Shown: positions 1 through 64,000, counted from the first letter of the stretch. The stretch: DNA of 64,000 bases from Lepidodermella squamata (GCA_047495785.1 JBLDXI010000001.1:4092001-4156000); one strand, 5' to 3'. The notes: a model not told the origin generated them from the sequence alone. A program made the numbers and translations.

Positions 1-581
1 TTTAATTTTTGATTATTAGAAATCAACCTGATTTCTGATATTCGACTTACCACATTCTGACATGATTATATCCTGCGATCTACCGGAGGAAATTTCAGGC
101 TCGCTATCGGTATTTTACCCGGTCGGACCAATTTTCTCCGGTTTTTTATTCCAGCTAGCAAGAAGTTTCATTTTTGAATAACATTTCCATTTTGATTTTG
201 TTTCTGTACTGAAAAATGCGCTTTGGACTGCTTAATTGACCGACCTTTATTAGGCCAGTTGTTATTCATATTTTTGTACTTCCTAGTAAAATCCATGTCA
301 TCTGCTAATCAGGAGTAATAATATCCCTTGATTTGTACAAATATTAGTTTCATTTTTTTACAGTTCGATCATGAAATAATGTGACATCGCCTCTCTATTT
401 AGGCTTTCTCACCCCCCTCCTGTATTTTCTTGCTGCCCGAGCGTAGCTAGAGTGTGGCGGTGGCTTACGGTAAGCTCCACCCACCGCGCGATGGCTACGG
501 CTACGCTGTGGCCATTCACGGTTATGACCTCGCGCGCACTATTTTATTGCACCTAGCGGTACTTTTATTTGCTTGCGTTGG

Positions 582-661
582 CCAATGGCAGTCGCCCGCC
601 ACACAGCGGGCGGAGCTTAGATGGTCTATATAAGGAACCGAAAACCTCATAATGACCAGTT
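582..661 (+). promoter_or_regulatory. Putative Pol II core promoter of the helicase gene (CCAAT, GC boxes, TATA, Inr-like)
   Basis: CCAAT 582-586; CGCCCGCC 593-600 and GGGCGG 608-613; TATATAA 627-633; Inr-like CCAGTT about 30 bp after the TATA start. Canonical order and spacing. Confidence 0.55.
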
Positions 662-1026
662 GCTGAATTTCAGTATTACTGAGAGTTATGGGTTTATAGT
701 TGTAGAGTTGTAGAGTTGTAGAGTCATCTTACCCACTCGCAGTATTAGGTGCGATGACTTGGTCTTCTCGACTGCGATGGTTAATTATAGAATTGTAGAG
801 GGTTTCATCCCAAGTCCTCGGGACTTGTATATTTACACAATGGAATGAAAGAGTAAGGCGAGTGATGACTGGTGACTCATTCAATTATACTTTCTCTTTC
901 TTTTTATCTCCCTCCTCTTTGGGCTATTACTGTAGCTTTTATCTATTAATTTTACTCCCAAACAATTTTGTCTTATTATTTAGTATTACTTATTAGGTAA
1001 TTTTTATCAAAACTTCTAAATAAAAA

Positions 1027-2301
1027 ATGGCGTTTGGCATGCCGCAAGTGGAGTTGACCGTTTTCAATAACAGCGCCAACCAGCTGTGGTCAGGAATCGA
1101 TAACATGCCAGGTGGGCACAGCCTCCGCAGTCATCAAATTGAAGCCCTGAAAGAAATCAAATACCATTTCCAATCGACATCATCCAACGTTGCCCTCGTT
1201 GTCATGCCGGCTGGAGCTGGCAAATCTGGCGTAGCTGTTTTAGCGCCTTACGTACTGAAATGCTGCCGCTGCTTGGTCATCACACCTTCCCGCACCATTT
1301 CGCAACAACTTTACCGCGATTTCACGGGAGATACGGATCCTAGGACTGCTTTTCTATTTCGGACCAAAGTCTACGGGTTCCCGGACGGAACGCAATGGCG
1401 CTCGATTCTACCCACGTGTCGGAACATCAAAGCCGCGAGTCATTTGCGGCAAGCGATTCTGGAAGAAGCGCCCCTTGTTATCACGAACGCTCACAAAATT
1501 GGCGGAAGTAACGACAGCAACGCCAACTTGAGCATCGACGACATAGCTAGTAATTTGTTCGATTTGGTGATTGTCGACGAGGCGCACCATTATCCGGCTA
1601 AAACTTGGCGACGGATTGTTGATCACTTCGGAGACAGCAAGAAAGTTTTCCTCACGGCTACACCCTTCCATCGTGAGAAGAGAATTCTTCCGATTGATCA
1701 GCAGTGTTTTGAAATGACCATCCAACAAGCCATTGATGCGGGTGTGATTCGGCCGATAGCATTTTTCAACATCGAAGATGATCAGGATCCTGCTCAATCG
1801 ACCGCTAAATACGTGGCCCAGTATCTCGGTATTCATGACAATATCGACCCTAGTGTGGTTCACAAGGCTTTGGTGGTTTGCCAGGAGAAGGAGGCACTCA
1901 ACCCTGTGACTGACATGGTGCAAGCTTTTGAAGCGATCAACTTCCCATTTGCTGTATCCAAATACCATGGCGACTTGACCACCAACGAACTGGACCAAAT
2001 CATGGACAGTTTCAAAAGTGGTCAAATCCGAGTCCTGATAGTTTGCGGCATGTTGAAGGAAGGTTTCGATCACAATCTCATCAGCGTCGTTGCGATCTAT
2101 CGCAACATTGCCAAGTCGAGCCGGGTGTTTTTCGAGCAAGTTCTCGGGCGAGCTGTTCGGAAGGCTTCTCCGACCGATCCTATCACTGCTGTTGCCATGG
2201 CTCACAAGAAGTTCAAGCAGATGGAGAACTTTGACAGCTTGTTCGGTCAGCAGGCCACTGTTCCCGATGATGAAGATGAGTTGGACGACGACGACCAGTG
2301 A
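1027..2301 (+). CDS. Intronless SF2 helicase, ResIII/Irc3/UvsW-like (two RecA domains), 424 aa
   Basis: Q-motif LRSHQ, Walker A MPAGAGKS, Ia LVITPS, Walker B VDEAHH, III LTATP, V LKEGFD, VI QVLGRAVR; acidic tail; AATAAA near 2460. Confidence 0.9.
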   Translation: MAFGMPQVELTVFNNSANQLWSGIDNMPGGHSLRSHQIEALKEIKYHFQSTSSNVALVVMPAGAGKSGVAVLAPYVLKCCRCLVITPSRTISQQLYRDFTGDTDPRTAFLFRTKVYGFPDGTQWRSILPTCRNIKAASHLRQAILEEAPLVITNAHKIGGSNDSNANLSIDDIASNLFDLVIVDEAHHYPAKTWRRIVDHFGDSKKVFLTATPFHREKRILPIDQQCFEMTIQQAIDAGVIRPIAFFNIEDDQDPAQSTAKYVAQYLGIHDNIDPSVVHKALVVCQEKEALNPVTDMVQAFEAINFPFAVSKYHGDLTTNELDQIMDSFKSGQIRVLIVCGMLKEGFDHNLISVVAIYRNIAKSSRVFFEQVLGRAVRKASPTDPITAVAMAHKKFKQMENFDSLFGQQATVPDDEDELDDDDQ

Positions 2302-2568
2302 CGTATTGAGTCTTTGCATGACGGCAAAATTCGTGCTGATCTTGATTTGACTTTTTATCTTCCCTTTTTCATTAAAGTTTGCTTTGTCATTAAAGACGCC
2401 TAAATTTGCGCATGACTGTTTTCATTCATTCAAACTTGCCAATTTTATGCTCGTTGGTCAATAAAACAATTACTGTTCAAAAGTCAGAGTCTTAATTTTT
2501 TTATAATTTACTTCACTTTCACAATATTTCACAAAACATTGGATGCAAGACCCTTTTTGTCACTTTTC

Positions 2569-4431
2569 TCAAGCCTTTTGATCAGATTCCCTCTTAGCCT
2601 TCAACTTGCTAATCGACATTTCAAGGTACTCGATAACTGCTTGGTGGGAGAATCTAACGGCTTCATCCATCGCCGTGAAACCGAATCGGTCCTTGGCCGT
2701 AATATTCTCAAGCGACAGATGACATTTCGTTATCAGAAACTCGACAACTTCTAGTTGCCCCTCGGCTACGGCGACGTGAAGAGCTGTCCTGCCGTCGTAA
2801 TCAACCGCGTCGCATAACTGCAGACCTTGGCCCATAATTTTTTTCAGAGCCGTTATGTCGCCATTCCCGGCGCAGAAGAGCGCGTTCGAAATTAGCGACG
2901 CTCGATAATCGATTTGCCGCAAGCGGGGATCCAATTTTTGATGCGTGCTTTTTACGTTGTCATAGTTATGAAATTTAAAAACTTTAACGAGTTCCTAAGA
3001 AGATAACTATTGATCGTGAATTTGAAAGAGCGAAATGTACCTCGCAAAACTGAATTCCTCGTACTGAGTTTCCAAGATCATCTAAAGGCGGTGACCAGAC
3101 GCAAATTCCGAGTAAATTGGGTACTACGACCATAATCGCGCCAGAAACGCTTGATTTAGCTGGTATGCCGACCTTGAAGGCGAATTGACCGCTGTAGTCT
3201 TGCATGCCACACGAATGCATTAACGATAAGGTATTTCGAATTGCATCGCCGCTCAGAACGCGATCTCGCTCATCAGGTAGTAGCGGGCAGTTTCCGCCAT
3301 TGGCTAAGGTTCCGGCTATAACTGCGGCAGATTCGCATGTAACCTCGATAGAACAGGCTTGGAAGTAAAGGTCTAGGGTGTCGGCTAGTTTTGCGTCAGG
3401 CGGGAATACTTTATTCTCCCGAAGATAATGGCCGATTGCGAAATTACGGTCGGCTGATTCTCGCTCGGACAAAAACTGGAGGAAAAATTATGTTTCAATT
3501 TCAAGTCTTCAATAGGATTTTATGAGGAGCCCAATACCAAAAAATACCAGTATCAGTTTTACCTTGGGGCTCTGTAAAACTTTAAGAGTTTCGTAAATAA
3601 GGATTACCATTGAGTTGCTGAAAGAAATGTGTTGATATCCAGCCATTTTTTTGATTTGGTTGAAAATGTAATCGTAGCGATCCGATACAGACTTGATATC
3701 ACGGGCCTTTCCATGAATCAGTGACATAACAGCCAAAGCTCCAGCAGCGATCAAAGGATTATGTGGTTTCCTACTTTGGTCAAGACTTAGCTCATTGCTG
3801 ATTCTTCCAGATGGTTCCCGACCAACGTAGCCATGAACTTCCTCCGTTGACAGCTCATTCAGGACCAAGGCGTAGATCAATGGCTGACAAAGTCCTTGTA
3901 AGCAAAAAGTAACCTGCGAATCGCCGGCCGAGAACCGTTGGCCATCAACGGTACAGATCGAAATGCCCCATAATTCAGGGTTGAAGCGAGCTAAAGGCGC
4001 AATGTAGGATGCAACTTCGCCCTTTTTCTTCATCGAACGGCAGCTCTCGAAAATTTCTGTAATTATGCGGCAAAAGTTGTCGAATTCTGGTATGATGAAG
4101 TCTTCTTTCATAGCTCGAATGATGATCTCATGGTTATCTTGAACGCAATCCATGAACTGCTCCTCGGTCAGCTGGGGCTCTTCGTCACCAGAGTCATCGT
4201 CGTGGCCACTTTGAAGGAACAAAGCGCGTTCGAAAAACCTTTGCAGCCTAGGATCGTCTTTCCGCAAGCCATTCATCATGATAAGCTAAAAAGTTCAATT
4301 CGAATGGTTAATTAATACAAATTTAGCTGATCGTTCACCTGGAAAAATTGGCGCAGGTAGATGACGTTCTTTTCAGGATCAGCCAATAGGCTGAAGCCTT
4401 TTTTAAGGGTCTCCATATCTTTTTCCTCCAT
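2569..4431 (-). CDS. GLS-like: Glutaminase-like protein (KGA type with C-terminal ankyrin repeats), catalytic residues substituted; exons 4431-4339, 4285-3608, 3475-3041, 2994-2569
   Basis: [88 protein letters not shown]; GT-AG introns keep frame. Start codon uncertain. Confidence 0.92.
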
Positions 4432-5092
4432 TTCCCAAAACGTTAATGAAAAGATAAAGCCAGATGAAGCTGTTACTTTTACATCTTACTTGGCCTTACT
4501 GCGGCAACTCCATTCGCCGAATAGCCCCAAGGCTTGCGTTAAATAGAAATTTCTTTCAAAGGCTATGATCCATTTATGACGCTTAATAAAATTGATTAAA
4601 ATTGACACAAAATGCCCTTGTGACTATTCTGCCAACTGCGAGTCTTATAGCTTATAGGTAACGAATGCGAAAAATTATCGCGGAAATTAATAGGAAGCGC
4701 TAAAAGTTTAGCAAAATTTCCAACATCTTCGGTCTAATGTGCAATTTATTCTTCTCAAGATCCCATGAGTTTTAATAGAGTATACAAATCTGTCGGAAAC
4801 CTAAAATTACTCAAAAATTGTTCTTCGAGCTTCGAGGCTCATTTCGGTAAGTTACAACTTTACCCGTAAAGTTCGTGAAGAACAGAAGATAATATGTAGT
4901 TTCCATACAATAACGAAATTATTGAAAAATTATTGAAAACGTTTTGCACTGGAATGAGACACAATTTAACATCGAGATCCACAACACATATAAAAACTCG
5001 GCCAAAATGATAAAGCCAACGGATTCAGCAAACTTTTCCGAAATCCAATGCACTGGTCGGAGAAGTGAGTCGTTTGCTGAGTCTAACCATCT

Positions 5093-7619
5093 CTATCTGC
5101 CACTTGAGCAAGAAACGACAGACGCCTTCCCGGGTCGAGTTGAACCACTTGCAGCACTGCCGGTACTCCCCACGCTTCGAACATGCGCAGGTTTGAAGCC
5201 ACCAGTTGTGGTGCGAGGACGAATTACCGGATCGACTTTAATTAGCAAACCAGCAGCCATTACGCTAGCATTCATCGCGACAATGCAGAATACCAGAGAT
5301 GCGTGCAGCCTGATCAGTGCCTCATTACTCGAACCGACAATCAAAGAAATGAAAACGCCAGCGAAAATGATGGTCAACAAGATGAAAATTGATAGAGAAG
5401 AGCGATGCATTTCAACTAGAAGACGAGGGTCGACATCGTAGCTGTTTTTGAAGCGCTTAATTACAGACTGAACTTTGAATGACAACAGTGTTGCTGATAG
5501 TAGCAAGATCGCTACCGTGGCTAAAGCAATAGTTGCGAAGACGATAGATACTGTAGATTGAACGATTGACTCAACCACAGCACATTCTGTAGTCTCATGT
5601 TGATAGGCCAAGCTTACGTCAGAGCTGGAGATCACGTATTCGAGTTGCACCTTCCTGGTGAATATTGGCTGGAAATAGAGCATAAAGATCACCATTGCAG
5701 GGGGAATGAAAATCAGAAATCTCGACCAATTTACCCTGCATCGCTTTCTACCTCTAATAGCTTTCAGCATAAGCAGAGCCCGGTATAACTTTTCCTCAGA
5801 AAACGCGAAATAAATTGATAGACCAATCACAGTGAGAATGACGGAAATAGAGCACCGTAGACTTGGGTCCGGATCGACTTTGGTTGGATTCGAAAAAATG
5901 CTGGTAAGCATTACTGCATCTCCAATGAGGATCCAAAAGTCATACATTGCAAGCGGGTATTCGTTTTTTCGTCGCTTAATTCGAATCCCAACAGCCAGAA
6001 GAGCTAAGACACAGATTAGCACTGCACTAATGCAGAACAAAGTTGTGCTGACGCTTAGTTGGATGATCGGTTGTTGCTGAGTCACCACAACAAGTTGGTC
6101 TTTCGGCATCGACCCGTCTAACGTTGACCATTTCAGTTTGTTGCGATAGATTACTGTCCTGTCTGGTTTTTGATTCGACTTGTAGTAACCAATGACCTCC
6201 TGATAACTAGACTGCCCGTCACCACTCATTCGCGTTTGGGTGTAGACGATTGGCATCGAGCCATTCGACCAATCTTTCGCTAGATCGTAACTCCACTCCC
6301 CCTTGATGCCAGTCAGAGAGACACGGCCTATAGCAAGCTTCATTATTCTGAAAATTTCATTTGGGTTGCTCATGAATTTTGGCGAGTTAGTCGTCCAATC
6401 GGCGAGTGTTTCATTCCGCTCGTTCAAAATTGACTCAGTTATATTGAGAATAGCCCCCATGATGATGCACTTGTCGTAGTAAGCTGGGACCCAATAGTCC
6501 ATTCCTATGGCTAGCTCTGGTTTCTCCACGCCTGCATTGACCGTTTGCACAAAATCATCCTTTGTCAATCCCGTTGTACCTTTGAAAGCCGGGCCGTAGA
6601 TATCGGAAAGAGGGGCGTCGCCGAAGAAAATTATGCTGGGCATGACATCAAGGATCATCTGCCGTGTACACCACTGGGATACAGAATCCGGCACCGGGAT
6701 ACTTTGGTCGAAATTCCATGAATATCCGATGATTACGTAGCCAGGGCCATACATGCCGTACTTCCTCATGTAACACACAACGGTTATAGCGTTGATTGCG
6801 CAGTTGAGGAATATTCTCGGTTCACGTTTTTTCATTTCGGAGAAAGTCGATTCCATCTCATATTCGTTATCCGCTGCCTCACGGAACTTAGCCATATAAG
6901 CCAGGGTGATGTTATTAGCCTCTAGGTTGTCCAAGTGATACTGCTCGCCATTTTGGTTGTACGAATTGGTATCTGTGATCAAAGCCACCCGGCTCCAACC
7001 CATTTTTCTCACGAATTCCGCGACTGAAATCATGTAGTAGTCTTGACGCTCTCCGAACGAGATGTAGTTGGGAAATTTCTCTCTTTTCCAAAATATTTCG
7101 GGCATGGGGTAGGTACTTGTCCCAATCATGCCGTAGGTGTTCATGAGATATGCGGTAACCATCTGGCTAGTCATAGCGAATTCAGCGAGGCCCATCAGTG
7201 GGAATCTGTTTGAAACCTCGTTATTCTCTAGCAACTTGGCCATCAATCCGCCAATCAAAGCAGAATCCTCAGCCTTTGAAATATATTAAAAATCAAATGA
7301 AAAATGCAATATTCTTTATGAGATTCGAACTCACTGCATCATCGAATATCTCAAAGTCGACTCGATAATTCGGGAGCCAGTTCGATTGCGCATGTAGCCA
7401 GTCCAGGGCAAGTTGTTGGCCGATCAAAACAGTCGGACCAAGGAGTAAGAAAGATATAGGCGTGATGATTTTTATAACCTTCGATCGGCTTGCCTCTGCG
7501 CTTTTGGCTTGTTGAATCTTGGGCAATTCCATGCTCCACGATAGCAACACCGTTTCAGTAGCATTGAATTCAAAGGCTTCGGAGAAGCTGAGAAATAATA
7601 GAAAAAGGATATTCATCAT
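5093..7619 (-). CDS. Class C GPCR, GABA-B-like (signal peptide, Venus flytrap, 7TM, no Cys-rich domain); exons 7619-7335, 7273-5093
   Basis: Signal peptide MMNILFLLFLSF; WLPNYRVDFEIFDD; GWSRVALI; YGMYGPGYV; W-x5-PKD linker; seven hydrophobic helices with TM3 Cys (SLRCS) and ECL2 Cys (TECA); 61-bp in-frame intron. Confidence 0.85.
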
Positions 7620-8541
7620 TAAGCAAAGTGAAATGAAAGCGCCGGGCAATCGCGTTTTATATGCTTCACGGATAAACCGGTTATCATTCGTCGTGAGTGC
7701 GCCTTGTTTGTGAAATTTCCTGTTGACATGTAACGAAGCTATCTTCATAAAAGTTTGTCTTCAACAAACGATCATGCTTCCTGTCAGACGACTCCTTGTC
7801 TTCTTCCCGCTCTAACAAACAAGTGACATATCGGACCCACGTTGTCTTAGGTTTCGCACTCACTTGCATGTGCTTCGGAATAAGCCTACAGCCTACAATC
7901 CTTGTCTCATTGACCCAGTTGTGTTTGTCTCTCGAGCGGAACTAGATAATATTTTAAATGCGATAAAAAATTGCAGAAAGCTGCTGCGTAGATCCGTCAA
8001 CATCAAAACACCTCGGAACTGTCGTATCGTCGATTTTTCAGCCACGCAACAGGGTGTCACTCTGTACCTATTTAGCAGTAAGTGCGTCTCGCAAGAGTGG
8101 CCCATAACACGCTTATTTACGCTGAACGGTTGCCAATAATTAAGACGAAAACGGAGGGAACTTGAAAATTGAAATTCTGAAAACTTAAAGCAATGATTTG
8201 CAAAAGCTCACAGCCTAATGACTGAACAATTTAAGATGGGAGGCCATAGCCATGGCCAGCTATACCCAAAGGAATATTGAAAATTAGATGTATTCTGTTT
8301 ATTCTGTTTATTACCTCTGTTTATTCATCGTAAAAATAATCATTAACATGTTTCTGAAAGGTTAGAAGAATGAAATAGGCCGCATCGCAGATAGATGATA
8401 ACCTTAACTAATACAAAGCTTCCGAACCTACAATGTTAACAAAAAAGAAGTGCCACACAGAAAAGGCAAGGGAGAAAAGGCCCATATCGTTTTTCGTTGC
8501 GTCACACAATTGGGGTGACTACGCTCTAATCTTCTTCTTAT

Positions 8542-9828
8542 TCAGCTGTAATAAGGGCCCTCTCTACAACTGCAACCAGGCGGCAACCAGTCCGAAGTGC
8601 ACATGCAGCGATTCGGCCGAACGCATGTGCCCCCATTTGCACAACCCGATGCGCATATCGCTGGAATAAAATACGCGATTATAGTGTGAGAGAAAAAAAT
8701 CACTGAGTTTACGAGTGTCGCACAAGGTTCCTGTCCATCCTGAGCCACACATGCAAGCATTGAGGCTGCTGCACTTGCCGCCGATGCCACAACTTGGGGT
8801 GCATATAGCTAAAAAAATTCCGAGGTGATGGTTAGTCAATTGATATGAAAGCTTGAGCCTACGCGTTTTGCAATCCCAGCCAGTCCAGCCCGCTAAGCAC
8901 GTACATTTGTAACCACCGACACGAGACAGATCGCCGACGCAAGATGTCGGCTGGCAATTCGCGGGACAAGAAATTCCTTTTTACGTATCAAACACAGTAT
9001 ATACATATATTCTTTTTGATTCGACAGTAGTACCGCTAATTGTGAGGCAAATATCCCTCAGCGCTGCGAGCTGTTGCTGCGTCAGGGCTGTTGAATGCAT
9101 GGACCAGCAGGCTAGTTTTGAGTTAGTCCAGAAAAACGGTTGCGTTCTTAGTAGAGAGTAAGTGTCAAAAGCAATCACACTTCATATAAAAAGTTATACC
9201 TAAGAGCAAATTTCAGACTGGGGTATACGGAACTGCTAGAATAACTAACAGGCACTCCAGCGACATCATCACAGCCTCCGTATGAGAGACCCGCAATCTT
9301 GTTAAAAGACATCGAAACGAAGTGCCATTTTACAAGGTCGTTGCATGAAAACTGCGCATATGCAGGTGTCGGATTCGTGCATGCAATTATCAGCTGTCTG
9401 GTCGTATTGTCGTCGTTAGACGATAGATTCATCCGCCACAAATGAGCTCCGACCAGCGATCCGGCGTAAAATTCAACAATTGGGCCTAAGCTAAGACGGC
9501 TTCCAGGCAGGTAGAAGCCAGCTATGGTATAAGATGCATTATAAGCTGAACCTGGTAGTCCATTTACGGAAATATAACTGGTAGTGTCAATGCGATTTAG
9601 TTCGTATGCACTGTCAGCCAACCCAGTTGGACCGGGTACGGGAAAAATGTTAGCAGACGACATTGCGCAGTTGATACCATTCTTGGATATATCTCGGCAT
9701 TGAAAAAGAGGGTTCATAGGCCACAGAGCGACGAGATTCGGGAATGTAAGAGAGAGATAACCGATTACATCCGGAATCGCACCGACAATCTGCGGCAGCA
9801 GTACTACAACCAGCTGAAATTGTAGCAT
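8542..9828 (-). CDS. Secreted protein with LamG/ConA-like domain and three C-terminal EGF-like repeats (about 5 exons)
   Basis: Signal peptide [11 protein letters not shown]; [24 protein letters not shown] (LamG/pentraxin-like); EGF exons [52 protein letters not shown] joined by short introns. Confidence 0.75.
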
Positions 9829-11118
9829 ATTCGAAATACTATAATCCCTATAATTAATGAAAGAGGTTGTTCGCAACTTAAAGAAAATACTCAGACTTGA
9901 GAGTATTATTGCTCCTTATAAATAATCAGAGAACAGAGAGAATGTATATAAAAAGGTCAATCAAATTTTGAGCCAGATCACCCGGAACAATCCCTTTGTA
10001 TTGGTTATCCAAGGATGCCTAAAAGCGTCATATAAACGATAAAGCGCTTGAGGACGCCTATGAAAAATAATATACGGTTCTACCAGTTAGGCAAATCATA
10101 CAACATCCATTCACCTGTTAATAGAAGCATATAATAGCAAGCGCGTTAGTGTAGCTTGCGGTTTCAACTCCGTCTCCATTCAGTTCTATAGCTCATCGGG
10201 ACAATCGGGACGGCCGACCATTGCGCTCGGATTTAGCAGACCAACCAAACTACCGATGATCCTGCGGGAGTTTTGACTGTAAAGATTTCTTTGATGTGTT
10301 CATTTATTCGAAAAGACCTATCGATCAGACTCAGATCCCAACCATAGATAAAGGTTTTAACCTTCATCTATGATCCCAACAAATGAATCGGATCCCAACA
10401 AATGAATCGTTTGATCGCCTGGCACCAGCGGTGAAAAAAGCCGCCGTATGATCTTGCGAGTACAGTGTCACCGTGGCATGCGCCCTTTGATCCTGCAAAA
10501 CCTAATCTCGCTTCTAGCTTGCCATGATTTCAGCTCCACGTATTGGTTTTTTTTTATCGGAGATTATTTCTACTAACTCAGTCTTTTGCAGTTTTGTCAA
10601 TCTTCCATCGTTTCATGAATTTTTGGTAAAGCCAATAACGAAGCTGGTTTTAGCCTCCATTAAATATTTATTGTTTTTAGCTTGGAAGGAAGTCGGTGCT
10701 GCTATACGGAATGCGTGTGCGGGCAAATTATTTGGTGGACAATACCTAGAACGTAAAATATTGCAGATTTATTTTTGTGTACTAGTCCGGGCTTCCCGGT
10801 AGAATTATAGGGGCTCGTGCCGTAAACTTGAACTTTCGTAATATACGTAACATTGAATCGTCCAGACCCTATAATCCCGCGACTTTTCATATATCAGGAC
10901 ATTTTTGAGAGTTTGTAATTTTCATGCGGATTATGCAAAATGAGCTGCTATGAGGCTGCAAAAATGATGCAAAAATGATGCAAAATATCAAATGGTTTAA
11001 GGAAAACTGATGGATACCCATCAATCGATCATTTTCAGAATAGGTTTCACAATGTTCTCATTTAACTATATCACCTTAAGGTGCGAAGTCAATGGATGTT
11101 TCGACAAATCAATACCCC

Positions 11119-13708
11119 TCAATTTTTCAGTTTCGATGAAATAATGAAGCCGGCGTTGACAACGCTGAAGCAAATGGAAATCGCAGAACGCAGGATCATT
11201 AGGGATTTTGCATTCTGACCCTGAAGAGCTGCGACAATACCTCCGGCAAATAACAGTAAAATTTCGCAGTAGATGCACACAATTGTTCTTTGCGTTTTCA
11301 TTGTTTTAGACGTGGCGGGAAAGCGGGCATCATTGATCACAAAATGTAGGATGGGAAAAGCAAACGCAGCAATAGAATCAATTGAAGCCCACTGATTATT
11401 CCTAAAATAACTTAAATTCCAGCCATTACTTCACCGGTACCCAACAAGCGGCATTCGTATCTATACGGTTGATAGATGAAGCCAAGATGGTTGAATAGCA
11501 GAGGCTCTTTATAGCTTCTAAAACTTTCCAATGGGGCAATCGCCAGCATGGCGGTCGTTATTGCCACCATCAGCATAGCCCAAGCTGCAGAAAAAGCTTT
11601 CAGATGCTTATCACTCAATTTGTCAACTGGGTTGGCTGAGAAATGACTGGTTGAAGTCGCGGATCGAGTTGATCCTGAATTCGAAGTCGCGTTGGAAATG
11701 TTTGGCGAGAGCATGTTACCTTGATACGCTTTCACGTGAATCAGCATGGCGATGTTACTGGCTGCTGGCTTCATTTGAAGAGCTCGTTGGGTCCTGAGCG
11801 CCAAGCCTGACATGGCCACAGAATAGCCGACGATAATGAAGGAAGTTGCTACAGAGCAGTTGGTACCAGCATCAATATTTGAAATGCCATTCGGCCAAGC
11901 GAAAGTAGCACAGAGGAGAGAGATGTCGCCCAATAGGGTGCATTTATCATAGGAGGACAACTTTGGCAGATTTTTAAGTCCGCTATAATCCTCGATTCTC
12001 CAGAATCTATTTACAATAAGTGTCAAAATCAGAACGAAGCCCACCATTACAATGATTGCCGCTGATACAGAGGACAATACCACGTAAGAACTGAAGGCCA
12101 TGGGTGGGTTCCTTATTTCAATGGTCAAAACTGTGTCCCGGGGTGGTAAGCCGTCATAGGCGCCCCAAGAAACAGGCTGAACGGTTACAATCGATTTCGG
12201 CGTCTGTAATCAACCAGCACTCGATCAATAAATGAGTCGCCTTTCCTATCATTAGCGATACGAATTTGAATGAAGGTTGTCGGGAAACGGCTGGAAGGTT
12301 CACTCGTCTTGTAATCAATTCCATATACCCCGTAATAGCCATTCACCAGAATTGTCGACGAGGCGTTGTACAAAATTTGAGCAAAAATCTCTGGCTGGTG
12401 CTTGAAACGCTCTGATCCAACTATCCATTGGCTCAAAGTCTCATTCCGAATTATTTTCAGCTCCTTTTCCACTTGATCAAGTAGAGTTGCGGTAACCAAA
12501 GCCCGATCTGTTGAGTAGGGAATGAAAGTGGCGTAAGCTTCTGGTGGGATGTATTCATAGATGAGACCATGCACCGAGTCGTAGACCTGTTGAAACGAGC
12601 TCCCCGTCGAATCCAGGTACCCAGGGATAGCTTCAGATAACGGGGACACAGCGATCAACATAGCCCGGGTGCACCACTTTGGTAAAGTGCCAGTTTGGTC
12701 GATGTCAATCCAAGACCATGAAGAGGCGAAGAAGACGTAACTAGGCCCGTGGATGCCGTATTTGTAAAACCAACAAGCCATTCTCGTGAGAAAATCAGTC
12801 CCAGTAACGATTATTCTAGGCTGGCGTCTAGCTGTTTCTTGCATAACCGTATCCAGCTCTTCTTCGTCCGGTATGGCGTAGCTGACTTTGTTAAGCAAAG
12901 CAACACTGATATTTGCAGCTTCGAAAGCCGTTAGCAGGTACCATCTAAAATGCTGTAATACCAGTGGATCTCCGTTATGGTGGCAACTTTCTGCCAATTG
13001 TAGTTCTTTGCGTACGCCAAATGCAAAAACGTCGTTCCAATCAGCAAGACCTATGAACCACTTATAACGCGCACGATTCTGCTTTACATAGGCTGCAACT
13101 TGGTGTACAGCTACCTGAATTCGGAAAACTGGTCAAATTGGTTTGAATTCGGTATAATCTCGCTATAATTTTTCAAACGTTTCAATCCAATATCAACTTA
13201 CCGAGGTGAAGTTGAAATTTCGAGCGACCAGAGCTGTCGTGCGCTGCGAGACTTAAGAGCCAAAGGTAGACGATTGTAGACCCAAGTTCGATTGTCATCG
13301 TTGCTGGCAGCCAGGTCTTCACCGTTACGCAGCTTTCTCACAAAATTCGGCACATCAACGTCAGCTATACATTCGTCATCGATCAATTCCAGCGCCAATT
13401 CATATCCCGGAAGCCATTTCCCATTTCTTCCGTACATTGTCAAAGGCTACTTGGTAAGCTTTTGAGCTGAGCGGTCCACGTGGGAAGTATTCCGGTCGGT
13501 AGAAGTTGATCTCCAGCACCAACACAAGGGTCCTTGAGTTGTTTCCAAGAGAAAACTTGGAGCGTCCTTGAAAATACGGCATGGTAACAGAGAACGGCAC
13601 TTTTCTGCCGGTATCGAGCAAATCTGCTTCGATTTTGGCTACGTCGATGGTCGTTGAAGGCTTAGCCATAACCACTTTGGGATAAAGGGCCATAAAAGAG
13701 GTAAGCAT
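11119..13708 (-). pseudogene. Frameshifted class C (GABA-B-like) GPCR pseudogene
   Basis: WLPGYELALELIDDEC, YNWQKVATI, RQPRII, YGIHGPSYVF, WGAYDGLPPRD and TM segments, split across frames at about 13420, 13240, 13010-12940, 12190 and 11370 without intron signals. Confidence 0.75.
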
Positions 13709-16564
13709 TCCTCTATAGCAGAGACTTCACTTTGTCGTAGAAGTTGAGTTTGAAATTAAGAAATATTTCCACGAGAGACAATATTTCAACTGAGATCTAG
13801 TCATTTCTAGGTCTTTAATTAATGTAAAAACTGCGGGGTCGAAACCTTCCAGATTTGATCAAAAACATTTGCAATGTAATTAAGCTTGATTAGCAGCTGC
13901 AAACCTGGTCTGTAAAGTCTATTGTCGCTGACATATCTCTCTCAAGTGCTCGAGTGTACTGAATAGGTGAAACTTTTAAAATAGTTTTGCGATGACAAGT
14001 TTGATGCGTAGTCTAAAAGCAAACAATTTTACACAGCCACCTGACGGTTCAACAAACTTAATCCCCTCATGAACTGCGAGTGAAAGTTCAATCAGCGACT
14101 TGGTTTTCTAAAGTGATAGGAAATCGGAGCGACATCGATACCTTGATTCTGTATTCTTTTGTATGTATGGCAGAAACGTGGCACTCGAAGCACTTTTCTT
14201 CTCCGCGATCAACTCTGTATGCAATTCATTTCAAAATTCGATACGGATGAAATGTGCTCTGTCCACCTGGAGTGCCGATTTAACGAGGTCACGTTTAGGT
14301 CGGGCTAAAATAGGTCCACGCAAAAAATGAATGCGTACACACAATAACAGTGAATGCATCGTAAGAATCGAACCCGAGGCGCCCGCAAAACTCGGTATAA
14401 AAATGCAATAAGCTTATGACTATTTTTACGTGTAGTGCAAAAAGTACGAGTCCGCGCCTAACAATCGGTTTTTTAGAAGAAGTTCAATTCCGAACTGCGA
14501 ATAGGATCAAAAGAGCGATGCCCAAGAGGGTGAAGTTGGGCGAGCATTCAGTCGATGCTTTGGTGGAGTACGCAGTGTCAAAAGCTGGGGTTAAGAAAAT
14601 TCTCTCCGGCCACTGCGTGCGGAAATGTACCGGGTGGACTAGTTGATGCCTAATGAAGTAATAACAGAAAGGGCGATGCGCGATGCGTCAATTAGTGCTC
14701 TTTTCAATTACCGACTGTTGAAGCTGGAGGAGCAGCCTCGCCCATGAATCTCCTAGTTCGGAGATGGAGCAGCCTTTGGATGATCCCAACGCGAGCAATC
14801 AACAATGCAAGCTAGTAGCTGGGACGAACGGAAATTTGGACGACTTCATCTCCCTCTTTCAGTGCCGCCCTCCTATGGACCTTTGCCACGATGCCATACG
14901 TTTTGAAAATTTTCACAAATTCAATCACTGCAATAAAGTAATGATACTGCAATAATGATTTGCATCTCTTAGCGCAAAAATGCCGGGCTTTTCCTTATTT
15001 ATCAAAACAAAGCTAGTTAAGAAATAAGAAAAATGTGTGTTCTTTTGGCTAGTACAGTCAGGGAGTGAATGGTCGAGTTGGGCAATTCGACTAATAAAAT
15101 TAAAAAAATCCACCTTAAACGCCTGTTATTTGTATTTTGGCCAGTACAATGACATTGTTATTGTATCGATAATTTTTGTACCACCGGACCATAGAGAATA
15201 GAGTTACCAGAGATGAAGCTCCTATTGGAAACTTTAAGTTTTAATTTGTTTGCGGATTTTCGTAAAATTTCATTATGGCGGATCTTTTTGAAACTCCCGT
15301 ATACATGTTTACATGTAAAAAAGGGTGTTTTTCCTCGCGCTATACCCACTATCCCTCATCATGGAATTTCAATTTTTTTATTTTAATCGATGGGGTTTGC
15401 TTTCAACTATAACCAGTTCAAAGGAATCCGTACGGAAATGGACGGTGTTTTGACGCCATAGCGGTTTTCCCGAAGGTCACTTTTTAGGGGGTTCAAAAAT
15501 GGGTGTTTTCGGCTTGACCCCACGGCCACATCCTTGATCGGACTATCGTTTTCTTTGGTGGAAATGATAGAACTGAGTCCATATTATCACCATGTGAAAT
15601 GATTTGTTTACAAAAGCCACCGTTCAAAAACTATTCAAGTGTTTCGGATGGATTCGTTTGGCTGCGCCAAACTCACTCTGGGTTTCAGAGAGGGGGGAAA
15701 TTTCATTTCTCTATGGCTAGCTATAGAATAATGCTATTCCTACATGCGCACGACACCTCTAGGCTAAAAGGGTGCAATGGGTTCATAGGGGTGATTTCAG
15801 GATAATCATTTCGAGAAAATAAAACATCCAACTTAAAATTTCACGAAAACAATTCTTCGTTTGAAAAAGAAAAACACTTTTCATTCGGCGATTTTTTTCT
15901 TGTTTGCAACTTGATTTTTGGTCCACCGTCATTCGTCGTCGAAATCTTCATGCTCTCCGGCTGGCCGAAGCATCAGTGGTCAAGACTCATGGAACAGAGC
16001 GCCGATATCAAGCGAAAAGATCATCTGTTGCCTTGGTTCGATCGAGTCTGGAAACGAACGTTGCATCCATGAAGCCATTCAAATCGGTCGCCTGCCACCT
16101 GGGTTCGCACAGAAATCAATGCGTCTAGATCGCGCGGCGTTTGGAAGACTGGCAATAATAGAAGCCATCCGCTCGCTGCAAAATGGTATCCAGATCGCGG
16201 CGGAAATTAACCATGGATTTGGGTCAATTTTGCTGGTCGAAGATTCGCCAAGAAACCAGTCATTGTCGCCTCTAACGTTGCTATGGCTAGTCGCTGAATT
16301 TCGGTTGCTGTTCAAAACCGCGAGTTCGGAGGGAAAACCGGATCGGCATCGCACGGCTACCAGCAAGAGATTTCGACGACCTTGTTTTTCGCCTTATTTT
16401 GTCAAATTTTTGATTTTGCACGTGAGATTGCTTTCAAGTAAAATTGAGGTTTTCGCTGTTTTTGTGACTTTCCTACGATTCTCGAGAAAATTCGTTTTAT
16501 GGGGGGTTTCGAGGCTAATTCTGAGCAAAATAGGTGCATGCCATAGAGAAATTATTGGTTGCAG

Positions 16565-17367
16565 GTATACCGCCAAGGCAGGTAGATCACTGCAGAGTAT
16601 AATCGAAAAAGATGAGGAGCAATTCTTGATGATACTTCGCACCGAGGAAAAGTCCGGCTTGTCACCCGCGCTTCAACAACTGCAGAGGCAGATAGAATGG
16701 CAAATGCGAATCCGCGAGATTTACCAATCGAAATCGGCTATTCGCCGGATTTTAGCTGCAGAGAGAGTAGCCATTAAAAAGGCTATTAAGCATGCACCTG
16801 ATGTCAATCTGTGCAAGCGTATTCGTTGGCTCGATACGGTCACACAGCCAATTTCATTCATGGTCAACCGTTTTACTATCCGTCGAAAATTGACAAGTGA
16901 GATGGCTTACTTTGAAAGCCGTGACCGAGTCGACTCGTTGGAGATGTTTCAAGCGCTGATGGACTCATCACTATTTGACTGCCAGTCTTTGGCAAATATT
17001 CGCTTTTCCCTGGGTAATTGATTTATTAATTGATAAACATGGAAGAAAATACAAGTCTTGCTCGATAGAGAAATTAATTTAGAGATAATTACCTATTATT
17101 TGAATTCTCATGACCTCTATTTTTGTATGTTTGTCATTGTTTCAACTAGCCGACAAGCTCGGACCTGATGTCTTGATAGCTCTCTTGGACGGCCGCGGTT
17201 CTATGCAACAGCAGCAGCAGCTTTTCGAAGAGCTGAGAGAGCGCGAGGCAGAAATTTCTGCCGCTATCGCCGTTGCTGCTCGCTGGCCGAACATGCTCGC
17301 CTGGATCTCGGCATTTGGCATCACTCCCAAAGACCTGCTGGCTTTCATTGTCGCTCGACTGCTCTAA
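16565..17367 (+). CDS. Uncharacterised spliced helical protein (exons about 16565-17012 and 17150-17367), possibly transposon-borne; 5' end unresolved
   Basis: In-frame splice CTGG|gtaatt...ctag|CCGAC joins the two + ORFs; no family recognised. Confidence 0.35.
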
Positions 17368-17646
17368 AATGATGAATATCATGCAATATGTTAAACTGAT
17401 CAAGCCCCCGTGATTTTTTAATTTTGGAAGCCCTGTTTTTATTTATCCAAGATGAGCAGTGAACCACAGTGTGAAATAAAGCCAGAGGATAACTTATGCA
17501 TTTTAAATAATCGTCAGCTATTTTTCGTGTTTTTCAATGTTTGTTGGACACGGTTTATGGTTTACTACCTAAGGTGATTAATCGTCCCCAATTTCGAAGA
17601 AAATTGAGAACCGAAAACATCACCGCGGCGTTGAATATTTTCCATT

Positions 17647-18960
17647 GGGCTTTTTCACACTACGGGAAAGTGAAGTGAAATGAGCAAAAAATGGCCGCGT
17701 GATCATTGAAGTGAATTGAAGTTAAGTTGAAACAGTGTAGTGTGGACGCTTTCGGTGAACTTCAACGCGCTTCAAAGCAAAACAAACATCAGCGTTATTT
17801 ATTATTAGCAAACAGCCTTGCGTATTCTACTCACAGCTGTAGTCGCTTGACTCGCCCATTGTAAATAAGAGTTCAATGAAATGCTGAAATCTGCTTATTG
17901 ACTAAATTAAAGACCCGTGTCCGGTTGGCTATCGCCGCCAAACAGTTCGATAAGAATACTAATTCGAGTAGAGTCTCGTTGGAGCGCTTTTCAGCAACCG
18001 CGGCAAACTCCAGCCGGCGTTCTTCGAACCGCAATTCATTCGCCATCTGCTCCTTTTGTAGCTGAAGTTGTTGCTGCTGTAAATCAAGCATCTGTGAAAG
18101 CAAATCGGTGTTGCTCGAGCTCGCGACCTTCGGTTTCTTTAATACCAGTTCTTCGACTTCTTCGTCTGAAATACCCACGGATGATTCGACGGCGTTAGGC
18201 AGGCGGGCAATGTCCCGGCATCCCACTACACTGTCAATAATACCGTTGACAGTGCTCGGGTCAAAGGTGATGGTGGATCCTTTAGTACCCTCGCCAGTCT
18301 TGCGATGACTGCCAAACTCTTTCTTGTACTGAGCAAGTAACAGCCTAAATTTCTCGTAACACTGTTTTAGTGTTCTTTCGAAGCCTAGTTGCTTCATAGT
18401 AAGCCTTACCTTCTCCCGCCCGGCTTGGTGATTGTTTTTAATTGGCTCGTGATGTTTTTTACGGGTGGCTGAGCGACCGTCGCAAGAAACTGAGTGAGTG
18501 TAGCAAAAAGCTGAGTGAACGTCGCCAAATCCGGTCGTGTTTTGTACCATAATTGCATGTAAACTTTGCTACATTCACTCAACATTTGCGACGCTCGCCA
18601 TTTAACACGTTTTTTACAGCTCTCCGCGAAAGCTGTTTCTTCAGAAGGAACCCGTTTCTTTCACGCGCGTTTCGATTTCAATGCTAGTGAATCGTCAGAA
18701 ATAGCAGGTTTCTCAGATTCAACCTCTTCGTCCTGAGACGGATCTTTTACGTGTCTCGAAGATAGGTTCGCCAAAGTCCGTGAAAATCATTTTGGCGGTC
18801 GTAATGCCGACAACGAATGTGACAGTTAGTGATCGATAAGAATCTCCAGTTGCAAGTTGCCACAGGGCAATAGCAAGCCTTTTGCGGATCGGTATTGCCA
18901 GTCTCAACTTCGTATCCTGACACTCCAATCCAGCTCTCAATAGCGTAGTAAGCTCAATAG
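17647..18960 (-). mobile_element. Degenerate PIF/Harbinger transposon: Myb/SANT-like accessory ORF plus HARBI1-type transposase remnant
   Basis: 18719-18940 LRLAIPIRKRLAIALWQLATGDSYRSL (HARBI1 N-terminal motif); 17873-18550 MKQLGFERTLKQCYEKFRLL (trihelix Myb) with coiled-coil tail; terminal GGGCTTTTTCACACTAC...GTAGTGTGGACGC (17647-17749). Confidence 0.8.
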
Positions 18961-19187
18961 CGAGACCCTATCGAAAAAATATTCTGCGTGGCATGCTGGA
19001 AAATAGCTACTTTTTCATTCTGGAGAGCACGAGTATTTTCTCGATATCTTTTTTCAACCTTATCTCTCATCCCTTATCTCCACACGCTGGCTATTTTTTC
19101 GTACTTTTCAGACACATAATAACGAGTTGAGGCAAAGAAATAAGATAGCACTCTGCAAATAAACGTAATTATATCCGATAATGAAGT

Positions 19188-20008
19188 TGAAATTGAATAC
19201 GTTTTTTAATGGTCCAAGTAGCCCGCATCGTGGTCCAGATTTCTATACTTGGAGCGAGCTTGGACAATGTTTTGCTGATTTTCCAGGAATTTCATAAAAA
19301 AAATCACAACCTCCAGCCATACAAAAACTGAAGGCTTCATTCTAGAATCTTTATTGACAGCACGTGCGCCACGCCCACATGGTGTAGCTGGAAAAAGATA
19401 ATGTGGCTGGACGTGCGTTTTAATATACCGTATTTGTTACAATAATAACTAATAGTCGCCCATCTCTAATAGTCGCCCATGTCAAGGCATCAGGGCCAAA
19501 CATATCGCGCATCTCTAACAACCGCCCGGGCTATTGCACATGCTTGCTAGGTGTCGCGCGCCCCTATGCGGTCACGTGCTTTTGTGCAGTATACCCTATG
19601 CGGTATAAAATTCAATAAATTCTTGAGAAACTTGCAGCGGTCAAGTACTCGTTTAAGCACGACTTGAGTGATAATTCACGCGAATTCGGCTGCGATTGAA
19701 AAATGAGGCCGAATTTTGCTTTCAAAAGGTCTGATGGGTGGCTCTGACCAAATAAAACCGAAGTGAGCATCTAACAAATCGCCCATCTTTATTAGTAGCC
19801 CACTTTTTAGGACACTTTTGGGGGTTGAAAATTTAGTAGCCTGGGCTGCTATTGGAACAAATACGGTAATGCAAATTCTGCTTGGCAATATTTTAGTGAT
19901 TCGTAGAAAATCGTTCTAGCATAAAGTCGTTCTAGCGAGCTCCAAGTATAGAAATGTGGACCACGATGCGGGCTACTTGGACCATTAAAAAACTGCTTCA
20001 ATTTCGAT
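19188..20008. mobile_element. Non-autonomous foldback element with about 55-bp near-perfect inverted repeats, hosting a nested MITE
   Basis: TTTTTAATGGTCCAAGTAGCCCGCATCGTGGTCCAGATTTCTATACTTGGAGC (about 19203-19255) is the reverse complement of about 19939-19991 with one mismatch. Confidence 0.7.
19428..19866. mobile_element. Tc1/mariner-pogo type MITE, TA target duplication
   Basis: TA|CCGTATTTGTTACAATA...TATTGGAACAAATACGG|TA. Confidence 0.8.
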
Positions 20009-20011
20009 TTA

Positions 20012-20209
20012 CCGTATTACCGCGCTTTGAGTGTCATGCCACTATAGCTCGTTTTACAGTGGCATGTCACTATGCCCCGTTTATAGTGGCATGCCAAATT
20101 AAATTTCAATGCAAAACATTAGGTGCCACTATAATCGAGGAAATTGAAAAAGGGTAAAAAACCATGTTTCACTTTATAGTGGCATGACACTCAAAGCGCG
20201 GTAATACGG
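20012..20209. mobile_element. Tc1/mariner-pogo type MITE with perfect 35-bp TIRs, TA target duplication
   Basis: TA|CCGTATTACCGCGCTTTGAGTGTCATGCCACTATA...TATAGTGGCATGACACTCAAAGCGCGGTAATACGG|TA; internal GTGGCATG/GCCACTATA subrepeats. Confidence 0.9.
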
Positions 20210-20782
20210 TAGTTGATTCCGAAATTTAATTTAATTTGTAATAGCGAAACCATTTTTCGTCGATAACACCAGTTAAGATTTCTATAAAAACTTTGAAAAA
20301 ATAACCAGCGTGTTCCTTGTGACTTCCTCTGTCTGAATCCATCAACCAATCATGTAGAAAAATTTAAACCGTCTCGGAACCAGTAATAAAAATCGAATAT
20401 TTTGTTTACTTTATCTCCAAGCGCTGATGAATCAGCTCACCATCTGGCGCCCATGGCGTAGCGCCCTTTTTCTCGTGAGTAAGCAGTCTATCCTAAATTA
20501 TGTCTATGCTGCTCGTGAACAAAGTTTCATCATAGCAGTTTCGTTGTTTGAGGCAGCTGCGATGCTCAGAAAATCATCTACTTTAGAGCTTTACAATTAC
20601 TGAAATTGCTGTTCATTTCGCCTTTTGGCACCGACTGATATCTGCAAACATTTTATTTAAATTTCATTAAATGATCAAGTAATTCCTCCATAATGGTCGA
20701 ATATAATGAATGCCATACTGAACCATTAAAATACCGTTAATACCCATTCTATTTCAATTTCCTAATAGTCTTTTTCAAGTTC

Positions 20783-23056
20783 TTAGCGTGAAACTGGTTT
20801 GAGTTGCAGCTGCTTGGAATCGTTGCATTTCATGAGTGATTCATTTTTTGTTGAAGCTGAAAGGGGCAAGTTCGATTTCATTAAGATAGGAAACACCCAA
20901 GCCATAACGTTCAAGCTAGCGAATATCGGTAAGAATAAAACCAAAAACACCCGTATATTTGTCTGAGCAACAGCAGGATTCCGATCTTGAGATAATATGA
21001 AAATAATGAGTGTACCAGCGATTAACAGACCCAAGGAGTTCAATAGACCACCCGCCATCAAGTTAAACTCATCGAAGCTTAGAGAATTTCGAAGATGGCG
21101 AAGTGAATACGAAGCCCAAAGCCCTGCCACAAGGGCAAAAGCGTGTGAAGCTATCAGAACGTAAAACTCAATTGAGGCCAAGCTACATGAAATGTACTTC
21201 CAAACGAACGCAACGTCTCTGGCTTCGTCGTGTATCCTAATGGAAGAACCGACATCAGGCCAATATCTTTCAGCGCATATCTCCGCTCTTAAGAGCAATC
21301 CAAGAAGTATAAAATTGATGGCTAAAAATGAAGCTGTGATGATGAAGGCTTTTTTCAAGCATTTTCCAGCCCTCCTGCTTTGATAACTCAGTGGTCGGAG
21401 CACAAGGGCAGAGTTGACAAATGAAGTACCGAAGATCATTAACGCAAGCCCGGCTTTCCAGAGATCTTGGATGTTGTCGGGAGATTTGCCAGGGATAGTC
21501 ACTAACATAGCCGATATCAAGCACAGGAAAGCTCCAAATGATCCAAAAAGCTTCAAGAAAGGTTTGTTCATACTAGGATCTTTCCTTGACCTCAGCAGCA
21601 ATGCTACTCCAATCAAATTTACTGCAAGAATAGCAGCATCGAAGAACAGTAAGGCTATAACAGCGGTCATAGTAAAATCTTCATCAATAATTACCGTCTC
21701 AGATCCGTCTTTTGGCGGTTTGTTGTCGTTAGTATTCCAAAGAAAACTTTCAGCAAGCAATCTGACGTCATAATCTGCATAGTTGCCACCCGTTCTGTTG
21801 TCGACCATCGAGGCTAGTGCCATAGCATAATTGGGTGATTCGTTAGACAGCCACCTCGTTAGACCAATGTAATCTGTTGCCAGCTGGCCGTTAAGTTTAT
21901 TGAACCGCATTCTGCCGGTTCGTAAGGATTTGAAGTCTACATCAAGGACAGATGAGTTCGCCACTGCGGAAACTACACCAGGTTTAGTCGCATAGTCCTT
22001 AAGAGACAACCCAATATTATTCAACCTTTTCTCGGTTGTGTCGAGGGCTCGTACGATGGCCATGGTTGCGTCGTAACATTGGAGCCTGAAGCTGTAGAAC
22101 AAACCTCTTAGACTGCCACTAGCTGAATCATACGTCTCCTCAAAATTCATGACTTCATCAGAAGCGTTAAGTGGGACAGGCAAAATCGGGCCAATAATTG
22201 ATTGCTTGATTTGCGCAGTAATCATATCTCTTGTGCAGCCTGGCCATAATTCGAATGCCAAAGTGACTGGATTCACATCGAGCTGATGAATGAAGTTGTA
22301 TCGGCTACCAGTTATGCCCATTCGGAAAGTTTGGCAGTAGAATTGAAAAAGCAGTCGATAATCAGTTGTCCATAGAATGACAATTCGAATGTCATTTTTC
22401 TTCAAAGGCTCGAGTTGAGAAGGATCTGTTAGGTCTGATACGCCGTGGTACCAGGCAACTGTCAGGTTTTCCTTGATAGCAGCTTGATAGGTCAACTCAG
22501 CCGAGAGATAGTCAGTTGGATTAACCAAGTAGAACAGGATAGCTATTTTCTGCCACCTGCCGTATTCTTTCACGACTTTCAAAAAGGAAAATGCTGTGAA
22601 AACTGTCGTTGCCTGGGTAAGGTACAGATTGGGGTACTTCACGCGATCAGTAAGGATGGGCGCAGTGCATTTCAGAGAAATTCCAACCACTCCTATATGA
22701 TGCAATATAGGTCCAGTAGCTTTGCATCCACCTGAAATGAATCCGAGTCCAGCGATTGGAGATAGCAACGCTGTCTCGTTGCGGTAGAACTTGACCAAAT
22801 TTGCTGGAGACGAGAAACCCCCTGGTCCTTCATCTTGATAATCAGGGACCAATTGGTAGTTTTCAAGTAAGCCCGCCTGATTTTTTGCGTCCTCGAACGC
22901 TAGTTGAGACGCCACTAAACACTCAGCGCCATTACCGGGTGGATTAGAGGTTTTAGGGTAGTTTATTAGAATCTTTAATTGCTGCAAATCTTTGCCTGTT
23001 GTTTCTAATGTAGCTAGAGCGAGTGATATAATGGAGAAGATAACTTTAAAATTCAT
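20783..23056 (-). CDS. Intronless GABA-B-like class C GPCR, paralogue 1
   Basis: Signal peptide MNFKVIF; VFT motifs LENYQLVPDYQDEG, CTAPILTDRVKYP, WQKIAIL, CYDA, WNTNDNKPPKD; 7 TM helices. Confidence 0.88.
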   Translation of the reverse strand: MNFKVIFSIISLALATLETTGKDLQQLKILINYPKTSNPPGNGAECLVASQLAFEDAKNQAGLLENYQLVPDYQDEGPGGFSSPANLVKFYRNETALLSPIAGLGFISGGCKATGPILHHIGVVGISLKCTAPILTDRVKYPNLYLTQATTVFTAFSFLKVVKEYGRWQKIAILFYLVNPTDYLSAELTYQAAIKENLTVAWYHGVSDLTDPSQLEPLKKNDIRIVILWTTDYRLLFQFYCQTFRMGITGSRYNFIHQLDVNPVTLAFELWPGCTRDMITAQIKQSIIGPILPVPLNASDEVMNFEETYDSASGSLRGLFYSFRLQCYDATMAIVRALDTTEKRLNNIGLSLKDYATKPGVVSAVANSSVLDVDFKSLRTGRMRFNKLNGQLATDYIGLTRWLSNESPNYAMALASMVDNRTGGNYADYDVRLLAESFLWNTNDNKPPKDGSETVIIDEDFTMTAVIALLFFDAAILAVNLIGVALLLRSRKDPSMNKPFLKLFGSFGAFLCLISAMLVTIPGKSPDNIQDLWKAGLALMIFGTSFVNSALVLRPLSYQSRRAGKCLKKAFIITASFLAINFILLGLLLRAEICAERYWPDVGSSIRIHDEARDVAFVWKYISCSLASIEFYVLIASHAFALVAGLWASYSLRHLRNSLSFDEFNLMAGGLLNSLGLLIAGTLIIFILSQDRNPAVAQTNIRVFLVLFLPIFASLNVMAWVFPILMKSNLPLSASTKNESLMKCNDSKQLQLKPVSR

Positions 23057-23149
23057 CTTGTGGCGTATCAAAATCAAATCGGAAAGAATGGATGCGTCTG
23101 CAATCGGCAAAAGCTAAAACAGATATGTCACGTATGTGTCTTAATACAA

Positions 23150-23270
23150 AACGTTAGACAGGAAGTCAGCTGTCTTTTAATCCCAGCTGATCGACCTTGC
23201 GTGAACTTCAGCCGTAATATCGGCTATTTCCTCTGTCTAGCCTACTTGAAAATGAATACTTTCAAAATTT
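23150..23270. promoter_or_regulatory. Upstream block conserved between GPCR paralogues 1 and 2, with ETS-type ACAGGAAGT
   Basis: GACAGGAAGTCAGCT..GCTGATCGA..TGAACTT..TTCCTCTGTCT recurs at 27853-27930; AAACG(T/C)TAGACAGGAAGTC also at 27680-27698. Confidence 0.5.
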
Positions 23271-23574
23271 TACTCATGAACTTATTTTAAGGTCTTTTCC
23301 TTCCTTCTTTTCCTATTCAACAAAATGCTATTATTACATTGGTTCAAAGCTCTATTACAATTTTTCCCTAGCGAAATGTTAAAGCGACTTTGGTAATACT
23401 GCAATAAGCAATAAGTATTATGAATGAGACTTCCGGTAATAGAGCAGGCGCAAAGAATTGCCCTCTTCTGCCGTTAATATCCAGCAAACCTGCTTCGATT
23501 CAGGTTTCGTCGATGCTAATTATTGCTTGGCCAAAGCCAGAATAGGACAGCAGTAAGGGGTTAAAGAGGTAAAC

Positions 23575-23866
23575 CAGGGGCGTAACCAGGACATTTTTTG
23601 GTAGTTGTTGTGGATCTGAGAGAGGGAAATTTTTGTTTTTCTCAGGAGAATCCGAGGTCGAAGAGTGCCGATTTTCAATAGAAGAAATCGACACTATCGG
23701 GCTTTCGAGCGAAGCGAGAAAATTTTAGGTAATTTTGCAAACATTTGCCCCACGTCAAAAGCAATTTTAGCCAATTTTTTAGAGAAAATGGGCCGAAGAG
23801 GGGTTTTTGAGTTTTCATTTTGGTAGTTGTTTGAACAACCAAAACAACCAGCTGGTTACGCCACTA
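23575..23866. mobile_element. hAT-type MITE
   Basis: TIRs CAGGGGCGTAACCAG / CTGGTTACGCCACT(A), flanked by direct repeat (A)GGTAAAC (7-8 bp TSD). Confidence 0.85.
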
Positions 23867-25278
23867 GGTAAACGTTCGCGTTTATTGAGGTCCGCAGTCA
23901 TTGCGGTCAGATTGACAATCTAATTCGGTCGTTCGCTAGTGGGGATGAATTTTTTCATTTTTATTTTCTCCTATCGAGTTTATAGTGGTGTGAAAATGTA
24001 GCTGTTTTGATATTAGAAAAAATACTATGACATTTTAATATTTTAGAAATAAATAAATTGCATCCAAGGTCGATTTTTTGGGTCCATGGATGACCGAATG
24101 TGCTGAATCTAAAGTTCGGACTATATTTCTGCATCGCAATATTTCATCAACTCCATAACTAAGAATACTTTTGAATTCCATCTGCGAATTTGATTTTTGT
24201 CTAAGATTATTGGCCTGACGTGGTACCCGAAATGTCGCTGAACATCCACACTATCGGAATAAAATGACTCGAGGTCGCAAAATTGTTGTCATTTATTTGA
24301 AAGGATTATTTCTGTGGCTATGTTCACCCGTGTTTCTAAGGTTTGGGGTTATGTATTTTCGAGTTTATATTCCATAGATGAAATAAAAATCGCCTCTAAT
24401 CTCTAACTGCTTCCTGGATCGGGTCCTTATTTTGCTAAAAGCGCCCTGTAATTTATTTGAAAATTCAGAAAATCGAATGAAACCCGAAATAATCCAGAGA
24501 AACACCACAGCCATTACCAAATGAACCAAATGCCGTTCAAGAAGAGATTGAAACTTTGAAATATTTTGGGGAAACTATAAGTCGCAAACTTCTGACTTAT
24601 TAGCTGCACAGTGACTGGCAGTCACACAATACTCCCTCCATGGCTGAAATTTTACTCGAAGGAGCCGCTGCTGAAATGCAACCAGCAGCCTTGATGCTAT
24701 TTAAGAAAAGGCTCGATATGACTTAGCAAAGCTAATTAACTTGATTTTTGACACCGCAAATAAAAAATGTGATCATTATCGCCACCAGACATTGAGGTGA
24801 AAATTTCCACGCAATCGATGTTTAGTTTGCTGATTAATAGCAAGATTTGGCTGCCGTCATAATTAGCTTACGTCTGTAGAAGCCGGGAGTCGCCTGGAAT
24901 AAATTGGATGAGGAAATATTACTAGTTTCTAGAATGTTGAGTGTGAGCCCATTTGGGCGTTTAACACCTATCAATATTTCACCTTTTAAAATTTCTTAAG
25001 AAATTCCCCATATGTATAACGCCTTAAAAATACTTCCAAGTCAGCTGGATGCATACATTTTTTCAGGAATTTTGCGATCTGCAGACAGGAATAATGGCAA
25101 AATAAATCGTTTTAGACAAACCTGCTATATATTTATTCCTGTCGAAATGAGACTATTAATAATTTTCAGTAAATTGGAAAATTAGAAGAGATCTAATTCA
25201 ACAAATTGCCGATGCGTGCTTTAAGTGTATATCCGTGTATATCATTTCGAATATTTAATTGATAATAATCCGCTATTT

Positions 25279-27561
25279 TTAATTTCCCGATCTGAAACTT
25301 GCTCTGAGTTGCAACTGCTGGGAACCTCTGCCTGTCACTGTTATTCGGTTTGTTGAAGCTGAATTAGGAAGATTGGGCTTCCTCAACATAGGAAACACCC
25401 AGGTCATAACATTGAAGCTAGCGAATATCGGTAAGATAACAGCCAAAAACACATTCACATTCGTCTCAGCAACAGCAGGATTCCGATCTTGAGATAATAT
25501 GAAAATAATGAGTGTGCCAGCGATTAACAGACCCAAGGAGTTCAACAGACCGCCCGCCATCAAGTTGAACTCGTCGAAACCTTGCCTTTTTCGAAGATGG
25601 CGAACTGAATAAGAACCAAAAAGCCCTACCACGAGCAAAAAAGCGTGGGAAGCTAGAAGAACGTAAAGCTCAATTGAAGCCACGCTGCATGACGTGAATT
25701 TCCAAAGGAACTCAACGTCTCTGGCTTCATCATATATCCGAATCGAAGAACCGACATCGGGCCAGTATCTCTCAGCGCACATCTCTGCTCTGAAGAGCAA
25801 TCCAAGAAGTATAAAATTGATGGATAGGAATGCAGCTGTGATAAAGATTGCCTTTTTCACCCATTTCCCAGCCCTCCTGCTTTGATAACCCATGGACCGG
25901 ACCACAAGGGCTGAGTTGACAAATGAAGCACCCAAGATCATTAACGCAAGCCCAGCTCTCCACATATTTTCCTTACTTTTAGGGGATTCACTATGCACGA
26001 CCAATATTACAGCCGATATCAAGCACATGAAAGCTCCAAATGATCCTAATAGCTTCAATAAAGGTTCCTTCATTCTAGGATCTTTCCTTAACCTTAGCAG
26101 CAATGCTACTCCAATCAAAATTACTGCAAGAATAGCAGCATCGAAGAATGATATGGCTATGACAGCCCCGATAGCCAAACCCTCTTCGACAATTGCGATC
26201 TGAGGTCCGTCTTTTGGTGGCTTGTTGTCGTTAGTATTCCAAACAAAGCCTTCAGCAACCAGTTTAACGTTGTAATCGGCATATTTCCCGCCTGATTTGT
26301 TTTCAGCCAGGGAAGCTATCGCCATTGTGTAATTTGGCGATTCATTAGACAGCCACCTCGTTAGACCAATGTAATCCGTAGCCAGCTGGCCGTTAAGTTT
26401 GTTGAACCGCATTCTTCCAGTTCGTAAGGATTTGAAGTCTACATCGAGGACAGATGAGTTCGCAACAGCGGATACGATGTCAGGCTTAGTTTTATAGTCC
26501 TTCAATGACAAGCCTATACTGTTAAGCCTTTTCTCGGTTGTGTCCAAGGCTATTATTAGGGCCATGGTTGCATCATAGCATTGGAACCTGAAGCTGTAGT
26601 GCGGCCCTCGTAGATTGCCACTTGTCAAATCAAATTTCTTCTCAAAATTAATGACATTCTCCTGAGCAGGGTTAAATGGGACTGGCAAAATCGGGCCTAT
26701 AATAGATTGCTTGATTTGCGCCGTTATCATATCTCTCGTGCAACCTGGCCATACCTCGGTCGCCAAAGTGGCTGAAGTCACATCCAGAATCTGGTGAATG
26801 AAGTTGTATCGGCTACCAGTTATGCCCATTCGGAACGTTGCACAATAGAATTGAAAGAGTACTCGCAAATCTGTTATCCATAGAATGATGACTCGAACGT
26901 CATTTGTTTTCAACGGCTCAAGTTGAGATGGATCTGTTAGGTCTGTTACGCCGTGGTACCAGGCAACTGTCAGGTTTTCCTTTATAGCAGCTTGGTAAGT
27001 CAACTCAGCCGAGAAATAGTCGGATGGATTAACCAAGTAGAACAGGATAGCTATCTTCTGCCATCTGCCGTAGTCTTTCACGACTTTCAAAAAGGAAAAG
27101 GCTGTGAAAACGGTGGTTGCTTGGGTAAGATACAGATTAGGATACTTTACACGATCATTAAGGAAGGGCGCGGTACATTTCAGAGAAATTCCAACTACTC
27201 CAATGTGATGCAGAACGGGCCCGGCAGATTTACATCCTCCTGAAATGAAACCGAGCCCAGCTATTGGGGATAGCAATGCCGTCTCATTTCTGTAAAATTT
27301 GATCAAATTTGCGGGCGTGGAAAATCCCCCCGGCCCTTCGTCTTGATATTCGGGTATCAGTTTATAGCCAGCGAGCAAGCCGGCTTTATCTCTCGCGTCC
27401 TCAAACGCTAGTAGAGAGGCCACCAAGCACTCAGCGCCGTTAGCCGGTGGGTTTGATGTTTTAGGATAGATGATTAGAATCTTCAATTGTTCAACGTCCT
27501 TGCCATGTGCTAATGCAGCGAAAGTTAGAGATATAATAGTGAAGCAAACTTTCAAGTTCAT
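25279..27561 (-). CDS. Intronless GABA-B-like class C GPCR, paralogue 2
   Basis: Collinear and highly similar to 20783-23056; signal peptide MNLKVCF. Confidence 0.88.
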   Translation of the reverse strand: MNLKVCFTIISLTFAALAHGKDVEQLKILIIYPKTSNPPANGAECLVASLLAFEDARDKAGLLAGYKLIPEYQDEGPGGFSTPANLIKFYRNETALLSPIAGLGFISGGCKSAGPVLHHIGVVGISLKCTAPFLNDRVKYPNLYLTQATTVFTAFSFLKVVKDYGRWQKIAILFYLVNPSDYFSAELTYQAAIKENLTVAWYHGVTDLTDPSQLEPLKTNDVRVIILWITDLRVLFQFYCATFRMGITGSRYNFIHQILDVTSATLATEVWPGCTRDMITAQIKQSIIGPILPVPFNPAQENVINFEKKFDLTSGNLRGPHYSFRFQCYDATMALIIALDTTEKRLNSIGLSLKDYKTKPDIVSAVANSSVLDVDFKSLRTGRMRFNKLNGQLATDYIGLTRWLSNESPNYTMAIASLAENKSGGKYADYNVKLVAEGFVWNTNDNKPPKDGPQIAIVEEGLAIGAVIAISFFDAAILAVILIGVALLLRLRKDPRMKEPLLKLLGSFGAFMCLISAVILVVHSESPKSKENMWRAGLALMILGASFVNSALVVRSMGYQSRRAGKWVKKAIFITAAFLSINFILLGLLFRAEMCAERYWPDVGSSIRIYDEARDVEFLWKFTSCSVASIELYVLLASHAFLLVVGLFGSYSVRHLRKRQGFDEFNLMAGGLLNSLGLLIAGTLIIFILSQDRNPAVAETNVNVFLAVILPIFASFNVMTWVFPMLRKPNLPNSASTNRITVTGRGSQQLQLRASFRSGN

Positions 27562-28214
27562 CTTCAATTTTGCGATTTTTGTTACCGAAACAGAGCGAGT
27601 GTAAATGAGATGCGCTATCTGAAGGTCTGAAATTAGAAATTAAGCATCAGACATTTTCCCCGTGGGATAGCGATATTTCAAACGCTAGACAGGAAGTCGT
27701 CTACAAATTCTTTGGTTCCCATCGTGCTACTAATGTCTGCCCGGAAGCTGAAACAAAGCGTGAGGGAATGAGAAATCTGAAAGTAAACGAAATATTCAGC
27801 GCCGAAACCGCCTTGTAACGCGTTTCGTGTTTGCATGAAATGTCAAACTTTTGACAGGAAGTCAGCTATTACTAGGTCGCTGCTGATCGAACTCGTCTGA
27901 ACTTGAGTCATCCAGCTACTTCCTCTGTCTTAAATGATGTGCCTTATTGGAAATGAGCGCTATCAAACAGTAATAACCTCCATAATTGTTACTTATTTAG
28001 TGCTCAAGGCAGTACCTAATTTTTCTCTGATTATACATTGCTGTCTGCTTTTAGTCGACACGAACAATAAGGGAATACTCTATGGCTAACCATGGAAAAA
28101 TAAAATGTTCCTAAAACTTTGACGTAACAATTTATTAAAGACGAGATACCAAGCTAATTTCTGGAAACATAATTGAAATGAAATGAATTCCGTTGTAGCA
28201 AAACAATAAACTGC

Positions 28215-30750
28215 CTAGTGAGTTGCTCCATACGTTTTGAGCAATTTCGCAATATCAGTCAGATCACGAGAAGCAGCCAGCTGCAGAGCCGTCCGATTAT
28301 CCAAACCGCGAACGTGAAGCAGTGACCGGTCAATATTCTGGCTGTTTTTAGCTAGAATCAGCCTTACAACTTCAATGTGACCCTGGCGAACTGCGCAGTG
28401 AAGAGCTGTATCGCCATCACTCGCTCGAGACTTGAGGAAATCCGGCCTTCGATCGAGTAAATAGCGAACTATATCAGTGTGCCCGCTAATAGCTGCTAGA
28501 TGAATCGCAGATAGACCATCTAAAATGGAAGGAAATAAATTCAACTGAGAAGTGGTCGAAGTGTCCAGTTTCCTTACCAGTATCTTTCGCACTCAAATCA
28601 GCATTAGCTTCCTCAACTAAGAATTTAACAACATCGAAATGGCCCTGGTTACAAGCGTCCAGTAACGCAGTTAGGCCCTCCTGGCATCTCGAGTTGACAT
28701 CAGCTCCAGATTTCGCTAGAAATTCGACCATCTCAAGTTGCCCCAACTCAGCTGCTAGATGCAGAGCTGTGTATTGGTCCTTATCTTTTAGCTCCATAAT
28801 ATCGCTCGGGCAAATTTCGACTAAAAGTTTGACCATGTCAAGGTTTTTGCTTTCGACAGCTAGATGAATCGCGGTTCTTTCAAAGTCGGTTGAATCTGTG
28901 GCTCGGTAATTCGCACGGCACTCTTGTATCAAGTATTTCACAATAGAGGGCGAGTTACTCATCACCGCGAGTAGCAAAGGAGTGCGGTTCGCGTCCTTGT
29001 GCAAATGAGAGGGATATTCCAATAGGAAGTACTTGTAGGCCACTGAGTAAGGAGATCCGACTTTTGAGTCGAGAATTCGGCGAAGAGTTGCCAAGTCGTT
29101 GTTCTTGCAAGAATGGATCAAATTCGTCACATCGCTAGATTCCTATAGGGAAAGTCCTCATCATCGATTTTTGCAGACTTTAAATGACTCACTTTTTTAT
29201 TCGAATTGGTAAGGTCACTCGGGTCGATAGAGAAAACGTTGGCCATGTGAGGGATTAACTCCTTGATCTTCTGTTGCACTGATTCGGAGCAGCTGAACTG
29301 AACATCGGCGTCGAACCCGTTTTGAATCATCGTTTCCAAGTTGCTTATCTAACGGTAAAAAACCGATAAACGATAAAAACTTATATCGACCGTCGATCTA
29401 TTTACGAGAAATTTTAGGGACATTAGGATTGTTTCAGCCAGTGATTATATGAAATATCAAAAATTGCGAGGACTCTGATATCAAGCTGATGATCGAATCG
29501 AAGGTCACAAATTAGTTTTACGGTTTCCCATTGTCATTTTCCGAAAATCAGAACATTTCCCGCGACGTTTCCATCAGTTTTGCCTCACTCATTCAGGTTT
29601 ACTTTAAATCAGGGTAGGCTGGTCTGAAATACAAATTTAGGTTTGCGGTAACAGCACCAACTTTTTCAGGAGAGGAATGGAGATAACGTTTGTCCTTTGC
29701 TATTGAAAATTTCAATTAGATTAATTAGATTAATGGGAAATGTGAACAATAAATAGGAATCCATATAGGATAGGCGCGGCACTCGATGCTCAGTGATTGA
29801 TTTTATAGCTAAGGGTATAAGGATTGTTCTAAATTTTCCTTTATAGCTAAGGGTATAAGGATTGTTCTAAATTTTCCTTTATAGCTAAGGATTGTTCTAA
29901 ATTTTTCGGCTGGAAGATTTAGAAACCAGCAATAAATGCTTGAAATCTCCATCCTGGTGGCTCCCTGTTCGCATGATAAGGATCCGACCCATTTAGGCCT
30001 AGTAAAAATGTTGGCTTTTATTACAACAACATTCTTCTACTGATTCTCTTCAACTCAGCAAGCTTACCTTCCTTTCTCGAGCCATCACATCTTCGTAAGC
30101 AGCTATTGTCTCGTCGATATCTCGCTCAAAAATCGACATTGAGTTCAATATCGCCATGCGCTGCTTCAATTGCTCCATCTCCTCAGGTGTCAATAGCGCA
30201 TCTTCGGCCACTTTTTCAAACTGAGAGTACAAGCTACCACCTAGATCTTTTGCTTCCTGCAGCAATTGCCGCTTTGTAAGCTCGACGAATCGAATCAAAC
30301 AGTCGAATTCTCGAACAATTTTCTGCTGAACTTGCTCGACTCTCAGGTCCAAAGTTCGCTGAGCATTAGCCAACTTATCAGGCAGATTTACAGCAGCATT
30401 GTGGAGGCGATTTTCGAACTAAAAAACGATTTTGTAACGCTTCGAATAATGTTTTAATGACTACCTGGTCAGTTAGTCCTACAGCTTCAATTTTCAGCCG
30501 TTCAGCGTGCAAAAAGAAGCAGTGTGAGCAAAAATTGCGCGAACAGTGCCTGCAATTCGTCCCATCATTTTGTTGCTCAGAATGCATGCAATAGGCAACA
30601 TTCGGAAAATTATAGGAACCTAAAACAAAATTTGAAGAAAACCAAATCAGCTTATCAATCATCGGGCAGTTTACCTTCTATCCGGGGTAATTTCGACGGG
30701 TTTATGCTGCCAGGTTGAGCTTCACTTAACGCCACTCGAGAAACAGGCAT
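28215..30750 (-). CDS. B-box-like/coiled coil/ankyrin-repeat protein (TRIM-ANK paralogue A, no RING); about 5 exons
   Basis: MPVSRVALSE..; CMH-x8-CRHC-x3-FCSHC-x3-H-AERLKIE; coiled coil 30050-30420; about 7 ankyrin repeats (RTPLLLAV, RTAIHLAV, YTALHLAA, LTALLDAC, LSAIHLAA, DTALHCAV, RTALQLAA). Confidence 0.8.
29803..29903. repeat. Tandem repeat, 38-bp unit, about 2.7 copies (intronic)
   Basis: TTTATAGCTAAGGGTATAAGGATTGTTCTAAATTTTCC repeated. Confidence 0.85.
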
Positions 30751-30989
30751 TTTTACAACAAAATATCTAAAAAAGCGCAAATTTTATTGTTCAACCCCAA
30801 CAAAAGTTAGTAACAAAATGGTATGAAAAACTGAAATGACCACAGGAAATTCAATTTCTAAAAGCATTTTTAACAATTAACTGATTCAATCCATCTAAAA
30901 TTTCTTGATTTCCTGTAGTTATTTCTAGATCAAAATATCAAGAATCAAGTTGCTTATGTAAAGCGTAGCAAGTGTTGAAGGTCAACAAA

Positions 30990-33288
30990 TCAAAATGCAC
31001 CATGCCGGCGCAACAGCTGCTCAATTTCAGTCAGCTCCTTAGTGATAGCCCCCTGCAAGGGGGTGCGGCCGTCCATGCCACGTGACAGAATGATGTCTCG
31101 CTGGTTGGACGAGCTCAGCTTGATGAGTAGAAATCGAATCACTTTGATGTTCTGTTTGACCTTTGATGAGCTGAAAACGGCGCAGTGAAGTGGCGTGTCT
31201 TGATCACTGGTCCGCATGCTGATGAAGTCTGGCCTGATTTCGAGTAGATAGGCAACAACAGGGAGATGGTCACCCATAGCAGCCAGATGGACAGCATACA
31301 ACCCCTCTGTAAAATCAAAAGTAAAAGGTTAGGAAGAACAAATTGAGTGATTCTTTCAATCCTTACCTGAATCCTTAGCATCGAGATCAGCCCCCTTGCT
31401 GCAAAGGTATTTGACCACGTCCAGGTGGCCATTGTTAGCCGCGTCCAAAAGAGGGGTCTGGCCTTCCATGCATCGGTTTTCAATGTTGGCCCCGCGTTCG
31501 GCCAGGTACGCTACAACACTCAGATGGCCACTTTCGGCTGCAACGTGCAGGGCAGTGTATTGATCGGGGTCTTTTGCTTCGAGCAAAATCTCGCTCGAAG
31601 GGGTTGATTCCATGATTTTTCGCAATTTTATCAGGTTACCGCTTGCGGCAGGTGAATGGAGATCGATTTTAGCGAGGGCTTTTCGGTTACTTGCCAGTCT
31701 CTAATAAATAGTCAAATAGGTTAATGAAACTTTGCCGGAAAGGAAAGGAAAGGAAAGGAAAGGAAAGGAAAGGAAAGGAAAGGAAAGGAAAGGAAAGGAA
31801 AGGAAAGGAAAGGAAAGGAAAGGAAAGGAAAGGAAAGGAAAGGAAAGGAAAGGAAAGGAAAGGAAAGGAAAGGAAAGGAAAGGAAAGGAAAGGAAAGGAA
31901 AGGAAAGGAAAGGAAAGGAAAGGAAAGGAAAGGAAAGGAAAGGAAACAGGAGCTTACCTTGTCATTGGCTTGAACAGATTTCCTCGCAGATTTGACGCTG
32001 CTCGCAATTTTTTTCTGCACAGTGAAGCGAGGTAATTAGAAATTTTAAAGACCTTGAAGCTCATTTAAACTACCTGAGCCAATACAGGGAGACTAAATCT
32101 GGCAGTAGCATGAGAAATCTAGAAATAAGGGAGTTTGAATCGCGATTTTAGGGGATCCAAACTCTTACTTGTTGAGGCTGCGGGCTTGGCACCTTGGCTT
32201 CTTCGGCATTTTCAGCCCTATCGAGCAATAATTCACCGTCATCCAAAGTCGGAAGAGGGGTCGGCTGCGGCTCTTCAACCTCGACGCTGGGAATTTCTTC
32301 TGTTTTGTTGCGATTCTCGTCAGTGATTGAAGTCTCAAAACGGATGAGATTTCTGGCGTCACGCTTGATTGACTCCATTACAGCTGAATTGATAGTGATA
32401 TCTATGCGAGCCGGTTCCAGGGTGCCCAGTTGTTCCATCTATGAGTAAACAAAGGATTTTTTTACGAAATTTCAGTGAAAATTTAGAATTTTGGCCCAAA
32501 GACGCAGAAATGGAGTGTCAATCGAGGAGAGATCGAATGAGGTGATTTCGGCCGAATCCACCTCAAACAAAAAGAGGTGCTACCCTGTACCCTGATTCTC
32601 ACTCCTTACCTTTTGAGCGAGAGAAGCAATATTGGAAAACAAGCCAAGCATGTCCTCGATAGGCGTGCAAAGCGGCGAAAGAGGTCCCAACTGCTCGAAT
32701 TGCTTGCCAAGTTCGACCTTCACGCTTTGGCCACTTGTCAACTGCATCGCAGTCTCGCCCGCTTCACCAGCTACCTTCATTTGAGCGTCCACAAATCCGT
32801 CGACTTCCCGTAGCAATTCATCGTGCTGGGCTCTCAGGATTTCAAAGAGTGAGTCAAAGGTTGAAGTGATACACCGACGCGCTTCATTGGCTCGATTTTC
32901 AACATCAGACTTGAACGAATCCAATTTCGACTCAAAGCTTTGGTTGAGTGATTCGTAACGCTGGTCCATCTGGATGAGTTAAACGGGTACACTTTATAAG
33001 GAAAATCACTCAGGCGTGACTTACTGATCCTAACATTTCGCGCGTTTCGATTTTGACGCGTTCGATGTGTAGAAACATACAAATCAAGCAAAAGTCTTTG
33101 TTACAGTGGGAACAAGCAACACAACCAGTCGCAGCCTTCGCCTTATCGTCGTGAACGCAATCAGAACCGTGACGGGGGTTTGGCGCTGGTTTAAGCGACG
33201 TCTCCACCTTGATCGATTTCGCTATGGTGTCCGGGGAGTAGTTCGCGGGGTCGAGCGGCCGTTTACGGTTCAGGCCAGGTTGTTCCAT
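30990..33288 (-). CDS. B-box-like/coiled coil/ankyrin-repeat protein (TRIM-ANK paralogue B, no RING); about 6-7 exons
   Basis: CVH..CSHC-x3-FCLIC-x3-H-IERVKIE; coiled coil 32610-32969; acidic/Pro linker; ankyrins DQYTALHVAAESG, EGQTPLLDAANNGH, DTPLHCAV closely matching paralogue A, with an intron at the same position. Confidence 0.8.
31737..31946. repeat. Perfect (GGAAA)42 microsatellite in an intron of paralogue B
   Basis: 210 bp uninterrupted, starting about 10 bp after a GTAAG donor on the - strand. Confidence 0.97.
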
Positions 33289-34614
33289 GGTTTCAAACCA
33301 AAATTGAGGAAAAATCTAACTTGCAGTTGTAGTTTAGCGTTACGCTGTGTGGTTATTAGCTTGGAGTAATAGTACTACTGTCTATTCCTCCAAGGTTATT
33401 AGCGTGTTGCGTTCTTGTTTGGTATGTTTGCGATGCAGAGGATTAAGGGGGTGTTACGCGCGCGTGTGTAAACACCGTGACGGCGACACGCACACCTGGC
33501 GCGCCTGCTGTAATCAGATCTCTATAAAAATACGGACTCATTAAATGTTACTTTTTCCGATGTTTTCATTAAAATCTGTAATTTTGGACAAGTTTAACCG
33601 GGGCTCTTAGCTCTTCAGGGGTGAACGCGGAAAACGTGGGATTTTTCGCATAAAACTCTCCAAGCAGCCGGCATTAAATTTCAGGTGACCAGAGGAAAAA
33701 TCGGTTTTCAAATAAGTCAACGCAGACTTCGGTTGTCGTTTTCAGACCCTGAAATATCTTTGTAATGATATACTATTTTTTAAAGAAAATTCGCTTCTTC
33801 CTTTACCGTCGCTGAAATTAGAGGACAATTCCACATTTTTGGCGAATTTCAGTGAGGCATCTATCTGAATCTCAGGAGTGAAGTTGGGTGCTTTCGGACT
33901 GTGTGTACCTGTCTGTGCCTGTGTGGAAGATTTCGATTTTTCGCCAATTGGAATCACAGCCGATGGGAGTTACTATTTTTCTTCATAAGTCGACCCAAAT
34001 TGAAAAGGCGGATCTAATGTATAGATATTCCCGAGGCAGTTGTCAATTACTCATGTGAAATGGACTTCCCAGTAATTATCTGCGAATTTTCCATATTTGG
34101 GCTAATCCTTTTTGAGTTTTGCCAAAAATCAGGTTAAAATAAAATAATTCTCAAAATTTGGAGGAAATCAGGAATCATGCCCGCCTACTTTTTTAAATGT
34201 TCCGAATATCTCGAGCATGAACTGGTTTTTAACCTAATAAAAACATGGCTTTATCCGGCTTTACCCATCGTAACAAAACTTGTTTAACTAAAACTGCCTG
34301 TGTCATCAAAATATTAGCCATCCAAAATCCTCTTTGAACAAATTTACCGAGAAAGCTTGAATCCGATCTTACGAAATTTAGTGACAAAACCGCAATTGAA
34401 AGGGTTCGATTTTGTGTTCAATCTTTCCTCTTGAATTACGGCCGATTAAAAATCCGTCCTTTTCGTTTTTCGGTGTCAAACAAAATACAGTAGCAAATTC
34501 CGGTAAAGATACCGTTTTATTTATAAACCAACAACAAAATAAAAGATTAATGGTGCAAAATAAGCTCATCGATCTTTCTCACAGTTTTTCATTTCATTAG
34601 CATTTTCTTCATTC

Positions 34615-36725
34615 TCAAGTCTTTGAAGCCATTTTAGCTTCGATGATCCTGGAAATCTCAGGCCGATTTGAAGCTCTAACTTTTCTTATCACATCTTCCG
34701 GAAATTCACATCGCTTCATTTCCGGCACGATCAGCTCGACGAAAGCTTGGTAATTATTTTCAATAGCTGACAGCAACAACGCCCGAAACGGCGCTTTACA
34801 ACCAATTATCGGCTGGAGAAACAAGCGTCTGCACCAAAATTTGAATCTAAACAAATCGTTGAAATCCGAGAAAATGCGATCTCTCGCCGGCTCGAAAAGG
34901 CCGTCGGCGCAAATTTGAACAATACGCTCTGCTATTTGAAAATGGCAAGATTCTACGGCGATATGAATCGGCAAACAACCGTGTCGATTCTTCGTTTTCA
35001 ACACGCTCGGATGAAAATGAGCGAGAAAATAAGCAATTTCCGAAAATCCTTCCCTACAAGCAATATGAACCGCTGTATTTCCCTCAAATTCGGCAAAAAT
35101 ATCAGCTCCGTTGTTGACCAATACTTGAACTGAAGCTAAATTGTTTAGCAAAACCGATTCAATCAAAGGTGTTTTGGCATTCAATCGATTATCCAAGCCA
35201 AACTTTCGTGTTGCTAAGAACTGGACCATTTCAGAATTTCCGGATTTTGCGGCGTAACTCACAGCTAGAGATTTCATTTCAGGGGTTAGTTGCGCTTCAA
35301 AATTCGTCACGAGGTAACGAACAATTTCAGCTGAGCCAGATTTACAGGCTAAATGCAACGGATACATCCGATCTGTTCCGCGAAAAGGCGACAGCTGCAA
35401 CAGGAAACTTTCATGTTCACCGGGCTTCAAGATGTTTTTCACAACTACGATGTTTTTCGACTCAATAGCCTTGAAAAAACGCAACATTTCAGTAGATTCC
35501 TGCGAACAAAAATTAGTTATTCCAAGAATTTAAAAGCAAATTCTGTTAAGTTGGGCCTCAATGCCACTTGAACAGGCGGTTCATAAATAAGATCGACAGC
35601 CATTTCCAAACTTCTTTCCACGATTTCAAGTTGCTTCTGATCGAATAACACAGTCAATTCTGAGGCAGAAATAGCATCTTCCAGAAACTCAACGTTGAAG
35701 ATCTGCAATCATAGATTCATGAGAAACGTTTTACCTCAAGGATTTGTGTTACCTGGTGATCCTTAGCTAACGAAGCATTGTAAAGATCCAAAACAGCAGA
35801 AGGATCGGTGTGAAGAGGTGAAACATTCGCTAGCCTCGCGATTTTGTTTTTCATTTCCGTCAAGTCGGCATGATTCGATGGGGCATAAGCTTCGTCGACG
35901 TGGGTCATCAAGTCGAGTCCGCGTCGGTCGATTTCATCGAAAAGTCGACGCCTGTGGTCGTCAATCAGCTTTATAAACGCATCCAATTTTTCGTTGGTTC
36001 TTCTTTTTGCGTCTGCGATTTTTTCATTTATTTTAATTTCGAGAGATTCAATTTTCTCATTTTTCGTCTTGACGGCACAGTTTACTCTCGATCGGAACTG
36101 AAAAGATATAAATGTTTGAAACTCGGGGAAGTTTGACTAGTATTTACCCCAGATGAAACTCGCTTAATTTCGATTTTCAGCCGTTCGATGTGCAAGATGT
36201 AGCACGCAACGCAGAATGGTTTCGAGCAGTGCGTGCAAATAGCAGCGGGTTTTGTCAAAGACGCGTGCAAACACGATTCGCCAATCAACACGCCGGTTGA
36301 ATACTCGTCATAATTCCCTAGTGTCTCGGCAGCTTTTTGGGCAGAGAAATTGGTCGCCAAATCTGGAATATCATGAAAATTGCACTAGATATTGTCAATA
36401 ACCACTAGAGAAAGCAACCATTAGCTGAATCTGCTGGTATGGCATTCGAAGATCGGCATTCTGGGCAGGTTATGATTCCATTCATCTGATTCTGTGCGAC
36501 TATGGGTAGTAGGCTGATACAACTGTGGCAGAAACTATGGCCGCAGTCGGGCAACATTTTCGGCTTGTCCAGAATTCCGAGACAAATTGAACAAGTCAGA
36601 GCCTGCAAGTTTGTAACGGTTTAATATTCAAGTAATGAAGAATGCGCGATTACCAAAGCCAATTCACCATCGACTTTTACCCGCTTGTTCAGCCACGTTG
36701 AATCAAAGAATTCGGCACGCTTCAT
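34615..36725 (-). CDS. RING-B-box-coiled coil-ankyrin protein (TRIM-ANK paralogue C); exons 36725-36654, 36602-36419, 36362-36148, 36097-35753, 35702-35568, 35499-34615
   Basis: TRIM-type C3HC4 RING LTCSICL..PKMLPDCGHSFCHSCI..ITCPECR, then LATNF (TRIM post-RING helix), CLH..CTHC-x3-FCVAC-x3-H-IERLKIE, coiled coil, ankyrins (PLHLACKSG, KTPLIESV, NTAVHIAC, LPIHIAV). Confidence 0.85.
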
Positions 36726-37000
36726 AAAAGTAATTAATCAGAATGCACCTAAATTAATTGAGAATGTTGGAACTACGTACCAGATTGATGAGAATTTTGG
36801 AAAAAAACTAGATTCAACGACAGAAAAAGAATGGCCTGAAGCCTGAACCAACAAAACCTCATGTTTGACCACATCTTGAGAAGAAGAAGAATGTATTAGA
36901 CCCAACGCTCAGGTCCTGAGAAAGAAATCAAGTAGGAGAAATCAAGTGGGAAAAACTAACTCTTGACGACATCAAATACTTTTGCTCAGTATATATGGTC

Positions 37001-37194
37001 TCTCATCAGTTGCATCAGTGCAAAGAGATTGAGCCAAGGGAGACGCAACCCAAGGAAAAATATCAAATGTTTTCACTCCATCAAACAAAACAGGACCTTG
37101 TGCAATAATAAACACACCAGCTGTTTCTTTTTGAAATAAAACTCGTTTTCAATCTGGTACGTTTTCTTGGGTTGCGTCTCAATGATCTGATGAG
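37001..37194. repeat. Short foldback (MITE-like) inverted repeat
   Basis: GAGACGCAACCCAAG (about 37040) / CTTGGGTTGCGTCTC (about 37166) perfect 15 bp; outer TCTCATCAG / CTGATGAGA. Confidence 0.55.
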
Positions 37195-37784
37195 ATGGCG
37201 GTGGGTGCATCGACATCGATTGCCAACAAAGAAACGCAGCTCACGTGGACGCGAAGAAGTTGGGTTTGAATTCACCGCGGTCTTAAATTTGACATTAATT
37301 AAAATTGCTTTGCAAATAAAGCAATAAAACGCACAAAGATTAAAACTTCGAAAATTTGCAAATTGGCAATATAAAGAGCGTCCTTAGTCACGCTAAGGAA
37401 GCGATGTGGTTTAACTTTCTTGGTGGTGTCTCGAGGGGCATAACCGAAGGTTATCGCGAGCTTTAAGCTTCAACGTTAATTATTTGGTATTATACTTACA
37501 GCTTATTAAATTCATTTCACATTAGTAGCACAATATAAGCACTTGATTGTGATCATCCTTCACCATATGTTAAAGATTAAAGATTAAAGAGATTTGCCAT
37601 ACTTTCTGAAGTCAATTGCATCTAATATGTTCAAAGCAAGGAACCTAAATGACAGTTACCTCCGACTTATACCGCTTCTGCCCTTCAAGTCTCCATCACA
37701 TGTTTCCAAATAGTATTCACACTTGCTAATAAAATAAGTTAATCACCATATTGATGCTTGTACCTAGTTTTTACGTAAGTCATC

Positions 37785-38366
37785 ATGCCTCCAAAGGCGA
37801 AGAAAAAGAGCAAGAAGGGAAAAGATGGCGACGAGATTGAGAATAAATTCAAGAAAGCATCCCATGAGATCGAGTCTTTGCGCGACGAGCTGGTTTTCAG
37901 GCGAGAGCTGGTGCGGCGAGCTCAATCAGTCTCCGCAATTACTCGAAATAAGACAATGGACCTTGAGATTCAGATGGACGAGATTCGAGTCGACGCCAAG
38001 GCGAACAATGCGGAGCTTATGCGACAATACCGCGCAGTTGAATGCGAAATGAATGTAAAAATTGCGTCTTTGCAAGTTGATTTCGAAAGAACAAAGCAGC
38101 AGCTTGCTAAAACCCAACAAGATCTTTCTGACAAATGCAAAGAGTTACAAGATTTAAAGGAGGAGAAAGACGCAAAAATCGCTGAACTCGAACAGCACAT
38201 TTGGAAAATGGAACGACAGCACATCACGATTCTTCAAACAGCCTTTGACACGTTGGCTGGAAAAGTTCGAGACGCTCATGATCGATGGGTCTCCGAAGCG
38301 GTTCAGATTCAAGGCGATCACAAACACAAGCTTTTGGAATTAGGCCTCAAGCCTCTTGAGTTTTAG
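37785..38366 (+). CDS. CCDC153: Coiled-coil domain-containing protein 153 / dynein regulatory complex subunit 12
   Basis: MPPK-K-rich start, ESLRDELVFRRE, long coiled coil, C-terminal W..HKHKLLELGLKP match the CCDC153/DRC12 pattern; AATAAA 38444. Confidence 0.8.
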   Translation: MPPKAKKKSKKGKDGDEIENKFKKASHEIESLRDELVFRRELVRRAQSVSAITRNKTMDLEIQMDEIRVDAKANNAELMRQYRAVECEMNVKIASLQVDFERTKQQLAKTQQDLSDKCKELQDLKEEKDAKIAELEQHIWKMERQHITILQTAFDTLAGKVRDAHDRWVSEAVQIQGDHKHKLLELGLKPLEF

Positions 38367-38523
38367 TATGAGTTTCATGAAATATCTAATATTTTAGATT
38401 TTAGCTCCCCATTTCCCAACTGTGATTTGCTGTCAAGTGTGATAATAAAATATTGTTTTATTTTATTTTTATTAAATTTTAGGTGAATTGTTATGGTTTG
38501 AGTGAAAGTTATGATACCAAGAA

Positions 38524-41500
38524 ATGGATGCAAAAGAACCTACGTTGATTGAAATCACTCGGGCCACCCCAGTTCACCGAAGAAATTACTTCTCAATCGC
38601 CGACTCAATACTCGATAGAGGTTGATTCTTTAATATTTTCTCGTGCTCTAAACTCATATTCCCAAAATATAGATGGTGTTTATTGGAACGATCGGCTGGT
38701 TGAGCTGTGTTCGTTCGGCGATTCTAGGAGCGTTTTAGAAGTCGTAAACAAAGTCAAGCAGGTGAAAGGCGCCTTCACCCTCGATGCCTGCCACTCGAAA
38801 ACAGGCGACACTGCTCTGATCGCTGCCTGCAAGAATCAACACTACGAATGCGTCGAAGTTCTTCTCCGACTCGGTGCCGATCCTTCTGTCAGAAATGCGA
38901 CAGGCGAATCCGTTCTGGACTTTTGCGCGCAAGACTCTCAAATGCGAAATTTAGTCATGACAGCTGATTGCCGATTGCCAACTACAGAGAAAAGCGCTTT
39001 AACCTTCTCGTCATGGATCGGGAATTCTGAATTATTTTCAAAATTTTTGGTATTTTTCAAGAATTCTTCATTGTTGTTAATACAAATCATTGGATTTTTA
39101 GTGCCTGAGTGACGTCGATTTGTCAAAAGTTGACGAGATTCGCAACGCGAATGGGACTCCGCTGATTTTACTCGCAGTTCAAGATATCGAGCTGTTCTCG
39201 GAAATTTTCAAAAATAGCAATTTAGCGGCAACATTTCACCCTGAGCAAATCGTCGCTAAATTGCTGAGCTACAACGTAAACGTGAATGTCGCGGACTCTT
39301 CAACTGGCAAAACGCCAATGCATTATTTGTCTCAAATCGACAGCGATCTAACGCTGAATATCATGCGTCAATTGATTGAAACGAGAAGTGCTGATCTTTC
39401 AGCCCGAGATCTCGAAGAAAATCAGCCGTTGCACTATGCGTGTGGTGTTGGTAACGAAGCAGCGGCTGTTTTGCTGCTACATGAAGGTTGTGACGTGAAT
39501 GCTCGCGGCCAGGGTGGCCAGACGCCGCTTCATTTTACGGCTTCGATTGGAAGCCAGGATTTGGTGCGGATCTTACTCGATTGCGGTGCTGATGTAACGC
39601 TAATCGACGACCGCGGTTTCACGCCTTTCGATGTTGCCCATGGTTAGTTTTGCTTATATTCATAATAAATGTTACTTGAATTTTGTGAAATTGTTTAGAC
39701 AATGTTGTTAGAACTAGTCTAAGAGAAGCTTGGACTGAAGCTACGACGCGTAAACGCAGCACAAGCACCGATGTTGATTCATCACTGGACCAAGAAACCG
39801 AGCAAATACTCGCCAGATCCGCCGGCAATCTCGGCGAAGATCTGCCGCAAATCGGCGGAAAGTTGCGCTCGATTCGCTCGCTACCAGTCCTGCCCTCGAT
39901 TTCCCCATCAAGTCCTCGCGTTTTGGAAACGGGATTGGCGAACAAAGTGGTTCATTTTGAACAGGGATCTTCGAGCTCGATCGCCCAATCGACGAGTGAA
40001 AATTCGTTGGCTGAAATTTCGGCGTTGCTTGATAAGCACTCATCGCAGGGTAAAATTCAGCGAAGCGTGACATCGAGCGCGAAACCGAGGCTGAGGAGGT
40101 GGCGGTCGACTTCAGCTGGTTGTGGATTGCCAGTTGTGAGCAGTAGTCAAACAGCTGGCGTTAAACTACCCCCTCTTCACACTGCAGTTTTAGGTAAATA
40201 TAAATAATATATGAGAAATGTCCAGAACCGGGGCAAAATTCGAAATTTCGATTTTTCGCTCGGAGGTACAGAATTTCTCGAAATTTCAACCATTAGAGAT
40301 TGGAATTCAGCTGACAAGAAAAATGTCCGTAATGAGGTCATTTTTTGTACAAATCCATTGCGCAGTTAAAATTGCATAATTATTGCGTAATTAATTGTGT
40401 TCAACAGAAGTTGGCATGCCTTCGTGGCGCGTTAACAAAAGCCGGCCTCAAACGACGCCAGAACTCGGCGCAGAAAGCGATAATGAGTCTACGACTTCAG
40501 AAATGGTTGTTGCCACGCCGAACCGCAAAGTTCGAACACTTCATACAACAATGCCATGCCGAGTTTCAGTATCAGCTCTCGTTATCCTCGGATCGAGGCC
40601 GCCTCAAATGGCCAACGACATGTCGATAGAAAGCGTATCTGCTCGCTCGAACAAAACAAATTTGGGGTATGAATATTTTTAAAATTTCAAAAATGATTTT
40701 TTTGTAGAATTTTGATAAATCTCAAACTTCGATTTTTAAATTCCTTCGAAAATTTTGAAACTTCTTTTGAAAAATTGTAAATTTGTGAATTTTTAATTAT
40801 TAAATTTTTTTTTAATTTTTGAATAAATTTTCAAACATATTTTTTTGGATAATAGATCTGTTTCAAACGCTAACCCGACTACGCCGAAGGAACCAGCCGT
40901 CAAAAAGCCGATCACAAAATCGAACAGCATGAGCAAGTGCCAATCGAATTCGGCCAGCACTTCAAATTCGCGATGCAATAGCAAATCAAAGCCTCCTCCA
41001 ATCACCGCCTCAAACAACAACAAGAAAATTGGCATCGGACCGCGGCGCCACTCGATGACCTCGTTTTCACCCGAGCGCGTCGTCACAACGCGCCCGTCAC
41101 CGCCGAAAGAACTCGCGCCAGCCTTCCCGAAATTCGACCAGCCGCCTCAGAGGTGCTTGATCGAAAGCGTACTACAGCCTTCACTAAAAATCGAGCCGAT
41201 CTACCAAGATATCGGCGGTTTATCGAGTGATGAAGAGCGAAAGCCGAATTCCGCGTCGAAATGTGCGAAAAAACCTGTGAAAAAGCCGGTGAAGAAACTG
41301 GCGCCGAAAAAGGACGAAAAACCAGCGAAGAAATTGAAGAAAAATTCGGCGAAAAAACCGATCGAGCCTGAGTTACCGCATGAAACCAGCTTCATCCTAG
41401 AAGACCTGAAATTGCCGTTGGATGGTCAAACTTTAGATGAAATTAGTGATCAAAATTCGTTGCGAGCTTTGTCTGATATAATTCAGCTATCGACCGTCAT

Positions 41501-44500
41501 GGAAGAAGATGAACTGTTGGCTTCGATTCGAAGTTCGCTGTCGAAACAGCCGACTAGTCGCTTGCATGAGACTATGGCGAGGCTGAGTAGCCGATTTGTG
41601 GCCGATGAGGAGGTGGCGGGCATCGACCGGTCGAATGGCGACGCTAGTGATGCTGAGACTTTGACGCCGGATGATGGCGTTGAGATGGAGCAGATGAAAC
41701 GGGAAATGCTCGAGCTCGGCCAACAAGCTGCTCTGGACGGGGAAGAAATTGTCGTACCTCTCGTGGTAAGTCATTAATTGCTTGAAAATAAAACTCAAAA
41801 GTCTATTTGAAACTTGAATTTAAATTTGTATTCATGCGGAATATTTATTAGCGGAAATTAATTTTCGAATGTTTTTGTAAAATTATGGAAAATTCTGAAT
41901 TTGAAATTGACGAGGCGTTTCTACAGTAAATTGCACACATTTTTAGGGCAACATATTTTGAATTTAATGTGCTAAATTTATTGTTCCAGTGCTAATTTTA
42001 ATTTGTTGAGACTTGAGATTTTGCTCCAAAATTTGTGTTTTTCGAGTTTCAGATTTTCTAGAATATTATTTGTTGTCCGCCGATAGATAGTTCCGCCAGG
42101 CTCTCTTCGGGTATTCATTGGCTTTGGTTTAAACCTGAAGAGTAAAAGCGTGGTAGGACATAAGGGCGGCCTGACAAAAGGGCGGCCGAATTAGAATATA
42201 TGGCACTATGTTTCATTGGCGTGTTCCAGTCAACATAGGGAGGTGGCATGGGGGGAGGGGATGGTGGTACGGTTCCAGCTGTAGGAACGGGGCTTGTTGG
42301 CGAGGAAATGTTGGAGCTGAAATTGTTGGCCAGGAGCTTGAACTGCCATTAGTTGCTCCAGTAGCCGGTGAATTGGAACTTTGTCCGGAGTTTGCAGCAG
42401 CGGTTGCAAAGCTATTGGTCGAAGGTTAGGCGGCCGAGCAGCATTGACCAGTGGCATTGACCAATGGCTGCAAGACTGAAGGCTGCCACGGTTCTGCTAA
42501 GCCGGGCCTGGTACCGCTTGGTTAGCAGATTTCGAGCACCTGGCTGATTGTCAAAAGGCCTCGCATCTTGTTGTTGCTGAGAGAGCGAACTTGAAGTTAT
42601 TCCTTGTGTCGAAGAAGTTGTGTTAAATGTTTTGCCTTCCTTTCTGTGACGTCACGCTTGTGATTGGAGCATTCAAATTTATCGCTGGCGGTGCAGCAGC
42701 AGGCGCAAGAGGTCGAATCACTTGCTGTGCTGGAGGAGGAGCAGCAGCACCCATGTTCGCTGGAGCCTGTTGTCGAGGAGAAGCAGCAGTATAACTGTTG
42801 CATACGTGGAATTGCGTCGAATACGTTGTTTTGAGGGAACATTGGTGGAAAAAATTGATTAGCTGGCGCAAGACCGTCTATAGGAAACTGTAGCTTTCGA
42901 AGTCCGAACTCCTGCAGCAGCGGTTCAAGAGAAACATTGTCTTCTTGCGGCATCAGTTGGTTCATCAATCAGAAATTTTCGGGCCGAGCTGCCTGAGCGG
43001 TTGGATAAGGACAATTGCTGCCATAGGTCAGGCATGACAGCCCTTGCATCTAAGAAAGTTGTTATGCGATGGCCTTGTTGTTGCGTGGGTGGTTGTTGTA
43101 GCGGTTGCCAGCAGCAGGGAGATCGCAAGGACGCCAGATCCCTCCAGGCATTCTCGGTTTAAAGCTTGTACGAGTTGATTTTTTATTGAGAAGTGATGAA
43201 ATCGTTTTAAGAAATGATAACTACTAGGCCTTCGTTATACAGTGACAATCAAAATGGTAACGTGGGTGATCGGGTCGACGAAATTGAAGCGGTGGTTCAC
43301 CGTTAGGTGCGTGTAGCCTTGCTGGCCCAGGCTGCCCAGAGATCCGACATGACCTTCGTTCCCGGTTCGATGTAGTCTCTGATGATGGGATACAGCGTGT
43401 CGCGATCTCGCCGCTCGACAGGGACGAGAAAGCCTTCGCGAGTATAGCGATCGTAGAGGACCAACCTGCCGAAGTTTCCGCTGTACCAGAAGCGTTTCGT
43501 CGATTTAGCCGGGACCGCTATGTCGGACTGGAAGTTGCGCCAGTTGTGAGTATAAGCCGATTTCGCACTGTCGCAGCGTATCACCGTCTTGTTGCCAATT
43601 CTGGGACTACAGGTGTAAGCGAGGCGAAGCACCTTGGAGATGGGTAGATTGGACCCGCTGAAGAAGCTGCCCTGGAGTAGCGACGTTGGCAATCCCTTCG
43701 AACGCCGTCATTCAAGGCATTGCGAACATTCTCGGCGCATTGGCCGTTACAAGTGGGGCATTCATACGTAGAAGCCAGGAGACCGAAGCGCCGACAAAAC
43801 ATGCGAGTTGACTGCGTTGTCGCAGTATCGCGAATGAGATCAGAAATTATTATATAACGGGAAAGCTCATGATCGGGCTAAGCAGCCGCCATCGAGTATT
43901 ACAACGCATTGGCCGTTGCAAGTGGGACATTCATAGTTGGAAGAAGCTAGGAGACGCTAGTGGAGCGAGTTGATTTTACCGTCGCAGTATCACGAATGAT
44001 ATCAGAAATTACAAATCGCAGTGTGTAGGTCCAATAAATCGCAGTACAATTTTGCTTTCTGGCTGGATACTGCTCCAATTTGCCGAGCAGCCGAGCAGTA
44101 GGATCCGCCGAAGAATGGTCCAGCTTCCCTGTTAACTTTACGAGCGGTCAGTTTACTAGTTGGTCTAAGGCCTGTAGTGCGGATATCGATTTAAGTTATC
44201 GATTTCGCAAATCAGTGATTTTTGTTATATTGATTTTGAAGTCATCTTTGAAGTCACCGTCGAAAATGCTACCTAGCTAGTGGTACCAGGTAGCTCCAAA
44301 ATGTTCCAGGGTCATAAGATGGGTGCATCGTTATCGATAAAAACGGCCAAATTTGTGGCTACGATTGAATTCGAACCTCGGAAATCTAAAAAATGATTTT
44401 TTGAATTATTTCAACAAATTTTCTCAATTTGTAACTTCAACATTTTTGTTTAATTTTTAGAGTCATTCCCAGAATTTGCTGGCTTCTGACGACGATGATG

Positions 44501-47500
44501 TAGCGCCTGAAGTTGAGGAAGACCTCATCCGGCCAATATCGCGAGCGTCTTCCACGCGAAATCCGGTCGTATTTCAGGAAGATGAAAGCCTGCCGCCCGT
44601 TGCTAGCGCGGCTAATTCTGTTGCCGTCGATGAACCCGATGAAAATCAACCCGTTGCTGCTGAAGATGTGCCTATCGGTGAACCAGTTGCTTATGAATAC
44701 GACGACGACGATTCAGCTACGCCTCAGCCTCTGCTAAGGGCCTCGAGTGTTTCTAGCCAGGCTCCTGAGCTTCAACAATCTATCCGCTGGCGGAAAGGTA
44801 AATTATTTTTGATTGTTATTACCCTAAAATAGGAAAAGGCAGGTACTGCGTGTACCATAAACTGCGCATCCATTTTTGAAAAATTTTCAATTTTTTCCAA
44901 AAATGAAACTATTTTGTAAATTGATCATGTCGTGCGAATCTCCCATATGATCTTATTATAGCGATTTTACGAAAAAAAAATTGAAAAATTTACTGGAGAA
45001 ACTTCGGAAACCCCGGTGGTTAATCTTTCGTTAATTTTAGGTATTTTTCGGTATTTTACCAGGTTAGTTCACATTTTTCCTACCATGGTTCCTCATAGCG
45101 TTCGGAGTTTTCGGCATATTTTGAGCTGGGTGGGCGGTTAAAATGCAGATACAAAGAGTAGAAAAAAATCGATTTTCGATTGTTTCAGTGCCTAGTTTTT
45201 AGCATTTCATTTTGCAGGAATAAAAATTCACTGGCTTGAAATTTCTCGCATCTGACTAGCAATATACTTTGGTATAAGCTCGGGAAGTACTAACATTTTC
45301 GAAAGGAAATTCGAAAACGAGTTGAATTTGAGAATGAAACCCTCATTCTCCTTTCAAGTTTCGAACCCTCGAATTTTTCGATCAGGGCAGAACAGTTGAG
45401 TAATATTATGTACGCTGCGAATTCAGTCAATAACTTGCTTTGACCAAGGTAAACTGAGTGTAGTGGATCGATCGAAAAAATCGAAATATTCGGGTCGAGA
45501 AATTATTGGTCTTTGGCCGGGAGGAACGCATTTTCCGCTTCATCGTAGTAGTTGAGCTGATGCTGACTTGAGTGGAGCCACTCGGACGTTATCAGGCTGA
45601 TAAACTACAAAAAGGCTATTTTTTGGTTTATCGTTTTATCAGGAAAAAGTTTGCATCGAGAACAACCCTTGGCCTCGCAAAATCTACATGCTTCAGTTCC
45701 GGAATATTTAGTGTTATAGCTAGTTTTGCCTGGTCCGGATTATCGAAAGGATGCTAAAGAGTAAGCGATGGTGACGAATGACTCGATCTGTGAAATGAAA
45801 GCATCGATAGTGTCATTTCCCTGATGATATAATATTTTACATCTGAGATCCAAGTCTTCTCACTGGTCTCACTGGGATTGAATTTTTGTACTTTGTCATG
45901 AAGTTTCAATTCGCTATTAGAAATTTGCTCATCATCAGTATCAGAGTCCTCACGATTGATAAGAATCGACCTTCGTTAATTGGCCATTTATTTTAATTGA
46001 TTTCAGTATTCAGTGGCTCAATGAGTCAACACGGAAAACTAAATAGACTGGAAGTCGATAAAGAAAAACTTGGACTGGAATTGTCGACGCGCTATTCCCG
46101 TTCATTAGGATTTCGTTGAGCTCATTAACAAAAGGGTAGAAAGCTTTTCGAACGATATCAGAGTTTTTACATCTTCAGCTGTTCTTGATGGTTGACTCGT
46201 GTAGTTGAATTCCGTCCCAGCCGTAATTCAGTTTGAAAGGTCTCTTCAACGTGTCGGTTTAGACGTGGTCGATGCTAGAGTTTGCAACTTCCCAGAAAAA
46301 CGAATTACCCGCTGAATCTTTTGCGCCTGTTAGGACGCATCCGACGTGTTGGGAAACAGCTAGCAATTCGAGGTATTGGTTGATCCAAGTTTTTATGCAT
46401 CTTCGGTCGACTTTGAAGTTCGATTTTGAGGTTTCGAGAGGCTGAAGTGAATGTTGATTTCCTTTGCATGGTCGACTGTTCGAGGTTTGAAAGCTCTATG
46501 AAATTTGTAAATTTCCACATAAAAAACTGAACTTCATAGATCCTAGATTCTAGATCCTAAATTGAAACATTTGACAATTTCGTGGTGTCTCTCGCCAGGC
46601 CGGTGCTTGCAAAATATTCTCATAATATTCTGTAAATTGAATTTTTTCCATGCCCAAGTCGGAGTCGGAGTTGCATCCTAACATCAATCCGGTTTCGAAA
46701 ATTTTCTTCGTAATCAAAATTTAATGAAATTAAAATTTAATCGAATTATTTAAAATTTAAAATTTAATCGAATTATTTAAAATTTAAAATTTAATCGAAT
46801 TATTTTAATACAGCGTGTCCCATAAGTAACGCAAGGAAAGAAATTACACGGAAAAGGGTTCAGAAAGTCTAAAATGAGAGACGAAGTCACATTCCATGGG
46901 TCAGAAAATTAAATCGCGGATAAAAGATTGAAAATTCGAAAATTCCTTTTTATTATTGAGACGTCCATTCGTTGAATGGATGGGCCGAATCCATGGGTCC
47001 CGAATGAGCGCTCTTAAGGTCGCTTGTTGGGGTCTCTTGAGGACAGCTCGGTAGCGATTAGTGCAGTCTCGCTGACACTCCTAATCTACCACTTTTAACT
47101 TTTGTAACTTTTGTTTTTTGAATTTTCTCTCGGCAAGTTCAAAATTTCAAAAAAATTTAAATTTAAAATTTTTGAAAATTAGTTAATTTCCTACAAAAAG
47201 TTGCCAAATCAAAAAATATTTGCGCACCTTCTGGTACACGCTGTAAAAAATTTTAAAGTTTGATTCCGAAATAAATTTTGAATACTTAGCAATTTTTTAT
47301 GAATGATATTTTATTGCTAAGCTATAAATTCGCTTTTTATTTCTCTTTAGGTAACGAAATCGGTCACGGTGGCTACGGCAAGGTGTTTTTAGCGTTGACC
47401 TCGCTCGGCGGTCTCATCGCCGTTAAACAAATTGACACGTCGCGATTCAGCCGCGACGCAATCGAAAAGCAGTACGAACGCATCGACGAAGAAATCAACA

Positions 47501-50500
47501 TTCTACGCGCGTTGAAGCACCCGGCCATCGTCGAGTTCTACGGCACCAGCTTCGACGGCGATGTCGTCAACATTTTCATGGAATTCATCGCCGGCGGTTC
47601 AATCGCGTCGATCCTACGCCGATTCGGCCCGCTTGAAGAGCCGGTTTTCCGACGCTATACGAAACAGCTCGTTAAAGCTGTTGAGTACTTGCATTCGAAT
47701 GGCATTGTCCATCGTGATATAAAGGGTGCGAATGTTATGGTTACGCGCGAGGGGTTTATTAAACTCATTGATTTCGGGTGTGCGAGGCAGCTCGTGGAAT
47801 CAGCGGCTTCTGGCTCGTCGATAGCCGCCGATAAGTCGCAGAGTGGGGCGCAGTTGATCAGTGCGAAGGGCACGCCCTATTGGATGGCGCCCGAGGTCAT
47901 TTGCGAGACGGGCCATGGCCGAAAATCGGATATTTGGTGAGTATTAACCCCACTTTTTTTCGTTTTTTTCTAGTTGCGAAACAACAAAACTTTTCGCGTG
48001 AATTGAAAAGCCAATTGCGTTTCAGGAATATAATATAAATCTCAAAAATGTCTTCAAATTATTAAGCATTTTTAATGGATGGCGGTATTTTTTCGTTGGA
48101 AGATAATTAAAATCCCTTGATATACCGAGCACATCTGAAAAATATCGGACTCATGGATCAATATCGTTTAGCAAACTAAATTTAAGGTGTGCGGAACCTA
48201 GTTTTTCGCGGCGGAACCAAATTTGTATGTTGCCGAAACGAACTCAAAATGTGCCAAATGTTGATTTTCAAAGAATTCTAAGAATTTGGGGCAAAGTATG
48301 ATTTCTAAAGTCTTGCACATAATTTTACGCTGAATTTAAAAATAATTTATTTATAATTACGATGGTCTATAGTTGAAATCGTTGAAAGTTCCGAAAATTT
48401 CAGGCCCAATAAATATTACAAAATTTGGTCCCGCTCACCGTATAAATTTGGTTTCGGTAACAGGAGGACCCGTTGGAAAATTTCAAATTGAACTTAGGTA
48501 TCTGCGACTGATTACAGAGAGATAATTTCCTACAACCATTATTCGGAATATAACCGAGGTAGATTCTACTATTTAGGGTGCAAGGTGCAAATTTTTCACT
48601 GATTGTGCGAAAAGGTTCAATTTTTCTACAATTCTAAAATTAATTTTGATTCAAATTTCTTGAATGACACGTCATTCTATTTGCCTCCTCCCCCGCTACC
48701 AAATTATACCCTACTATACCCTATAACGCCGTACGATAAAAAACACAGGGTTTGTTGCAAAAACCCCCCCAACTCTTGAGCTTTTCCCTCATTTCGCAAC
48801 TTGAACGTTATGAGTTTCATGAAGGAGCAAGTGTTAGCCTGAAATAGTATTGAAAAATGCCTAAAAGTGCTTGGAAAATGGGATTTTTTTCTGGAATTTG
48901 TATTTTGAGAGAATGCAGTCGATCATTCTCGTCAAGGTGGATGGCTTGGGCTTTGCCTCTTCTGGGAACCCTATGGCACATTACATGCCCACAAGGAGAA
49001 GCAGTCATGGCGTTCATCGGTACTTCATAGCAGAGGGGACATTTGACACCAATACCGATACCGATTTAGCTTGAGCTTTCAAAGAAATGAATGAATAGTG
49101 AGGTAATCCTGATATCCGATAAACTGCTCGAATGCAGGGGAAATCCTTCTCTGAGTAGACGCGGCTCGTAGGCACTGGTCAATCAAATTACGTGCTGATA
49201 ACGTTTCAATTCTGTGAATTACGAAAATCGACGCTGAAGCTTGAGTACGAATTTTGTTGTGAAAAATGGATTGGTCAGAAATTTCTTCATTGAAGAAAAT
49301 TAATGCTTCTTGATGCTTAGTTTTCAAAGGTTTCACATTGCTAAAGCGAATGGCTCGCAGCACTTGATAGTAGTCCGAACCTTGAGATAGATGAATAACA
49401 GCCAGACTGAGCTCCTTTACTCCGAAACGTTCCATCTGCTCGTTGGTGCTGCCTTTGCCTTACTTCACTAAAGAATGACAAATGGCAAGATTTTGCGGGG
49501 TTTGTTTTGGGGAGTCGACGTCAATAATGACAATGCGGTTAGCAGCAAAGGTTACTAAAGAAGCGATTTGAAGTTTTGATGCCTCGGCGAATTCAAGCGT
49601 AGCCTAGTGCGGCAACGATCAAAACACATACAAATTTGGCAACCATGCAGGCGCAATGAAGTTTCTTCTAAAAGTTCATTGGAAATGCGCCCGTGCCACG
49701 TGTTTGTTAGATAGCCAGTTCTGTCGAAAAGATGTTTGACTGGCACCGAAGTGACAGGAATGCAAAGTAGCCACTTGGCAGCGTTTGCCAACATTTGGTT
49801 ACACGGAAACTGGGTCCTTTGGAGAGGAAGAGAATGAAAAAGTAGTGAATCTTCCATCGGTTATCAAAAGCTTGGTTATCATGAAATGACCTTGGGAAAA
49901 GACAGCAATATCCGTGGACAAAAATGAAGTGGTATATAGTCGGAAATGCATGTCAACAATGTGGCTGTAGGGAACTCTGATGCGATTGCGGGGATGAGTC
50001 CAGTTTCAAAATCGGCTGTTATTTCGGCAGGTCGTAGTTTCAAATGATTGTGATCTCGGCAAAGGTCCAGCATGGTTTTGCATAGTGTTCGAAGTCGTAG
50101 AGCGTAGCAAAGGGACTTCATGATGCCGTCTTGTGAGATATTTTTTCGGTTGGGGCACATACCTTCGATATATGGTCACTTTGACATTTGAGCCTAAATG
50201 GGGTGAATTTGGCATAGGAAAAATGAAAGCTTTACGGCAAAGTTCCCACGAGTAGGGTACCGTTGGATAGCCCAAGAAAGGGTCAGCTTGGATGGGAACA
50301 GGGCGTTATACAAATCCTATTACGGGGCGTAGAATTACAGCTGAAGTTCTGGGAAAAATTCTGGAGACAATCTATTTTCTGTAGAACTTCAGTGACTGCC
50401 AAACCGAAGCCGCCCAATCAAAATGGAAATCGGATTGCCCTTCCTCCAGGCTATCCAAAGGTACCCTACTCATGGGGCCTTTGCTAACCCCCCTCGATTT

Positions 50501-50892
50501 TTTACATGTCGAAGTTGAGGGAGAACATCAAATTAAAACTGGATTCATGTTCAATTTTCACACATTTTAGGAGCCTAGGCTGCACCGTGTTCGAAATGGC
50601 AACAAGACGCCCGCCTTGGGCTGATCTCGAGCCAAGCGCCGCCATGTTCGCGATTGCCAGCGGTCGCAAAGCCATCCCGCAACTGCCGTCGCCGCAATTC
50701 AGCTCGGACGCGTGCGCTTTCGTGGCGTCTTGCCTAACGCGCGATCCGAAAAGTCGCCCATCAGCCGTTGACCTGCTCGGCCACAAATGGTTCTCTTCAT
50801 CGGCTCACCGGCGATCGCCAAAGCAGCGAATCCGTCAGCCGCACAGCGCTACTTCTATCAAAATTGCCAACGAGCCTGATGCCAACGTGTGA
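38524..50892 (+). CDS. MAP3K19: MAP3K19 (YSK4)-like STE11 kinase with N-terminal ankyrin repeats; exons 38524-38620, 38673-39049, 39102-39642, 39699-40193, 40408-40666, 40856-41765, 44461-44797, 47351-47936, 50571-50892
   Basis: All eight junctions are GT-AG and phase-consistent; kinase WRKG|NEIGHGGYGKV..LTSLGGLIAVKQ, FMEFIAGGSI, HRDIKGANVM, DFGCAR, GTPYWMAPEVI, GRKSDIW|SLGCTVFEMAT typical of MAP3K19. Confidence 0.88.
43255..44010 (-). mobile_element. Degenerate Merlin (ISXO2/IS1595-like) transposase in MAP3K19 intron 6
   Basis: CPTC zinc ribbon, SFFSGSNLPISKVLRLAY, VPVERRDRDTLYPIIRDYIEPGTKVMSDLWAA and out-of-frame TVNHRFNFVDPIT; 5' part duplicated (43736-43850 vs 43905-44010). Confidence 0.8.
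46727..46804. repeat. AT-rich tandem repeat, 28-bp unit, about 3 copies
   Basis: AAAATTTAATCGAATTATTTAAAATTT repeated. Confidence 0.75.
46811..47243. mobile_element. Tc1/mariner MITE in MAP3K19 intron 7
   Basis: TA|CAGCGTGTCCCATAAGTAACGCAA...TTGCGCACCTTCTGGTACACGCTG|TA. Confidence 0.8.
49555..49857 (-). mobile_element. hAT transposase C-terminal dimerisation domain remnant
   Basis: LANAAKWLLCIPVTSVPVKHLFDRTG resembles LAxxxLSIPATSVPSERLFSxAG. Confidence 0.65.
49879..50160 (-). mobile_element. MULE (Mutator) transposase remnant
   Basis: LRPAEITADFETGLIPAIASEFPTATLLTC matches the MULE DFExxLxxAxxxxFP..C motif. Confidence 0.7.
50236..50485. mobile_element. MITE with about 55-bp imperfect TIRs
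   Basis: GCAAAGTTCCCACGAGTAGGGTACCGTTGGATAGCC vs GGCTATCCAAAGGTACCCTACTCATGGGGCCTTTGC. Confidence 0.75.
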
Positions 50893-51694
50893 CGGCTCGA
50901 GGCTTTCAAACGAAGAATATGTCTTTGAGTTTTGAAATCAAAAGAGGCTAATTTCAGTTTGTTTCATTATTTTTCTGCCCCGGTGATTGCGACTATTTTC
51001 CACTGCTGGATATTTGAATACCTTTGTTTCATTGATCAAAGCTATAAATAATTTGTTGATTGAAAATCTTGACTGAAACACGCGTCTCCGATATTTTTGA
51101 TCTGAAGTTGCTTATTTTACCTTCTGGTGATAAACGCAAGTATTTTTTGAAAATTTCCTGCATCGAAGTCTTCTAGCGATAAAGTCGTGTAAATAGTGTG
51201 AGGTTCATTTTTTCGGTTATTTCAGTTCGTTTTACATTCCGTGTTGACATTACTCAATTCTTGTGATTTTTTGCATTTTTATTTATTTATTTATCGAGTG
51301 TCTGAAGCCCTGATTTTTTGGATGTTGGCCGTTGGCAGTGAAGTAATAGAATAAAAACGTTATTTTTCATTATCGCCTTTTGGCTATTGATAGTTTCGGC
51401 AAAGCATATGCTGAAGCGGATTCTACTTTGAAATCACAATTTGACAGCAAAGAAAGCTGATAAGGATTTGATTCCAAATCACAGTAACGGCTGCAACAGT
51501 TCTGGCTCTGAAATCTCTACCAACAGAAGGATAACGTTGCGCTCGGCTATGTTGTTGAATCAAGTTACACCTGGTGGTATCGTAGAAAATCGGTACAATG
51601 TGAATGGATTGCGCGTTAGTTGGCTTTAACAGCACAATTACTTCCAGCCCTGCACCAATCAATCAATAACCTGATTTCACCTTATTTTCCTTAA

Positions 51695-52197
51695 CCCATT
51701 AAACCCAGGATGTTTTCGAAAATCTTTCATTTTTCTATCCCTATTGACATGCGCTATTTCGATATAGAGAAAAAATTGGGGAGAAAGAATTCGAAATCCA
51801 CATATTTTTATCACTTACGCTTACGGAGAAATTCCAGTGTCAAGTTGGTCACGTGACCTTACCTGGCGTCACACCTGAGTGGTAATATCGAGAACGGTGC
51901 TAGCTAGGAAGCCGCTCTCAAATAAAAAGTTCCTCAGCGTGATGAGATCTAGTATGCATTCAGTTGGGTCATAGGTGATACTTCGTGCAAAATCGATTTT
52001 GACACTTCGGTGCAGTTTGGTGACAGTTCCAACAACGGGCCCGAGCTCATCACCAAGCCTACTAGACACTGGACATTTATCCGTTCTCACCGAATTCATA
52101 CGATTTCCCAGCGCGGAGATATGCCTTTTAGACACCCTACAGGATTTTTTTTAAATATATAGGGTGGTCGAAAAAGCTGCCATTGGGCTTTAATGGG
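51695..52197. mobile_element. piggyBac-like non-autonomous element
   Basis: TTAA|CCCATTAAACCCA...TGGGCTTTAATGGG|TTTT; right target site degenerate. Confidence 0.5.
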
Positions 52198-52777
52198 TTT
52201 TAGTTGTGAGCATTAACTCGGTGTTGATGAAGAGCGAGATAGGTATCTTATATTACCGTAAATACCGAATCATATAAGGCATTGTCTTCGAAGGGTCTTT
52301 TCAGAGAATTAAATTGCTCGCCAGCCCAAGATCACTGGGAAACAGGGTGTACATTCTTAGGATGGGTCCAGCCCTTTAGCCCTTTAGCACCTCAGTCCTG
52401 CATTTTAAATTTTAATTCAGGGGTAGATTATGATTACGAGGAAGATAAATCTCATTTTCAAGCCAAGTATAGCAAAAAATAATCCATGATGATACTGCCA
52501 AAGTGTAACATGACTCCGTGACACCGCCAGTGTAACTTGATTCAACGACGAGCCGAAGGGTGATGTTCATGTCCTCCCCGGTCAAAAATTTAATTAACTT
52601 GACTCTTTTTAGCATCAGCAACTGTTCTTGTGCTTATCTTGTGGACGCGATTATCGATTCTGTCAAAAACTGTTCTTCAGAACACTTTTTTAAGCTAATT
52701 GAAATTGTTCGGGCAATCCTAATTATTGTAGGGTTAGTTTAAAAGGCTTTGGCTATCTCAGTTCTTCAAAGTTGACA

Positions 52778-55099
52778 ATGTTTCAACAAGTAATTTTTCT
52801 TCTATTACTAACTGGGTGTACTCAAAGTAAGAGGTATCACCTGAAGCAGCTCATTCTTTACCCCAGAACACCCAATCCCCAATCAAATGGATCGGAATGT
52901 CTGTTAAGTTCTCAACTTGCGTTCAACAGAGCCAACCAGCAGTCATCGATTCTACCAGACTACCATTTGGTACCTGAATATCGCGATGAAGGGCCTGGAG
53001 GATTTTTCGTTCCTCGCGCAGTCATCGACTTCTATCGAAATAGTTTCAACGAAACGTTCCTCTCACCCATAGCTGGGCTGGGTTTTATCTCAGGAGGATG
53101 TAAAGCTGTTGGTTCTTTCCTGCAACTTATCAACGTGGTCGGAGTTTCATTGAAATGTACGGCGCCTATTCTGCTAGACAGATTCAAGTACCCGAATTTG
53201 TATCTTACTCAAGCTACGACTGTCATGAACGTATTTTCCTACCTGAACGTTGCCAAGGAATTGGGGAGATGGAACAAGATTGCTATTCTTTTCTTTCTTG
53301 GCAATCCTACTGACTATCTCTCTGCAGAACTCACCTACCAAGCTGCAATTAAGCAGAATATTTCGGTTGCGTGGTACCACGGGGTTTCGGATTTGAATGA
53401 TCCATCTCAGCTGGAGCCTTTGATAACAACTGATGTTCGTGTCGTCATTTTGTGGATTACGAGCGTCCCTGTCGTTCAACAGTTCTTTTGCCATACTTTC
53501 AGAATGGGAATTAGGGGAAGTCGCTACAATTTCATTCATCAAGTTGAAGTAACTACATCGACCTCACCCGAAGTATTATGGCCAGGTTGCAGCCGAGCGA
53601 TGATAGTAGAACAATTGAAGCAGGTCATATTAGGCATAAATTTACCGATACCTCTGACAGCATCCCAGGAAATTATGGATTTCGAGAAGGACTATGATCT
53701 GATGAGTGGAAAGCTACGCGGAACTTACTATAACTTCAGATTCCAATGTTACGATGCTACCATGGCAATCATCAACGCGCTAGATGCAACCGAAAGACAA
53801 CTTCGAAAGATTGGACTATCCTTGAAAGACTATTCAACCCATCCAGAGGTTATTTCCAAAGTAGCCAACTCATCAGTTCTTGACGTTGATTTTCAAGCTC
53901 TGAGAACTGGACGATTCAGGTACAACAAGGTGTCTGGCCAACTGGCAACTGATTATCTTGCTATTGGGAGATCAATGTCTAACGAAATACCTGTTTCTGC
54001 AATGGCGCTTGTGTCTCAAATCGATAACACTACCGGGAACTATAACCAAGATTATCAGCTGGTAAAAACGGGCATAGACTTTGTTTGGAACACCAAGGAC
54101 AACCAACCCCCGAATGACAGAGCCGCGTTGAGAGTCATGAAGGATGACATTTCCATGGATGTGCTCATAGTCATAGCTATTTTGTCCATTATTTTAATAT
54201 TTGGTCAAGTAGCCATTACAGCGGGCTTACTCAAAAAAAGAATGGAACCATCGGTTAAGGCGCCATATCTGAAGATATTAGGCTGTGTTGGATCTCTCAT
54301 CACTCAAATCGCTGCTGTATTGCTCGTCTTTCCTGATTTCTGGATCGATAACTTTGGTTTGGTTGGCAATGCAAGAGTGTGGCTTGTACACATTGGCGTA
54401 TCGGTTGTCAATGTTTGCCTGATCTCCCGCCCGTTTATGTACAAAGCCTCGGCCCTCGGCGGAGTTTCAGTGGCGAAAAATTCATCGGTGAGGAGATCAA
54501 CAATAATTGATCCTTCCATCAAAGTTCAAGGTCAAAAGAAAAAGGTTGTGTCTCTGATAGTAGTTTTCTTGGCTATAAATGCTGCTTTGCTTGCTTTTCT
54601 GATAACGCACGCAAAAATCACTGGCGAGGATCAATGTTCGGAGTTTCAATGGCCTGAACCCGATAAAGGAATAAGAATTTACAGTTTCGATGAAGATGCC
54701 GTATCCTTCTGGCGCTATCGGCAATGCGCAGTTGTATCAACCAAACTTTACATAATATTAATGCTTCATTCGCTCTTCCTGGTCATGGGTCTTTGGAAAA
54801 CATTTTCTATCCGTCAGCTTGGTAAAATAGGCCTTTGCCCCGAGTTCAACTTGATCGCGATCGGACTTGTGAATTCCCTTGCTCTTTTGGCCGCTGGTGC
54901 AGTCATCAGTATCATCGTTTCCCAGAATGAGAATCCGAGCACTGTAAACAAAAATGTAAAAGCTTTCCTGGCCTTCCTTTTGCTTTTATTCACCAGTTCA
55001 AGTTCAGTTTTGTGGGCGCTACCATTCTTCATGAAACGGGACATCCCCATCATGAAAGATCGAAGGATTTCAAAGCAACTCCCTTCACCGCAGGCATGA
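52778..55099 (+). CDS. Intronless GABA-B-like class C GPCR, paralogue 3
   Basis: Same family motifs (DEGPGG, GLGFISGGCK, KCTAP, YLSAELTYQA, FRFQCYDATMA, VNSLALL); signal peptide MFQQVIF. Confidence 0.88.
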   Translation: MFQQVIFLLLLTGCTQSKRYHLKQLILYPRTPNPQSNGSECLLSSQLAFNRANQQSSILPDYHLVPEYRDEGPGGFFVPRAVIDFYRNSFNETFLSPIAGLGFISGGCKAVGSFLQLINVVGVSLKCTAPILLDRFKYPNLYLTQATTVMNVFSYLNVAKELGRWNKIAILFFLGNPTDYLSAELTYQAAIKQNISVAWYHGVSDLNDPSQLEPLITTDVRVVILWITSVPVVQQFFCHTFRMGIRGSRYNFIHQVEVTTSTSPEVLWPGCSRAMIVEQLKQVILGINLPIPLTASQEIMDFEKDYDLMSGKLRGTYYNFRFQCYDATMAIINALDATERQLRKIGLSLKDYSTHPEVISKVANSSVLDVDFQALRTGRFRYNKVSGQLATDYLAIGRSMSNEIPVSAMALVSQIDNTTGNYNQDYQLVKTGIDFVWNTKDNQPPNDRAALRVMKDDISMDVLIVIAILSIILIFGQVAITAGLLKKRMEPSVKAPYLKILGCVGSLITQIAAVLLVFPDFWIDNFGLVGNARVWLVHIGVSVVNVCLISRPFMYKASALGGVSVAKNSSVRRSTIIDPSIKVQGQKKKVVSLIVVFLAINAALLAFLITHAKITGEDQCSEFQWPEPDKGIRIYSFDEDAVSFWRYRQCAVVSTKLYIILMLHSLFLVMGLWKTFSIRQLGKIGLCPEFNLIAIGLVNSLALLAAGAVISIIVSQNENPSTVNKNVKAFLAFLLLLFTSSSSVLWALPFFMKRDIPIMKDRRISKQLPSPQA

Positions 55100-56326
55100 A
55101 ATCTGAAATGAATAGCCGAGCGAAATTGGCCTAATCAGCTGAAGCTTCAACATTACGTTATTACCTTAAGTGTTTGTTGTTACTAGGATGAGATTGCGGT
55201 TAAAAAAATCTTATTCCTGATTGGCAAGTTGACCGTAAACATGACTCTGCTTTTCACATTGTATTAGTTATGAATTGTGATTACAGTCTGTCCCATAAAT
55301 TTTGGTTAGTGTGTTTGCTTGTCATTTCGCCAATTCGTGTAATTTTTCCTCCAGCCAACAACCGGTTAAAAGAAGACTCTGGCCTGATTTTTTCGAGCCA
55401 TAACTCATTGTTGTACGAGGAGCGGGTGGGATGTACCATATCAGCAAACATCGCGAATGACAACAACTTTCAACTTTCAACAACAAGAACAAATTTAACA
55501 AATCATATGTTGTCTCTCACATCGCGAATCGTTGCGAATGGCGGATTCCTTTTAATTCATAGGTACTTCGGAATAACCCGGAGAAAGCTTGCCGGCGACT
55601 CGTGCGATAATATCCTGGGGTTTTCTAAGGTAAATTTGTTATTTTACAAGAAAGCCGCTCAGACCTGACATCGCATATCGCATTGTCGGTCCCGTTAGGA
55701 GATGGTAAAAATGTTCGCGTCACTTCAGAATTATCTTAATTCTCAATGACTTTGCTTGAGATTGAATAAACAAGTAAGAAGCATGGCCAATGTTGTTAGA
55801 CATTTTTACTCAAGTCTGTGAACCATGAACTTTTGGCTCCAGACACTGACGCAACAACTGACATTGAATAAAACTATTTAGGGGAAGGAGTTTGCTAATT
55901 TGAAAAGTTGAATCAGCTAGCTAACCCGCGCTATAGGCTCGTTATGAAATTGCTCTTGTAACAAGACAATTTGTGCTGCATGTGCTCGCTGCTTTCTATC
56001 AAAATTCTTGGCTAGACAGTAGTACCACAAGATATTTCTAATATCACTTTGATTATCCCTGGGATTGCACGGAATGTATGCGTAGTGATTCAGTTTTGGA
56101 CGCATTAATTTTTCGACTTTTCCGCAGTTGATACTTGATACAGATTTGGACGCGTCCGATGCGGATATGCCCAATTACAACAGAAAGGAAAGGATAAAAA
56201 ATCCATCGCCCTCGTGTAAATGCGCAGCACTCCAACTAATTAGAGCATGTGAGATGTAGATACAGTCACCCAAAACATGCAGGATATTCAGTTGAGCTAA
56301 CATCTCGCATTTTCTCTAAATTCAAA

Positions 56327-58696
56327 ATGGTTCCTCAAACAGTTATCACTCTTCTTCTGTTGACGACCGCAGGTTTCCATTGCAAGAAATATCGACTGAG
56401 ACAGCTCGTTTTTTATCCTAAAACATCGAATACTCAGGGCAACGGCGCAGAATGCATGACAGGCTCGCGCATTGCTATCGAAAGGGCGAATCGAAATCAA
56501 TCGGTTCTGCCAGATTACGAGATAATTCCGGATTATAGCGATGAAGGGCCCGGAGGAGTTCTTACCGTCCCCTCAATCGTCGACTTCTACCGAAATGAAT
56601 ATTCCAGCAATGAAACTGTTGTCCTATCACCCATAGTTGGCTTGGGCTTTCTCTCTGGTGGCTGCAAAGCTGTTGGCTCTTTCCTGCATCTCATCAATGT
56701 GGTTGGAGTTTCCCTGAAATGCACGGCGCCTCTCCTCACTGACAGAGTCAGATATCCAAGTCTGTATCTTACTCAAGCCACGACTAACCTCAATGTATTT
56801 TCCTATCTTAAGATCGTGGAAGTTCTGGGGAAATGGAACAAAATTGCGATTCTATTCTTTCTTGGTAATCCCAGTGACTATCTCTCCGCGGAATTCACTT
56901 ACCAAGCTTCAATTAAGCAAAATCTCACGGTTGCTTGGTACCACGGGGTAACTGACCTAAATGATGCCTCACAGCTGGAGCCTTTGATAAAAACAGACGT
57001 CCGCGTGATTATTCTCTGGATATCAAATAGTAATGTTCTTCATCAGTTCTACTGTCATACGTTCAGAATGGGGATCAAAGGAAGCCGCTACAACTTCATC
57101 CATCAGATCGAAGTACAACCGTCGAACCTACCTCAAGAGCTATGGCCTGGCTGCAGTCGAGCTATGATAGCCGAGCAGGTGAAGCAGGTCATTCTAGGCC
57201 TGAATAATCCGCTACCTCCTACTGCATCACAGGAAGTGATGGATTTTGAGAAGGACTACGACCTGATGAGTGGAAAGCTGCGCGGTCCTTACTACAACTT
57301 CCGATTCCAATGTTATGACGCAACTATGGCAATCATCAATGGACTGGATTTGGCCGAAAAGCGTCTACAGAGGATTGGATTATCGTTGAAGGACTACACA
57401 ACCCAACCACAGATCGTAGCTCGGGTGGCAAATTCATCAGTACTTAACGTGGATTTTGAAGGCCTAAGAACGGTTCGATTCAAGTACAACAAAGTCAATG
57501 CCCAGTTAGCTACAGATTACCTCGCTATAGGAAGGTGGATTTCATACGAATCCCCTCTCGTAACAATGGCAATCGGGTCTCAAAATGATGACACCACCGG
57601 ATTGTTTTCCCGAGATTATAAGCTGATAAAAACGGAGATTGAATTCGTCTGGAACACGGAAGATAATCGGCCTCCAAGCGACAGAGCTGCATTAAGACTC
57701 ATTAAGGATGACATTCCCAAGAATCTCCTTATAGTCGTTGTTGTCTTAGCGCTTCTATCGCTGTCCGTTCTGACTCCTGCTGTCGTAAGCTTATCCCTAA
57801 AAAGCATTGGAGGGCCCTCAAAACAGCCCGATCTGCAATCAACAGACAATTGGCTCAAGATAATAGGGTGTCTAGGTTGTCTCATTGTTCATATTGCAGC
57901 AGTTACGCTCATTTTGCCTGATTTCTTGATCTACGACTTTAGCGCAGTTTGGAAGGCAAAAGTGGGACTAACAATAGTCGGTGTTTCCATTGTGAATGCT
58001 AGCTTAATCACACGGCCTGCTATGTTCAAATCTTCAGCCATCGCTCAATTAACAGGAGCGAACTCGGTAGCTAGAAAACTATCGAGGCGAAAATCTACGC
58101 CCCAGCGTTCTGTCGCTAAAGATCGAATGCGATCAGTTCAAAGGAGGAAATTTTTTTCCGTGGTCGCGGTCTTCTTTGCATTGAACTTGATTTTGCTTGC
58201 TTTATTGATAATGCCAGCCGACCATTCATGTTCCGAGTTGGAATGGCCTCAGCCTGATTCGGAAATGAGAATTTACGACCTCAAGGCAGACGTCGTCAAA
58301 AACTGGCGCTACCGAAACTGCTCCTTTTCATCTCTCTACATTTACATAGTCGTTGCCCTTCAGGCTTTAGTCTTGATTATCGGGCTATGGCAGACTTTTT
58401 CGATTCGTCAACTTGGCAAGATGGGTCTTTGTCCTGAGTTCAATTTTATCGCTATCGGGATCGTTAATTCGTTGGCTCTTTTGGCTGCCGGTACAGTCAT
58501 CAGTATCGTGCTGGCTTCTCAGATTGCCAATCCGAGCACGGTTAACAAGAATCAAAAATCTCTTTTGGCGTTTCTTTTGCTCTTATTCTGTAGCTCAACT
58601 TCTATTATTTGGCTGCTGCCGTTCTTGCATGGCCTGATGAAGCGACGAGTTTCGGAAGCAAATCAAATCGTAGGCAAGAAAATTGAGGCTAAGTGA
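56327..58696 (+). CDS. Intronless GABA-B-like class C GPCR, paralogue 4
   Basis: Closest to paralogue 3; signal peptide MVPQTVITLLLL. Confidence 0.88.
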   Translation: MVPQTVITLLLLTTAGFHCKKYRLRQLVFYPKTSNTQGNGAECMTGSRIAIERANRNQSVLPDYEIIPDYSDEGPGGVLTVPSIVDFYRNEYSSNETVVLSPIVGLGFLSGGCKAVGSFLHLINVVGVSLKCTAPLLTDRVRYPSLYLTQATTNLNVFSYLKIVEVLGKWNKIAILFFLGNPSDYLSAEFTYQASIKQNLTVAWYHGVTDLNDASQLEPLIKTDVRVIILWISNSNVLHQFYCHTFRMGIKGSRYNFIHQIEVQPSNLPQELWPGCSRAMIAEQVKQVILGLNNPLPPTASQEVMDFEKDYDLMSGKLRGPYYNFRFQCYDATMAIINGLDLAEKRLQRIGLSLKDYTTQPQIVARVANSSVLNVDFEGLRTVRFKYNKVNAQLATDYLAIGRWISYESPLVTMAIGSQNDDTTGLFSRDYKLIKTEIEFVWNTEDNRPPSDRAALRLIKDDIPKNLLIVVVVLALLSLSVLTPAVVSLSLKSIGGPSKQPDLQSTDNWLKIIGCLGCLIVHIAAVTLILPDFLIYDFSAVWKAKVGLTIVGVSIVNASLITRPAMFKSSAIAQLTGANSVARKLSRRKSTPQRSVAKDRMRSVQRRKFFSVVAVFFALNLILLALLIMPADHSCSELEWPQPDSEMRIYDLKADVVKNWRYRNCSFSSLYIYIVVALQALVLIIGLWQTFSIRQLGKMGLCPEFNFIAIGIVNSLALLAAGTVISIVLASQIANPSTVNKNQKSLLAFLLLLFCSSTSIIWLLPFLHGLMKRRVSEANQIVGKKIEAK

Positions 58697-60456
58697 TGGA
58701 TATTTAACACATTCAGTTTTGAAGCATTGGGTTCTAGATATCTCTTTTGTTTTCACCGTTCCATAGTCTTGCCGATAGATTTCACAACAAATTTGAAGAT
58801 GTGAAAATGTAAGCTCTGGTTGGTACCTAATTTCTCTGTAATAACTCTCATCAAGTGGTATAATAGTTTGTCTCATACCGTAGCAGATGAAATTCAAGGC
58901 ACTATAAAATTGAGAAATCTTCGTAACTTGATACGTCCGATGTTCACTTTTCTTTGTATTTTCTTTCTATGTTTTTGTTAAAAAATGACTATGTTTTATA
59001 AGGAGCATTATAGGACTCAACCAAACACTCAATATCCTGATTTCATTCCATATATTCTTCTTAAAGTATTCTCTGTAGTACTTGTCAAATATGTGCAATT
59101 ATTGCTTGTTGGACTTGTTTTAATGAACAGCGAGGTCCGACTTTACTTTATTTTTCTTTTATCGAGCATGATCCCATAGCTGAGAACTCAACGTGGAATA
59201 AGGTGCGTATAGAAAACAACTCATGCAGAGAGACGTAGTCAGGTCATATCGTGAACTGTGATTAAAATCTGAACATTGAACATTCAGAAAGATCGCAAAT
59301 AGTGGTGTTTTGGTGCGATTCCGATATTCGTCGAGGTTGGCGCGGGACCCGCGCGTTTCTCGGTCTATACTCTGTACCGAGTTGAAGATCTCGACTGTCG
59401 AACAACGTCAACTACCGACTTCAAAAGCTGCCCGCTGAGCAGAACACGAACACCATCGTCGTCAAAGGCCACGGCTCAAACCGTGTGGCCAGTTCGAGGA
59501 CTGGATGGCTCGGCGAGTCATGGCTCGTGTCATGACTCGTCCCTCGAAGCAACCGTCTCGGCTACGTCGACACCGACTTCTAGGGTGCTAAGTACAGGGG
59601 TGCTGGGGTGTCGGAACACCCCAGCTCCGGGACTCCAACAAGAAGAAGGCTGAAAAAACACAGGGGGACCCTCTGGTTTCTTCGGCTGGGTGCCGAATAA
59701 AACGAGAAAACACCTCAGTTTTCCGGATCCTGCTTCGCACACTGCCGACTTCGCTCTGCGCGGCTTGGTTCGAAGCGTCAAGTCAACCGACCTGTTCTCC
59801 GCTTTTATCTCTTTTAGGAGGAAAAAGTGCTGTTGCTAGCACTCTATAATAGCACAGCGTTATGATTTGTGATTGGTAAGAAACTTTCTGGTATATTCGA
59901 TTCCCGCCATATAACAATATGAAAGCAACTGATTTATGGGAAAAAAACCCATAAAAGATCGAAGTTTGCTCAAGTTAGTCTTGTGACTCTTATATACTCG
60001 ACAAATTATTGCCGAAAGCGAAGTACCGCTAGGTATGGTTCAATCATTCCAAACAATCATCTCAATCAATGACCAAAAGGGGATCCTTGTATCGATTCTC
60101 AAAAGAACCATTTTCCTCTGCTGGTGAACAGGCAGCAGTCAGCAAAGAGGTCAAAGCTAATATCATTCCACAAGTAATTTTCACATAACATGGCAAGATT
60201 AATAGTGTAATATCTTCAGTGTTTTTACTAATCTTTGCAAATCATCATTAGATTTCAGTTGCCATGCTTGAATGATGATGTAGATCAGGCGCGTTAATAA
60301 AGTAGTCAAGCAGGATAATATGAAGGTAAGATGGAAACTAAATTGTCAAAGAGCCACAATGCATCAATAATCAACACTGCAAATGGCAAAGTTATTTTCG
60401 AAGTATATTCCGTCCAATGGCAAGCGGAACTGCATATATCAGATGAGTTCACAGCC

Positions 60457-63283
60457 TCAAGCTTTCTCGCAAATCAGCGGCACTGAGTCACTTGGGCATC
60501 TCGTAGCACTTGCTGTGCCACTGGCATCTCGCGAGAAACCTACGAAGACAACAATTGAGATTGATATTCATGATGAATGCATGCTAAGTTACGGAAAGCA
60601 CGCACTGCAGGACTGCAGTGGCAAAGTGACGACTTATCCCGTTATCACTTTAACTGCTAAACATAATTGGATCCGAATCCTGTGTCCGTCATAAGTCCAT
60701 TTTTTCGGGGCAACGATGCGTCGTAGAGCAAAATGCCTTGCAGCAAAATGTAGGGCATGACCCGGCGGTTCTTTTGACGCCGAATCTGGGGCCACAAGTT
60801 CTGAGCAGGTATTTGAAAATGACTGTGAAATAACGTCCAAATTTTGGATTAGAGCCAAGAATTAGACCCAAGAATTAGACCGAATTATAAGACCCAGATT
60901 ATGGCGCAACAATCGAAATTTCACTGTTTTTACAAGTTGTTTTCTGTGCATTCCTTGAAGTCTTTTGCCCCATATTTGGTGTCAAAAGTCAAAAGAATGG
61001 CTGGATCATGGCCTACATTTTGCTCTACGACGCATCGTTCACCCGAAAAAGGACCTTTGACAGACCCAGGATTTGGATCCACATATCGGATCCCGCAGTC
61101 TATTTTCGGCAGTTAGAGTGTTATTAACGCTCGTCCTATTTAAAAAACCCAATTTAAATTGATTTTATCGAAATAAATTCGCATACAACATAGCTAATAC
61201 TACTTACTAGTCTAATTTCAAAATGAAATTTCGTACAATATTTGCGTTAGTGTTTGGAATTTCTATGCCTGCGATCAAATGGGCCTGTAATATTCTGCAA
61301 TGGGTAACAGCGGACGGCAATAAACTCACATTGATTATAAAAAATATTAAAGTTGACGACTGCGCCTGTTCGATAGTCGTGAAACCGCGCCGGGTTTGGA
61401 CGGCGTTTGGCGCCCAGAAACATTCTACCGGCGTACTGGTACTGTGCCACGAGTTTGTTCAAGGACACCATGTCGGCGGCGATCGGCAGGGTCTTTGACA
61501 TACCTTGGCAATACTGCTGGGCTGACGTCCAAGTCATTCCTGGATCGGCAACGGTATTCGGTGTTACCACGCCCTGAAATGAAAAATACACAACTTCTTA
61601 CCAGAGGGGGCGCTGAGTGTTACTTACTGTCTCGGGGTCGGCGCAGTAGATTTCAGTGAGAAGGGTTGTAGCATCACATTCGATATCGTCGTAACCATAT
61701 GACCCTCTTGACTTAATTTGCAAGAGAATGCCTAAAGAAAAAATAAAAACTGTAGGGCATGACCCGGCGGTTCTTTTGACGCCGAATCTCATTCTCATTC
61801 TCATTCTCATTTTTTATTGCAAATTGTTTTTCAACAGTTAGCAAATAGTTAAGTTTAGTTTAGCAGAAAGTTGTTTCTTGGCGCCTCACCACAGAAGTCA
61901 CGTAGTTTACCAATGAAGGCGAATTAAATTTTATATGTTTGCAAAAAGCACTGTGAGAGTTGTTAATCTGGGGCCACAAGTTCTGAGCAGGTATTTGAAA
62001 ATGACTGTGAAATGGTGTAAAAAACATCCGGCCTTAGCTTTGATCCGATGTTGAGTTTGTTTTAACAATTTGGTTCAAGAATTTAATCCTTCAACGTTTT
62101 TATGTTAGAACACAGCATTATTTTGCCTAATTAGCTAGAGTTTCATCTTCACGCAACTTTTTGCATGTAAACTGAATGACTCAATTTTGGCTCCCGGATT
62201 AAAATAAAATTATGTTTTCCTAGTGGATTTACGAATCAAAACTAACAGTCGCCCTCGCCGTTAGGTTGCCCATTGAGCCAGCCCATCACTTGGCCCCAAT
62301 CGAGTAGCTGTCCGTCCGTAAACACAAATGATGCAGTAATCGCGGAATAGTAGTAACCAGAGCCGGCCAGGCTGTTGACCAAGTCCATTGACCCATCGTA
62401 GGGATTAAGGGAGGCTGGCAGGCCGCTAGACTGGCATGATTGCACTCCTTGTATGTAAGTATTCGCAGCTAAACGGCTGAGCCCACCTTTAATTGAAAGT
62501 ATTAGCAGATAATTTGATTTTCTGATATCTCATGGCTATTTCTTACTAATTGCGCACGTTGAACCCCTGTAGCCGCCTTTGCACGTACACACGTCCGTAT
62601 CGAAGCACATGCCGCCATTTTGGCACGGTGGACTGCAAGCGGCTGGTTGAAGAGAGGATGTGAAGTTAAATTATGGCAACAATATAGTTGAAACAGCAAA
62701 TTCCTATCTAAGCCTTTACATATCCTTCAATTATTCTTATAATCCTAACCGAGACCTCAAGTGACACTGCGAACTTCAGATGAATGAACCCGCTGGGTCG
62801 AATAAGTGGCTCGCTTCACCCACATGGGAACCAGTCTTTACGTGTATCATTTATTACCTGTCGGTTTCTCGCAAACACCCGTCAAAGCAGTCTTGCAATC
62901 TTCGGCGTAAAGTGAGCCAGTCGGGGATATAGCAATGCCTGCGTAAGATAACGTACAACAATTAACCAAAAATGGTCAATATCTGGTCAAAATCTACATG
63001 ACTTGGTGTCGCTGAAAGTAGCCGGCCCACCCATTCCGTCTGCGACCGCATCGTTGCTGCCGTACACTTGGTTGTTCAGCCAGATGTAAAACGGCGGTGT
63101 TCGGTCGCGTTTAAACCCGACCCATGCTGTCATGATGGTAGACGAGCTTCTATACTGAAGTAGACTATTAGCTCGTTCGTATTCTGCTGAGCTCTTGATG
63201 TCAAGCAATGTCATGCTTTTTGACTCGCAGTACGCTTTGGCATCGGCAAAGTTCTTCGCTTTCACGAACAGCTGCATTTTACG
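60457..63283 (-). CDS. Multi-domain C-type lectin/EGF protein (three CTL-like domains, one EGF); 5' end unresolved
   Basis: KNFADAKAYCES..AWVG..GVCEK; EGF CSPPCQNGGMC..CKGGYRGSTC; WLNGQPNGEGDC; MTWTSAQQYCQ..FLGA; terminal exon 60539-60457 (C)FSRDASG..CPSDSVPLICEKA* is absent from the ORF track. Confidence 0.75.
60646..61120. mobile_element. CAC...GTG-ended MITE (CMC/Chapaev-like) with long TIRs and 4-bp TTAT target duplication
   Basis: TTAT|CACTTTAACTGC...GCAGTTAGAGTG|TTAT; inverted arms over 150 bp (e.g. AACGATGCGTCGTAGAGCAAAATG / CATTTTGCTCTACGACGCATCGTT). Confidence 0.8.
61790..61964 (-). mobile_element. 5'-truncated non-LTR retroelement 3' end inserted into a fragment of the CAC-MITE
   Basis: The copy of 60749-60831 at 61751-62012 is split; AATCT duplicated at 61785 and 61965; - strand AATAAA followed by a (GAGAAT)n tail. 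Confidence 0.65.
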
Positions 63284-64000
63284 CTGAAAATAAAGCACTT
63301 TGATTAAAAGACGTTTTAGCGGCTGCTAGAAGTTCTAATAATTGACAATTTTACGAACTTGTAACTGAGTATGGTAAGAGGAATGTTGCGTCGAGAATGC
63401 GAGCTCGATATGGGGATGTCTTTCGAGGGTATTTTCTGTTTGGCAGTGCTTTCTACAGCAGACAATCCTTGGGACTAATATTGCATAGATGGACTCGACG
63501 CTCCGCAAAATGGTTATATCGCGAGTTTTGTTTCATGCGAAATTTATGAATGAAAACCTTGTTTACAACAAAACATGGCTTTCCCCAGTATGCGGCGAAA
63601 ATTGTCAATCTTGGGCAATGAGGCCGCGATTTCTCAACAGGTATGAAACTAATTAACCTACCGTACTGCCTGAAACGATTAGCAGCCTCGAATAAACGCC
63701 AGGGGTTAGAGGTCATTCGAAAAAATAAGTGTCAGTCCCGAAATACATGTCGTGTCATAACAGCAGGTGCTGATTAGCGTAGGTGTGCTTGTTTCTTAAT
63801 CCGCGCTGCGTAACATGTATACCTACTCATAGTGGACGAACGTCGGTTTCGTCCATAGAGCTAGTTTTGAGGTAGAGGTCCTACTCCTGACTGAGCCTTT
63901 AAACGCCATGGGCGCCAGATGTTTTGATGAATCAGCATCCCATGGCAATTTTTCAATCCCCGATTTCACATTCATGGTAATGCTCTTGATAAATAATTTG

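Follow-up and report, generated by a model that had tools for sequence, protein, structure and literature searches.

A gene on the minus strand at positions 2569-4431 of the window (the whole 64-kb stretch of Lepidodermella squamata DNA analysed here) encodes a protein that has the domains of an animal glutaminase and that has lost the central residues of its active site. Our analyses indicate that this locus is likely to be an expressed, conserved dead paralogue of glutaminase that acts non-catalytically. Glutaminase is central in nitrogen and neurotransmitter metabolism and is a cancer drug target, and its activity depends on assembly into tetramers and filaments.

The gene model was obtained from an ORF listing and a six-frame translation. 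It is of the GLS/KGA type and consists of four exons with 543 codons in total, separated by three GT-AG introns with every junction in phase 0:

Exon 1, 4339-4431, minus strand: 31 codons; ATG at 4431; beginning of EF-hand_14; GT donor after 4339
Intron 1, 4286-4338, minus strand: 53 nt, GT-AG, phase 0; placed by homology to the related gene L001, without read support
Exon 2, 3608-4285, minus strand: 226 codons; remaining EF-hand_14 and first half of the glutaminase domain; carries Y249 (4004-4006), Q285, G286, C288, Q289, S318 and A335
Intron 2, 3476-3607, minus strand: 132 nt, GT-AG, phase 0; absent from the read set X2
Exon 3, 3041-3475, minus strand: 145 codons; second half of the glutaminase domain (PF04960 positions 138-275); carries E381, R387, N388 and Y414, all kept, and Q466, S483 and V484
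Intron 3, 2995-3040, minus strand: 46 nt, GT-AG, phase 0
Exon 4, 2569-2994, minus strand: 141 codons and the stop codon (2569-2571); linker and C-terminal ankyrin repeats

A stop codon lies in frame 19 codons 5' of the ATG. Exon 1 aligns with the uninterrupted ORF of L001 and is the least certain of the four exons, since coverage by X2 is absent there. At intron 3, the join FCE/ELVKVF agrees with both the uninterrupted L001 and the canonical glutaminases. Homology searches were run exon by exon, and the exon rows were combined column-wise in the alignment only. Pfam assigned EF-hand_14 (PF17959) and PF04960 to exon 2, PF04960 to exon 3, and Ank_4, Ank_2 and Ank to exon 4, with PF04960 E-values of 5e-35 (exon 2) and 1e-52 (exon 3). 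Searches with phmmer against solved human KGA chains gave E-values of 1e-54 and 3e-61 for the same two exons. The protein thus has the animal architecture of EF-hand_14, glutaminase domain and C-terminal ankyrin repeats, which is also the three-domain architecture of human GLS (KGA/GAC) and GLS2. The gene model contains no N-terminal mitochondrial presequence; because one is likewise lacking from the ORFs called for canonical genes of the lineage, no conclusion on localisation was drawn.

Active-site positions were assigned in human KGA numbering from the phmmer alignments to PDB chains and from an alignment with 117 canonical animal glutaminases. Six of them differ from human KGA:

S286 to G, codon 3893-3895, minus strand: KGA alignment
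K289 to Q, codon 3884-3886, minus strand: KGA alignment
F318 to S, codon 3797-3799, minus strand: activation-loop "lock" residue
N335 to A, codon 3746-3748, minus strand: KGA alignment
Y466 to Q, codon 3200-3202, minus strand: KGA alignment
G483 to S, codon 3149-3151, minus strand: KGA alignment

On the minus strand, a ten-residue motif at 3878-3907 holds both G286 and Q289, a second ten-residue motif holds A335, SCGMQDYSG holds Q466 and AKSSVSG holds S483. The catalytic dyad Ser286-x-x-Lys289 is therefore absent, with G and Q at positions where the canonical set has S in 116/117 and K in 117/117 sequences. The proton relay Tyr466, present in 117/117 canonical sequences, is lost to Gln, while the Tyr249 lid is kept, and the activation-loop Phe318 (Tyr in GLS2) is replaced by Ser. 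Residues kept are Y249, Q285, E381, R387, N388, Y394, Y414, Q416 and V484. Five of the six substrate contacts (Q285, N335, E381, N388, Y414, V484) are accordingly intact, the sixth, N335, being A, and the tetramer and filament interface residues R387, Y394, N375 and Q416 are all retained. One to three bases separate each altered codon from the canonical one (Y has become CAA, N GCT and F AGC, for example), and at several codons the number is two or three. Such multi-base differences mark the changes as old and not as miscalls or single-base errors.

The functional weight of these positions is known from the human enzyme. KGA activity is strongly reduced by S286A, K289A, Y249A or Y466A (PMC4929687). 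In the active filament, F318 is in cation-pi contact with K289; together with Y249 it also serves as the lock that shuts over the substrate (PMC9949068). N335, which is A here, binds the substrate alpha-carboxylate. With the dyad, Tyr466, Asn335 and Phe318 all lost, we infer by analogy with human KGA mutagenesis that the protein would be unable to hydrolyse glutamine by the mechanism of its family. By sequence and architecture it belongs to PF04960, the family of the serine-dependent glutaminases (EC 3.5.1.2), yet it should not be classed as a glutaminase enzyme, since the dyad, Tyr466 and Phe318 are missing.

To place these losses against the background rate of change, we used 130 ultra-conserved columns, each at least 97% conserved across the 117 canonical animal glutaminases, with 12 catalytic or lock columns and 118 others. 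The window gene retains 90% of the ultra-conserved columns and is changed at 13/130: 5/12 catalytic or lock columns as against 8/118 others (Fisher p = 0.0024). The same test on L001 gave p = 0.0003. In three canonical relatives from the same lineage (gene 2 of the contig L002, P0029 and P0030), none of the 12 catalytic columns is changed and 1-3 of the others are; in L002 gene 1, where 10 of the 12 columns could be scored, the single mismatch (1/10, at E381) falls where a piece ends and is an artefact of the alignment. The concentration of changes in the catalytic site exceeds chance. Constraint outside the active site is somewhat relaxed and far from lost, because eight of 118 outside columns are changed compared with 1-3 in the canonical sisters.

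A sequence-only reading had earlier proposed a pseudoenzyme at 3185-3910. That span does lie within the gene, which runs over 2569-4431, and takes in no more than part of exons 2 and 3. The motifs quoted in that reading were found by translation and coordinates on the minus strand where it had placed them. Its four replacements (S286G, K289Q, N335A and Y466Q) and its four kept residues (Y249, E381, N388 and Y414) hold in the KGA alignment, although its residue list had missed F318S. The alignment to GLS orthologues that it suggested as a check was made with the 117 canonical sequences and gave the same losses. Its further statements, that loss is concentrated in the active site and that the flanking sequence, ankyrin tail and splice frames are preserved, agree with the enrichment above (5/12 versus 8/118, Fisher p = 0.0024), the intact four-exon frame with phase-0 GT-AG introns, and the Pfam ankyrin matches in exon 4.

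The relative L001 was found by a word search with the exon-2 ORF. It encodes the protein P0001 on an 8.2-kb ENA metagenome scaffold (assembly ERZ23486764, scaffold_10851). Its identity to the window gene is about 59-60% in the exon-2 region, 74% in the exon-3 region and 62% pooled. The two genes differ in structure, with one intron, placed elsewhere, in L001 versus three in the window gene, and a comparison of synteny showed no common neighbours beyond the glutaminase gene itself. P0001 carries K289L, F318S, N335T, Y466Q and G483S, so that L and T stand at 289 and 335 where the window gene has Q and A. Secondary losses are complementary: S286G occurs in the window gene only, whereas L001 keeps S286 and has instead lost Y249 (to S) and Y414 (to F). 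Common primary losses with differing secondary ones are expected if the common ancestor had abandoned catalysis and the catalytic residues still left were then freed from constraint. Kept in both proteins are Q285, E381, R387, N388 and V484.

The replacements Q466, S318 and S483 are identical in the two proteins. At both serines, the window gene uses AGC while L001 uses TCG (318) and TCA (483), codons of a different serine family, and this split points to selection on the new residues over drift. Both proteins also have a new Cys at 288, a position occupied by V or S in canonical sequences. Among 266 glutaminase-family proteins fetched, only P0001 combines Y466Q with loss of K289 and N335. Word searches for further members of the clade used the exon-2 ORF, P0001 and exon 3 as queries, with candidates of about 80-721 aa. 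The protein word searches showed the window gene's own protein to be absent from the searched collection, and a degenerate DNA pattern for a 12-residue motif specific to the pseudo-glutaminases gave 0 matches in JGI metagenome contigs. The clade is thus described from two members only, the window gene and L001. As a side observation, four metagenome and Logan fragments (P0196, P0202, P0226 and P0246) have Asn in place of Tyr466, in the motif NCCGMNDYSG, and are 45-50% identical to exon 3.

For phylogeny, the exon-2 and exon-3 regions were each given a tree of their own. Both trees group the window gene with L001, with support of 100/100 and 99/96. The stem of the pair is long in the exon-2 tree, at 0.91 changes per column, and its terminal branches, at 0.39 and 0.58, have lengths usual for canonical sequences; the pseudo-glutaminase evolved fast once and then settled. 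Four canonical genes, all of them from metagenomes only, share a clade with the pair nested among them (100/100): the two tandem genes of L002, P0029 and P0030. This whole clade lies apart from the nematode clade. The nesting shows that the pseudo-glutaminase goes back to a canonical glutaminase that was duplicated within one animal lineage. The canonical relatives share lineage-typical features of the activation loop with the pseudo-pair, for example E320; L002 gene 2, P0029 and P0030 differ from the window gene in having the canonical residue at all 12 catalytic or lock positions. P0001, P0029 and P0030 all come from assembly ERZ23486764, on scaffolds with a GC of 0.387-0.391. Given the same assembly and the matching GC, active and dead paralogues probably coexist in the animal from which L001 derives.

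The two L002 genes (365-1778 and 2889-4415) are canonical glutaminases in tandem on one 5.2-kb contig with 64% mutual identity, and glutaminase duplication is therefore recurrent in the lineage. Outside the clade of the window gene, an annotated glutaminase of the annelid Dimorphilus gyrociliatus (P0032, DgyrCDS5011) lies on a long branch. It has S286A, F318S, S482A, G483S and V484I and keeps K289, N335 and Y466, so that F318S and G483S recur there. This protein may represent an independent origin of a dead or altered glutaminase.

Selection was assessed by exon-wise Nei-Gojobori counts. The window gene and L001, pooled over 490 codons, gave a pN of 0.26 and a pS of 0.85; since pS exceeds 0.75, dS is saturated and undefined, and dN/dS is not computable from this pair. 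Between L002 gene 1 and gene 2, two canonical genes that have diverged to a similar degree, pN is 0.25 and pS 0.85. Protein-level constraint on the pseudo pair is equal to that on the canonical pair, and both pseudo genes keep frames of more than 500 codons across synonymous saturation. The inactivation is old and predates the split from L001.

Two read sets were used to examine expression and the reliability of the sequence, and their contigs were compared with the window over 2400-4700. X1 is a 2024 DNA run, probably of the source sample, that contains 99% of sampled words. X2 is a 2015 run from a separate study under another organism label and contains 32% of sampled words; its RNA status was guessed from the record and is supported by a splice junction. 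Short contigs of X2 extend over 2631-4324 with at least 99% identity in 37/40 pieces and cover exons 2-4 (exon 4 at 2682-2916), but neither exon 1 nor the final ~110 bases of the CDS. Depth in X2 is zero in the flanks and in the bin 3478-3554 inside intron 2, and loose ends at 3476 and 3608 run straight into the other exon (...SFSNSM/FLSERE...). From this junction it follows that the gene is transcribed and that intron 2 is correctly removed. At the RNA level, then, the pseudo-glutaminase is transcribed and spliced. Neither X1 nor X2 has a differing letter over the covered gene, including the bins with the changed codons. Upstream of the gene, at 4587-4700, X1 has two contig versions, one with 6 differences in 114 bases, which are probably allelic.

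Two outcomes that the sequence-only reading had named as speaking against a pseudoenzyme were looked for, and the data point the other way. Lack of expression together with neutral evolution is contradicted by transcription in X2 and by a pN of 0.26 against a saturated pS of 0.85, and the runs X1 and X2 match the window where canonical residues might have appeared. The idea of a pseudoenzyme under selection is supported by the intact frame, transcription, the losses shared with L001, the canonical-like constraint and the nesting among canonical genes. The pseudo-glutaminase has long been maintained and is expressed, and we infer that it acts by binding and not by catalysis.

Several observations run against this conclusion, and the alternatives that they suggest differ greatly in weight. 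The retention of S286 in L001 and the new Cys288 in both proteins could be taken to mean that the protein is still an enzyme with another nucleophile or another substrate, using Cys288 or, in L001, S286; the pocket residues, moreover, are not randomised. We find this quite improbable. No nucleophile at the catalytic position is common to both proteins, and the K289 base and the Y466 relay, at either of which a single alanine change strongly reduces KGA activity as described above, are absent from both. In the S-x-x-K helix, residue 288 is two residues on from S286, and by general helix geometry it would presumably point away from the pocket. The 8/118 changes at non-catalytic ultra-conserved columns, compared with 1-3 in the canonical sisters, and the long stem branch would fit a functionless duplicate that is decaying and has yet to acquire stops. 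Against this stand the intact 543-codon frame and splice sites of three introns, transcription and splicing, the 90% of ultra-conserved columns kept, and an intact L001 at saturated synonymous divergence with a pN of 0.26. As pN equals that of the canonical pair and frames of more than 500 codons are kept, a decaying pseudogene is very unlikely. That the true gene is canonical and its changes are a sequencing or assembly artefact has a negligible probability: the codons differ by multiple bases, the 2024 DNA run and the 2015 run agree with the window, and a metagenome relative has the same changes.

What the protein might do without catalysis is a separate question, on which we hold views of lesser strength. 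The particular roles suggested in the sequence-only reading, a Gln/Glu sensor, a scaffold or a dominant-negative subunit of glutaminase tetramers or filaments, are putative. As one sub-type of pseudoenzyme, the protein might be a small-molecule sensor whose remodelled pocket binds glutamine, glutamate or a related ligand and which reports the ligand's level, alone or together with partner proteins, a possibility that we regard as real and on the whole doubtful. Consistent with it, both pseudo-proteins retain Q285, E381, R387, N388 and V484, and the new Q466, S318 and S483 are the same in the two although their synonymous sites are saturated. In addition, the engineered, catalytically dead mutant GAC Y466W can still bind substrate and phosphate, and the filaments that it forms are persistent (PMC9949068). 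That mutant resembles the pseudo-glutaminase in that Y466 is replaced and the fold is kept, and differs from it in keeping S286, K289, F318 and N335, all four of which the pseudo-glutaminase has lost. Less favourably for a sensor, N335 is lost in both proteins with differing replacements (A and T), K289 likewise (Q and L), L001 is further without Y249 and Y414, and the substrate lock made by F318 and Y249 has been lost. Because N335 is lost in both and Y414 in L001, the canonical amino-acid binding mode is kept only in part and not preserved as a whole.

We prefer, tentatively and at less than even confidence, a model in which the pseudo-glutaminase would be a regulatory, non-catalytic subunit that joins the animal's own active paralogues in mixed assemblies, by way of the oligomer surfaces it has retained. 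This model is favoured because the oligomer fold, both accessory domains and the interface residues are kept, and because dead paralogues that regulate active relatives are a known pattern. Examples are plant PDX1.2 with PDX1 and viral pseudo-GATs (PMC6829848, PMC7605207); as in the assembly of L001, a dead paralogue occurs there beside active ones, although the folds are unrelated to that of glutaminase. In the co-assembly model the ankyrin tail would stay available for partner binding, and the C-terminus of GLS2 is known to bind Rac1 independently of activity (PMC4749555). A more specific version, by analogy with GAC Y466W, is that the protein is a substrate-gated assembly subunit: glutamine bound via the Q285/E381/N388 side, and not turned over, would let it cap or lock hetero-filaments formed with the active paralogues, as a glutamine sensor setting polymerisation and activity. 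We consider this version rather unlikely.

A full-text search of the literature found no description of a pseudoenzyme in the PF04960 family, its matches being only the unrelated amidotransferase and PDX cases, and a pseudoenzyme on the glutaminase fold seems to be new. It would offer a natural experiment on the non-catalytic features of the fold, namely the oligomer surfaces, the ankyrin tail and half of the pocket, and would be a candidate endogenous regulator or ligand sensor on a glutaminase scaffold. Ser318, Gln466 and Ser483, conserved between the two proteins, are positions worth testing in the human enzymes.

The surroundings of the gene were also examined. No second glutaminase was found in the 64-kb window, nor any Rfam or tRNA match. 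The ankyrin tail has weak similarity (27-54% over 24-96 residues) to ankyrin arrays at 28347-31649 on the minus strand, which is probably a generic ankyrin resemblance. Directly downstream and convergent with the glutaminase gene is an intronless ORF of 424 aa (1027-2301, plus strand) with ResIII, Helicase_C and DEAD matches. On the other side, a gene at 5093-7748 on the minus strand encodes a ligand-binding region of the ANF_receptor family and, after it, a membrane part with several spans, resembling a class-C GPCR of the amino-acid-receptor type; a 26%-identical paralogue of it lies 5 kb further on (11412-12997, minus strand). The first of these receptor-like genes ends ~660 bp upstream of the start of the pseudo-glutaminase on the same strand, and its adjacency to a pseudoenzyme related to glutamine and glutamate may be due to chance.
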